Of a stretch of 64,000 bases of DNA, positions 1 to 64,000 are shown piece after piece (the first letter of the stretch is position 1; every line of letters begins with the position of its first letter). This stretch comes from Squalus acanthias (Eukaryota): NCBI GenBank assembly GCA_030390025.1, contig CM059432.1, forward strand, positions 18,230,001 to 18,294,000. The letters are read 5' to 3'. The notes under the pieces are model-generated. The model did no database searches and had not been told where the DNA came from. It saw nothing but the letters and a program-made list of their open reading frames with translations. The position numbers and the translations under genes are program-made.

Positions 1-200
1 AATAAATTGATGTGTTTGTAAATATATTGTTGTGTTTGTGAACAAATAGTTATGCTTGTAAATAAATATTTGTGTTTGGTAACAAATAGTTCCGTTTGAC
101 AAGAAAGAGTTGTGTTTGTTGATAAATGGTTGTGTTTGTTTATGAATAGTTGTGTTTCATAAGAGAGAGTTGCGTTCAATAATAAATTGTTAATTTGACG
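1..200. repeat. Degenerate ~20-bp AT-rich tandem repeat (aaatagttgtgtttgt-like) downstream of the transposase
   Basis: Recurrent 'ttgtgtttgt...aaata' units. A similar composition occurs on the opposite strand at 54780-54830 in the sister element. Confidence 0.6.
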
Positions 201-297
201 TTGGATATTTTGTGATGTTTCTCATTTGAACTTTGCCCGGTGATAGGGGCTGCGAGCTGGATGTAATGATATGGCTGTGCTGTGCAAACGCCATGTG

Positions 298-1462
298 CTA
301 TATCATTGATTGGAAGCGCTGTCTAATGAGGCGCTCACGCACGGCCCTTGCAGAAGCATGATTGAGTGCCTCCCTCCTCTGTTGCTGCTGCTCCTCCTCC
401 TCCTCTTCATCCTCCTCCTCCACCTCCTCCTCCTCCTGAGGTGGACCTGTAATCCCTGGTGGCAATGGCTGGGCCCTCAGAATGGCCAGGTTGTGCAGCA
501 TGCAGCACACAACAATGAAAATGGAGACTCGATCAGAGGAGCACTGCGGGGCTCCTCCAGAGCGATCAAAGCAGCGGAACCATTGCTTTAGCACTCCGTT
601 AGTGTGTTCGATCAGGTTCCTGGTGGCGCTATGGCTGTCATTGTATGTGTGCTGAGCAGGAGTGTTGGGGTTGTGGAGGGGTGTCATCAGCCAGGTGGCG
701 AGTGGATAACCCTTGTCCCCGAACAGCCAGCCGTGAGCTTCATGTGGTGGGTGGAACAGTGCTGGGACACCGGTCTGTCGCAGGATGAATGCATCGTGGC
801 TGCTGCCAGGATAGTGGGCATTGATGGCAAGGATGCGCTGTCTGTGGTCGCACACCAACTGAACGTTCAGAGAGTGGTAGCCTTTGCAGGTTGCGGAGCA
901 CCTCTGCATTGTGATGAGGTGCCCGTAATGCCACGTGGGTGCAGTCAATGGTGCCCTGAACCATGGGGAAGCCGCTATCCTTGCAAAGCCACATGAGAGT
1001 TCATCCTGTTTCTCTCTGGTCATGGGGAATGAGATGTACTCCCTTCTCCTTCTGTAGAGAATGTCTTTTACCTCCCGGATGCAGCAATGGATAGCAAACT
1101 GCGAAATCTTTGCAATATCTCCTGGAAGAAGCCGTTGGCGTAGAATTTGAAAGAGACTGTGATCTTAACTGCCACTGAGAGAGACATCCTGGTCCTGAGC
1201 TGAGGCTGGAGGTCTGGCTGCAGGAGGTGGCAGAGCTCTGTGACCACCTCTTTGCTGAAGTAGAGCCTTCTAAGGCACTTCTCCTCTGAGAGATGAATGT
1301 AGGAGAAGTGCTCCCGGAAAACCCTGGGAGGGTCAGGCCTCCTGTTGCGACGTCTGTCGGCCCTCTCCTACCCCTGGCCACATTTGGCAATCTCTGTCTC
1401 TGCATCCGCTGCCTCCGACGTAGTTGCCGGGGGGCAAGGTGGAGCGCCAGTACAGCCCCCAT
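298..1462 (-). pseudogene. Harbinger DDE transposase (HARBI1-like, DDE_Tnp_4 type), frameshifted
   Basis: Motifs are spread over three frames: GTIDCTHV (740-994), [18 protein letters not shown] and RNLIEHT (298-1023), with N-terminus MGAVL at 1462. Collinear with 53487-54644. Confidence 0.9.
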
Positions 1463-2063
1463 AAATGAGAGAAAAGAGGACGTAGAAATGTTCAGAGCAA
1501 TACAAGTGAAGAAACTGTTAGAGCAGCAACAAAGCAGAAATGGAGAAAACGTGAACGCAGCTAAAACGCTATCTGGCAAGGCAGCAATGAATCTGACCTC
1601 CCAATGAACTGGTAAGTGATCCCTTTAAATAGCGCCCCATGAGCGGCAATCCCAGGTATCAACGCCTGCTATGTCTGTTGTTCTCAGCGCCAGGCGGTAA
1701 GTCAGGGGAAGCGACTGAATTTCGCATCCGGGGCGCTAACGGGGCATTGCACATTCATTGACGTCATGGTCTGAGTGGCGCTAGAGGGCCAGGCGTTAAG
1801 TGTTTGCGCCGGCGCTAAATGTCGACCAAATTTCGCGGGTGGCGTTGGAATCGTTGCGCTCGGACAATAAGTCCTTAGCGCCCCTACCCCTTTAAAGTCT
1901 TTTTTAATGGTGTGTTTTATGATTTTGCAAATGATTTTTAAAAAAATGATCCTCGCTGAGTCCTGCACTGTATTTTGTGTTCTTTCGATGCATTTTTAGG
2001 ACCTCAGTATGAGTCACAATTAAAATGGTAAACTTTCCATGGTTGCATGTTTCTAAACATGCT

Positions 2064-2881
2064 GGGGGGAAATTCGGTTGGTTAGCGCCTCCCGTTAGCG
2101 CCTCCGGGGGGCGCTAGGAACTTAGCGCCCGAGCGTAGCGATTTTAGTGCCGCTCGCGAAATTGATCAGTTGTTTTGCGGCGGCGCTAAACACTACCACC
2201 AGGATCTCCTGCGCCCGCAGATCGTGACCTCAGTCGAGCGTGTAGCGCCCCGGACCGGATATTGAGTCGCGCCCTCTGCCTTAGCGCCTGCCGCTAGGAA
2301 CGACAGGTAGAGGGGAACGTTTTTAAGTCGGGAAGGGGCTGGGGGAGCGCTATTTAAAGGCGGGCGCTTCCTGCCTTTTCTTGTCGGCAAAATTTTTGGT
2401 ACACGCAGGTTGAGAGGGAGAGAGACGTCGGGAGAGATTTAACGCTGTCCTGAGGAGTTTTGGCCCTCAGCACCACTTTTGAGGTTCCTAAGCGCCGAGC
2501 TCTTTCCCTGGGCCTATCCATTAGTGCTTCCAACACAATTGCTATTGAGGTCTCTCCAGGCCGAGATTCAAGGCTGCAATGAGCAGGGTGTGGCTGGCCA
2601 GCAAGATGGCCCCTCCCCTTTAAGAACTGGACGGCGCCAGTCTGTCTGGCTTCCATGGTAACTGACATCGCCCGAGCTTCGGTAGCGTTCTGAGGTAGCG
2701 CCTCGCTCCCTGACGTTTGTGCCTTAAGAGAGGTGTGTTGCGCCTGATTTAGCGCTCAAATCACCTCCAGGGGCGATAGAGGCGAATTCTGCAGTCAGAG
2801 GCGATAATTAGCGCCGGGCGCTAAACTTTGCGTCCGGCCGATATTAGTGCCCCGAAATGGGCGATACCCAATTTTTTCCCC
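2064..2881 (+). mobile_element. Non-autonomous Harbinger internal-deletion derivative (818 bp)
   Basis: Ends GGGGGGAAATTCGGT and ACCCAATTTTTTCCCC with TSD GCT. Left part matches 53006-53440 and right part matches 59080-59405. Confidence 0.88.
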
Positions 2882-3139
2882 GCTGTGCCTAATGTGCATA
2901 AATGATGGTTACCTGGCTTGGCTCTTTAATTTTCATACTAAAGACAAAATATATGGCGTGAATTCAATGCTTTCCTCAGGTCCCGATTGTTTCCGCTGAT
3001 TTCTGCTTGCTTGTGCTGAACTTGACATTCCAGCATATGCTAATGAGATTGACAGGAAATTTCGGCATTAATTGGCATCGGCAAAAAGGGCGCACGATTG
3101 AGCATAATTTGGGGTAATTGTGACAGGAAATTGCGCCCC

Positions 3140-3490
3140 ATCATCGAGATTGACACTTCAGGGCCATGGTGAGGCAATGCTGCACTGTTGGTGGTGGTGT
3201 CTTTCAGGTGAGAGATTGAACTGTGTTCTGGTGTTTGGTTGCTCTGGTGGTTCAGGTGGTTGTCGAAGACCTTTGCCCCTGTCCAGAAAGAGTTGGCAGT
3301 TCTCCTGCCGACCTGGCTAGCATATCTCCTCCAAACTACACCACCGAAACACATTAACTGGTTATTCACTTCATTGATGTGCGATTTTCCAGTGTGCAAA
3401 ATCACTGGTGTGTTTATCCACGCAACAACACTAAATGCATTTTAACATAATTCAGTGTATGCAAAGTGCGAAGTGCTTTGGAATGTTTTT
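3140..3490 (+). mobile_element. Old, highly diverged Deu-domain SINE copy
   Basis: Collinear but degenerate match to the SINE at 29855-30316 (tgctgcactgttgg...gtctttcaggtgagag...gtgtgcaaaat). Confidence 0.55.
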
Positions 3491-3811
3491 GAGAGGCATG
3501 CTAGTATTACTGAAAGCTCTTTGTTTTCTTCTTATATTGTGATCAATTGAATTTTCCTCAGATTTCTTTTCCAGAGTTGTGTTAAGCTCTGGGAAGCCAA
3601 AAGTGCCCTCTGCTGGTTTGTGGCCAACCCTGCAGGCTAGGGGATGGATGGCAATGATAAAAGCGGCGCAAAACGACCCACTTATCCACAGCCAGCCCAT
3701 GAGGCGATAACTGATTCTCACCCTGATTATATATCGAGTCCAGAGGCTGCTTTGCTTAATCAGGTCGATTAATGTCCAATGTGTGTTAGACAAACAGAAG
3801 ATAATTCCTAC

Positions 3812-3906
3812 AGCAACAGAAAACGCTGGAAAAACTCAGCAGGCCAGGCAACATCCGTGGAGAGAGAAACAGAGTTAACGTTTCAGGCCGAAACCCTTCG
3901 TCAGAA
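3812..3906 (-). mobile_element. Penelope pseudo-LTR fragment with a minimal hammerhead core
   Basis: Same sequence as 41960-42056. The minus strand reads CTGACGA-a-gggt-TTCG-gcct-GAAA-cgtt at about 3873-3906; stem I is truncated. Confidence 0.7.
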
Positions 3907-3942
3907 GATAATTCCTACTTTACTAAAACTGCAAAGAAATAA

Positions 3943-4788
3943 TGGCCCAGAATTTGCTGCCTAAATAATGGCACTTGCTGTTGTTAACGTGCAAATTGCC
4001 CAGCAACTTGTGGCGCGGGAGAGACACCCCGTGAATTGCGAATCGCCACAAGTCGCTGGACAATTTGCCGTTAGCATGGCCCTCGACCTCCCTGTAGGTA
4101 TCATGAAGTTGTTGCATTTGCACATTAATTGTGCCTTAAACTTCATAGAATCATAGAAATTTACGGCCATTCAGCCCATCGTGTCTGTGCCGGCCGAAAA
4201 AGAGCTATCCAACCTAATCCCACTTTGCAGCTCTCGGTCTGTAGCCCTGTAGGTTGCAGCACTTCAAGTGCTTATCCAAGTACTTTTTAACTTACCCCAG
4301 AAAGTTAAGGCTAGTATTTAACAGCGCAAGTACCTTTTTAAGGAGGAGATTTATGTCCCTGCAATGCCAATCAACCTCTCCAGCCCAGATTTAAACTGTG
4401 AGTCTCATTCCTACAAGCAATAAATTGTTAGAGAATTTTAAAATGTAAAGTTTTCTTACCTTTACTTTCTGTCTCTTTTCTCTCTCTCTTAATCCAATCT
4501 TTCTTTCCCTCTTTTATTTCTCTTTCTGTACCTGATTTGGCTCTAATTCACCTACTCCGATTCACCCTCCTTCTCCGTCATTCCTCTGTTTCTTTCTCAA
4601 TCCTTCAACTAATTGGTGAAGGAGGTAGACTATTGGTCCCGTCGTTCACTAAAGCTGAGATGCCTCGTTGCCCTCACTGCGCCGTTACCAGCTCACGCTT
4701 TCAGCAACTTACAGGGCAAAACTTTATCGAGCTGGAGGGAGAGTGGTAAAGTCTAACTAACGGGGCACGCTCCTGCAAATTCTGGGCC
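3943..4788. mobile_element. Harbinger-type MITE with a short CR1 3' fragment nested at about 4144-4288
   Basis: Perfect TIRs GGCCCAGAATTTGC and GCAAATTCTGGGCC. The TSD is not clean (AAT/ATC). Confidence 0.75.
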
Positions 4789-5454
4789 ATCACCTTATCA
4801 GACTGGTCATGGAAAACTCATTGAAAATGCAAAACAGTTTGAAGTCAACTGCCAGGCAATCCAAAGAGTGGAGAATTCTGCTGTTAAGTTGTATGGATGC
4901 TAAGCACTTATCTGCAGCTCATCTCCCATTTTTACTTTTCCAAAGCATTCCTCTCTGCAGGACTCCTATGCAGAACCATGTCCTTCCTCCATTTTGGCTG
5001 CTGTTTCTCAGTGTATTTGCATTTTAACAATGTAAACAACCAGAACCCAGACAACCAGTCAATCATGTATTTAATATGACAATTATCATAATATAACAGC
5101 GATGAGAGATGGGTGACAGAAAATCTTAAAACAACAATCTTGGGGCTCAGATAACAAATATAAACCGGTTGTGCTGTTCTTATGTTTAGATTGTTGTTGT
5201 GGCTCCCAATAAACCAGCATTGAATGATAAAGGAATAACAACTAGATTTCTTATAGTTGAAAACAACTTTATGCTGAGGCAACATTCAGCTGCTCAACTT
5301 CTGCTTACAACCTTCATCTTGCAGAATGACCTGCAGTCTCGTTCTAACCAGCTGTTAATCAAGTATTAATACTTAATCATGTTAATGGTTCATCTATAAA
5401 TTCTCAGCATCAAACTGATATACTGTTAAATCATTGTTCAAAACAAACATTTAT

Positions 5455-5770
5455 AAGAACATAAGAAATAGGAGCAGGAGTAGGCCAGTTGGCCCTTCGA
5501 GCCTGCTCCGCCATTCAATAAGATCATGGCTGATCTTCTACCTCAACTCCACCTTCCCGTACTATCCCCATATCCCTTGATTCCCTTCGTTCCCGAAAAT
5601 CTATCGATCTCTGTCAATGACTGAGCCTCCACAGCCCTCTGGGGTAGAGAATTCCAAAGATTCACAATCCTTTGAGTGAAGAAATTTCTCCTCATCTCAG
5701 TCTAAATGGCCTGACCCCTTATTCTGTGACTGTGACCCTGTGTTCTAGATTCCCCAGCCAGGGGAAACAT
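5455..5770 (-). mobile_element. CR1 LINE 3' fragment
   Basis: Reverse-complement CR1 tail (ataagaacataagaaataggagcaggagtaggcc) plus the end of ORF2. Confidence 0.85.
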
Positions 5771-6418
5771 TTATAATTAAATTGTCCCCTTGTAATGTTT
5801 CATTTGCATATATGACTATAATATACCCATATTGTTATACATAAATGTTTTACTTGCAGAAATGAATATTTATCCACATATAATTACAGTCCTCATCAAT
5901 CCCCTTGGGTGGTCATCTTCACGCCAGGTTGTGAAGACTGTTGGTATTGTTCAATCGACCATCTTTATCTGATAGACTGGCACTCGAAGCAAATGACTGT
6001 TCTTCACAGGAACCATGAGTATAAAATCTAGCATGTTTTGTGCATTAGCAGCTTGTCTTGTCTTGTCATGGAGTATGGCAAAGAATTAGGCTGTATAAGA
6101 TTGTGCCTACATCGTTCATACAAAGACTGCATTCTTACTCCGCTAAGGAACAAGATTATTTATTTCTGAGGCGTATTTCATCACATGTTCTGTAAGGATA
6201 ATTCAAATGGCATTGAAATAAAATGTAATGGGGATGGTAAAACGTACATTACCCAGCACATACGGAATCTATTATCAGAATTTCCAAAATTCTGTACATA
6301 TTATACTTGTTGCAGGCACAAATGTAATTTAAGTATATTGCAGTACCTCAGCCATGGCTCTGCTTTCTTGATTACAGCGCAAACCGTACAGCTTAGCAAG
6401 GTTAGGATTACAGTTCAC

Positions 6419-8100
6419 GGGGCTGAATTTCCTCGGCGGTTCGACCGAACTCCCGCTGGAACCACTCGGAAACAAGTCGGGACCAGCGTATGGCAGGACC
6501 CAATCTTAGTAAAGAAATCCCAATAGGCCTTGTAAAAGGTAGAGCCTCCACCTGCCCTTTACAAGGACAGCTATGTCAGAGGGCGGTGGGGCTGAGGAGG
6601 GTAAGGGCTCCTCAGCTGGATGTTCTTGCTTCCCCAGTCCATAAGGGAGACAGCGTAACACTGAAGATCAGTACGCCTAGTTCGATGAGACGTACTGACC
6701 TCCAGTATGGGGGAGAAATGGGCCCCACTGGCGAGGGCGGAGTTGCGGGGTTGGGGTCCAGGCTAAGGAAGTGGCCAAGGCCCCCCGCAAAGAACATGCA
6801 ATTCATACAGAGGCCAAGGAGGGGGGGGGGGGGCAGACTGCCTAAGATCTCCGCGTGGGTAGGGGAGGTGCTGGAGTTTCTGGAGGAGGACCTGAAAAGC
6901 GTCCACAATAACGTGGGTCCCTTCCGGACCCTTGCAAATGAGTTGCCCACCCACTGAAATGAGTTGCCCACCCACTGAAATGAGATGCCCACCCACTGAA
7001 ATGAGTTGCCCACCCACTGAAATGAGTTGCCCACCCACTGAAATGAGTTGCCCTCCCACTGAAATGAGATGCCCACCCACTGAAATGAGATGCCCACCCA
7101 CTGAAATGAGTTGCCCACCCACTGAAATGAGTTGCCCACCCACTGAAATGAGTTGCCCACCCACTGAAATGAGTTGCCCACCCACTGAAATGAGATGCCC
7201 ACCCACTGAAATGAGATGCCCACCCACTGAAATGAGATGCCCTCTCACTGAAATGAGATGCCCTCTCACTGAAATGAGATGCCCTCCCACTGAAATGAGA
7301 TGCCCTCCCACTGAAATGAGATGCCCTCCCACTGAAATGAGATGCCCTCTCACTGAAATGAGATGCCCTCCCACTGAAATGAGATGCCCTCCCACTGAAA
7401 TGAGTTGCCCACCCACTGAAATGAGATGCCCACCCACTGAAATGAGATGCCCACCCACTGAAATGAGATGCCCTCTCACTGAAATGAGATGCCCTCTCAC
7501 TGAAATGAGATGCCCTCCCACTGAAATGAGATGCCCTCCCACTGAAATGAGTTGCCCACCCACTGAAATGAGTTGCCCACCCACTGAAATGAGATGCCCT
7601 CCCACTGAAATGAGATGCCCTCCCACTGAAATGAGTTGCCCACCCACTGAAATGAGTTGCCCACCCACTGAAATGAGTTGCCCACCCACTGAAATGAGAT
7701 GCCCTCCCACTGAAATGAGATGCCCTCCCACTGAAATGAGATGCCCTCCCACTGAAATGAGATGCCCTCCCACTGAAATGAGATGCCCTCTCACTGAAAT
7801 GAGATGCCCTCCCACTGAAATGAGATGCCCTCCCACTGAAATGAGATGCCCTCTCACTGAAATGAGATGCCCTCCCACTGAAATGAGATGCCCTCTCACT
7901 GAAATGAGATGCCCTCTCACTGAAATGAGATGCCCTCCCACTGAAATGAGATGCCCTCTCACTGAAATGAGATGCCCTCTCACTGAAATGAGATGCCCTC
8001 TCACTGAACCCACAAACTCCAGTGGGGTTGGCGAGGAAGGGCATCCTCGGGCATGATCAAAGCATAAGCGCCGGGATTGCTCCCACAGATTTTCAGGGCC
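6419..8100. mobile_element. Putative Harbinger-type MITE carrying a minisatellite
   Basis: Imperfect termini GGGGCTGAATTT and ATTTTCAGGGCC with a GC-rich interior. No clear TSD. Confidence 0.45.
6936..8006. repeat. Minisatellite, 51 x 21 bp, AAATGAG(A/T)TGCCC(A/T)C(C/T)CACTG
   Basis: Exact 21-bp period with three variable positions. There are 51 heptapeptide units in the 6932-8056 translation. Confidence 0.98.
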
Positions 8101-8455
8101 AGTAGTGGATACGCTACTAACAAGTTCACTGCTTCAAATATGCCGGCTATCCCCACAATATAGGTGCAGACATACAAAGTGAACTATCTCTTCATGTCCT
8201 CGGGGATGCTCTTCGGGCTGTTGTCTTATTTATTTGAGCCTTATTTCCTGGCTTAGCTAATCTTGTGCATATGCATTTCTCTGTATTGCTATACTGTCAA
8301 TATACTCTCTCTCTGTACTCAGAGACGCAAGTTAGTAAACACAGTGGTGATACACTTCACAAGTTACTCCTGTCAAGTTAGCCTCCCAACTTCCCTCTCT
8401 TAATACTTTTGCTTCTGTAGGACTGCTTTGAGGCTCCTTAAAACGTCTGTTTAAC

Positions 8456-9130
8456 CTAGGAACAGGAGTAGGCCACTCAGCCCCTTGAGCCTGTTCTGCT
8501 ATTCAACTAGATCATGGCTGAACTCCATTTACCAGCCTGTGCTCCACATCCCTTAATACCCTTACCTACCAAAAGTCTATCTATCTCAGTTGTGAATTTT
8601 TCAATTGACCGAGGCTCAACAGCTTTTTAAGGGAGAGAGTTCCAGATTTCCACTACCCTTTGTGTGGAGAAGTGCTTCCTGACATCACCCCTGAACGGCC
8701 TGGCTCTAATTTTAAGGTTAGGCCCCCTTGTTCTGGACTCTCCCACCAGAGGAAATGGCTGCTCTTTATCTACCCTATCAAATCATCTTAAACAACTCAA
8801 TTAGATCATCCCATAATCTTCTATATTCAAGGGAATACAAGTCTAGTCACTGCAACCTTTCCTCATAATTTAACCCTTTTAGCCCTGGGATCATTCTGCT
8901 GAATCTGCGACGCACCCCCTCCAAGGCCAATGTATCCTTCCTGAGGTACGGTGCCCAGAACAGGACGCAGTGACTCCAGATGTGGTCTAACCGGCGCTTT
9001 ATACAACTGGAGCATAACTTCCACCCCTTTGTCTTCCAGCCGCCTTGAGATAAAGGCCAACATTCCATTAACCTCTTTAATTATATTTTATACCTGGCCA
9101 CTAGATTTTTAGTGATTTCTGTACCTGGAC
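8456..9130 (-). mobile_element. CR1 LINE 3' fragment (ORF2 C-terminus)
   Basis: QLYKAPVRPHLE and WAPYLRKD...[24 protein letters not shown], with the CR1 tail at 8456. Confidence 0.88.
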
Positions 9131-9407
9131 GGAACTATGCCAGCAATTTCTTTGGAGGTATCTCCCAATCAGCCACCGTAGCTTCAGTGGAAGATCGATG
9201 GAAATCCAGGATAGACGTGCAAATGGGGTTTCCGCCAAATCTATAGCAGCCGATTTGGAGACACGTTGAGGAAATTCTTGGTGCTAGTCTTCCGAGCTTC
9301 CGAGCACTCTGTTAAACATTTTTGTTCTGTTATTGTGCTCTTCCTGTCTACTGGGTTCGAGTCTGCCACTCCTTTTCAGTCCTTCTGCCTCTCTTCTACC
9401 TTCAGAC

Positions 9408-9540
9408 CAATGCTCCCGTTAAGCCACTCGGCCGCGTGGCGCTCTGAAGCTCCCGCACAGCCGGCTCACCGGCTTTTAAGTGGGGAAAAACTCCACTTAA
9501 AGGGGCCGCGCACCGAAAAAAAACCTGAAAGGAAACATTG
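9408..9540. mobile_element. hAT-type MITE (133 bp)
   Basis: Termini CAATGCTCCC and GGAAACATTG with a perfect 8-bp TSD CTTCAGAC. Related to 18316-18458. Confidence 0.88.
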
Positions 9541-9585
9541 CTTCAGACCTGACTGACTCCGAGAGGGAAATGGTATCGCTTTTAT

Positions 9586-9749
9586 GAGGGTAATTTTAAC
9601 CTAACCTGTCCAGCTGGAAACTGTTGGGATCGGATTGACTGCCCGTTTTACACGCTGCCCGATTGACTTCAATGAAAGGTAAAACCGGGCTGGGTATAAA
9701 ATGGGCTGTCGATCCAACTCACCTGGTGGGTTAGGTCAAAATTACCACT
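9586..9749. mobile_element. Palindromic Harbinger-type MITE (164 bp)
   Basis: TIRs gggtaattttaacctaacc and ggttaggtcaaaattacc with TSD TAT. Confidence 0.75.
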
Positions 9750-9775
9750 TATGTCTTAAATCTCACTGAAACGAG

Positions 9776-10042
9776 CTAGGCCATTCAGGGGTGGTGCTCG
9801 GAAGCACTTCTTCACACAAAGGGTTGTGGAAATCTGTAAGTCCCGCCCCGAAAAGCTGTTGAGGCTAGATCAATTCAAAATTTTACAACTGAGATTGATA
9901 GAGTTTTTGGTAGGTAAGGGTATTAAGGGATAGGGAACCAAAGCGGATAAATTTAGTTGCGATACAGATCAGCCATAGTCTAATTGAATGGCGGAACAGG
10001 CTTGAGCGGCTGACTGGCCGACTCTTGTTCCTATGTTCCTGT
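9776..10042 (+). mobile_element. CR1 LINE 3' fragment
   Basis: ttcttcacacaaagggttgtggaaatc ... tail cttgttcctatgttcct. Confidence 0.82.
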
Positions 10043-11149
10043 GTAGGAAGAGTCTGTGTTACAGATTATTCTGCTCCAGAGTTGACCGCTGTCCTATTTT
10101 AACAAAGGTGTTAATCCATTTAAATGGACAAAGGAATATCATACAAATTAATTAACTCATTCATTACTAATATCGCACAATACAACTTTTCCTGGACCGA
10201 TCACCCAGAGATAAAGGAGTATGTATAAAAGTGGGACATAGAGCTTAGATATTGTTAAAGGGTACTTTTATATATGGTTGACTTGGGACATAAATCGGCA
10301 GGAGGTAGTGTGTAAGTTGCTGGGGAGTACTTTTATGTACAGGTAAATTGGGTGCATATTGATTGCGATTGTACACTTGAATTTTGAACTGTAGTGTGAA
10401 TAAAGACCAATTTTATTGAGCACATACTTATCTGTCATTGTTACGCTTATTCGTAATTCTCAAAGTCCGAACAGTAGTAAGAGAAAGGCTTTCACACCTC
10501 ATTCAGGAAATTAAATAAATTAGGGCAAGACCATGACTGCGCAAATTGCACATGATCCAATGAATGGAGCAGACTCAAAGACGTTCCTCATTCTATACAG
10601 TATTCTTAAGTGAATGGGAAATGCAGAAGCATTCTGGAATTTTACACAAGGTCAATGAATAGAAGATGATTATGTATATTGCAAACAGTATGAAAGTTGC
10701 TTTGACATACTGGAATCTTATACAATGTAAATGTATAGCGATTCACAGATTGGATTTCTTGGATAATGCAAATTATTTTTTTTGAATAAGATAAATGAAT
10801 CGGAGGATGGTCGACTGAAATTCCAAACCTCTGTCAGAATTATGCCCTGATTAGCTCGATCCTTTCTGTAGTTAACTGCATCACAGTATGTTGTGCATCT
10901 GTGCTATCCTATTTATCCACTAGAAGGAGATGTAGCATTAAAAAAAATAATAACAGGGGTTGACTGGCTACCACTTGAGTGCACTGTTGCACTGTTGGAA
11001 CTTCAGCATCTACTGATTCATGTGTTACCCTGGAGGTCTGTTCCTGCTCAAACTGCATAAAGTTAGACTTCAGTGATAACTCACTGCAAAGTATTTCTCA
11101 TAACAAAGCTGGCAACACATAAACAGACCATTCAGACCATCTAATGATA

Positions 11150-11912
11150 CAACAACAACAACTTGTATTTATATAGCACCTTTAACATCGTAAAACGTCC
11201 CAAGGCACTTCACAGGAGTAGTTTAAGACAAAAAATTTGACACCGAGCCACATAAGGAGAAATTAGGGCAGGTGACCAAAAGCTTGGACAAAGAGGTAGG
11301 TTTTAAGGAGCGTCTTAAAGGAGGAAAGAGAGGTAGAGAGGCGGAGAGGTTTAGGCAGGGAGTTCCAGAGCTTAGGACCTAGGCAACAAAAGGCACAGCC
11401 ATCAATGGTTGAGCGATTATAATTGGGGATTCTCAAGAGGGCAGAAGTAGAGGAGTGCAGATATCTCGGGGGGAGGGGGGGCGGGGCTGTGGGGCTGAAG
11501 GCGGTTACAGAGATAGGGAGGGGAGAGGCCATGGAGGGATTTGAAAACAAGGATGAGAATTTAGAAGTTGAGGTGTTGCTTAACAGGGAGCCAATGTAGG
11601 TCAGCGAGCACAGGGGAGATGGGCGAACGGGACTTGGTGCAAGTTAGGACACGGGCAGCTGAATTTTGGATGACCTCAAGTTTACGTAGGGTGGAATGTG
11701 GGAGGCCAGAAAGGAGTGCGTTGGAATAGTCATGTCTAGAGGTAACAAAGGCATGGATGAGGGTTTCAGTAGCAGATGATCTGAGGCAAGGGCGGAGACA
11801 GGCGATGTTACGGAGGTGGAAATAGGCGGTTAGTTATGCCGCGGATATGTGGTCGGAAGCTCATTTCAGGGTCAAATATGACACCAAGGTTGCGAACAGT
11901 GTGGTTCAGCCT
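11150..11912 (-). mobile_element. L2 LINE 3' end with (TTG)n tail
   Basis: ORF2 C-terminus GPKLWNSLPKPLRLSTSLSSFKTLLKTYLF, and tail aaaggtgctatataaatacaagttgttgttg on the minus strand. Confidence 0.88.
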
Positions 11913-12090
11913 CAACACAATAAATTAAACTCGCTGATAGGTCAACCTGATATCATAAATGATAAAAATAGATTTGTTGATTGCTTTCTTCAAACTATCA
12001 CCCACCTCCCTGTATATGAGGTCAACTTCGCACACCATTGCAAAAATGCAAAAAGAGTACTTATTTCAGAAAAGCACTTTCAATGCATTT

Positions 12091-12350
12091 TACACCTCCT
12101 GACTCCCCAAAGCCTCTCCACCACCTACATGGCACAATTCAGGAGTGCGATGGAATACTCTCCACTTGCTTGCATGGCTGCAGCTGCAACAACACACAAG
12201 AAGCTCGACACCATCCAGGACAAAGCAGCCCGCTTGATTGGCACCTCATCCACAAGCCTGAACATCCACCACCGGCATACTGTGGCTGCAATGTGTACTA
12301 GCTACAAGATGCAGCATCTCCCCAAGGCTTCTTCGGCATCACCTCCCAGA
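12091..12350 (+). mobile_element. Fragment of a second CR1/L2-group LINE family ('family B')
   Basis: HLLTPQSLSTTY...MEYSPLA...KKLDTIQDKAARLIG, the same family as 20646-21503. Confidence 0.8.
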
Positions 12351-12836
12351 AAAGAGAAGGCTAAGGGGTGACCGGATAGAGGTTTTTAAGATAATGAAAA
12401 TGTTTGATAGGGTAGACGTAGGGTAGAGAAAATGTTTCCACTTGTGGGAGAGTCCAAATTAGAGGACATAAATATAAGATAGTCACTAATAAATCCAATA
12501 GGGAATTCAGGGGAAACATAAACGCCGGCAGAGATCAATTGGGTCAAATGGCCTGTTTCTGTGCTGCAGACTTGATGGAACTTGATGTAAATTGCTAGAA
12601 AAGAGAAGGTTGAGGGGTGACCTAATAGAGGTCTTTAAAATTATGAAGGGATTTGATAGAGTAGATATAGAGGAGATGTTTCCACTTGTGGGGGAGTCCA
12701 AAATTAGGGGCCATAAATATAATATAGTCACTAATAAATCCAATAAGGGATTCAGGAGAAACTTCTTTACCCAAAGAATGGTAAGAATGCGGAAATGATT
12801 ATCACATGGTGCAGTTGAGGCAAATAGCATGGATGC

Positions 12837-13065
12837 TGACATAAATCTTGTCATTCATGTGGAAATGACTTATGAAGTAATACTGGGTGGCCTGCTGGTG
12901 GCGCTGTCCATGGAGAGTATAAATACTCGGGCATGGGCCCAGCTTGCTCAGGACATTCCTTAACAGGAACTAGTGAAGGACACAACTAGATCTCCATGTT
13001 GAAAAACAGTTGATTAAAGCTTTGTTTAACGCTCAGACCAAGTGCCTAGTAGTTTTCTTACGTCA
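12837..13065 (+). mobile_element. Short solo LTR (229 bp)
   Basis: TGACATAA...TTACGTCA termini, 5-bp TSD GATGC/GATAC, internal TATAAAT (~12918) and ATTAAA (~13013). It interrupts a CR1. Confidence 0.65.
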
Positions 13066-13107
13066 GATACATTTAAGGGGAAGCTAGATAATTACATGAG
13101 GGAGAAA

Positions 13108-13676
13108 TGATGTGGAGATGCTGGTGTTGGACTGGTTCTCCAAGGCGGCCTTTGAGACAAACGACAACGCAAAATCGTCGAGCAGAAACTGATAGCCAAG
13201 TATATCACCCATGAGGACGGCCTCAACCGGGATCTTGGGTTCATGTCACGTTACATGTAACCCCACCTGACGTAGAGTCATCCAGACTCGAGTCGTCGTT
13301 GGCTTGTTCTCTCTACACAGATGCGGCCGGACCTGCTGTAATTTCCAGCAAAAAAAGTCTTTTGTTTTCCATACAGACCCCAGCATCTGCCACATTTGAC
13401 CCCCTGTGACCCCACCTCATTGTCTTTGATGTAATGTTTTCCTGACTGACCTGTTTGGACACCATCCACACCTTTGATTGCCGTGATTATCTCTCTGCCG
13501 AGGTGTGATAAAGGGCAGTTAGAAAGATTAACTGTAATCATCTGGCAGTGTTCTCTGACTATATATGCTGTGCCTATATGCATCTCTTCACTTCACCTGA
13601 CGAAGGAGCAGCGCTCCGAAAGCTTATGATTTCAAATAAAGCTGTTGGACTGTAACCTGGTGTTGTGCGACTTCTC
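13108..13676 (+). mobile_element. Penelope-like element 3' end (GIY-YIG endonuclease C-terminus plus pseudo-LTR)
   Basis: Perfect 14-bp TSD ACATGAGGGAGAAA (13094-13107 and 13677-13690). 13135-13260 translates as VLQGGL*DKRQRKIVEQKLIAKYITHEDGLNRDLGFMSRYM*. Confidence 0.85.
13593..13629 (+). ncRNA. Minimal type I hammerhead ribozyme motif
   Basis: CTGACGA (13597-13603), a, stem II GGAGC-agc-GCTCC, GAAA, palindromic AAGCTT stem III. Stem I tcac/atga has one mismatch. Confidence 0.7.
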
Positions 13677-13840
13677 ACATGAGGGAGAAAAGAATAGAAG
13701 GATATGCTGATAGGGTGAGATGAAGAGGGGTGGGAGGAGGCTCATGTAGACCATAAACACCGGCATATACCAATTGGGTCGAATGGCCTGTTTCTGTGCT
13801 GTAGATTCTATGTAATTCTATGTAACCTGCAACCTCCACC

Positions 13841-14335
13841 ATAGGAATATAGGATCATAGGAACAGGAGTCGGCCATTCAGCACCTCAAGCCTGTTCCGC
13901 CATTCAATGAGATCATGCCTGATCTGCGACCCAACTTCATATACTCGCCATTGTCCCATCCCCCTTAATACCTTTGGTTAACAAAAAGCTATCAATCTCC
14001 GATTTAAAATTAAGAATTGATCTAGCATCAATTGCCATTTGTGGAAGAGAGTTTCAAACTTCTACCACCCTTTGTGTGTAGAAGTGTTTCCTAATTTCAC
14101 TCCTGAAAGGTCTGGCTCTAATTTTTAGACAATGCCCCCTAGTCCTAGAATCCCCAACCAGCGGAAATAGTTTCTCTCTATCTACCCTATCTGTTCCCCT
14201 TAATATCTTTACAACTTTGATCAGATCACCCCTTACCCTTCTAAATTCTAGGGAAGACAACCCTAATTTGTGTAATCTCTCCTCGTAACTTAACCCTTGA
14301 AGTCCGGGTATCATTCTGGTAAACCTATTCTGCAC
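13841..14335 (-). mobile_element. CR1 LINE 3' fragment
   Basis: [23 protein letters not shown]...HFYTQRVVEV. Nearly identical to 51740-52210. Confidence 0.9.
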
Positions 14336-14902
14336 ACCACCTAGAAGAACTAGAGTAGCTGGCTCTGGGGAAGACCATTACCTCAAAGTCACACACTATC
14401 CTGACTTGGACATATATCACCGTTCCTCCATCATCACTGGGTCAAAATCCTGAGAGCACATCCAGTGCAGTGATTCAAGAAGAAGGCCCACCACCACCAC
14501 CTTCTCAGGGCAACCAGGGATGGACAATAAATGCCGGCCGATTTACAGGATATTCAGCAGTAACTTGCCACGGCTTCTTCAGCCTAGAGTTGGCAACTCT
14601 GCTTGGACATATTCTTGCATGTTTCATCACATGATCTTCCGCCTCCAGCCATCCCGCTCACACGTTCCCGCCATTGGTCGCCCGACACGCCCATCGTCGC
14701 GGCGTGCCGCTTTCCTACATAAATTGGACAAGCAGCAGGCGCATGGGAAAACCATCATCTCCAACTTCCCTATCTCCCCTCATACACCTTCCTGACCTGG
14801 ATATATATCGCCGTTCCTTCATCGTCGCTGGGTCAAAATCCCGGAACTCCCTCCCTAACAGCACTGTGGGATTGGCTTCACCACACGGACTGCGGCGGTT
14901 CA
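14336..14902 (+). mobile_element. Two family-B LINE 3' fragments with an unidentified insert (~14584-14735)
   Basis: Shared 3' sequence (cctgacttgga...gggtcaaaatcc; cttctcagggcaac...caataaatg) with 21290-21500. Confidence 0.65.
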
Positions 14903-16142
14903 ATATCCATCTTTTGTACTTATTGCCTTGTAACTGTGTGTAACTCGTCGTGCTTGATCAGTATGATCGCTGATCACCACCTTATTGGCTGTCTTGTTGA
15001 ACTGATCTACACTAGGATTCTGGTGGTATTTCTGCTGCTTTGAGTGGGGGTGGAGGGGAAAGGAAAGTCACTGCTGTACTCGCCACAGCGTAGCATAGCC
15101 TGCGGCCCCTGGGTCACAGAATTATTGTTTTTAAAGGTCGTGCCTTACCTAGGCAAGGCAGTCCTTTAATTTTTGAATACCTCCGCCCCCCCCACCCCCT
15201 GCACCCCTCCCACCCCCCCCCAAATACCTTAACAATGCGGGACGCCAGGAATTCAATGATAGTTTGTGACGGCCCACCATCACTAAGGCATGCATGGTGA
15301 TGCTGGGAAATACGCCATTATTGTCAACATTAATATATCATTCGAAAATACTTTCCCAAATACAAGCAGGTGCATTCAGCATCTGCTCTCACTTCAAGTG
15401 GCAAATTCTGGAAGGGCTGACAGATGCCACAGATCCAGTGGAATATTTCTTGCCCCTGACTGGCCCGTACCAGCTGGAATCGAGCAATGCCGATGCCAAA
15501 AAATCTAGCCCTTGGTGCCTTGTTTAAGATTTTCGAAGTTTCCAGACAGCTCACTCCAAAATAGGTTGGTAGCAATCCCAAGACCAAGTATTGCAGGCCT
15601 AATTGCTCATCTGCGACTCATTACTCATGGAATTTGCTGTCCAGGATTGTTTCCAACAGTAGCACGAGGCAGAAGTTGCCACATTGAAGGGGTTGATATG
15701 TTGGAGCGAGAGGTTACAGGACTCCGTGGCCTGTTTCTGAAGCTGTTGCAAAACACCAATTAATTGGGGGATGAGGGTTGATCCAATGAAGTAGATCCTG
15801 TTCTAGTTTCTGCATACTTAAGGGACTGAAAACCTGTTACCCCTAAGATCAGTTCAGAGCTGACACTAAGGGGACAAAATCATTGTCAAACCCGGGAACA
15901 GCACAGCAAGGCCCACAATAACTGGCAATTATACTTCCAGAGGAGGAGTGTCACGAAAAGAGGGTTGAGAAAATCTGATTAATACCCAGTTCAGTTAAAG
16001 GGATCTCCAATGCCAAGCTGAATTAACATAAATATACTGATCTAACTGGTATCAGATCATATATACACATCGCTATGAATATTTAGCACCAAAAGTAAAC
16101 ATTAAACAGTCTTATATGGGGTCATTTTCTGAATGACATACA

Positions 16143-17027
16143 GGGGGTCATTTTAGCCCCCCAGGACAGGCGGGACAGTGTCGGTGGGGGGGGCTTAAAT
16201 TGTTAAAAATGGGAACCTGACCCCAACCCGCTGCGAATGCCCCTACTTCCGGTTTAACCGGGGCGAGTTAGGGGTCGGACGAGTAACCCGTTCCTGAAAG
16301 GCAGGCCGGTCATTATAATATCTAAATGAGGCTGCGTGCCTCAGATTTTATCAGCGATTTGAATTTAACAGCTGTGGGCCGTGTTTCCCAGGGTTTGGGA
16401 AACCTGGCAGCTTAAGGGAAATGGAAGCTGCCAGGTCGAGCACTGCTTGTGGGCCAGGTGGAGCAGGAGTGCTTCCCTCAGTCTTTCAAGCAAACCTGCC
16501 GCAACCTGCCTCCCAACCTGCGATCTTCGGACCCCTCCCCCCAATCGCTTGTACCCACCCCTCCCGCAATCGGTCGGACTGCTTCCCCCGTGATCACTCG
16601 GCCCCACCCCCAGCCCGCCGCAATCTGTCGGCATCCCTTCTGCGATCACTCGCACTCCCCTCTCACGATTGCTCAGAACCCCCCTCCTGCAATCGGTCAG
16701 ACCACCCCCTGCGATCGCTCGGATCCCCCCCGCGATCGCTTGGGCCAACCACCGGGACTGCTTGGACACCCCCATGCGATCGCTCGAACCCCCTCTGCGA
16801 TCACTTGGACTCCCCTCCCGTGATGAATCGGACACCTCCCCCCGCCACTGTGATTGCTCAGACCTCCCTCGCGGAGTACAAAAGTTCTAATGTGGTCCTG
16901 CCGTTAAATTCAACAGGACCTCTTTGTTCCCGGAAATTGTCTGGAGCACATGTCAAATTCCTGGTATTTACTCCCGGCTGGTGAAGCTCTGTACTCGGGG
17001 AGTGAGTGAACTTGTAAAATTACCCCT
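16143..17027. mobile_element. Harbinger-type MITE with an internal degenerate ~22-bp 'ccccgcgatcgctcgga' repeat
   Basis: Termini GGGGTCATTTT and AAAATTACCCC. The left 350 bp is the reverse complement of 24540-24900-type sequence; the repeat tract lies at about 16515-16865. Confidence 0.7.
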
Positions 17028-17259
17028 ACACGTTACAGTTTTAGGATATAATAACTCACCAGCCATAGGTAAGCCTTCCTTTCAACATTTGTCACACAAT
17101 TTAATTATTTAAACTCACTATAGCTCTATTCCCACAAAGATGGTAATGTAAGAAATGTTATTGCATTCTTTGCGTGGGTGATGCAATAGGAATAGCCTTT
17201 CAGTAGAGCACCCAGAAGAGACGTGGCCAGATGTGGCATGACGTCTGGGAGAAGATAGA

Positions 17260-18002
17260 GGCCCAAAAATTCGTGAGGAAGCCTTCGTGCGAGGGTAAGG
17301 CCTCCCCGCGATCTCTCACTCCGCGTTGGCTTTTTCAGTTCCAGCTCGCACGAACTTGATGTTCTGGACAGCTGGTGTGCTGGGCTTGCGTATCCCACCG
17401 GCGTAGTTAATTCGTGCGAGCTGTGGGATCACGTGACTCAGTTAGAGCCAATGGCAGCACACCATCTTCCATTCATAACATTCACATAAGTGCTGTGAAA
17501 GTTATGAATACTATAGCCCCTCAAAAGAACCGCTAAACCTCAATTAAATTTAAAAAAAACCCATCACATTAATAAAATAAGTATAGTTAAATAAATTAAC
17601 CATTTTAAATAAAAAATTAAATTTTTGAAAAAATTTAAAATCTTTTAAAAAGTTATAAAAATAAACTTACCTGTCTTTAAAGTCTCTAAAAAAGATATAC
17701 CTGTTAAAAAAAATTCAAAATAATACTTAATTCACTACTTACCTTGTTAAAAGTGGGTCTTACTCCTCCTTTTTTTATGTGTAGAATCTTCCGTACTTAC
17801 CTGCGCGTTGAAACCACTAAGTGCACTGCGTGCGCGCAGCCTGTAGCGCGCACGCGGTGCACCTAGGACCCGCCCCCTTTTCCATTCACCAAGTGCCGGT
17901 TTTCAGCGCATGCGCAGTGCATGCAGAAAACCGGCAATTGGAGACAGAATACGCGAGAGTACACAGTGCGTACTCTCGCGTAGCAAGACTAATTTTTGGG
18001 CC
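17260..18002. mobile_element. Harbinger-type MITE, AT-rich core with GC-rich arms
   Basis: TIRs GGCCCAAAAATT and AATTTTTGGGCC. Inverted relative of 50721-51486. Confidence 0.85.
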
Positions 18003-18116
18003 ATGAGCTCCAGAGTCCTGCTACTGCAGTACTTGGGCATCTGAGCAGCTTAACAAAACTATCTGAGGTTAAAGGAATGTTCATATAGCAGGTGAGCAAG
18101 TTGTGCTCTGAACCTG

Positions 18117-18600
18117 TTAGCCGTGGCTCAGTTGCACACTCGCCTCTGATCAGGGGGTTGTGGGTTCAAACCCCACTCCAGAAACTTGAGCACATCATTT
18201 AGGCTGATACTTCTGCGCAGTACTGAGTGAGTACTGCGCCACTGGAGTCTTTTAAATGGGACATTGAACCGGAGCCCTGTCTGCCCTCTCAGGTAGACAT
18301 GTAAGATCCCATGACCAATGTTCCCGCTAAGCTGTGCGGCAGCGCAGGCCGCTCACCGTCTTTTCAATGGGAGATTTTGCGCATTCGTGAAACTTTGAAT
18401 GGCCCGCCAAGCCCGTTAAAGGGACTGCACACCCAAAAAAGAATTAGGGGGAACAATGCCCATGACACTATTCGAAGAAGAGCAGGGGCGTTCTCCCGGT
18501 GTCCTGGCCAATATTTATCCCTCAATCAACTTTGTTAAATCAGATAATCCAGTCATTATCTCATTGTTGTTTGAGGGATCTGGCTGTGTGCAAATTGCCC
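18117..18600 (+). mobile_element. tRNA-headed Deu-domain SINE, 3'-truncated, interrupted by a hAT MITE
   Basis: A box TGGCTCAGT, B box GGTTCAAACCC, Deu core gatcccatg...tgtcctggccaa. Confidence 0.85.
18316..18458. mobile_element. hAT-type MITE (143 bp)
   Basis: TIRs CAATGTTCCCGCTAA and TTAGGGGGAACAATG with a perfect 8-bp TSD CCCATGAC. Confidence 0.9.
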
Positions 18601-18737
18601 AGATCATTCTTCTCACCTTCAATTGTGGCCTGGATCATTCTGCTCCCCCTTGGCTCCCTGGTCCCTGGGGTACCCTTCTCTCTTCAACTGCCTCCTGGGA
18701 TGGACATGCTCCTGGTTTCCTGGACTTCACTCCACTC

Positions 18738-20345
18738 ATAGGAACATAGGAACAGGAGTAGGCCATTCAGCCACTTGAGCCTGTTCTGCCATTCAGTTAG
18801 ATCACAGGAGTAAAGAAGTCTTACTCTAATTATATAGGGCCTTGGTGAGACCACACCTGGAGTACTGTGTACAATTTTGGTCTCCTTACCTAAGGAAGGA
18901 TATACTTGCCATAGAGGGAGTGCAACGAAGGTTCATGAGATTGATTCCTGGGATGGCGGGACTGTCGTATGAGAAGAGATTGAGTAAAATAGGCCTGTAT
19001 TCTCTTGAATTCAGAAGAATGAGGGGATCTCATTGAAGCATACAAAATGATTACAGGGCTTGAGAGGATGGATGCCGGGAGAATGTTTCCCTTGGCTGGG
19101 GAGTCTAGAACCAGGGGCCACAGCCTCAGGATAAAGGGTAGGCCATTCAGGACTGAGATGAGAAGAAATTTCTTCACACAGAGGGTGGTGAATCTTTGGA
19201 ATTCTCTACCCCAGAGGGCTGTGGAGGCTCAGTCATTGAGTATAATCAAAACAGAAGTCGTTAGATTTCTGACTAGTAAGGGCATCAAGTGATATGGCGA
19301 TAGGGCCGGTGAATGGAGTTGAGGCAGAAGATCAGCCATGATCTCATTGAATGGCGGAGCAGGCTCGAAGGGCCGAATGGCCTACTCCTGCTCCTATTTC
19401 TTATGTTCTTATGGCTGATCTGTATCTCAACTCCCTTTGTCTGCTTTGATCTCTTGATATCCTAACCAAATTAAAAATCTTTTGATCTCAGCCTTGAAAA
19501 TTTCAATTGACTCAGCCATTTGGGGGAGAGAGTTCCAGATTTCCACCACCCTTTGTGTGGAGTAAGTGCCTCCTGATTTCAGTCCTGAATGGGCTAGCTC
19601 TAATTTTAAGATTGTGCCCCCTTGTTCTGGATTCCCCACTAGAGGAATTAGCTTCCCTCTTACTCTATTGAACCCTTTTATCATTTTAAACACCTCAATA
19701 GATCACCCCTCCACCTTCTAAACTCAAGGGAATACAACCCAAGTTCAAGCAACCTGTCCTCATAATTTTACCTTTTAAGCCTTGGGAATCTGCACTGTAC
19801 CCCCTCCAAGGCCAATACATCCTTCCTGAGATGCGGTGCCCAGACCTGAACGCAGTAGTCCCAGATGGGGTCTGACCAAGGCTCTGTAACTTCCTTCCCT
19901 TTGTATTCCAACCCTCTTAAGATGAAGGCCAACATTCTATTAGCCTTTTTGATCACTCTTTGTACCTTTGCAGTAGCTTTTAGTGATTTGTGTACCTGGA
20001 CTCCCAAATTCTTTTGCTCATCTACAGTTTCTAGTCTCACAATTAAGAAAATATTCTGATTTGCCTTTCTTGGATCCAAAGTCAATGACCTCACACTTCC
20101 CCACATTTGACTCCACAATTTTTCCCACTCACTTTATACGTCTATGTCTCATTGTAACTTACTGCTTCTATCGGCGCAACTTACTCTGCCTCCTAACTTA
20201 GTGTCATCTGCAAACCTGCATAAACAACTTCATCCAAGTCATTGATATATGTGGTGAAAAGCTGAGGGCCTAGGACACCAGGAATACCACTTGTTACACT
20301 TTATCCCTAGTCTCTTTCTCCTACCTTCCAACCAATTACCAACCC
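18738..20345 (-). mobile_element. CR1 LINE (minus) with a second CR1 (plus, ~18806-19411) inserted in its 3' UTR
   Basis: The inner copy encodes VRPHLEYCVQFWSPYLRKD. The outer copy resumes at 'atggctgatc' and shows ORF2 remnants at 19427-20118. Confidence 0.85.
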
Positions 20346-20371
20346 ATGTCTGCTCTCTCAAATATATGTAA

Positions 20372-20552
20372 AAGAAGAGCAGGGGAGTTCTCCCAGTGTC
20401 CTGGCCAACATTGGTCCCTCAACCAACTCCTAAAAACAGATGATCTGGTCATATATTTGATTATTATTTGAGGGATCTTGCTGTGTGTAAATTGGTAGGT
20501 GTGTTTCCTATATTACAACAGTGACAACAATTCAAAAAGTACCGAATTGGCT
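20372..20552 (+). mobile_element. Deu-domain SINE internal fragment
   Basis: aagaagagcaggggagttctcccagtgtcctggccaa...caaaaagtac matches the SINE body. Confidence 0.75.
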
Positions 20553-21814
20553 GCCCCCCTGCAGATACACGAATTCTCGCCTTCTTTCCACCAAGACATC
20601 CAGTGCATTGTCTGAAAACCTTGGGCAACACTCTCCCATGTTCAGCTAATGAAGCAGTCCATGCCCGCATGCAACAAGACCTGGACGACGTTCAGGCTTG
20701 GGCTGATAAATGGCAGGTAACATTCACGCTACACAAGTGCCAGGCAATGGCTATCTCTAACAAACGAGAGTCTAACCACTGCCCCATGACATTCAACGGC
20801 ATTACCATCGCCGAATCCCCCACCATCAACATTCTGGGGGTTACCATTGACCAGAAACTTAACTGGACCAACTACATAAATACTGTGGCAACAAGAGCAG
20901 GTCAGAGGCCAAGTATTCTGCAGCAAGCATCTCATCTCCTGACTCCCCAAAGCCTTTCCATCATCTACAAGGCACAAGTAAGGAGTGTGATGGAATACTC
21001 TCCACTTGCCTGGATGAGTGCAGCTCCAACAACACTCAAGAAGCTCGATACCATCCAGGACAAAGCAGTCCGCTTGATTGGCACCTCATTCACCACCTTA
21101 AACATTCACTCCCTCCACCACCGGCGTACTGTGGCTACAGTGTGTACCATCTACAAGATGCACTGCAGCAACTCGCCAAGGTTTCTTCGGCAGCACCTCC
21201 CAAACCCGCGACCTCTTCCACCTAGAAAGACAAGGGCGGCAGGCGCATGGGAACAACTCCACCTCCAAGTTCCCCTCCAAGTCACACACCATCCTGACTT
21301 GGAAGTATATCGCCGTTCCTTCATCATCGCTGGGTCAAAATCCTGGAACGACCTCCCCAACAGCACTGTGGGAGTACCTTCACCACACGGACTACAGCGG
21401 TTCAAGACGGCGGCTCACCACCACCTTCTCAAGGGCAATTAGGGATGGGCAATAAATGCTGGCCTTGCCAGCAACGCCCACATTCCATGAATGAAAAAAA
21501 AAAGCCATTGCTCGAAGTATCACAGACCCGATTGCCTTTTGAAAAAACTCCCACCACTTCTTGCAGCCACAATGTACCTCTCCTTGAAGAGGTGCAGGCT
21601 GCCTTTAAGTAGCGCTAGCCACTCGTGATATCGTGTCCCCACTGATGTGTGCAGCCAATGAACAGCACAGGTAGTGCTGGCTGCACGCAGGAATCATGTA
21701 AAAGAGCAGGCAGCACCAATTCAATGTCCTGCCTGCAACGCAGCGAATAGGCATGGGATAATCGCGTTCCGTGATCCCCACACCCGTTTTCAGGGTTAGC
21801 CAATTTCTACCCCC
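20550..21814 (-). mobile_element. Harbinger end fragment with the start of the Myb-like gene, split by a family-B LINE
   Basis: Terminus AATTTCTACCCC near 21812 and ATGGCT near 21507. After the LINE the minus strand reads PRFSDNALDVLVERRREFVYLQGG, matching Myb exon 1 of the other copies. Confidence 0.7.
20646..21503 (+). mobile_element. Family-B LINE (CR1/L2 group) 3' end
   Basis: MQQDLDDVQAWADKWQVTF...HHHLLKGN* followed by a 3' UTR and an A-tail. Confidence 0.9.
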
Positions 21815-23070
21815 CTCCTCTCTTGTTTCTTACGTCACAGCACACAATTACTGAGTGATGAAGTGTTGCGTTATTTTCTGTTTTATAATTGTCTTCCTCC
21901 AACTGGGCTATTGGTTTATCAATGCCAAGCGCTGTGACTGTGCTGTGCTAACACAGATCTTTCTATGTGCCAGCACCATTATCACATAGAATTTAAACAG
22001 AAAAGTATGAACAAGTGTAACGGGAAACTAAGCGCAGTCACATCCTTAATTTGATGTGGAGCTTCAGCCTCTGGAGAGTACATCCTCAATCAAGTACCAT
22101 GGCTGGGAGAACAAGAGGTTATCTGTTGGGGCCATTTGTTACACAATGTTACAATATATGTGGGAGTGCCTTCCTTCTTGTTTTCTGGGTGTAGAGTTAT
22201 TTCCTATTATCACGCCACTGAATGTGAACAGCTACTGCCCTGCGACTTTGCCATATTGCTGGAATGTGAATGCTCTACTCCTGCACATTACGTGGAGGGA
22301 GATTTCACCAGCGCTGGAGCTGAAGACGCCCCAGATGATAAGCAGCTGCGGAGCATCTAGGCTGGCGGAAAGTTGCTCGATGATGAGGTGCTCCTGTTTT
22401 ATACCGCACGAATCGTGATGTGCGACTCCTGCCGACTACGATCATCTGCCTGGCAACCGAACAACATGTCAGGAAACACACCAGTGTGCGACCTGACACA
22501 TTCCTGCAGGTTTTTTTTCCATTGCTTAGTGACAGTGTGATCCCCTGTGATGCTGCGACTGAATGTTGCTTCAGTAGTTCGTGCTGTTTCAGAATTACAG
22601 AGGCCTTATCCTCTAATTAAAAGAAGTATCCCTCCGTCACCCATCGGCAGTGTCTAGAGCAGGAGGACAGAAAGAAAGGCAGAGAAATGGCAGAGTAAAT
22701 ACAAATTCAAACACAAGCCCTACAATATTTTGTTAATATATTATTAAAATGAACATACTTCAGACCTGGAACGCTGATGAGATAATGGCCCCGACAATAA
22801 TGGGGAGGCAGGGAGGGAGCGGGGGGGTGCAGGTTAAACGGTCGGGAAACTGGAAAGTACGGGTTTCCCGGAGGTCCTACTGAATTTAACAGCAGGACCT
22901 CTGTTAAATGTTTTGAAACCATCTCCCGGCCGCAGCTAGCCAGGTTGAGAGGCTAGCTGGCTGTTGAGTGGGTAGGCCTGCGGCACCAGGCCGCAGCCAG
23001 GGTCAGACATCGGGGGGTTGGGGGGGTTTGGACATCGGCCACGAAGTCGGATATCGGGGATTGGACATTG

Positions 23071-24446
23071 AAAGAAAAAGAAAGACTTGGGGGTAAAAAT
23101 TCAGTTGGTTGCGCCTCCCGTTAGCGCCTTAAGAGGGCGCTAATGGGGCGCAAAGCCGCTAACGCCCGGGCGCAGCGATGTTTGCGCCGCTCGGGAACTT
23201 AACTAGAGATTGTGCGGCGGCGCTAAGCTTTACCGCTGCGACCACCTGCGCGCGCAGATCGTGACGTCATTCCATGGTGCAACGCCCTTGTGGCGCCCCG
23301 GAGCGGAAATTGAGTGGCGCCCCCTGCCTTACCGCCTGGCGCATCCAACGACCAGAAGACTGGAACGCTATCAATCGCTGTGGGGCTGGGGGGGGGGCGC
23401 TATTTAAAGGGGGCCTCTTCCTGTCTTTTATTGTTGGTGGCATTTTTGAACTACGCATTCTGAGAGAGAGAGGGAGAGACTTCTGGAGAGATTCAACGTT
23501 GTGTGAAGGAGTTTTGGGTACTGAGCAGCACTTTGCAGGTTCATTTTGATTTGCCATTCCTTGTATCGATTTAGCAGAGACTGTGGGAGCTGCACTCTGA
23601 GCTCTTTGCCTGGTACTCTCCATTGTTTTTTCCAGCACATTTGATGTGCAAGTCTCTCCAGGCCGAGATTCAAGGCTGCAATGAACAGGATGTGGATGGA
23701 AAGCAAGATTAACCATCCCCCTTAAGAACTGGCCCGTGCCATTGTGTGTGTGTTCCATTGCTGACTGACATTACATGAGCTTCGCCAGCGCTCTGAGTTA
23801 GCGCCTCACTCCTTGGCCTTTGCGCCTTAAGACAGGTGTGCAGCGCCTGATTTAGCGCTCCACTCACCTCCCGGGGCGGTAAAAGTGAAGTTTCCAGTCA
23901 GTGCCGATAATTAGCGCCAGGCGCTAATATTTGCGTCCAGACGATATTTGCGCCCCAAATGGGGCGCGACCTAATTTTTCCCCCTTGCATTTCTATAGCG
24001 CCTTTCACGACCACTGTACGTCTCAAAGCGCTTTACAGCCAATGAAGTACTTTTTGAAGTGTAGTCACTGTTGTAATGTGGGAAATGTGGCAGCCAATTT
24101 GCGCTCAGCAAGCTCCCACAAACAGCAATGTGACAATGGCCAGATAATCTGTTTTTGTTATGTTGGTTGAGGGATAAATATTGGCCAGGACACCGGGGAT
24201 ATCTCCCCTGCTCTTCTTCAAAATAGCGCCATGAGATCTTTTACGTCCACCTGAGAGAGCAGACGGGGCCTCGGTTTAGCGCCTCATCTGAAAGACGGCA
24301 CCTCCGACAATGCAGCACTCCCTCAGCACTGCACTGGAGTGTCAACTTCAATTATTTATGTGCTGCAAGTCCCTGGAGTGGGACTTGAAACCCACAACCT
24401 TCTAACTCAGAGGCAAGTGTGCTACCAACTGAGCCACAGCTGACAC
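23071..24446 (-). mobile_element. Deu-domain SINE, interrupted in its tail
   Basis: Full reverse-complement SINE at 23985-24446 with the tail remainder at 23071-23089. Flanking GACATTG duplication. Confidence 0.9.
23090..23984 (+). mobile_element. Non-autonomous Harbinger deletion derivative (895 bp)
   Basis: TIRs GGGGTAAAAATT and AATTTTTCCCCC. TSD TTG is confirmed by restoring the SINE tail. Collinear with 2064-2881. Confidence 0.9.
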
Positions 24447-24961
24447 TAGCTGACATTGGAGAGAAGTGAGCCAGACGTCGGAGGGAGGCTGGGGGGCTGG
24501 GGGGGTTCCGATCATGGGGATGGGAGCAGGTAAGCTTTGCGGGGCCGGGGGGAAGCTCTCCTGCTCCTCTTGGCACACAAGCAGTGCTGGAAAAGCACTT
24601 ACCTGTTCTATGTAGCCGTTCCCGCCTCCCTTCAGCTGCCGGGATTCCCGAGTCCCGGAAAACACGTCCCGCAGGTGTTAAATCTGGAGCAGAGATAACA
24701 TTTTAGGCAGGCAGCCTCATTAAAATATTTTAATCACCGGCCCGTCTCTGGAGAGCAAGGTAGTCGCCCACCCCCCCAACCCGTCTCCGTTAAAACTGGA
24801 AGTGGGCGCGTTGGAGACGGTTTGGGGTCGGGTTTCGCATTTATTCATTTTTAACCGCCCACCTGCCCCCCCTGCCCGTCCTTGGGGGTTAAAATTCCCC
24901 CAATGTCTCACACAATTAAGAATATCTTATTTTACTCCTGTATTGATGACATGTGATGGCA

Positions 24962-25395
24962 TTAGGAACATAGGAACAGGAGTAGGCCATACAACCCCTC
25001 GAGCCTGTTCCTCCATTCAATTTGATCATGGTCAATCTGTATCTCAAGCCTATCCACCCGCCTTGCTTCCGTAACCCTTCATACCCTTGCCTAACAAAAA
25101 TCCATCAACCTCAGATGTTACATTTTCAATTGACCTAGCTTTTTGGGGGCGAGAGTTCCATATTTCCACTATCCTTTGTGTGAAGATATCCTTCCTGACA
25201 CCACCCCTGAATGGCCTAGCTCTAATTTTAAGGTTATGCCCCCTTATCCTGGACTCCCCCACCAGTAGAAAGAGTTTCTATCTACCCGATCAAATCCTTA
25301 AACACGTCTATTAGATCAACCCTTACTCTTAATCTTCTATACTCAAGGGAATACAAGCCTAGCCTATGCCACCTGTCCTCATAATTTAACCCGTT
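24962..25395 (-). mobile_element. CR1 LINE 3' fragment
   Basis: GESRIRGHNLKIRARPF...FTQRIVEIWNS plus the tail. Confidence 0.85.
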
Positions 25396-25465
25396 CAATG
25401 CTTATAATGAGGCAAGACAGTAATGGTGCTCTCAGCAGGTTGTTGACTTTATGCCCACAGACACA

Positions 25466-27550
25466 GACCTAGAAATTTGATTGAGCCTGAAAATGGGCAC
25501 ATGGGGGCCGGGGCACGTGTGCATAAGAACAACATGAAATTATTGCCGCTAGCTCATTATAATAAGCCAGGCATGGAGGCAGTGTTACCGACGCTACTTA
25601 TTGGCTGCATGCCTTTTTTTGCGGGGTGGGAAATCAGGCTTAACTTAAAGGCAGCCAGCACCTGTTAAAGGGAAGGTGCACTCTGGCTGCAGATGGCAAG
25701 GAAACTTTGCAAGTTGAGCAACAGCTGCAAGACGTACAGAGAAGGGACCCAGGCTCTCTGATCCATTGTCGCAGGCCTTGGTCCAGGCGGTGGACAGGAG
25801 GAGGGAGATCCATTTCACCTCTCCCTTGAGGGGGGTGGTGGGTAGGCGGCAGTAAGTCCTCTAGGCAACACCTCCACTAAAGAGGTTGCAGAGGAGGTCA
25901 CTGGCAGGAGCTTAGCTCCCAGGACGTGGCTGCAATGTAGAAAAAAGTTCAATGACCTCACCAGAGTTGTTAAGGTAAGAATCTTACTTCTCACATCAAT
26001 TACTCTCTCCTCACACCTGAATCACTTGCAGCCTCACTACTCACAATACTCCACTCCCCGCTTCCCTTCACTCTCCCGCAGTTACTGCACCACACTTCAC
26101 TCCACCTCCTGCTCCTCCTACTCACACACTCTGCACCTCCTACTCTCACCACTATTGCAACCCTCACTATTCCTCACCTCACATCTTCTGCACAAACATA
26201 CATACAAACTACTTGACCATGACAGGTACATTCTCTAAACACCTTACAAGTTCGTCACTAACCCACTCGTTTCTTTTTTGCAATAGAAGGTCGCACACAA
26301 CATGAGGCTTGAAACTGGCGGATGCCAAGCCCGACTGTACACCCTTTCTCCTCTGGAAGAAAACGTGCTGGCCATCACGGGCATGGGGAGAGTCATGGCC
26401 ATGGTGAGTGGCAATGCTGGAGGAGACAGGGTTTCTTCACAACTTATCCTCTTTTTCCCTTCTTATCTCTATTTCACCTTAGTGTGTGATGAACTGCAGC
26501 TGCTTTCAGCCGCCATTCATCTCTCTCTGCTCTCTCTTCACACTAAAAGCTAACACTTATCTCTCTATTTCATTTCACGTGCTGAAAATGTTGAGGCCCC
26601 TGTGTCACTTCAGGAAGAAAGGGAGGCCTTCTGGAAGATGCCCCATCCCTCGAACTGACCCTAGCAAGCACCGGCTCAGAGACTGACACCACGTGCACTT
26701 TAGAGGGTAGGTTGCAGAGGGATCTCCATGTGGTGAATCACCGGCCACAAGGGTAGGGCACGGGGATAGGACCCCACAGGTGCCAGCACACCAGAGGGCA
26801 AGATCGCATATTAACTCTGCTGCAGAGGACTCAGATACTGACTTTGAAGTCCCAGTCTACTGAAGAAGACAGGAAACATACACCAGGAAATGCTAGGTGC
26901 ACTGGGCAGCCTGCCAGTGAGCTTGCACTCAATGGCTCAAGAGCATGGAGCAGTCCAGTTCCAAAGTGTGTCAGGGCTTTTCACAGAATATGGAGACCAT
27001 TCTGCCCAATGTGGAGTGAGTGATCAACATCCAGAAACACGACAGTGGCACCCATCACGACGGTGCCTTGACTGACAGCTCTACTGACATAGGAGATCTG
27101 AGGTGCAGTCCCAGGAGAGTGGTCTTGGGTCCATGGGAGAGGCATCCGCTGCCCTCTCTCAGGATGACAGACTACCACCCACTCTGCCAGTGCCCTTGTT
27201 AGTGCCACACAGGCAGCTGGGCCAGACCGCCCTGCCTACGCCGAGATGCTGCAGTCTGCAGCCGTGCCCTCAGGGCCCGTAGCTGCTCGTGTTCACCCAC
27301 TATGGCCATCTGGTGTCTTCAATGAAATCTCAGCATCCTTCCAGCTCCCAAGCTGTAGCCATTGGGGATACACGTGATAGGAACACTAGGAAAGGTAAAC
27401 GAGCACATAAGACAGGTACTATGGGAGTTTTTAGTATTCTTGTTAACTATTATACACAGATGGAATAGAGCTGTTGCAGTAATTTTTATTTCTGGAATTG
27501 ATGTTGGTGTTAATATTTGTACTGAAATGAGGGCAAGACCCAAAAAACGA
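25466..27550 (+). pseudogene. Degenerate Harbinger end plus Myb/SANT-like gene remnant
   Basis: Terminus-like GACCTAGAAATT, and RTWLQCRKKFNDLTRVVK followed by a GTAAGA donor at 25975. Exon 2-like KVAHNMRLETGGCQARLYTLSPLEENVLAI lies at about 26290-26430. Confidence 0.75.
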
Positions 27551-28704
27551 GACTAAAGGAAGGCAATCGGATGGCGATAAGGACAGTGGTGGTAAGGATT
27601 GTAGGACTGTTGGTGTATTGCGGATGAGAGGGATGGTGCATGTGAAATGTTTTTGGATGAGTTGGATTATATTCTTTCAAGGTGAGGTGGTAAAGGGGAG
27701 TTTAAAAGGGAGGTACTTTGTTGGGCAGTAAGGGATAGGAGGATAAATTCACCGTGGTTTTACTGCCCGTGTAGAGGCTCCCAAGCTTTGTGTTGTATTC
27801 CGATCTCTGACCCAACTTCTGCCGAGTGAGGTTTAGCATCGGGAGTGTAGCCAACGTGGAATTTGCCCTTTGGAAAAAAAGGCAAGGAATTGGAATGAGA
27901 AAGCAGAGCTGCCGTGGCCAGATAAAATGGCTGAGCAGGTTGAATGGCCTACTCCTGTTTGTATATTCCTAAAAGTATTACATTGTAGTCTGCAAATTAG
28001 ACCACAACATTGGCTGGTTTAAATATATTTTACTACAACTAGACAAGGCCCTTGATCACACAATTTGAATTTATGGTGCATTTGTTGAAAATAAGATGTG
28101 GAAGAACTCTGATGAATTTTTGCTTGCACTTGCTCCTGGCAGACAGAGTAAAGAGCATGGCAACATTTTAAAACCCTATGATTTATAATATGTTAATATG
28201 TGCATAAAGTACACTCCCTGCGGAGATAAGAATTTCATTTCTCACACTGCCACTTATCAAAGGGGGGACTCAGCTGGTGCCTTGCTGCCCTTTTCACGCT
28301 CGAGCACTCTTGACGACACTCATATTCCCCGCAAGGACTAACTGATTCACAGAGGATGCCAACAGCATCTGCCCACATTAAAAGTTCAGGGAAAAAAAAA
28401 CTATAATGACCAGCGAGTCTTTAAATGCGGATAATAAACAGAAACAGAGGATGAACAGTTGATCCTGGGCCACTCTGGGCTTGAAGACTTGATGCTCTTG
28501 AAAGTGAGCCAAGAGCATCTAGCTGGACGGCTATGTTACTGAACGGGTAGTTGCTGAGATGGGCACTGGGCATTGCACTCTTCACCCTATCAAATGCTGT
28601 TTTTCACATGCTTATTGGATTTTTTGTACGCAGACACGAGCACATCACAAAAAGAAAGCCAAGCATTGCTAACTTTCACGCCATTTCTTCCATTCAATTC
28701 AACT

Positions 28705-29327
28705 AGAGTCATAGAGTCAGAGAGTTGTACAGCACAGAAAGAGGCCCTTCGGCCCAGCGTGTCTGCGCCGGCCATCAAGCCCTGTCTATTCTAATCCCAT
28801 TTTCCAGCACTTGGTCCGTAGCCTTGTATGCTATAGCGTTTCAAGTGCTCATCTAAATGCTTCTTGAATGTTGTGAGGGTTCCTGCCTCTACCACCCTTT
28901 CAGGCAGTGAGTTCCAGATTCCAACCGCCCTCTGGGTGAAAAAGTTTTTCCTCAAATCCCCTCTAAACCTCCTGCCCCTTACCTTGAAACTATGCCCCCT
29001 GGTTATTGACCCCTCTACTAAGGGGAAAAGTTCCTTTCTATCTACCCTATCTATGCCCCTCATAATTTTGTACACCTCAATCAGGTCCCCCCTCAGCCTT
29101 CTCTGCTCTAAGGAAAACAACCCCAGCCTGTCCAGTCTCTCTTCATAGCTGAAGCGCTGCAGCCCAGGTAACATCCTGGTGAATCTCCTCTGCACCCTCT
29201 CCAACGCAATCACATCCTTCCTATAGTGTGGCGACCAGAACTGCACACAGTATTCCAGCTGTGGCCTAACTAGCGTTTTGTACAGCTCCATCATAACCTC
29301 CCTGCTCTTATATTCTATGCCTCGGCT
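28705..29327 (-). mobile_element. CR1 LINE 3' fragment, uninterrupted ORF2 C-terminus
   Basis: RGIEYKSREVMMELYKTLVRPQLEYCVQFWSPHYRKD...GYGPSAGKWD*. Confidence 0.92.
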
Positions 29328-29854
29328 TACTACCCAATGACACGCTAGGGTATCGCTTTGTTTGAGCTGAGGGGAACCACGAAATGGCCATAAATATATA
29401 AGGCGCCGCGTGGGTGAACTCAGTGGAGGAGCCGAGACCCAGAGAAAACATGCATCGACCCTATTACACCAGGAGTAGGAGTTATTCCTGCACAATTCAA
29501 AAAGGCAGCAAAATCTGAAATACAGGCACCAATCTGCCCAACCTTAATTGTCTCTTTCCAATCTCATTCCTCATCCTTGTAATATCTCCAAATCCTTTTA
29601 GTTCTGATGTCAAGAATTATTTCCTCAGTCCACTTTAAAAAAAATTACACTGCTGTCAGCATAGATACAATTACTTTTCCAATTGATCTCCATTAAAAAT
29701 GTAAACTGTCTACAGTGTGGGCTAGCTAGTAAATCTGGGAGTATCCTCACTTATGTTAACACTAAGCATAATAATTCAAAATCCATATTAGGGTGAATTT
29801 GCAGGGTCTGTGGAAGGTGTGGGCACAGTGGGTGAATGACTGTTGCTCTTCGAT

Positions 29855-30316
29855 GTCAGCCGTGGCTCAGTGGGTAGCACTCTCACCTCTGAGTCAGAAG
29901 GTTGTGGGTTCATAGTCCCACTCCAGAGACTAGAGCACAAAAATCCAGGCTGATTCAGTGCAGTACTGAGGGAGTGCTGCACTGTGGAAGGTGCTGTCTT
30001 TCACATCAGATGAGAGGTTAAACTGAGGCCCCGTCTGCTCTCTAAGGTGGATGTAAAAGATCCCATGGCACTACTTTGAAGAAGAGCAGGGGAGTTATCC
30101 CTGGTGTCCTGGCCAATATTTATCCCTCAATCAACATCACTAAAAAACAGATTATCTGGTCATTATCACATTGCTGTTTGTGGGAGCTTGCTGTGTACAA
30201 ATTGGCTGCCGCGTTTCCTACATTACAACAGTGGCTACACTTCAAAAGTATTTAATTGGCTGTAAAGCATTTTGAGACATCTTGCAAGGTGCTATATAAA
30301 TGCATGTCTTTCTTTC
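29855..30316 (+). mobile_element. Full-length tRNA-headed Deu-domain SINE (SacSINE1-like)
   Basis: A box TGGCTCAGTGGG, B box, Deu core (gtctttc...gatgag...aaactgagg...gatcccatggcact...gtcctggccaa) and an L2-like tail. Confidence 0.9.
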
Positions 30317-30668
30317 ATCTTATTTTCTAAACACTCAGTGGCACTTCATCTGGTGCCCCAAAACAGTCAATAAAACTAATCATCAGAAAATATTTCCACA
30401 ATTCTTGTCAATCAGGTCAATGGCTCACATCAATTTTAACTCTTGCAGCTGGATAATAGAAAAAAACCTGGAATATAAACTTGAACCAAACCATCTAGCA
30501 AATGATTTAAACATTTAATTAGCTGCTCCCTGCAACTCCTCATCTGCACCTGCATCTGACGGAATGTTGCCACCTGCTGATTACGTGCAAGTGTGACTGA
30601 GCTGGAAGTTCAGGGCCTGCTACCTTTGACTTTTTTCATTTATCTTGGTGTAGTGTGTTTTGTGCTTA

Positions 30669-31128
30669 AGCTGTGGCTCAGTTGGTAGCACTCTTGCCTC
30701 TGAGTTAGAAGGTTGTGGGTTCATAGTCCCACTCCAGAACCTTTGAGCACATAAGCTAGGCTGACACATCGGGGCAATACTGAGGGAGTGTTACACTGTT
30801 GGAGGTACCATCTTCTGGATGAGACGTTAAACTGAGGCCCTGTCTGCCCTCTCAGGTGGATGTAAAAGATTCCCTGGAACTATTTTGAAGAATAGGGGAG
30901 TTCTCCCTGGTTTCCTGGCCAATATTTATCCCTCAACAAACATCACTAAAAGAAACATATTAACTGGCCATTATCTTTTATACCGCTTGTGGGACCTTGC
31001 TGTGAGCAAATTGGCTGCCGCATTTCCTACATTACAACAGTGGCTACACTTCAAAAATACTTAATTGGCTGTAAAGTGCTTTGGGACGTCCTGAGGTCAT
31101 GAAAGGCGCTATATGAATGCAAGTCTTT
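30669..31128 (+). mobile_element. Full-length Deu-domain SINE
   Basis: Collinear with 29855-30316. Confidence 0.9.
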
Positions 31129-31217
31129 TAAGGGGATGAGAAATATCAGTGCCGCGGAATGGAATACTTTTTCACTTTTGGCTCCCTCTACACTGCCCTA
31201 ACAATGTGTTCAATTGT

Positions 31218-33598
31218 AGAATCATAGAATCATACAGCACAGAAGGAGGCCATTTGGCCCAGCATGCCTTTGCCGGCTCTTTAAAAGAACTGTCCAATTA
31301 ATCCCACTACCCTGCTCTTTTCCCATAGCAATTCCTTTTTGAAAGTTACTATTGAAACTGCTTTCACTACCCTTTTTGGGTAATGAGTAATGAGATAATG
31401 GCCAATGATGGCGGAGCCCAGCACGTGAGTGCAAAAGACAAGGCTGAAGCGTTTGCAACCATCTTCAGCCAGAAGTGCCGAGTGGATGATTCATATCGGC
31501 CTCCTCCTGACGTCCCCACCATCACAGAAGCCAGTCTTCAGCCAATTCGATTCACTCCACGTGATATCAAGAAACGGCCGTGCGCACTGGATACAACAAA
31601 GGCTATTGGCCCCGACAACATCCCGGCTGTTGTGCTGAAGACTTGCGCTCCAGAACTAGCCGTACCTTTAGCCAAGCTGTTCCAGTACAGCTATGACACT
31701 GGCATCTACCCGACAATGTGGAAAATTGCCCAGTTATGTTCTGTCCACAAAAAGCAGGACAAATCCAACCCGGCCAATTATCGCCCATCAGTCTAATCTC
31801 AATCATCAGCAAAGTGATGGAAGGTGTCGTCGACAGTGCTATCAAGCGGTACCAAATCACCAATATCCTGCTCACCGATGTTCAGTTTGGGTTCTGTCAG
31901 GACCACTCGGCTCCAGACCTCATTACAGTCTTGGTCCAAACATGGATAAAAGAGCTGAATTCCAGAGGTGAAGTGAGAGTGACTGCCCTTGACCAAGGCA
32001 GCATTTGACCGAGTGTGGCATCAAGGAGTCCTAGTAAAATTGAAGTCAATGGTAATCAGGTGGAAAACTTTCCACTGGCTGGAGTCATACCTAGCACAAA
32101 GGAAGATGGTTGTGTTTGTTGGTCAATCATCTCAGCCCCAGGACAGCGCTGCAGGAGTTCCTCAAGGCAGTGTCCTAGGTCCAACCATCTTCAGTTGCTT
32201 CATCACTGACCTTCCCTCCATCATAAGGTCAGAAGTGGGGATGTTCGCTGATGATTGCACAGTGTTCAGTTCCATTCGCAACTCCCCAGATAATGAAGCA
32301 GTCTATGCCCGCATGCAGCAAGACCTGGATAAAATTCAGGCTTGGGCTGATAAGTGCCAAGTAACATTCATGCCAAACAAGTGCCAGGCAATGACTATGT
32401 CCAACAAGCGAGAGTCTAACCACCGCCCTGTGACATTCAACAGCATGAGCATCGCCGAATCCCCCACCATTGACCAGAAACTTAACTGGACCAGCTACAT
32501 AAATACTGTAGCTACAAGAGCAGGTCAGAGGCTGGGTATTCTGCGGTGAGTGTCTCACCTCCTGACTCCCCAAAGCCTTTCCACCATCTACAAGGCACAA
32601 GTCAGGAGTGTGATGGAATACTCTCCACTTGTCTGGATGAGTGCAGCTCCAACAACACTCAAGAAGCTCAACACCAGCCAGGACAAAGCAGCCCGCTTGA
32701 TTGGCACCGCATCCACCACCTTAAACATTCACTCCCTCCACCACAGGCAGCAGACGCAGGGGAACACCATCACCTGCAAGTTCCCCTCCAAGTCACACAT
32801 CATCCTGACATGGAAATATATCGCTGTTGCTTCATCGTCGCTGGGTCAAAATCCTGGAACTCTCTCCCTAACAGCACTGTGGGAGTACCTTCACCACATG
32901 TACTGCAGCGGTTCAAGAAGGCAGCTCACCACCACCTTCTCAAGGGCAATTAGGGATGGGCAATAAATGCCGGCCTTGCCAGCGACGCCCACATCCCAGG
33001 AACGAATTAAAAAAACTCTTTCAGGCAGTGCATTCCAGATCATAACAACTCGCTGATTAAAAACATTTCTCTGCATCTCCCCTCTGGTTCTTTTGCCAAT
33101 ATAATCTGTGTCCTGTGGTTACCGGCCCTCCAACCCATGTACTCTATCATAACCCTTCATAATTTTGAACACCTTTATTAAATTTCCCCTTAATATTCTC
33201 TGCTGTAAGAAGAACAATCCTAGCTTCTCTAGTCTCTCCACATAACTCAAGTCCCTCATCCCTGGTACCATTCTAGTGAATCTTCAAGGCCTTGACATCC
33301 TTCCTAAAGTTTGGTGCCCAGAATTGAACACAATACTCCAGCTGAGGCCTAACCAGTGTTTTATAAAGCTTTAGCATAACCTCCTTGCTTTTGTACTCTA
33401 TTCCTCTATTCAAAAAGCCCAGCATCCCATATGCCTTTTTAACAACCTTCTCAACTTGTCCTGCCACTTTCAAAGATTTGTGTTCATACACTCCCCAGGT
33501 CTCTCTGTTCCTGCACCCCCCCCCCCCACTTGAAATTGTGCCATTTAGTTTATATTGCCTCTCCTCATTTTTCCTTCCAAAATGCATCACTTCACACA
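31218..33598 (-). mobile_element. CR1 LINE split by a family-B LINE
   Basis: Tail at 31218 and ORF2 remnant at 33273-33599 (KLYKTLVRPQLEYCVQFWAP). Confidence 0.82.
31402..33016 (+). mobile_element. Family-B LINE with a frameshifted reverse transcriptase domain
   Basis: KAIGPDNIP, NYRPISL, AFDRVWH, GVPQGSVLGP and MFADD motifs across frames, with an A-tail. Confidence 0.92.
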
Positions 33599-33868
33599 TG
33601 TGCAGTAGGTCAGTTCCAGGAATCCGCTGCCTATTTACAATTGGCCCGGCTTTATCCCGTTATGTTGTTATCTTTTGTACCAAATAAGCGTACAAAAAAG
33701 AATCCCACCGGAATAAATCCCCGGCATGGTGGCCTCCTTCTCCCCTGACTTTCCGCTCCTGCCCGCTGGCCAGCTGTGGGTTTTAGTCGGGAACTTGACC
33801 GGGCCCATGCAGATGAGGTCGGGTCGACCTTCCGCCTGCCTGGGCCCCAAGCCCGCACGACTGAAGCC

Positions 33869-35131
33869 TGTAGCGGGTGGGGTGGCTCAGTGAGCGGTTC
33901 AAATCGCTCCCACGCCCCTGGTTCTAGACCTTGGACTTATTTAGGGGTTGTGAATAAAGATGCAGTAGACAACAGGGTCTGATGAAAGAATTTTAACTTT
34001 ATTAAAAGAAAAAGGTAACAAACTTAAAACACTCTTAATGCTTAAACACAGGTTGGGGAACACATTGGTACAAGCGAGGGAAATGACCTTAGAAGAATAC
34101 TTCACCCCTCCCAATCCCACTTCACTAGCTAGGTTGGACTCTGGAGAACCAGGGATAATGCTCACCAAACTAATCCTTGACAGTTGAGAGTTAGGGTTTA
34201 GAGTCTTTTGAGTAAAAGGTTTCGTCAGGCCCTTGTTGCCACGAGGTGTCCGATGGTCACTGAGGCAGTCGCTCTGGTTTCTTCTTGCGTGTCGGTCTGC
34301 TTGTGACGCTGTTGGCCTTCTTTGTTTAACTTCTTGCTGTAACTCTGCCTCTGTTTAAACTGTCTTCTTCCGAGCTGTGGAACTGCCTTCTTGCAGAACT
34401 GTGGAAACTTCCTTCTGCCTGCTTGTCCTGAACTTTGTAACTCCAGCACTGACTTCTTGCTGAAAACAGGCTTTTCGATTGAACTGCAGAACTGCCTTCT
34501 GTTGAACTTGAACTGTTTTACTGGCGAACTTCAACTGTTGTAACTGCTTGATGGGCCTTCAATTATACTAAATTGAAGTGGCCTTGTCAAAACCAAATCA
34601 AATCCTGGTCATTGTAAGACCTCGTTAACAGTAATGACTTTACTAAGTGTCAAATGGCTTGCGTCCTGTCGATCTGTTCGGTTGATTACAGGTGATTGGT
34701 TTCGTGTTTTGGGTTTCTAGGCTGGACTCGGGTTTTTCTATAGAATGTTCCTGAGCGATTTGAATTATGCATGGTTTTGATGGGTCTGTGATAGGTTTTA
34801 ATGGGGCCTGTGTTTTGGGTGGGGCTGCCTTCTCCCAGGGTCTATTGTCCAAATGTTAATGCTTGCTGGGGCTTGAGTGAGGTCATCCCGATTCCCCAGA
34901 CAATGCAATTTAACTGCAATACCCAAAACTGATATTACAGAGGTCGCACCCACCTCCTGTGCAGCCTTTTCTCCCTTACAGGTCCAGACATGTCTTTTAA
35001 AATGCCAAAACTTGGTTTTTGGTCTTAAATTCCTTATGTTAGGCCCAAATGCAGTTTTATCACTCTGGGGTAGTTCCAAAGTCCTTTTTTCCTTAGGTTT
35101 TGGGGAGCTGCAAATTTTTGGAAACCTTACA
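33869..35131 (-). mobile_element. Solo LTR (1263 bp)
   Basis: TGTA...TACA termini and 4-bp TSD AGCC. Inverted copy of 56383-57685. Confidence 0.92.
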
Positions 35132-35214
35132 AGCCCTGAGTTAAAATAAACTGAACTTAACCTTGGTGCAACTACAGCTTATAACACTGGTGTCATAATG
35201 TTTTGTACATTTTT

Positions 35215-35337
35215 TTAAAAATTCGCTTATGGGATCTGGGCGTCGCTGGCAAGGCCTGGCATTTATTGCCCATCCCTAGTTGCCCTTGAGAAGGTGGTGG
35301 TGAGCTGCCTTCTTGAACCGCTGCAGTCCTTGTGGAG
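35215..35337 (-). mobile_element. Family-B LINE 3' tip
   Basis: Reverse complement of GLQRFKKAAHHHLLKGN* and its 3' UTR. Confidence 0.85.
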
Positions 35338-36724
35338 TTGCATAAATTATTTGGATATGTTTCCTAATAATTGGCTGGATTGTTGTTTTCAGCTCATGGG
35401 TGGCAATTGTTGACCAGTGTGTTAAAGCGACACGGGTCGATGCGGACTGGTTGCTTAGCACCTAGCCTGTCATATCTGCTTGATTGCATGATGGGAATAG
35501 CATTACCGCTGCTGCGATGATCTGCATTGCCATTTAGCCTGTACGGGAGTGACTGCACTCAATAAAATCCTGGAATATGGCAACTCATCAGAAATTTTGG
35601 AGGTATCTTTATTGCTCGCTTATTTTACCAGAACCTGCACAACACCCTCTCTCCCTCCAACTCCTTTTTCCCCGTCAACTGACTGCGATCGTTACAATCT
35701 GCAAACATACAAGCATCCTACTACTAGCCGTGGTAACGATCCACCAATATAATTGGGGGCTGACATTCTCCGCAGAAGGGGGGGAAATCAGTCGGGAAGA
35801 CTCGCGGTTAATGAGGACGATTTAAGAAGAAGCTATCATTTAGTGGATTGCCTTTGCCCTGCTGCGTCATCAGGAGGTGATTTCCATGGCTGTCGCCCTC
35901 CGAATTCAGTGTCATTTGCCCTGGAGCTTCCCAACCTACTTTCCTTAGCATTTGACACGGCTAATTTTGTGCAGCGTTTCGGCTTGACTGAAGCTGGTGC
36001 TGCTTAAAAAGAAGTAAGCACGAGCTAATTTGACTGAATACTCAGTATGCTGCTCACAGTGTCATACATAATAGCCAGGGAAGAATGAACAAAGGATGGC
36101 ATGTATTTTTAAACACTGATTTGGAATTAAGTGTAAATTTGCATGATATAACCCAAATATTAACAAAGAAAGCCACTCTCTATTATCCACACTGCTCATT
36201 TTAATTTACGTTGGCTTTTCACATTTAATTTTAGTTTTGTAAGCTTATGCAAGACAAAAAAAATCCTAAATTAACTGAGAGAGCTTTGAAATACAATTAG
36301 GAGGAAAGGTGCCAGCTAGGGAATAAAAACTGGAGAAGCTGCACGTTACACAGCTAAAAATGAGTTGTTGATACAGTATTAACTCAGAGATATGGATAAA
36401 TAATTGATGAATTTCCCCCTTATAAAATCCGTCGTCTGATTCAGTCAATGCACGTAAATTAAAGTTAAAGAGCAGCCAGTGCCATTTAAAAAATAAAATT
36501 AGCAATATCTTTAACTTGCTCTTGTTTACTTCTAATGTTGATTTTCTTTCTACTGAGTATTTTTGTTTAAACGCTATGGGGTGGGGGGGGAAGATGAATT
36601 GGTCTGGTTGTTACATGTAACAACATCGTAAATGATGTTCATGAAGGATTTTTCTGCTCCCTATTTCTAGCAAAATTATATCTGTATTCAAAAAGAAGGT
36701 GTTTATCACCTGGTTATAAACATT

Positions 36725-37694
36725 GACCAGAATTTAATCTGGTGGTGGGTCGGGAGCGGGGCAGGGGAGGCGGGGGCTGGAATGTGGGGGCGAGAAAGCA
36801 GTCGGGAAGCCCAGGAGAACGGGTTTCCCGCAGGCCCTGCCAAATTTAATGGATCGGAGGCCTCGGGAGGGGGTGGGGTGTCCGATCGCAGTGGGTGGGT
36901 GAGGCAGGGACGTTGGATCTAGGAGGTATGTGGAAAGGCACTTACCTCCTGGATCCAGCAGTCCTCGCCTGCCTTTAGCTGGCTTGTTCCCGAGACTCGG
37001 AAAACCCGACCAACCAGAGTTAAATTTAAAATGGTGGATCACCATGAGGCACGCCAGCCTCATTATAATATTTAAATGGTCGACCCGCCTCCTGGGAGCG
37101 GGTTGGCTGCCCGCCCCCCATCCCACCTCCGTTAATACTGGAAGTAGGCGGGTTGGGGTCGGGATTCTGTTTTTTTTATCTTTTAACCTCCCACCTGACC
37201 CCAACCCACCTGTTTTTTGGGGGTTAAAAGTGGCTCAGTTGGTATCACCTTCGCCTCTGAGTCAGAAGGTTGTGGGTTCAAGTCCCACTCCAGAGACTTG
37301 AGCACAAAAATCTAGGCTGACATTCCAGTGTAGTACTGAGGGAGGTGCTGCAGTGTCGGAGGTGCCGTCTTTCAGATGAGATGTTAAACTGAGGCCTCGT
37401 CTACTCTCTGAGGTGGACGTGAAAGATCCCTTGGCACGATTTTGAAGAAGAGCAGGGGAGTTATCCCTGGTGTTTCTGGCCAATATTTATCCCTCAATCA
37501 ACAACATTAAAAAAACAGATCATCTGGTCATTATCACATTGCTGTTTGTGGGAGGTTGCTGTGCGCAAATTGGCGGCTACGATTCCTACATTACGTTTCA
37601 AAAGTACTTTATTGGTTGTAAAGCGGTTTGGGACATCCTGAGGTTGTGAAAGATGCTATATAAATGCAAGTCTTTCTTTTTTTAAATTCCCCCC
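36725..37694. mobile_element. Harbinger-type MITE with a SINE inserted next to its right terminus
   Basis: TSD ATT on both sides, ends GACCAGAATTT and AAATTCCCCCC. Interior is similar to 22787-24901. Confidence 0.72.
37230..37684 (+). mobile_element. Deu-domain SINE
   Basis: A and B boxes, Deu core, and a gctatataaatgcaagtctttc tail. Confidence 0.9.
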
Positions 37695-38061
37695 ATTAAC
37701 TGGGAGAAACTTCCATGGACTCCCACCGAAGTTCTAGTCATTGCTTAGTTTTCTCTCAATTCACTCTACCCACACTGTAGCTGTTGGCTCTTCACACAGT
37801 ATTCTTCAGAAAATAAAACTAAGAATATTAGAATTTATCGTGCCGTTCCGGGCCCTGCAGCTCAGGAAGGATATGTTGACCTTGAAGGAGATACAGCGGA
37901 GATTTATCACAATGATACCGGGGCTAAAAGAGTTAAATTATGAGGACAGGTTGCGTAGACTGGACTCGTATTCCTTGAGTATAGAAGATTAAGGGGTGAT
38001 TGAATTGAAGTATTTTAAGGTTATGCCACCTTGTTCTGGAAGCCCCCAATAGAGGAAATGA

Positions 38062-40988
38062 GAGCTGCGAAATTCCATGTAGTAGCACTGGCCGTTAAGG
38101 CCGGTTTTCTTGCCTCGGCGGCCGCCACTTTGATTAGATTGACAATACTGCCATTGCCTGCACTCGCCTCTCCAATGTAAATGTGTGGATTGTGACGATA
38201 ATCGCGTGCAACCCCTGATTTGACGCACAATTGCGATTTTGGACGTGAGCTGCTTCATCAATGACCTTCCCTCCAACATAAGGTCAGAAATGGGGATGTT
38301 CGCTGATGACTGCACAGTGTTCAGCACCATTCACAATTCCTCAGATAATGAAGCAGTCCATGCTCGCATGCAACAAGACCTGGACGACTTTCAAGCTTGG
38401 GCTGATAAGTGGCAGGTAACATTCGCGCCACACAAGTGCCAGGCAATGACTATCTCCAACAAGCGAGAGTCTAACCATCGCCCCTTGACATTCAATGGCA
38501 TTACCATTGCCGAATCCCCCATCATCAACATCCTGGGGGGTCACCATTGACCAGACACTTATCTGGACCAGCCACATAAATACTGTGGCAACAAGAGCAG
38601 GTCAGAGGCTGGGTATTCTGCGGCGAGTGTCTCACCTCCTGACTCCCCAAAGCCTTTCCACCATCTACAAGGCACAAGTAAGGAGTGTGATGGAATACTC
38701 TCCACTTGCCTGGATGAGTGCAGCTCTAACAACACTCGAAGCTTGACAACATCCAGGACAAAGCAGCCCACTTGATTGGCATTCCATCCACAACTTTAAA
38801 CATTCACTCCCTCCACCACCGGCGTACCGTGGCTGCAGTGTGTATCATCTACAAGATGCACTGCAGCAACTCGCCATGGCTTCTTCAGCAGCACCTCCCA
38901 AACCCGTGACCTCTTCTACCTAGAAGGACAAGGGCAGCAGGTGTATGGGAACACCACCACCTCCAAGTTCCCCTTCAAGTCACACACCATCCTGACTTAG
39001 AAGTATATCGCCGATCCTTCATCGTCGCTGAGTCAAAATCCTGGAACTCCCTCCCTAACAGCACTGTGGGAGTACCATCACCACACGGACTGCAGCGGTT
39101 CAAGAAGGCAGCTCACCACCACCTTCTCAAGGGCAACTAGGGATGGGCAATAAATGCTGGCCTCGCCAGTGACGCCCACATCCCAAAAACAAATTAAAAA
39201 AAAACACCCTCTCCTAACCACGCAGGGAGAACGTGCGTGCAGCAGTTCTGCAGAGACATTGTCAACGCTTCTTAAAAGGACACACACATCTTTCAGGTAA
39301 GTTTCGATTTCAGCTTTCAGAGTGTTTTTTCATACTTTATTGGAGCAGTGGCTTGGTGCAATACATTTAAAAAGTTGGTAAAGAGTGTAGGGAGTGCAGG
39401 CAGTGCTGCTGGACGCTTGCAAGGATTGGATGTTAAAGGAAGGCCTCTGAGAAGACCACTTGCTCACAGTCCCGGGGACTCTAGCTGCAGTTCCCTCTTG
39501 GGCTGCAAAATCACATGGAGATGGAGCAGAGGCAGCAAAGGGGACAAGCTGCTCGCTTGAGGAGGAAGCAGAAGAGGAGGAAGCAGAAGAGGAGGAAGTG
39601 GAAGGAAGGAGTCAACCCAGACAACCTCTTTCTGGCCGGGATATCCGGGATGGAATCATCCGCTCGTGGTACCAGTGACCACAACCCCAATTCCCCTTTC
39701 CACATTTGTCCCACACTTTACCTTCCCTCTGTTACTGACCTTCACAGTGTCCTCTTGGCCACGATGCTGAAATAAAAGCCACCACAAAGCAAACTTTCCA
39801 ATCCAACTTTATCCATATATGCATCCAATATTACATCAAAAAATCAACGAATCACCCTTGTGCATTCCCTTAGTGACTGTCTTGCATGTACCTTTGCCTA
39901 TCTTAGTGATGTTACGCAGTGCTACCCCAGTGGCTGCAGCATGGCTAGTGGAAGGCTGCTGACTTTCAATGAGGGACACTGCAAATGGCTTTGCAAGATG
40001 ACCTCGAGGAGCTGGTGGCTGGGAGTGTGAAATCAAGTGACAGTGTTTCTTCTTCTTCACTCTTCTCTCCCTCTTCTTGGTCAACCACTGGCTGGTCAGG
40101 CTGGATTTCTTGGGTGTCTGAAATGAGGAAGGCACAAGGGTGGGGTTGTGGTGAGGGGAGGGCGGGAATGCAGGAGGTGCATGCTTACACCACGTGCAGC
40201 TTGTACACCAGAAGATATTGTTAGATAAGGGGTAAGTGGGATGTGAAAATGAGGATAACGTATGAGGATACCAGCATCTTGTACTCTTTTAGCCCCGCCA
40301 CTGAGCAAGGGCTCAGCCATGCCCCGGCCAAGAATGGCCAGCACCGTCTCCTCCAAGGAGGTGAGGTGAAGCTATGTGAGGTGAGCCTTGTGTTTGGTAA
40401 ACAGGTGAGTGATGGCGGGGGGTGGTGCATTGAGCAGAGTGTGAGGCTGGTGGTGCAGTTGGTAAGAGACGACTTTTGAAGACTTCTGGAGGGCCTCCTG
40501 GCCCCTGTGGGCAGAAGACCTCTCTTCCACTGTTGACCCCCTGCACGAAGCCTGAGTGCTGCGGGCGAGACCCTGGGTGCCCCTTCCCTGGCCCGTTGAG
40601 CCATTTGTGTTTGTGCTGAAGCACTTTTACCATTTTTGTGACATGTTCAGCTTTGAGAGCTAAAGACTGCCTAGTTTAGAATGATGTTTAATGTTTTTTT
40701 TTCAGAAGGCCGTTAAGCTTTAAGGGCTCGAGACTGCTTTTTAAGATGACAGCCTTGCTTCTGCAGAACGCAGCCTCGCTCCTGGGACGCTAAAGCGACG
40801 CGACATTGGGCCTCCTGCTGAGCGCACAGCCTGACGCAGTGCGTTCGTCGCTGGACTGCGCGCTGAAATCATTCAAATCAGCAGGCAGCACCAAAGTAAC
40901 GTGCTGCCTATGATTTTTAAATGGGTGCGAGTCAATCTCGCCCCGCGGTGCCACCACCTGTTTTCGGGCCTTATCGAATTTCCAGGCC
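38062..40988. mobile_element. Multiply deleted Harbinger element, interrupted by a family-B LINE
   Basis: Poly-Glu transposase tail at about 39555-39610 (+), Myb start MAQRAREGAPRVS at 40604 (-), and terminus GAATTTCCAGGCC at 40988. The left boundary is uncertain. Confidence 0.6.
38247..39204 (+). mobile_element. Family-B LINE 3' end
   Basis: SCFINDLPSNIRSEMGMFADDCTVF through to the A-tail. Confidence 0.9.
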
Positions 40989-41354
40989 AGTTTCTTTGTA
41001 TCTGCCCTATCGAATGCCTTGATCATTTTAGACAGCTCCATTAAATCACATTTAATTATAATTACAATTCTTCTGGCTTGGATGTATTGGGTCGTGTAAT
41101 CTAAGTTAACTCAGCTGCTTTCTGCCAACGGCACCCAGGGTTTTTGCTTTCTGGGCTGGATAAGTGTTTACCGTGGAGCCTTGGGGCCCACATGTAAAGA
41201 TTAAATCCACATTCCCATTAATGTTCCTATATCTCAAACCGCTGATACCACCAGTTCTTGTTGTTTTGATTTAAGATTTATCCACCGACCAGGCAACCGT
41301 GCTAAAAATAGCCCTTTCCGAATCCCCAGATCAAATTGAAACAGGTCAAGCAAC

Positions 41355-41572
41355 TTCCTTACCCAGAGAGTGGTGAGAATGTGGAACTTACTACCACATG
41401 GAGTGGTTGAGGCGAATAGCAAAGGTGTATTTAAGGAGAAGCTAGAAAAGTACATGAGGGAGAAAGGATTTGGGGTGAGATAAAATAAGGTGGGAGGAGG
41501 CTCATGCGGAGTATAAACACTGGCATAGACCAGTTGGACTGAACGTCCTGTTTCTGTGCTGTAAATTCTGTG
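41355..41572 (+). mobile_element. CR1 LINE 3' tip
   Basis: acccagagagtggtgagaatgtggaac...cctgtttctgtgctgtaaattctgtg. Confidence 0.8.
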
Positions 41573-42020
41573 ACCAGCCAGCAAATAAGAAATAAAAGAG
41601 CAAATAGGACTGAGTGGCCAGGACTTCAAGATTTGTATTGCCCGATCCTGTGGACCATGTAAAGGTTGGGCACCCCTGCTTTATGTACGACCGCCTCAAT
41701 TCTTTTCCTCAAGTTTTCGCCCTCTTTATCTTCTGAGAGCAATGATTTATTCTGGGATACGGTTCAACGGGCGCAAGTGTCTCCCCAGTAACTCACCCCA
41801 GTGTTTATTCTCATGTTGAAGCCTTGTTAGTGAGTGCTGGCAGGTTGCTTGGGTATGGAAGGGCAACATAGCTGAGCCAAGTGGCCCAGCTTTAGTGCAA
41901 CAATGGTAACCTTGACCTATTACAATAGCAAAATACTGCGGATGCTGGAAATCTGAAATAGCAACAGAAAATGCTGGAAACACTCAGCAGGTCAGGCAGC
42001 ATCTGTGGAGAGAGAAACAG

Positions 42021-42057
42021 AGTCAACGTTTCGAGTCGGGGACCCTTCGTCAGAACT
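42021..42057 (-). ncRNA. Minimal type I hammerhead ribozyme motif
   Basis: The minus strand reads agtt-CTGACGA-a-GGGTC-ccc-GACTC-GAAA-cg-TT-gact. Confidence 0.75.
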
Positions 42058-42143
42058 GGAAAAGGTTAGAGAAGTAACAGATTTTTAAGATTTTCCTTGC
42101 CCCTGCACTTGCTTAAAAATCTGTTGCTTCTCTAAACTTTTCC

Positions 42144-42180
42144 AGTTCTGACGAAGGGTCCCTGACCCGAAACGTTGACT
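42144..42180 (+). ncRNA. Minimal type I hammerhead ribozyme motif
   Basis: agtt-CTGACGA(42148-42154)-a-GGGTC-cct-GACCC-GAAA-cg-TT-gact. Stem I agtt/gact, palindromic AACGTT stem III, predicted cut after 42176. Confidence 0.78.
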
Positions 42181-42333
42181 CTGTTTCGCTGTCCTCGACA
42201 CTGCATGACCGCCTGAGTGTTTCCAGCATTTTCCGGTGACCCTGACCTAGGTCAGCTAACTCAGCACAAGCTGAAGATCATACCTCGGACTTTCGCAGGG
42301 TGTATGTTTCAGTACCATACCAGGAGACGCATT

Positions 42334-43072
42334 GGCCCAGATTCTGCCGGACCAACAATAACGTACGCACAGCGTACGCCATCGTAAGTACTCACAAAGG
42401 CCCCGCAGGTTCCAGCTTTCCGCATACACTGCGTATATGCGAAAACCCGGAACTTGCGATCTTTCAAGTTTCTCCTTGACAAATTGCCCGCAAGCGCCCC
42501 AAAAACACTTCCGCTGGCGCATAGTGGGGCTATTTGCCCAACTACTGCCCAGCGAATGCCCTCGAAACCCTTACGCCTGATAAAAGCAGTAAGGGTTAAA
42601 ATAAATGTTAAATTAAAATTATAAAAATGATTAAAACATACAAAAACATTTAAAATTAGTTCATGTAAATTATGGGCCGGAATAAATTGTTTTTATTATT
42701 TTTCAAAACATTACATTTTTATTTTAAATGCTTAATCAAAGGGTCTTTTAATTAATTTTGATCATGGGAATATTTATTTTGATTAGAATTGTATTTTATT
42801 TGGGCATTCCTAATATGCTTATGGGGATTCCGTTCATAAATGGAATCCCCATAAGCTTATGAGGAATCCCCATTTCTAATTGGCTGGCCTGGCCTACATG
42901 ATCCCAGGGACGCTTCCGAACCGCCTGCGCCCCTGGGATCCGTGGGCCTTTGCGCCGGCGTATGCCTGGAGGCCCAGGACCCGAAGACTCCGGAGATACC
43001 AGGTACTTGGGGATTTTTTTTCGGGTCGAAGGCGTACTCCGGAGGTACGCCTCTGACCACAAATTCAGGGCC
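42334..43072. mobile_element. Harbinger-type MITE, AT-rich core
   Basis: Ends GGCCCAGATT and AAATTCAGGGCC with TSD ATT. The right arm is related to 51300-51400. Confidence 0.85.
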
Positions 43073-43602
43073 ATTTATGTTTGGGGCCGTTTGCAATGCT
43101 GGTACATTGACTCAATAATTTAGTGTTTGAAAGACTGTTATTATGCTACAATGAAGTTAACTGTTTTACGTTACAATCTTTAAGAAATGCCCTCATTCTA
43201 CTTATTAAAATTCATAATTTATTTCACATCACTTTAGCAGCCATAAATATTAAAACACTTAGTTAAAATTTAATGTCTAATTACTAAATGTTTTGCCTCA
43301 GGAACTTGTCGCTTTACATGAATTGTGTTAGTTGCACAATGACACATACCTCTATTCCTCAAGATTGCAGCTGAGGTTATATATATAATTGGTTGAGTCA
43401 TACCGTTTATAAAAGGCAATATTTTGCGCTCATCGAAGTTAAGGATGTCAATACTGGGGAATAGAATACCCTTCCACTTTCGTTACCTTATAGTCCCTGG
43501 CCAAGTATGGAAAGGGCCAGATGCTGATAGACTATCTCCTTAGACAGTCCCATTAATACAAATCCAAACTGCGATCTCAGCTGGGCATTTCTCATTGCAC
43601 CA

Positions 43603-44105
43603 GTCTTCTTCTTAGGCAGTCCCTCGGAACCGAGGATGACTTCCTTCCACATTAAAAATGAGTTCTCAGGTGACTGATGAGTCCAATGCGGGACCTACAG
43701 TCTCTGTCACAGGTGGGGCAGACGGTGGTTGAAGGGGCGGGTGGGTGGGTGGGGTGCTTGGGTTGACGTGCGCTCCTTGCGCTGCTTGCACTTGGCTTCC
43801 GCTTGCTCCCGGCGAAGAGACTCGAGGTGTTCGGCGCCTTCCCGGATGCTTCTCCTCCACTTTGTGCGGTCTTGGGCCAGGGATTCCCAGGTGTCGGTGG
43901 GGATGTTGCACTTTTTCAAGGAGGCTTTGAGGGTGTCCTTGAAGCGTTTCCTCTGCCCACCTGGGGCTCTCTTGCCATGTCGGAGCTCCGAGTAGAGCGC
44001 TTGTTTTGGGAGTCTCGTATCGGGCATGCGGACGATGTGACCCGTCCATTGGAGCTGATCGAGCGTGGTCAAAGCTTCGGTGCTGGGGATGTTGGCCTGA
44101 GCGAG
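43603..44105 (-). mobile_element. RTE-clade LINE 3' end
   Basis: QLQWTGHIVRMPDTRLPKQALYSEL..GKRAPGGQRKRFKDTLK, followed by a C-terminal zinc-finger remnant and a (GAA)n tail. Confidence 0.9.
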
Positions 44106-44964
44106 AACAGTTCGATTTCACCCAGCAGCCAGCAAAACAGCTAATTAATGCCAATTTATACCAAACGATGGGCAGTTTTATGCTGTGGACCAAGAGACAG
44201 CACTAGGTTGGCACTAACCAAACAAATTTTGCCGGATACTTTTACAGCTGACAGAGAAATGGGACTGCCCAACCGAAGTCCAAGAAGTGAAAGCACAGTA
44301 TGCCACCCTACTGAGCCACCCAGGCCCAACCCATAGAAGCATTCTTTAAAATGTTTTTTATTTTTACCCCATTCGCAAAACAACAGAGTAAAATTTGGTG
44401 AAAGTGCTGAAATTATTCTAACAGTGCAGATTCAATCTGCTGCTACAATGGGGCATTCTATAGCTGACCATTCATGAAACGAAGTGATGTTATCACATCA
44501 CATAGCAACAGACTGAGCAACCTGATATTACCATGGAGCCTCCTATCTGGAATGACTGAGAGCTGAATTGAGATGCGGTACAACTTCACAATAAGCCTGA
44601 CAAGAGAGTGATTGATTAATATTTTCTGATACAGACCAGTTCAATAGGTGACCTGCACAAATACTTGATCCTTTGGGGGACTGACAGAGTGAGAATGAGG
44701 TAAGACACAAATTCAAAGGATGAAGACTGACCTTGGCGCTAGAACACCATAGTGCCCCTTTGTTGTGGGATGTTGAGAATCTTAACGCACAGTGTGTCTG
44801 ATCTTGGATATGCTACCAGGGCATAATACCAAGTGAAAGGCAAAGAAAAATAACGTGTAATATGTCCAGACATACTTTAGTGAATTTCCTAGCAATTGGC
44901 TCAAGAGCAGATTGGTAGATCCTGGGAAACGGTCAGTGGCTGCCTTTGTGGTTGGGAATGATAT

Positions 44965-45551
44965 TTACAGCACTTTACAGCCAAGAAAGTACTTTTCAAG
45001 TGTAGTCACTATTGTAATATAGGAATGGCGGCAGACAATTTTGCTCACAGCAAGCCCCCCACAAACAGCAATGTGACAACGGCCGGAGAATCTGTTTCAG
45101 CGATGTTGATTGAGGGATAAATATTGGCCAGGACACCAGGGATAACTCCTCTGCTCTTCATTGAAATCGTGCCATGGGATCTTTTACGTCCACCTGAGAG
45201 AGCAGACGGGGCCTCGGTTTAACATTGCATTCCGAAAGTGCAATGCTCCCTCAGTACTGCACTGGAGTGTCAGCCTATGATTTATTGGCCCAGAAATTGG
45301 ACTTCGATGGTTGCCGCGGGGGTAAGGATCCCCCGCGATATCGCACTCTGCGCCTGCCTTTATGGTTTTGGCCCACACGAACTTCAGTTCCTGGGCCTCT
45401 CCCTGGTGCCGGTGCGCAGTGTGTGTGTGTCCCAGAGGCGCAATTAGTTCGATGCGACCTCCCATTGTGTTCAAGTCTCTGGTGTGGGACTTGAACTCAC
45501 GACCTTCTGACTCAAAGGCAAAAGTGCTACCCACTGAGCCACGGCTGACAC
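44965..45551 (-). mobile_element. Deu-domain SINE containing a one-ended MITE fragment (~45287-45463)
   Basis: Reverse-complement SINE. The insert starts GGCCCAGAAATT and matches the reverse complement of 51305-51486. Confidence 0.82.
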
Positions 45552-46479
45552 TGGCATGGCAAGGGTACACCTGATAAGGGAAGTAGTGATAACGAATGGG
45601 GAAACCATGGTTTAAATATTATACAGCCCCAGATACCAGTTTTCTCTGCTGTAGTTATGAAGTTTATTTTAAACAGAGTTAATGCACCAGAGCAATTCTG
45701 AATCCTTTTTCTTTCAAATAGCAGTTCTGAAATTTCCCTTTCATTAAATAATTTAGGGAGAGTCCATTGTAATGGAAATTGTATTGTGGTGTGCAGGAAG
45801 GCCAATGTGCTGAATGGCATGTCCCTATTCCATGCTTTCCTATAGTTATATTTCCTGCACTGAAAAAATCCATTTGGTGAGTCTGATTGTGTGCTTAGGT
45901 CCTATAAATAGCAACAATCCAGAAGGCAACAGTTCAGAAGCACCTCAGTGTATTATTGTAGAGGTTACATCAATTCAGTTGATATGTAAGATTTACTTGT
46001 TCTGTATGCTCGATGCACAACAACAGGATCCACTTACAGGCAGCTGTAACAGGAAAAGAATTTCATGTATTTGTCTTAATGCATTTGAACTTGATGGTTA
46101 CTGAAAGGACAGAAAGACTTTCTAGAAATTCTATTGTGGGCCATGGAGCAAGTTAGAGATTTCTCCAGCCTAATGCATCTTTCAACACTTCTGGTTAACA
46201 CTTTATTTGATTCTGTGTGCACAGAGCTCCAAGACACTCGCCAATAAAGTTGGCCCTGCAGTATCCGTTTTCATCGATAGGAACATAGCAACATAGGAAC
46301 AGGAGTAAGCCGTTTAGCCTCTTGAGCCTGTTCTGCCATTCAATGAGATCATGGCTAATCTGTGACCTAACTCCATATACCCGTCTTTGCCTCATATCCC
46401 TTAATACCTTTGGTTAACAAAAATCTATCAATCCCATTTAAAATTAATAACTGACCTCACATCAACTGCTGTTTGCTGA

Positions 46480-46940
46480 AAAGAAAAAGAAAGACTTGCA
46501 TTTATATAGCGCCTCTCACAACCAGGACGTCCCAAAGCGCTTTACAGCCAATGAAGTACGTTTGAAGTGTAGTCAGTGTAGGAAACACGGCAGCCAATTT
46601 GCACACAGCAAGCTCCCACAAACAGCAATGTGGTAATGATCAGATAATCTGCTTTAGTGATGGTGATTGAAGGATAAATATTGGTCAGGACACCGGGGAG
46701 AGCTCCCTTGCTCTTCTTCAAAATAGTACCATGGGATCTTTTACATCCACCTGAGAGAGCAGATGGGGCCTCGGTTTAACAGCTCATCTGAAAGACGGCA
46801 CCTCCGACAGTGCAGCACCCCCTCAGCACTGCACTGGAGTTTCAGCTTAGATTTTTGTGCTTAAGTCTCTGAAGTGGGACTTGAACCCACAACTTTCATA
46901 ACTCAGAGGCGAGAGTGCTGCCCACTGAGCCACGGTGGAC
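46480..46940 (-). mobile_element. Full-length Deu-domain SINE
   Basis: Reverse complement of the 29855-30316 type. Confidence 0.9.
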
Positions 46941-47299
46941 ATTTCAACCACCCTTTGCGTGTAGAACTGTTTCCTAACTTCACTCCTGAAAGGCCTGGCT
47001 CTCACTTTTAGGCTATGTCCCCTGGACTCCCCAACCAGCGAAATAGTTTCTCTCTATCCCATCAGTTCCCCTTAATATCTTGAAAATCGCTCAAATCACC
47101 CCTTAACCTTCTAAATTCCAGGGAATACAACCCTAATTTGTGTAATCTTTCCTCGTAATTTAAACCTTGAAGTCCAGGTATCATTCTAGTAAATCTACGC
47201 TGCACTCCCTCCAAGGCCAATATATCCATCCTAAGGTCTGGTGCCCAGAACTGAACACAATGGTGTAAAAATTCGGTACCTTAGCGCCTCCCGTTAGCG

Positions 47300-48035
47300 C
47301 CAGAGAAGCAGGACGAGCGTGCATGCGGCTTTGCCAGGATAGCGGGATTCCCCATGGTGCAGGCTGCCGTTGACTGCACCTACGTGGCTTTGCGGGCACC
47401 CCGTAACAATCCTGACATCTTCCGTAACCGCAAAGGCTGCCACTCACTTAATGTGCAGTTGGTGTGCGACCACAGTCAGCGAATCCTCAATGTGAATGCC
47501 TGCTATCCTGGCAGCAGTCACGATGCCTTCATCCTGTGCCAGCACTCTTCCAGCCACCACATGAAACTCGCGGCTGGCTGCACCGAGACAAGGGCTATCC
47601 GCTCTCCACCTGGCTCATGACTCCCCTCCGCAACCCCAACACTCCTGCCCAGCACTCATATAATGACAGCCATGCTGCCACCAGGAACATCATCGAGCAG
47701 ACCATCAGGATGCTCAAGCAAAGGTTTCACTGCCTTGACCGCTCAGGAGGAGCCCTCCAGTACTCGGCTGAGAGGGTCTCCCATTTTGTGGTGGTCTGCT
47801 GCATGCTCCACAACTTGGCCATCATGAGGGCCCAGCCCTTGCCACCAGGGATTGCGGGACCACCTCAGGAGGAGGACGAGTGAGAGGAGGAGGAGGAGGA
47901 CGAGGAGGACGAGAAGGAAGAGGAAGAAGAGGAGGACGAGGAGGAGGAGGAACAGGAGCGAGGGAAGAGACAGCCACTCAATCGGCCTTCTGGAAGGGCA
48001 GTTTGTGATCGCCACATCAGACTGCGGTTCCAATA
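47300..48035 (+). pseudogene. Harbinger transposase C-terminal half, frameshifted
   Basis: [40 protein letters not shown] and a poly-Glu tail. Confidence 0.9.
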
Positions 48036-48251
48036 AATTAAATCCCAGATCCCAGTTGCTCACCACAGCCCCAACATTCTATCCCTGTCACAGGCCATAA
48101 CACAGCGCAAAGCTGAAATGAGACTCATCACAAAGGAATCCATACTGAATTAATAAATTTATCAATAATCAGTGAACACATATTTACACCAAAAATATCA
48201 ACTATTCACCCTTGTGCAATCCTTTAGTGTCTCTCATTACTGTGCCTTTGC

Positions 48252-50050
48252 CTACTCTAGTGCTCCTACGAAGTGTTGGCCCTGTGGCTGCAGCACGAAT
48301 GGTGGAAGGCTGCTGGAGACTTCTGATGGCCTTGCAGGACGCCCTCGACCAGCTCTGGGCCTGGAAGGCCCGGCTGTAGACTGCACCACTTCAGTATGGG
48401 TGGCAGCAGTCTGGGCTGGCTGGATGACAGGCAGCAACAAGGGCAATGGATGAGTGGCAGTGGTGGGAGCAGGAATCCTGGCATCTTGAGAGAGGACAGC
48501 AGGTTCCTGCTCCACTGACCCACTGCCACTCCCCTGGGGCAGCACCTAGCAATCTGTTCTAGCAAGTGAAAGCCCCGGTCGACAGTGGTAGACCCAGCCA
48601 CGATGGCAGCAGTCAGAGCTTGCATGGCATCAACCTGAGACTGATGAGAGCAGTTTGAGATTGGATGCCACCAAGCAAAGACTGCATTACAACACGAAGA
48701 CATTGCGTCACTTCCACTTGTGCTGCAATGGAAGTTGCCAGATTGCCCATCACACACGGCATCAGGTCTGGGTCGCCACGGTCTCTCTGGGAGTCTGCCA
48801 TCCTTTGCAGACTGGAAATGATGGGCTCCATGGTGTGCGCAGAGCTCTGTGCAATGTTGGAGGTGGACTCCTCCACTCTCTTTATCATTGCCGAGAGGCT
48901 CTCGGGCACCCTTGCCATTGCACTTATCATCTCCGTGTGCATGCCCATCACCCTTCTTCTAAACGCCTCCCCATCGAGGTCCTTATCTGAGTCCTGTGCA
49001 GCAGAACTTCCGCGCGAACTCGCCTTCCGTGGAGCTGGCCCCCGAGCTACCCTTTCCCCCTGGTCTTGCTGCAGCCCATTCGTCCCCAGTGCCACATCCT
49101 GTGCGGATCCCGCTACTATACTAGCCTCTAAAGAATGCATAGTACCAGTATCTGAGCTGGTGCCTGCGGGTGAGATATGCAGTGATGCGGTGTGTTCTTC
49201 CTCCTACTCCTCCTCTTCTCCCCCCTCGCTCTCTGCGGTGCCATCATGGACAGGTGCTTGCTCATTATCTGAAAACATAAAGGCACAAGAGTTGGGTTAA
49301 GGTGAGGGGAGGGGGGGCAGGAAGGGAGAACTGCATGCATACAGCATGATTAGCTGGAAAGTGCGAAAGGGTGAGGGGGAAGTGGGTTGTGAGAAGAAGG
49401 AGTAGGGATGAACATACCGTTGTTGTCCCCAAGGGGGTCAATATCGCCAGTGGCAATGGCGCCCATCACCTGGTGCCCAATAATCTGCAGCACTCTATTC
49501 TCCAGCGCAGACAGTGGTTGGGTATTGGGTTGTCCCCCGCCTGTGCGCTCCTGCTCCGTCCTGTTTTGAGCCACCTTGGCCTGCAAGAGAAAGGAAAGTG
49601 TGTGAGTGATTGTGGAGCAATGTGTTTGGGTGATGTGCCTGGCATAGTTGAATAGCTGTCATTGTGTGCAAGGTGTGAGATGTGGGTGTGAGTGTTGGTA
49701 GGTAGAGATTGTTGGTGGGTGAGTGCTGGGGGTGTGGTGCTTTGGGCAGTGTGTGTAGACTATGGTTCAGATGGTGGTATGTAGCATTTGTTGAAGCATT
49801 GACTCACCCTGACCACTCGAGTGAGGTCGTTAAATTTCTTCCTGCACTCTGTGCAGGTCCTGGGGACCACAGTGCTGCCTGAGATGTGCTGCGCTACCTC
49901 CCTCCACATGGAGCGGAAGACTTGCGGTGAAGGCCTACTGCCACCTGCTGGGTAGACCAGCGCCCTCCGTCTCTCCACAGCGAACACCAACGTCTCCAAT
50001 ACTTGATCGCAGAATCTACCGGCTCTCTCCCTGGGGTGTGAATCTGCCAT
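48252..50050 (-). pseudogene. Harbinger Myb/SANT-like DNA-binding protein, 3 exons (50050-49808, 49580-49418, 49268-48252); exon 3 disrupted
   Basis: RFCDQVLETLV..VERRR..W..VA...RT..ECRKKFNDL trihelix signature, with GTGAGT and GTATGT donors and CAG acceptors. Confidence 0.85.
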
Positions 50051-50720
50051 GAGTACAGCTGCTTCAGTTGTCTGGCTCCTTCTCCTTGACCTGCTGCAGC
50101 TTGCTGAGGCAGCTGCACAGCCAGCAACGCTGAAAATGAGGTTCTGCAGCATCAATGAACCTCCCCTTTAAGAACTGGAAAAAGCCTGTGGCAATGATGA
50201 CTTGCGATTAGACTGCACGCAATATTGGTCCCCCCTTTGAGTGTACCGCCAATGAGCTTGGGCTGTAAGACTTGAATTAGCGCTCCAATCATTTCTTTGA
50301 GCAGTGAGCAGGAATTTTGCGTTCATTCTAAAGCATTAGCGCCTTGCGCTATTTCTCCAACTTTTCTATACTACCGCCCATTTCTGGGCTATAATCAATT
50401 TCTAGCCCAATGTGTTCTAACACAAGGTGTGGTCGAACCAGGGCTTTGTGTAGTTGTAGCATGAATTCTACCCCCTTGTATTCTAGTCCTGTAGATATAA
50501 AGGCCATTAGCCTTTTTGATTATTTTCTGTACCTGTCCATGACATTTTAATAATCTATGTACATGGACCTCTAAGTCTCTTTGGACCTCCACTGTTTCTA
50601 GCTTTTCACCATTTAGAAATATTCTGATCTATCCTGTTTAGGCCCGAAGTGGATGGCCTCACACTTGTCTACATTGAAATCCATTTGCCACAGTTTTTCC
50701 CATTCACTTAATCTATTAAT

Positions 50721-51486
50721 GGCCCAAAAAATTCGGCCGAGAACGGGTGAGTACTCAGTGCGTACTCACCCGTATTCGTTCCCGAAGTGCTGGTTTCCTG
50801 CATGCACTGCGCATGCGTGGGAAACCGGCACTTCCGGTATGGTGAAGGGGGCGGTTCCTAGGTGAACCACGTGTGCACTAGAGGCTGCGCGCACGCAGCA
50901 CACTTAGGTTTTTTTTCAGGTTTCAACGCGAGGGTAAGTATGGAAGATTCTACACAAGTAAAAATGAGGCGTAAGACCCCTTTTGGACAAGGTAAGTAGT
51001 TAATTAAGAATATTTTTAATTTTTTTTCAACAGGTTTATCTTTTTTAGAGACTTTAAAGAAAGGTAAGTTTATTTTTATAACCTATAAAAAAATTTAAAA
51101 TTTTTTCAAAAATTTAAATTTTTGTTTAAAGTGGTTAATTTATTTAACTATAGTTATTTTATTAATGTGATGGGTTTTTAAAAAAAATTATTTGAGGTTT
51201 AGCTGTTCTTTTGGGGCCGATTTCAATTCATAGATTTGACAGGTCTCCTGTCAAATCTATGAATGAAAGATGGTCTGCTGCCATTGGCTCTCCATGGCCC
51301 ACATGATCCCAGAGGTCGCATCGCACTAACTGCGCCCCTGGGACACGCACACACTGCGCGCCGGCACTAGGGAGAGGCCCAGGACCCGAAGTTCCTGCGG
51401 GGGCAAACAAGGACGGCAGACGCGGTATGTGATATCGCGCGCGATCCTTACCCCCGCGGCAAGCCTCCAAGTCAAATTTCTGGGCC
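50721..51486. mobile_element. Harbinger-type MITE, AT-rich core
   Basis: TIRs GGCCCAAAAAATT and AAATTTCTGGGCC. TSD AAT is confirmed by restoring the host CR1. Confidence 0.88.
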
Positions 51487-51739
51487 AATATCGCTTTGTA
51501 ATTTTATGCATCCATCTACACTGCTTATAATGCCGTCTATCTTTGTGTCATCGACAAACTTGGATATGTGAGTCTTTATCCCCTCATCTAAGTCGTTAAT
51601 AAATACAGTGAATCTGCCATGTATCTTCCCATTTCACGAGTCTGTCTATGTCCTCCTGAAGTCTGCTAGTATCTTCCTCACTGTTTACTACATTTTCAAC
51701 CCTTGTGTCATCTGCAAACTTTGAAATGTTGCCTTCTAT

Positions 51740-52210
51740 ACATAGGAACAGGAGTAGGCCATTGAGCCCCTTGAGCCTGTTCCACCATTCATGGCTGATC
51801 TGCGACCTAACTCCACATGTAACCTTTGGCCCATATCCCTTAATACCTTTGGTTAACAAAAAGCTATTAATCTCTGATTTAATTGATCTAGCATCAATTG
51901 CCGTTTGTGGAAGAGAGTTCCAAATTTATACCATCCTTTGTGCATAGAAGTGTTTCCTAATTTCACTCCTGAAAGATCTGTCTCTAATTTTTAGACCTAG
52001 TCCTAGAATCCCCAACCAGTGGAAATAGTTTCTCTCTATCTACCCTATCTGTTCCCCTTAATATCTTGAAAACTTTGATCAGATCACCCCTTAACCTTCT
52101 AAATTCTAGGGAATACAACCCTAATTTGTGTAATCTCTCCTCGTAACTTAACCCTTGGAGTCCGGGTATCATTCTGGTAAACCTACGCTGCACTCCCTCC
52201 AAGGTCAATA
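51740..52210 (-). mobile_element. CR1 LINE 3' fragment
   Basis: [41 protein letters not shown] with the tail at 51740. Confidence 0.88.
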
Positions 52211-53486
52211 CATACCCAAGTCTAGGTCATTAATATATATCAATAAGAGCAGCGCTCCTAATACCAACCCCTGGGGGACACCATTGTATACTTCTCTCCA
52301 GTTTGAGAAACAACCGTTCACCACTACTCTCTGCTTTCTGTCTTGCAGTCAATGTTGTATCCACACTGCCACTGCCCCTTTAATCCCACGGGCTTCAAAT
52401 TTGTAAAATTTAGGAGTTATTCTAGATGTATGTATTTTAAAATATTGCCTTGTGCTGTATTGTTTATTTCTGATATTTCATTGCTTAATTTTGAATTCAT
52501 CTTAGCCTTTCCAAGACTAGCCTGGTGTGTTAAGTTTCCACATTTGAATCAATGGGAGCTTCAGCGGGAATTTTAGGTAATGGGACAACTAAAGAAGCAA
52601 AGGTTGGGTCCAGAGGAGGTGTAAATGGTTACAGCAGATTAGCAGAGGGGAGGGAAACATGGGAAGTTTGGCAAAGAGGAGAAGGCTCCCGTGGCCCTGG
52701 AATGCGCCAGAGAAATGTGGGTAAACTCCAGGGGTGCAGACCAACCCTCGGCCAATAGGGGATCCCCACCCTAAGCACCAGCCCACACTTCCATCATTCC
52801 CAGTGGCTCTGGGGCAGCCATCCTCCATTATCAGTAAAATAACTGTAATCTGTGCCCAGTAACAATGTTATCTTCATGGATTCATTTTCAATGTTTCCTA
52901 CTTGGCATCTGGCTGTCTATTGAGCTCGTCCAATTCTACTGAGTCTACTGAGGAAGAACGGAAAGGGATGTAGCTTTGTGGGAAACGTGATCTACTGATC
53001 CTTAGGGGGAAAGATTCGGTTGGTTAGCGCCTCCCATTAGCGTCTCCGGAGGGCGCTAATGACTTACCGCCGGAGCGCGGCGATTTTAGTGCCGCCCGCA
53101 AAATTGACCTGAAGGTGTGTAGCAGTGCTAAACACTACCACCACGATCTCCTGCGTCCGGAGATCGTGACATCATCCAAGCGTGCAACGCCCCGGTAGCG
53201 CCCAGGACCGGAAATTGATTCTCGTCCCCTGCCTTAGCGCCTGCCACTAGGAACGATAGGTAGAGGGGAATGTTTTGCAGTCGGCTGGGAGCTGGGGGAG
53301 CGCTGTTTAAAGGCATGCGCTTCCTGCTTTTTCCTGTTGGCAAAATATTCTGCATACGCAGGTTGAGCGAGGGAGAGAGGCGTCTGGAGACATTTAACGC
53401 TGTCCTACAAGGAGTTTTGTTCCTGAGCAACACTTTTCAGGTTCCCATTTCTGTCAGCTTTAATACTACCATAGTTAGAAGATTAA

Positions 53487-54644
53487 ATGGGGGCTGTACT
53501 AACTCGGAGCGTCGTCCTCCAGCTTCACCTTCGGAGGCTGCAGAGAGAGAGTGGCAAACGTGGCCAGAGGGAGGAGGGCCAACAGGCCTCTGCACAGGAG
53601 ACCTCACCCTCCCAGGGTATTCCGGGAGCAATTCTCCTACATTCATTTGTCCAAGGAGCAGTGTTTTAGAAGGCTGCGCTTCAGCAAGGAGGTGGTCACA
53701 GAGTTCTGCCACCTCCTGCAGTCAGACCTCCAGCCTCAGCTCAGGACCAGGACGTCTCTGTCATCACAGTGGCTCTCAATTTCTACACCAGCGGCTCCTT
53801 CCAGGCTTCAACCGAGGATCTTGCGAATATCTCCCAGTTTGCCGTCCATTGTTGCATCCGGGAGGTCACAAATGCTCTATACCAAAGGAGAAGGGAGTAC
53901 ATCTCTTTCCCCATGACCCGAGACAAACAGCGTGAACGTGCATGTGGCTTCGCTAGGATAGCGGGCTTCCCCATGGTTCAGGGCGCCATTGACTGCACGC
54001 ACGTGGCATTGCGGGCTCCTCATGAAAATGAAGAGGTTTTCCGCAACCGCAAAGGCTTCCACTCTCTCAACGTGCAGTTGGTATGCGACTACAGACAGCG
54101 CATCCGCGCCGTCAATGCTCGCTATCCTGGCAGCAGCCACGATGCATTCATCCTGCGTCAGACTGGTGTCCCAGACCTCTTTCAACCACCGCATCATCCT
54201 CGTGGCTGGCACCTCGGGGACAAGGGTTATCCACTCTGCACCTGGCTGATGACACCGCTCTGTAACCCCAACACTCCTGCTGAGCTCACCTACAATGAGA
54301 GCGATAGCGCCACCAGGAACCTCATTGAACAGACGATCGGCATGTTGAAGCAACGGTTCCGGTGTCTTGACCACTCTGGAGGAGTCCTGCAGTACTCCCC
54401 TGATAGAGTATCAGTTTTCATTGTTGTGTGCTGTATGCTTCATAACCTCGCCATTCTGAGGACCCAGCCATTGCCGCCAGGGATTGGTGTACCACCTCAG
54501 GGAGAGGAGAGGAGAGAGGAGGAGGAAGAGGCGGAGGAGGAGGATGAAGAGGAGGATGAGCAGCAGCAACGTGGGAGGGAGGCGCTCAATGTTGCTTCTG
54601 CAAGGGCCGTTCGTGAACGCCTGATAAGACACCGCTTCAGATGA
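53487..54644 (+). pseudogene. Harbinger DDE transposase; N-terminus frameshifted, 291-codon catalytic region open
   Basis: GAIDCTHV, LGDKGY and RNLIEQTIG (D-D-E) in 53769-54644. Upstream parts lie in frames 53487 and 53551. Confidence 0.92.
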
Positions 54645-55662
54645 ATGACAGAGAAGATGGCTTTTGGGATGAAGAAGCTTATCATCACAGCCATCCTGCA
54701 GCCCCTATTACCGGGCAAAGCTCCAATGAGTAAAATGAGCAAAGTTTTCAAGTTTCAATAAAAATTTTTATTTTTGTGACAAACTGTACAACCAATAACA
54801 AACAAACACAACAATTCATTAACTAACAAAACTGGTTCTTACCACATCGAGATAAGCGTTAACAGATGAACAAGATATTAACATAAACATCCAACTTTGG
54901 GACAAACATTCCCCCCATTTGTTTGAGAATTTTTTGTTATTCGCCCTTTGAGGATGATCTCCTTCCCCTTCGCACTTCCCCCCTTCCCACCCTACTGCTC
55001 CTCCGTAATGTGGCCCCAGTGGCTGCAGTAAGGCTGACGGAAGGCTGCCGAATGTTGGATCCAGAGCCTGCAGATGACCTTGCAGGATGCCCTCGACCAG
55101 CTCCGGGCCTGGAGGGCCCGGCTGCAGACTGCACCAACTTTGCATGGGCGGGCCGCAGTCTGGGCTGGCTGGGTTACAGGCTGTGGCAGGTGCAATGGCG
55201 GACTGGCAGTGGTGGGAGCAGGAATGCTGTTATCCTGAGAGAAGACAACTTCCTGCTCGACCGACACACCGCTACTCCCCCGGGGCAGTACCTCAGCATC
55301 CGGAGCAATCTGCTCGAGCACAGATTGCTGGCCTGCTGCGGCACCGTCAGATCCCCGGTGGACAGTGTGCGACCCAGCGATGATGGCAGCAGTCAGCGCT
55401 TGTGTGGCATCAATCTGAGACTACATGAGAGCACTCTGAGATTGGATGGCACCAACCAATGACTCAATTCCAGCACTAAGCCGTTGCGTTGCCTCGGCCT
55501 GTGCTGCAATAGATGCTGCCACCTCACCCATTACACGCGGCATGGGGTCTGGGTCTCCACGGTCTCTCTGCAAGTCAACCATCCTCTGCAACGAGGCAAG
55601 GATGGGTTTGCGCACAGATGACAGCTGTGCTGGCGGCAGACTCCTTCACGCTCCTAGCCAGC

Positions 55663-57882
55663 TGTAAGATCTTAATGATCTCTGAGTTCTTGGACAAGAC
55701 ACCAATAGGCAGCAGCCAGTATGTTTGCGCAATAGATCAATATTTATTAAGCTTTCAGCGTAATTAATACTTAATATTAGGTGATAGTTTTAACGAGTAG
55801 CTCGCAGCCCTTGGTCTCTGGAACCTCTCGGACACAGTTGACGTCGTCTTAAGTCTGTTCCTTTGTCCTCGCAGTACGTCTGTGTAAAGTTGTTCTTTGA
55901 GTATCGAGGGTTTAACCCTTTTCTTATCAAAAGTTCATTTGGCCAGTGTCCAAATATGGTCTTTAACAAAATCACCTTTTTAATTGGTTCTAATGGTCAA
56001 AATATCATTGTCACTCAGACTAAGGTAGCGTCCCGCCTTTCCAGTATTTTTCCATCAACCCTATTCTGCTGTCTTGTTATCTTGTTTATAGTTTTTCACC
56101 CCATTGGAATTTACCATATTTCTTTCATTTCATAGCCTCCCTGGCACAAGGCCTTTATACCAAGGGCCCATATCATCCTGCTGTCTCACTTGTCTTGAAG
56201 TATCCAGAATATCTCACTTTAATCTACCAGATAAATACCTTAACTTCCATTATCTCTCTCATTTTATGTCCTTATACTAATTATCCTTTAAATATTGTTG
56301 CAATTAGTTTTGTTAAGCACATTCTAAGTTCTATTCAGCATTATAATATGTTATTTAATGATTTGACCTTCACTTGCAGCCTTGTAAGGTTTCCAAAAAT
56401 TTGCAGATCCCCAAAACCTAAGGAAAAAGGACTTTGGAACTACCTCAGAGTGATAAAAATGCATTTGGGCCTAACATAAGGAATTTAAGACCAAAAACCA
56501 AGTTTTGGCATTTTAAAAGACATGTCTGGACCTGTAAGGGAGAAAAGGCTGCACAGGAGGTGGGTCGACCTCTGTAAAAGCAGTTTTGGGTATTGCAGTT
56601 AAATTGCATTGTCTGGGGAATCGGGATGACCTCATTCAAGCACCAGCAAGCATTAACATTTTGACAATAGACCCTAGGAGAAGACAGTCTCATCCCATCA
56701 AAAACCAATCAGCCAAGAAGATCGACAGGATGCAAACCATCCCAAAAAAAAAACATTTGACACTTACAGAACCCATTAAAGACATGCATAAAGATAGAAG
56801 TCCTAGGCCCAGACAAGAAACCCAAAACATGAGGACAATGCAAACTCCGATTAAACAACAGATCGACAGGATGGAGCTATCTTGAATCCACTTCACACAT
56901 TTACAAAACCAGTTAACATGCTAGTAAAGTCGTTACTGTTAACGAGGTCTTACAATGACCAGGATTTGATTTGGTTTTGACAAGGCCACTTCAATTTAGT
57001 ATAATTGAAGGCCCATCAAACAGTTAAAGTTCAAGTTCAACAGAAGGCAGTTCAATCAAAAAGCCTGTTTTCAGCAAGAAGTCAGTGCTGGAGTTACAGA
57101 GTTCAGGACAAGCAGGCAGAAGGCAGTTTCTACAGTTCTGCAAGAAGGCAGTTCCACAGCTCAGAAGAAGACAGTTTAAACACAGGCAGAGTTACAGCAA
57201 GAAGTTCAACAAAGAAGGCCAACAACTTCACAAGCAGACCGACACGCAAGAAGAAACCAGAGCGACTGCCTCAGTGACCATCGGACAACTCGCGGCAACA
57301 AGGGCCTTACAAAACCTTTTACTCAAAAGACTCTAAACCCTAACTCTAAACTGTCAAGGATTCGTTTGGTGAGCATTATCCCTGGTCCTCCAGAGTCCAA
57401 CCTAGCTAGTGAAGTGGGATTGGGAGGGGTGAAGTATTCTTCTAATGTTATTTCCCTCGCCTGTACCGTGTGTTCCCCAACCTGTGTTTAAGTGTTAAGT
57501 GTGTTTTAAGTTTGTTACCTTTTGCTTTTTAATAAAGTCAAAATTATTTCATCAAAACCTGTTGTCTACTGCATCTTTGTTCACAACCCCCAAATAAGTT
57601 CAAGGTCTAGAACCAGGGGCGTGGGAGCGATTCGAACCGCTCACTGAGTCAGAGGTGAGGCTGACCCTATACACCACCCCCTACAGCCTGTAGCTGCTTG
57701 TTATCAAAGCTTAGTCAAAACTGCGTTTGGCTGTCCCCTGCAGCTGCCTTCTGAACAAGTTTTAGCTTTTTAGTTACCCAGGAGTAATTATGGTTAATAT
57801 TATTTGGTCAATGGCTACACTTGAAGTTATACATATATGATTCTCGTCTACTAAATATCTCTAAATATCAGCCTTTTGTACA
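55663..57882 (-). mobile_element. Solo LTR (~0.9 kb net) hosting a second solo LTR
   Basis: TGTA...TACA termini and TSD CAGC/CAGT. Minus-strand TATAAA (~56156) and AATAAA (55743-55748). Myb exon 3 resumes on both sides. Confidence 0.8.
56383..57685 (+). mobile_element. Solo LTR (1303 bp)
   Basis: TGTAAG...CTACA termini, perfect TSD GCCT, TATAA at 57000 and AATAAA at 57531. Second copy at 33869-35131. Confidence 0.92.
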
Positions 57883-59599
57883 CAGTGCATCCATGCTGCT
57901 GGGCACCCTTGCCAATGCACCCATGAGCTCCGTATGCATGCTCATTGCCTGAGTATTCATGGCCGTTATATCGAGGTCCTCATAAGAGTCCTGTGCAGCA
58001 GAACTCGTGCGTGCACTCACCCTCCGGGGAGATGGCTCCCGAGCTTCCCTTCGACCATGATGTTCCTGCAGCCCGCTGGGTCCTGGAGCTTCACCCAGAT
58101 CAGATCAAACCCCCTACTCCCCTCCGGTGAACATGGCCTCAGTGTCGGATGTCTCGTCCTCGGGAGATGCAGGCGGTGAGGCGCGGACTTCATGTTCCTC
58201 CTCCTCCTCTCCTGCGTCGCTGAGACTGGGAGGCTGAGGGTCAGGCTGGTCAGATGGTGGTTCACTATCTGAAAGCAGGAAGGTACAAGAGTGGCTTTAA
58301 CATGGACAGGAAGGGAGCAAGGAATGGAGACAGTTAAGTTAGATGGAAAGTGGGAAAGGCTGGTGTTGTGAGGGGGAAGTGGTATGAGAGGGGAGATAAA
58401 GCTGATGAACATACCGTTGCTGTCCCCAAGGGGGTCGACCTCTCCAACAGCCACAGCACCGACGACATGACTGACGATGAATCTGTGGACTCGCTCCTCC
58501 AGTTGTGTGAGGGGGTGCAGCTCCGCCTGTCCTCCTCCTGTGTGCTGTTGCTCCCTCCAGTTATGTGACAGCTTGGTCTGCAAGAAAAAGGACAGCGTGT
58601 GAGTGGGTGTGCAGCCATGTGTCTGGCAGTTGTGCCTACCATAGTTGAATAGCCATTAATGTCTGCAAGGTGTGGGATGTGCATGTGACTTTTATTAGAT
58701 GGGCATAGTTGTTGGGTGAGTGTTGGGGATTCGAGAATTTACACCGTCTGTGCACAGAGTGAGGTTGAGATGGTGGGATGTAGAGGTTTTTCAAGCATCT
58801 ACTCACCCTAACCACCCGAGTGAGGTCGTTGAACTTCTTGCGGCACTGCGTATACGTCCTTTGGACCAGGCTCCTGGATGAATCGTGCTGGGCCACCTCC
58901 CTCCAGACCCTTGTAAATTCCCGGGGCAATGGCCTCTGTCAGTGTCTGGAAACAGCACTGCCTGTCGGCGTTCCACAGCGCCAACCAGAGCCACCAATGC
59001 CTGGTCGCTAAACCGGCGAGCTCTCTCCCTGGGCCTCTGAGTAGCCATCATGAATCTTTGCTGACGATTTTTACCTGCTTGCAGGCCGAGGTCAAACGCT
59101 GTACTGAGCAGGGTGTGGCTGTGCAGCATGATTGACCCTCCCCTTTAAGAACTGGAAGGCGCCAGTCTGTCTGAGTACAAGGTAATTGACATCGCCTGAG
59201 CTTGAGTAGGGCTCTGAGGTAGCGCCCTGTTCCCCGACGTTAGCGCCCTAAGAGAGGTGTGTAGCACTTGATTAAGCGCTCCAATCACCTCCAGGGTCGC
59301 TGGAGACGAATTTCGAGGTCGGCGGCGATAATTTGCGCCGGGCGCTAAAACTTGTGCCCGGCCGATATTAGCGCCCCAAAATGGGCGATACCGAATTTTC
59401 CCCCCTAGAGTTTCAGTGGGAGAAGTATGATGGTTTATGGTATGTATGTATCCAATCAAGAGGATAGTGAACAGTATAGAAAAGACAAACCTAGAACTTG
59501 ACTTCACAGCCAAGCCTGATCCTGGTGTTCTCAAAATGCAATTGTCAGGTGGTGTCACTTGGCTGATTTCCACCTCTCCAGAGGTTTTTAGCCACTAGG

Positions 59600-59845
59600 C
59601 CAATACAGGAGAAGGATGCTCTATTTTGGATGAGTTGAAGCTCATGGAGGGTTGAAGCAAGGTGGTCGGCCTGGCAACTGCACGAGAGGTGGGAATCCCG
59701 AGTCGATGCAGGCATGGAGCGAAGTTTCAGTCACAGAAGGGGCGAGGGCAGGAGCAGAGACCGGTCATGTTGCAGAAATGGAAGGAAGCGGTCTTGGCAA
59801 CAACGTGGATATGGGAGAGGAATCGGAGCTTGGGGTTGAGCAGTA
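59600..59845 (-). mobile_element. Old L2 fragment
   Basis: Degenerate collinear similarity to 11660-11870. Confidence 0.5.
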
Positions 59846-60996
59846 TGCTCATCGACACAGGAAAATTCAAGGCATTCTAGTCCTTCAAGGGACTGCTCGA
59901 GGTCACTCAAAAATAAGTTCCAAAATATTTTTTGTGGCATTCGAAGGAGCAGAAGTGTAACTGCATGTCACTACAGGCCTGTCCTTGACCCCCTCCTGAT
60001 CACCCCCCAACCAGGACTTATCTCTGCACCTCAGCGTGGATCAAAATCGCTCCCAGTTTGGGGCACTAAGGAATTTAGGTCTATTTGTTTTTTCATATCA
60101 AGTGAGAGGCAGGCTGCTTGGGCACATGAGCAATCCCCTGCACACTTGGCTCATTCCTCCTCTGATGAGCCCATGCATGTTGTCTTTAAACAGTGTTCTG
60201 TTGTTCACTTGAGTAGTAACAAGTTCAGTCTTCTGGTTGTAATGATTTTATTCTTTAACTTCAGCATAGAAAGCAATTTACAAGTGGAATATAGTCACAG
60301 ATAGACACGCGAACCTAGGCATGGGTCCTTTCGGGCTGCTTGAACAAAGTAAAAAGCTTACATTTATACACTGTTTTCTTATCAAACTGGAGTAGGCATT
60401 GCCTAATATCAGGCTGCTGCATAGTCCAGAGACACAAGTCTGCATTTTCTTCAACATACATCAACAACCTTCGAAGCACGTAAACACACTGTGGCCTTGC
60501 TGTGGAAAGAATAAACCTTCAAGTCTCTATCATACCACAACATTTCTAATCTAAACATTCTATTATGAAAATATCCAAGGCCGGTTGGTTGTGAACCAGC
60601 TGTTGCTAAGTGATATCAACCAATTTTTTTCCCCCTATATCGAATGAACTAAACATGAGCACCTTTCAGAAGCTGTATTAACCAATTCCATTTGCCAACA
60701 GCTCTCTCTCACCCAAAGCTTCAAATTTAAAATTCTCATCCTCATGTTAAATTTATTCATAGCCTCACCCTTCTGTATCTGTGTAACCTCCACTAGCCCT
60801 ACAACCCCCAAAGCTCCAAACTTTCTGTTCCTCTGATGGACAGCCTTGGCTCAGTGGTGGCACTCGGCTCTGAGCAGAAAGTCATAAGTTCAAGCAATAC
60901 TCCAGAGACTTGAACAATTATTTATAATATGCCAACAATGCACGGCCGCCGGACTTGCGCTACAATTAGATCCGTGGCTCAACTAAAGGCTTAGGT

Positions 60997-61442
60997 GTTG
61001 GCTGTGGCTCAGTGCGTACCACTCTCGCCTGTGAGTCAGAAGGTTGTGAGTTCATAGCCCCACCCTAGGGACTTGAGGACAAAATCTAGGCTGACACTCC
61101 AGTCCAGTACAGAGAGTGCTACATTGTCTGCAGTGATGTCTTTTGGATGAGACGTTAAACCGAGGCCTCATTTACTCTCTCAGGTGGACGTAAAGGATCC
61201 CATGGCACTATTTTGAAGAAGAACAGCGGAGTTCTGGCCAATATGCATCCCTCAACCAACATCGCTAAAACAGATTATCCAGTCATTATCACATTTCTGT
61301 TTGTCGGACCTTGCTGTGCGCAAATTGGCTGCTGCGTTTCCTACATTACAAAAGTGACTACACTTCAAAAAGTATTTCAATGCACTTTGGAACATCCTGA
61401 GGTCATTAAAGGTGCTATATAAATGCAAGTCTGTCTTTCTTT
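60997..61442 (+). mobile_element. Full-length Deu-domain SINE, with L2 and SINE-head scraps upstream at 60700-60920
   Basis: A and B boxes, Deu core, and a ggtgctatataaatgcaagtc tail. Confidence 0.88.
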
Positions 61443-62113
61443 GCTTCTCTGAATCTGGCCCATGGTGTAAACCAGGTAAATTCAAAGCACCCTGCAGTCT
61501 CCGCGCATTGTGGAACGACTTCATATAAATGAGGTGTTAGACTAATGGTTTAGATTAACAGTTACAGTAACATTTACATCACTATATCCCACTAAGATAC
61601 TACTTTAGAATTCAATGAAACAAATGTTCTCCTGCAGTTTGCAGAATCTATTAGTTTCTTAGTCTTCTTGCCTTAGGTAAGTAGGTTGTGAGTTTACATT
61701 ATGCCAGGGGCTATGAGCTCAGAATAAAGATATTAGCAGGATTGCACTTTGAAGCTGCCATTTTCTGCATGAGATCCTCACCTGCTTCGCACGTTTTACA
61801 TTCGGAGATATTTCAGTGTTAGAGATCGGTTTCCCGGGACAAAACACCTTTCCTATTACCTTGTGCAATATAAAAGTAATTACTGACAATGGTTGTTGTA
61901 TCATCTGCAGTCACAACCTCTGACTGAGACTGTCCAATTGATGCACTTAATAAGAAAATGGGCAGTACTCTGGGTATTGTAAGACAACAAAGGCAATTAC
62001 ACCAAGTACAGCAATAAATCACTGTTGCTAATCTTCTGTATCGAGCTGAAGGAACTGATGTCTGACAAAAGTAGAACTATTGTTTTTAGGGGGCAGAGAC
62101 ACTTTGGATGAAT

Positions 62114-62560
62114 AGTGACTGCCCTTGACATCAAGGCAGCATTTGGCTGAGTCTGGCATCAAGGAGCCCTAGTAAAATTGAAGTCAATGGGAATCGGGGG
62201 GGGGGGGGGAAACTCTCCACTGGCTGGAGTCATATCTAGCACAAAGGAAGATGGTTGTAGTTGTCAGAGGACAATCATCTCAGCCCCAGGCTCTCGCTGC
62301 CGGAGTTCCTCAGGGCAGTGTCCTAGGCCCAACCATCTTCAGCTGCTTCATCAATCACCTTCCCTACATCATAAGGTCAGAAGTGGGGATGTTTGCTGAT
62401 GATTGCACCGTGTTCAGTTCCATTCGCAACTCCTCCGATAATAAAGCAGTCCATGCCCGCATGCAGCAAGATCTGGACAACATTCAGGCTTGGCTGATAA
62501 ATGGCAAGTAACATTCGTGCCACACAAGTGCCAGGCAATTACAATCTTCAACAAGTGAGA
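62114..62560 (+). mobile_element. Family-B LINE RT fragment, interrupted by a CR1 5' end
   Basis: GVPQGSVLGPTIFSCFIN...MFADDCTVF. Confidence 0.88.
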
Positions 62561-63190
62561 CCAGGACCAGTGAGAGCGGTGGGGATAAAGGGAGCGGCGA
62601 CCCGAGGCTCGAGCGAGAGCGAGACCAGTGAGAGCGGTGGGGATAAAGGGAGCAGTGACCCGAGGCCCGAGACCAGAGTGAGACCGGGACCAGCGAGAGT
62701 GAGAGCAGGACCAGTGAGAGTGGTCGGGATAAAGGGAGCGGTGACCCGAGGCCCGAGACCAGAGTGAGACCGGGACCAGCGAGAGCGGTGGGGATAAAGG
62801 GAGCGGTGACCCGAGGCCCGAGACCAGAGCGAGACCAGTGAGAGCGGTGGGGATAAAGGGAGCAGTGACCCGAGGCCCGAGACCAGAGCGGGACCAGTGA
62901 GAGCGGCGGGGATAAAGGGAGCAGTGACCCGAGGCCCGAGACCAGAGTGAGACCAGTGAGAGCGGTGGGGATAAAGGGAGCGGCGACCCGAGGCCCGAGC
63001 GAGAGCGGGACCAGTGAGAGCGGTGGGGATAAAGGGAGCGGCGACCCGAGGCCCGAGCGAGAGCGGGACCAGTGAGAGCGGTGGGGATAAAGGGAGCGGT
63101 GACCCGAGGCCCGAGACCAGAGCAAGACCGGGACCAGCAAGAGCGAGAGCGAGAGCGGTGAGAGTGGTGGGGATAAAGGGAGCGGGAGCG
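62556..63190 (+). repeat. Ten ~59-bp GC-rich monomers (variants of ~64 and ~86 bp)
   Basis: Ten occurrences of GGGATAAAGGGAGC, with ACCCGAGGCCCGAG between most of them. Confidence 0.92.
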
Positions 63191-63434
63191 AATGAGAGAG
63201 AGCAAAAAATAAATCAAGGAGTGACATCACAGGACAGCAGGTAGGTGATTGGTTGGTGAGTATTAACTTTTTTTCTCTCTTACCTAGGACAGTGGTTTAA
63301 ACTAGGACAGGAAAATTATAATGTACTGTATTAAATTTATAGCTTAACTAGTTAAACTAATTAATATAACTATAAATAATCATTGAATAAAGACTTTAAC
63401 TAATAAAATAAATAAAATAAGGCTAGACTAAGAT

Positions 63435-64000
63435 ATGGCAGGGCAGGTTGTGTGTCTGGACTGCAGTATGTGGGAGTTTGTGGACAGCGAGACTGTCCCG
63501 AGCGAACACGTCTGCAGGAGATGTCTCCGTCTCGAATCTCTCCGGCTCAGAGTCATTGAACTGGAGTGCGAGATGGAGACACTCCGACACATAAGGGAGG
63601 AGGAGGAATTTCTGGACAGTTTTATCCAGAATACAGTCACAGCCCAGAGGAAAGCACAGGTTCAGGAAAGGGAGGGTGTGACTGTTAGGGAGCTGGGGAG
63701 CAGGGATTTAGGAGAGGTTGAGAAGGAGGTCCCGCAGACACTGGTCCTGTCTAACAGGTACAATGTACTCGTGACCTGTGAGGACAAGGAGAAAGACTGC
63801 AGGGAGGACAGCCACAATGCAGACCAAGGCACCGTGACTCAGAAGGCTGTACAAGGGGGGGAAAGAGCAGAATAGAAATGTGGTAGTGATAGGAGATTCT
63901 ATAGTTAGGGGGATAGATAGTGTCCTCTGCAGCCAAGAACGAGAATCCCGAAGGGTGTGTTGCCTACCCGGTGCCAGGGTAAGGGCTATCTCATGGCGGC
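63435..64000 (+). pseudogene. CR1 ORF1p (CxxC-x17-CxxC zinc finger, leucine zipper, SGNH esterase), with one frameshift
   Basis: MAGQVVCLDC...VCRRCLRLESLRLRVIELE. Removing one G from G7 (63855-63861) continues the frame into RNVVVIGDSIVRGID...VCCLPGARV. Confidence 0.88.

Follow-up and report, generated by a model that had tools for sequence, protein, structure and literature searches.

A fold-back insertion with a minimal hammerhead motif on each strand in Squalus acanthias, probably a doubly 5'-truncated Penelope-like element

An insertion of a Penelope-like element (PLE) is typically accompanied by an adjacent inverted 5'-truncated copy, with a tail of 30–40 bp at one end only and a target-site duplication (TSD) (PMC8557442, PMC3846280; available text). 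Minimal hammerhead motifs occur in pairs on opposite strands, 100–700 bp apart, and it was reported that single minimal PLE hammerheads did not cleave in vitro and that dimers cleave at a low level (available part of PMC4209133). For an anole PLE, the accessible text of PMC11167929 describes a protein that cuts and extends both target strands in vitro and starts at two adjacent RNA sites bounding the tail. This protein is predicted to be dimeric, and insertion in vitro also proceeds with mutated hammerheads.

In this work, a fold-back unit of 315 bases (41920–42234) was analysed within a window of 64,000 nucleotides of the Squalus acanthias assembly GCA_030390025.1 (contig CM059432.1, positions 18,230,001 to 18,294,000). 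Contigs of four sequencing runs (of 21 listed), from organisms A, B, C and D and three studies, were compared with positions 41690–42440. We consider it very probable that the unit is a dead insertion, 5'-truncated in both halves, of an abundant PLE family, probably of cartilaginous fishes; a two-primer route is proposed for its origin.

Anatomy of the fold-back unit and its hammerheads

In agreement with the original prediction of inverted arms around a 22-nt loop, the segment 41967–42233 aligned with its own reverse complement at 84% (blastn, E 4e-80). It is the strongest close inverted repeat of the window. The left arm (41967–42089, sense on the minus strand) and the right arm (42112–42234, plus strand) differ at 13 of 123 columns, and each is read as a 5'-truncated pLTR-like end. 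Read in the ribozyme sense, both have the same 3' end, facing outward. The left arm reaches about 45 nt past the end of the right arm (41920–41966, minus strand), a feature outside the original prediction. This unmatched extension represents a 3' tail present on the left end only, and the family has loose ends with diverse flanks at 41917–41927. The right arm is tail-less, and its end equates to about 41962–41967 of the left arm, i.e., to the second 3'-end class of the family (loose ends at 41963–41965). Also beyond what had been predicted, 9 of the 13 arm differences fall within 30 columns (p=0.009) and mark out 42188–42215 (plus strand) as a stretch of right-arm-specific changes. In this stretch the left arm and a solo family copy elsewhere in the window (3812–3906) are mostly alike and the right arm is deviant; organism A has the window's letters here, and the probable orthologue in organism B is family-like at 42188, 42199 and 42200.

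The 22-nt loop between the arms (42090–42111, plus strand) begins at the putative inversion junction 42089|42090. It is not palindromic, and in other copies it is not the continuation of the left arm: 4 of the 32 listed contig pieces stop at 42089 and then carry 37–314 other letters, two of the four probably being one locus. The loop probably belongs to the right arm as additional 5' sequence; filler DNA is the alternative. A contig record covering 42098–42232 (run X6) seemed to confirm this assignment independently but was rejected, since its depth and a 30-letter overlap with the next record make it a probable orthologue.

The original prediction of a full hammerhead core on each strand proved correct. 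Each arm contains CTGACGA, one extra A, a 5-bp stem II, GAAA, C-G-U-U and a 4-bp stem I, with the cores at 42148–42176 on the plus strand and at 42053–42025 on the minus strand. The complete minimal type I motifs extend over 42144–42180 in the right arm (plus strand, predicted cut after 42176) and over 42021–42057 in the left arm (minus strand, predicted cut between 42025 and 42024), as delimited by a descriptor, a pairing check and the published consensus. In all 64 kb the strict descriptor matched at these two positions, and it gave no match in 30 shuffled versions of the window. Both motifs were expected to be of the minimal Penelope type, and both fit the consensus in the available part of PMC4209133, with the extra base after A9, the G10.1–C11.1 pair and the palindromic CG. 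The Infernal-type check that had been proposed for them gave no such result, as the Rfam search of the window returned no hammerhead at the gathering score and none among its 11 hits at E<=10. Nine of these 11 weak hits were generic miRNA-hairpin models below their own gathering score and were discarded. These motifs are not modelled in Rfam. We regard the hammerheads as passengers that came with the pLTR end. A hammerhead-like core of another family was seen at 13597–13625 (plus strand); in it, an extra A accompanies a 5-bp stem II and an AAGCTT palindrome, and it fails the strict descriptor at stem I.

We infer PLE identity from hallmarks and not from a linked ORF. Four of six hallmarks were found, namely the minimal hammerhead, the head-to-head 5'-truncated inverted copy, the one-ended tail with two 3'-end classes, and the target-site duplication. 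In the search for an RT or GIY-YIG frame linked to the arms, none of 14 candidates scored. The unit had been predicted to contain no ORF, and the longest ATG-started frame in 41920–42234 is indeed 38 aa. A stop-free frame of 43 codons runs from the hammerhead through the tail and is within chance (3690 of 20000 shuffles). It was rejected as coding: it retrieved no long protein, and its seven short peptide matches, one of them named from the catshark Scyliorhinus torazame, contained no Pfam families (0 of 7) and look like read-throughs of repeat copies. The catshark name counts in favour of a family of cartilaginous fishes. Five pattern scans of viral, metagenome and prokaryote collections gave no loci. 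In a literature search that covered mostly open-access papers and few repeat databases, no paper was found on fold-backs of this family in cartilaginous fishes.

The family in relatives and the history of the insertion

The family of the arms is very abundant. The contigs matching 41690–42440 numbered 30959, 72881, 73822 and 64002 in the four runs, and the depth over 41924–42027 was about five orders above that of the flanks, a figure that is not a copy number. Loose ends, where copies part from the window sequence, fell at 41917–41927 or 41963–41965 in 16 of the 24 listed rows (of 1535), each with 242–1236 contigs and with mutually unrelated flanks (agreement 0.35–0.43). These two 3'-end classes of the family match the tailed and the tail-less end of the unit. 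The other eight listed rows lie around stem II, where most copies differ from the unit.

Other members of the family are present in the window itself. A solo, non-inverted, tail-less copy (3812–3906, minus strand; 88.5% over 96 nt, E 1e-29) is flanked by its own exact 17-nt direct repeat (3795–3811 and 3902–3918). It is cut just before the catalytic core, at another truncation point, and serves as an internal control; the original prediction had not noticed this copy. An older family copy lies at 13267–13350. Repeats abound in the window, which includes fragments of DDE transposases and RTs (Pfam matches in three of nine frames tested). Two related DDE_Tnp_4 transposase frames are located at 298–1161 and 53670–54641, in repeated elements which we take to be Harbinger-like. 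A MITE-like segment with short imperfect inverted ends occupies 42335–43071 and has internal inverted repeats at 42801–42872 and 42900–42940. Tandem arrays at 6936–8008 and 62554–63185 show long stop-free frames in several phases, with 63-bp offsets in 6936–8008, and an old inverted repeat of about 1 kb (64%) at 18833–19888 overlaps interspersed repeat copies.

The unit was predicted to be the product of one insertion event flanked by a 15-bp direct repeat, and both points are supported by the comparison with relatives. The repeat copies at 41905–41919 and 42235–42249 agree at 13 of 15 positions, a match equalled by 16 of 20000 random window stretches. At 41908 the flank contig reads G in all four runs, as the right copy does, and at 42242 the junction contig of organism B reads T, as the left copy does. 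Therefore, the repeat mismatches represent later decay of an exact duplication; both are absent from the contigs of organism B, among the 40 of 168 difference rows listed. Contigs of organism A cover 41690–41945 and 42178–42440 with five differences each, and those of organism B cover 41690–41947 (18 differences) and 42206–42429 (16 differences, three gaps). As these contigs run from flank to element on both sides, both junctions are present in A and B. The left-flank contigs of C and D match up to 41915 and then diverge for 31 and 28 letters, respectively, and an empty-site joint is not among the 15 of 206 joints listed. The insertion is probably absent from organisms C and D, which would then carry the empty site. 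The locus may therefore be usable as a presence/absence marker, since the organism of the window shares the insertion with A and B, and C and D probably lack it. A 14-bp palindrome is found at 42242–42255, with the right edge of the duplicated target at its centre, and the segment 42236–42287 is moderately repeated in all four runs.

Formation of the two arms

We hypothesize that the unit was formed by priming from both target strands, a proposal that draws on the in vitro data for the anole PLE in the available text of PMC11167929. A PLE RT-endonuclease, supplied in trans, would nick both target strands about 15 bp apart. Each 3' end would then prime cDNA on the element RNA, one from the tail-distal and the other from the tail-proximal start site. 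Both cDNAs would stop early, after about 170 and 145 nt, and the joining of the two stubs head to head would create the 15-bp duplication. The two-primer step is thus proposed by analogy.

The best surviving alternative is self-priming, in which one cDNA would fold back on itself and the second arm would be copied from the first, as was proposed for head-to-head PLE structures (model of PMC3846280, available text). In its favour, the two arms share minority letters against the family majority (42024/42177, 42033/42168, 42128). We regard self-priming as rather unlikely here, since the junction is without the palindrome described for rotifer cases in the same source and the tailed arm of other copies does not run on into the loop sequence. 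A fold-back of the tailed arm predicts a loop that prolongs the left arm, but the 4 of 32 listed pieces that leave the window sequence at exactly 42089 probably represent three loci; nor could the tail have been copied from a tail-less arm. If short two-armed insertions with exact ends were collected in very large numbers, counting them would separate the two-primer route from self-priming.

According to the second alternative, which is the mini-retroelement of the original prediction, the fold-back unit is itself a non-autonomous family: its hairpin would be transcribed in full, and a PLE protein would re-insert it in trans. Both ends of the unit are proper family 3' ends, and in rotifers the pLTRs suffice in cis for trans-mobilisation (PMC3846280, available text). 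In run X6 another short head-to-head joint, from 41941 to 42165, has a depth of 154 against about 10 in its flanks (about 14 times); it may reflect renewed copying of a fold-back, or else a position within a different repeat. Moreover, 6 of the 15 listed joints connect a tailed end (41917–41927) with a tail-less end (41955–41965), tail to tail, which is what tandem units would yield. Against such a family, at least eight distinct left-to-right-arm joints were found among the listed joints (15 of 206) and inserts (12 of 167); all eight differ mutually and from 42089|42090, and three of the eight, flagged as having an undefined sequence between, may not be short fold-backs. The junction 42089|42090 was crossed by none of the 32 listed pieces (of 245954), a weak count given that repeats break contigs. 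In organism A the depth at 42199 is 15.4, in one contig, so the present right arm is not amplified there, and at 42191 this copy's letter occurs in only about 28 of 763. The tail-to-tail joints comprise up to 22 contigs (run X10), each near single-copy depth (about 8–17), and the template would be a hairpin of -204 kcal/mol. We therefore judge a non-autonomous family to be improbable, and the junction 42089|42090 is likelier to be unique to this locus. The retrozyme-like family that the original prediction considered, on condition that the unit recurs, is accordingly not supported, given hammerheads on opposite strands, a junction that none of the listed pieces crosses and eight other joints. 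Similarly, there is little likelihood that fold-back stubs are re-copied in trans as non-coding hairpin units with one tailed and one tail-less end, sometimes in tandem, which would make them a retro-counterpart of MITEs.

In the two-strand priming proposal, the tail-to-tail joints are possibly a second outcome of the same process, tandem units being the other option. We tentatively suggest, with more doubt than confidence, that the strict pairing of tailed with tail-less ends, both head to head and tail to tail, is a genome-scale record of two-strand PLE priming. The tail-to-tail joints and the head-to-head stubs are a family-level lead and may allow a test of the mechanism by counting in a full assembly.

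A third alternative, that two independent insertions or a later inversion joined two stubs, is very improbable: the family is very abundant, PLEs insert beside other copies (PMC6765202, available text) and the right arm has its private mutation cluster, but a single duplication brackets the whole unit with none inside, the minority variants are common to both arms, and in A and B neither junction is found without the other.

The remaining question concerns the RNA. For the plus strand the computed fold has -204 kcal/mol (z -20.8), a stability reached by none of 100 shuffles. With the arms head to head, the antisense arm is transcribed first on both strands. The forced ribozyme fold reached -139.5 against -204.0 kcal/mol on the plus strand and -139.1 against -204.9 kcal/mol on the minus strand, a computed penalty of about 65 kcal/mol on either strand. 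For RNA starting at 41905 the pair probability of stem II is 0.0, and it increases only when the RNA begins at about 42060 or beyond; the active hammerhead fold is thus computed to be inaccessible in a full read-through transcript. A forced hammerhead dimer had -15.7 kcal/mol against -29.7 for the minimum-energy cofold. Each strand carries one hammerhead, with no same-strand tandem, and no direct repeat of the unit was seen nearby in the self-comparison of the window. As no strand has two cut sites, neither a cis dimer nor a circle is expected. The predicted switch between a hairpin (off) and a ribozyme (on) finds no support in these calculations, given the order of the arms in the transcript and the much lower stability of the ribozyme fold, and read-through RNA would be an inert long hairpin. 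An exapted RNA under selection, acting as such a switch or as a siRNA source, is extremely improbable: A, B and the window's organism all retain the insertion, and both catalytic cores are intact in the window, but the energy penalty, the unpaired stem II in read-through RNA and the lack of in vitro cleavage by single PLE hammerheads (PMC4209133, available part) stand against it. In B, the probable orthologous piece of the right arm has differences at 16 of 135 sites, no lower a share than in the flank contigs (18 of 258 and 16 of about 221), with no constraint seen.

Comparison with known systems

The animal non-LTR retrozymes, as described in the available text of PMC7229834 and bioRxiv 10.64898/2026.07.22.740005, resemble the fold-back unit in being non-coding, about 300 bp long and PLE-related, with a type I hammerhead and a long TSD. 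They consist of same-strand tandem repeats with a hammerhead per unit and form circular RNA, whereas the present unit is inverted and has one minimal hammerhead per strand. The arrangement by which non-LTR retrozymes are recognised, at least two same-strand tandem hammerhead units, is absent from the fold-back unit. In the twin-priming of L1, a second primer from the other target strand produces an inverted truncated insertion within one TSD, as in the unit. On the other hand, the second primer in L1 is internal and the arms are not duplicates, whereas both arms of the fold-back unit have the same 3' end.

The hammerheads share with the minimal motifs of metazoan PLEs the type I topology, the 4-bp helix I, the extra base after A9 and the G10.1–C11.1 pair, as well as no helix III beyond the palindromic CG, a U-rich 5' side and dual motifs on opposite strands about 100 bp apart (PMC4209133, available part). 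They differ from them in a helix II of 5 bp with a 3-nt loop and in the cleavage triplet GUU. No cartilaginous fish was found in the available part of supplement file 2 of that paper.

The closest likeness is to the endonuclease-bearing PLEs (Penelope/Poseidon, Neptune, Nematis). The TSD of the unit is 15 bp, compared with 8–10 bp in the rotifer PLE examples (PMC3846280, available text), and its tail of about 42–46 nt is slightly longer than the 30–40 published for PLEs. Its junction is also non-palindromic, unlike that of the rotifer elements, and the unit retains no ORF, the protein being required for assignment to a clade. As a single locus it is of minor importance, and there is no sign of a new self-copying element. 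With its head-to-head inverted ends, unequal arms, one-ended tail and one TSD around the whole unit, all of which are described for endonuclease-bearing PLEs in the available literature, the fold-back insertion is a clean example of an already described pattern.
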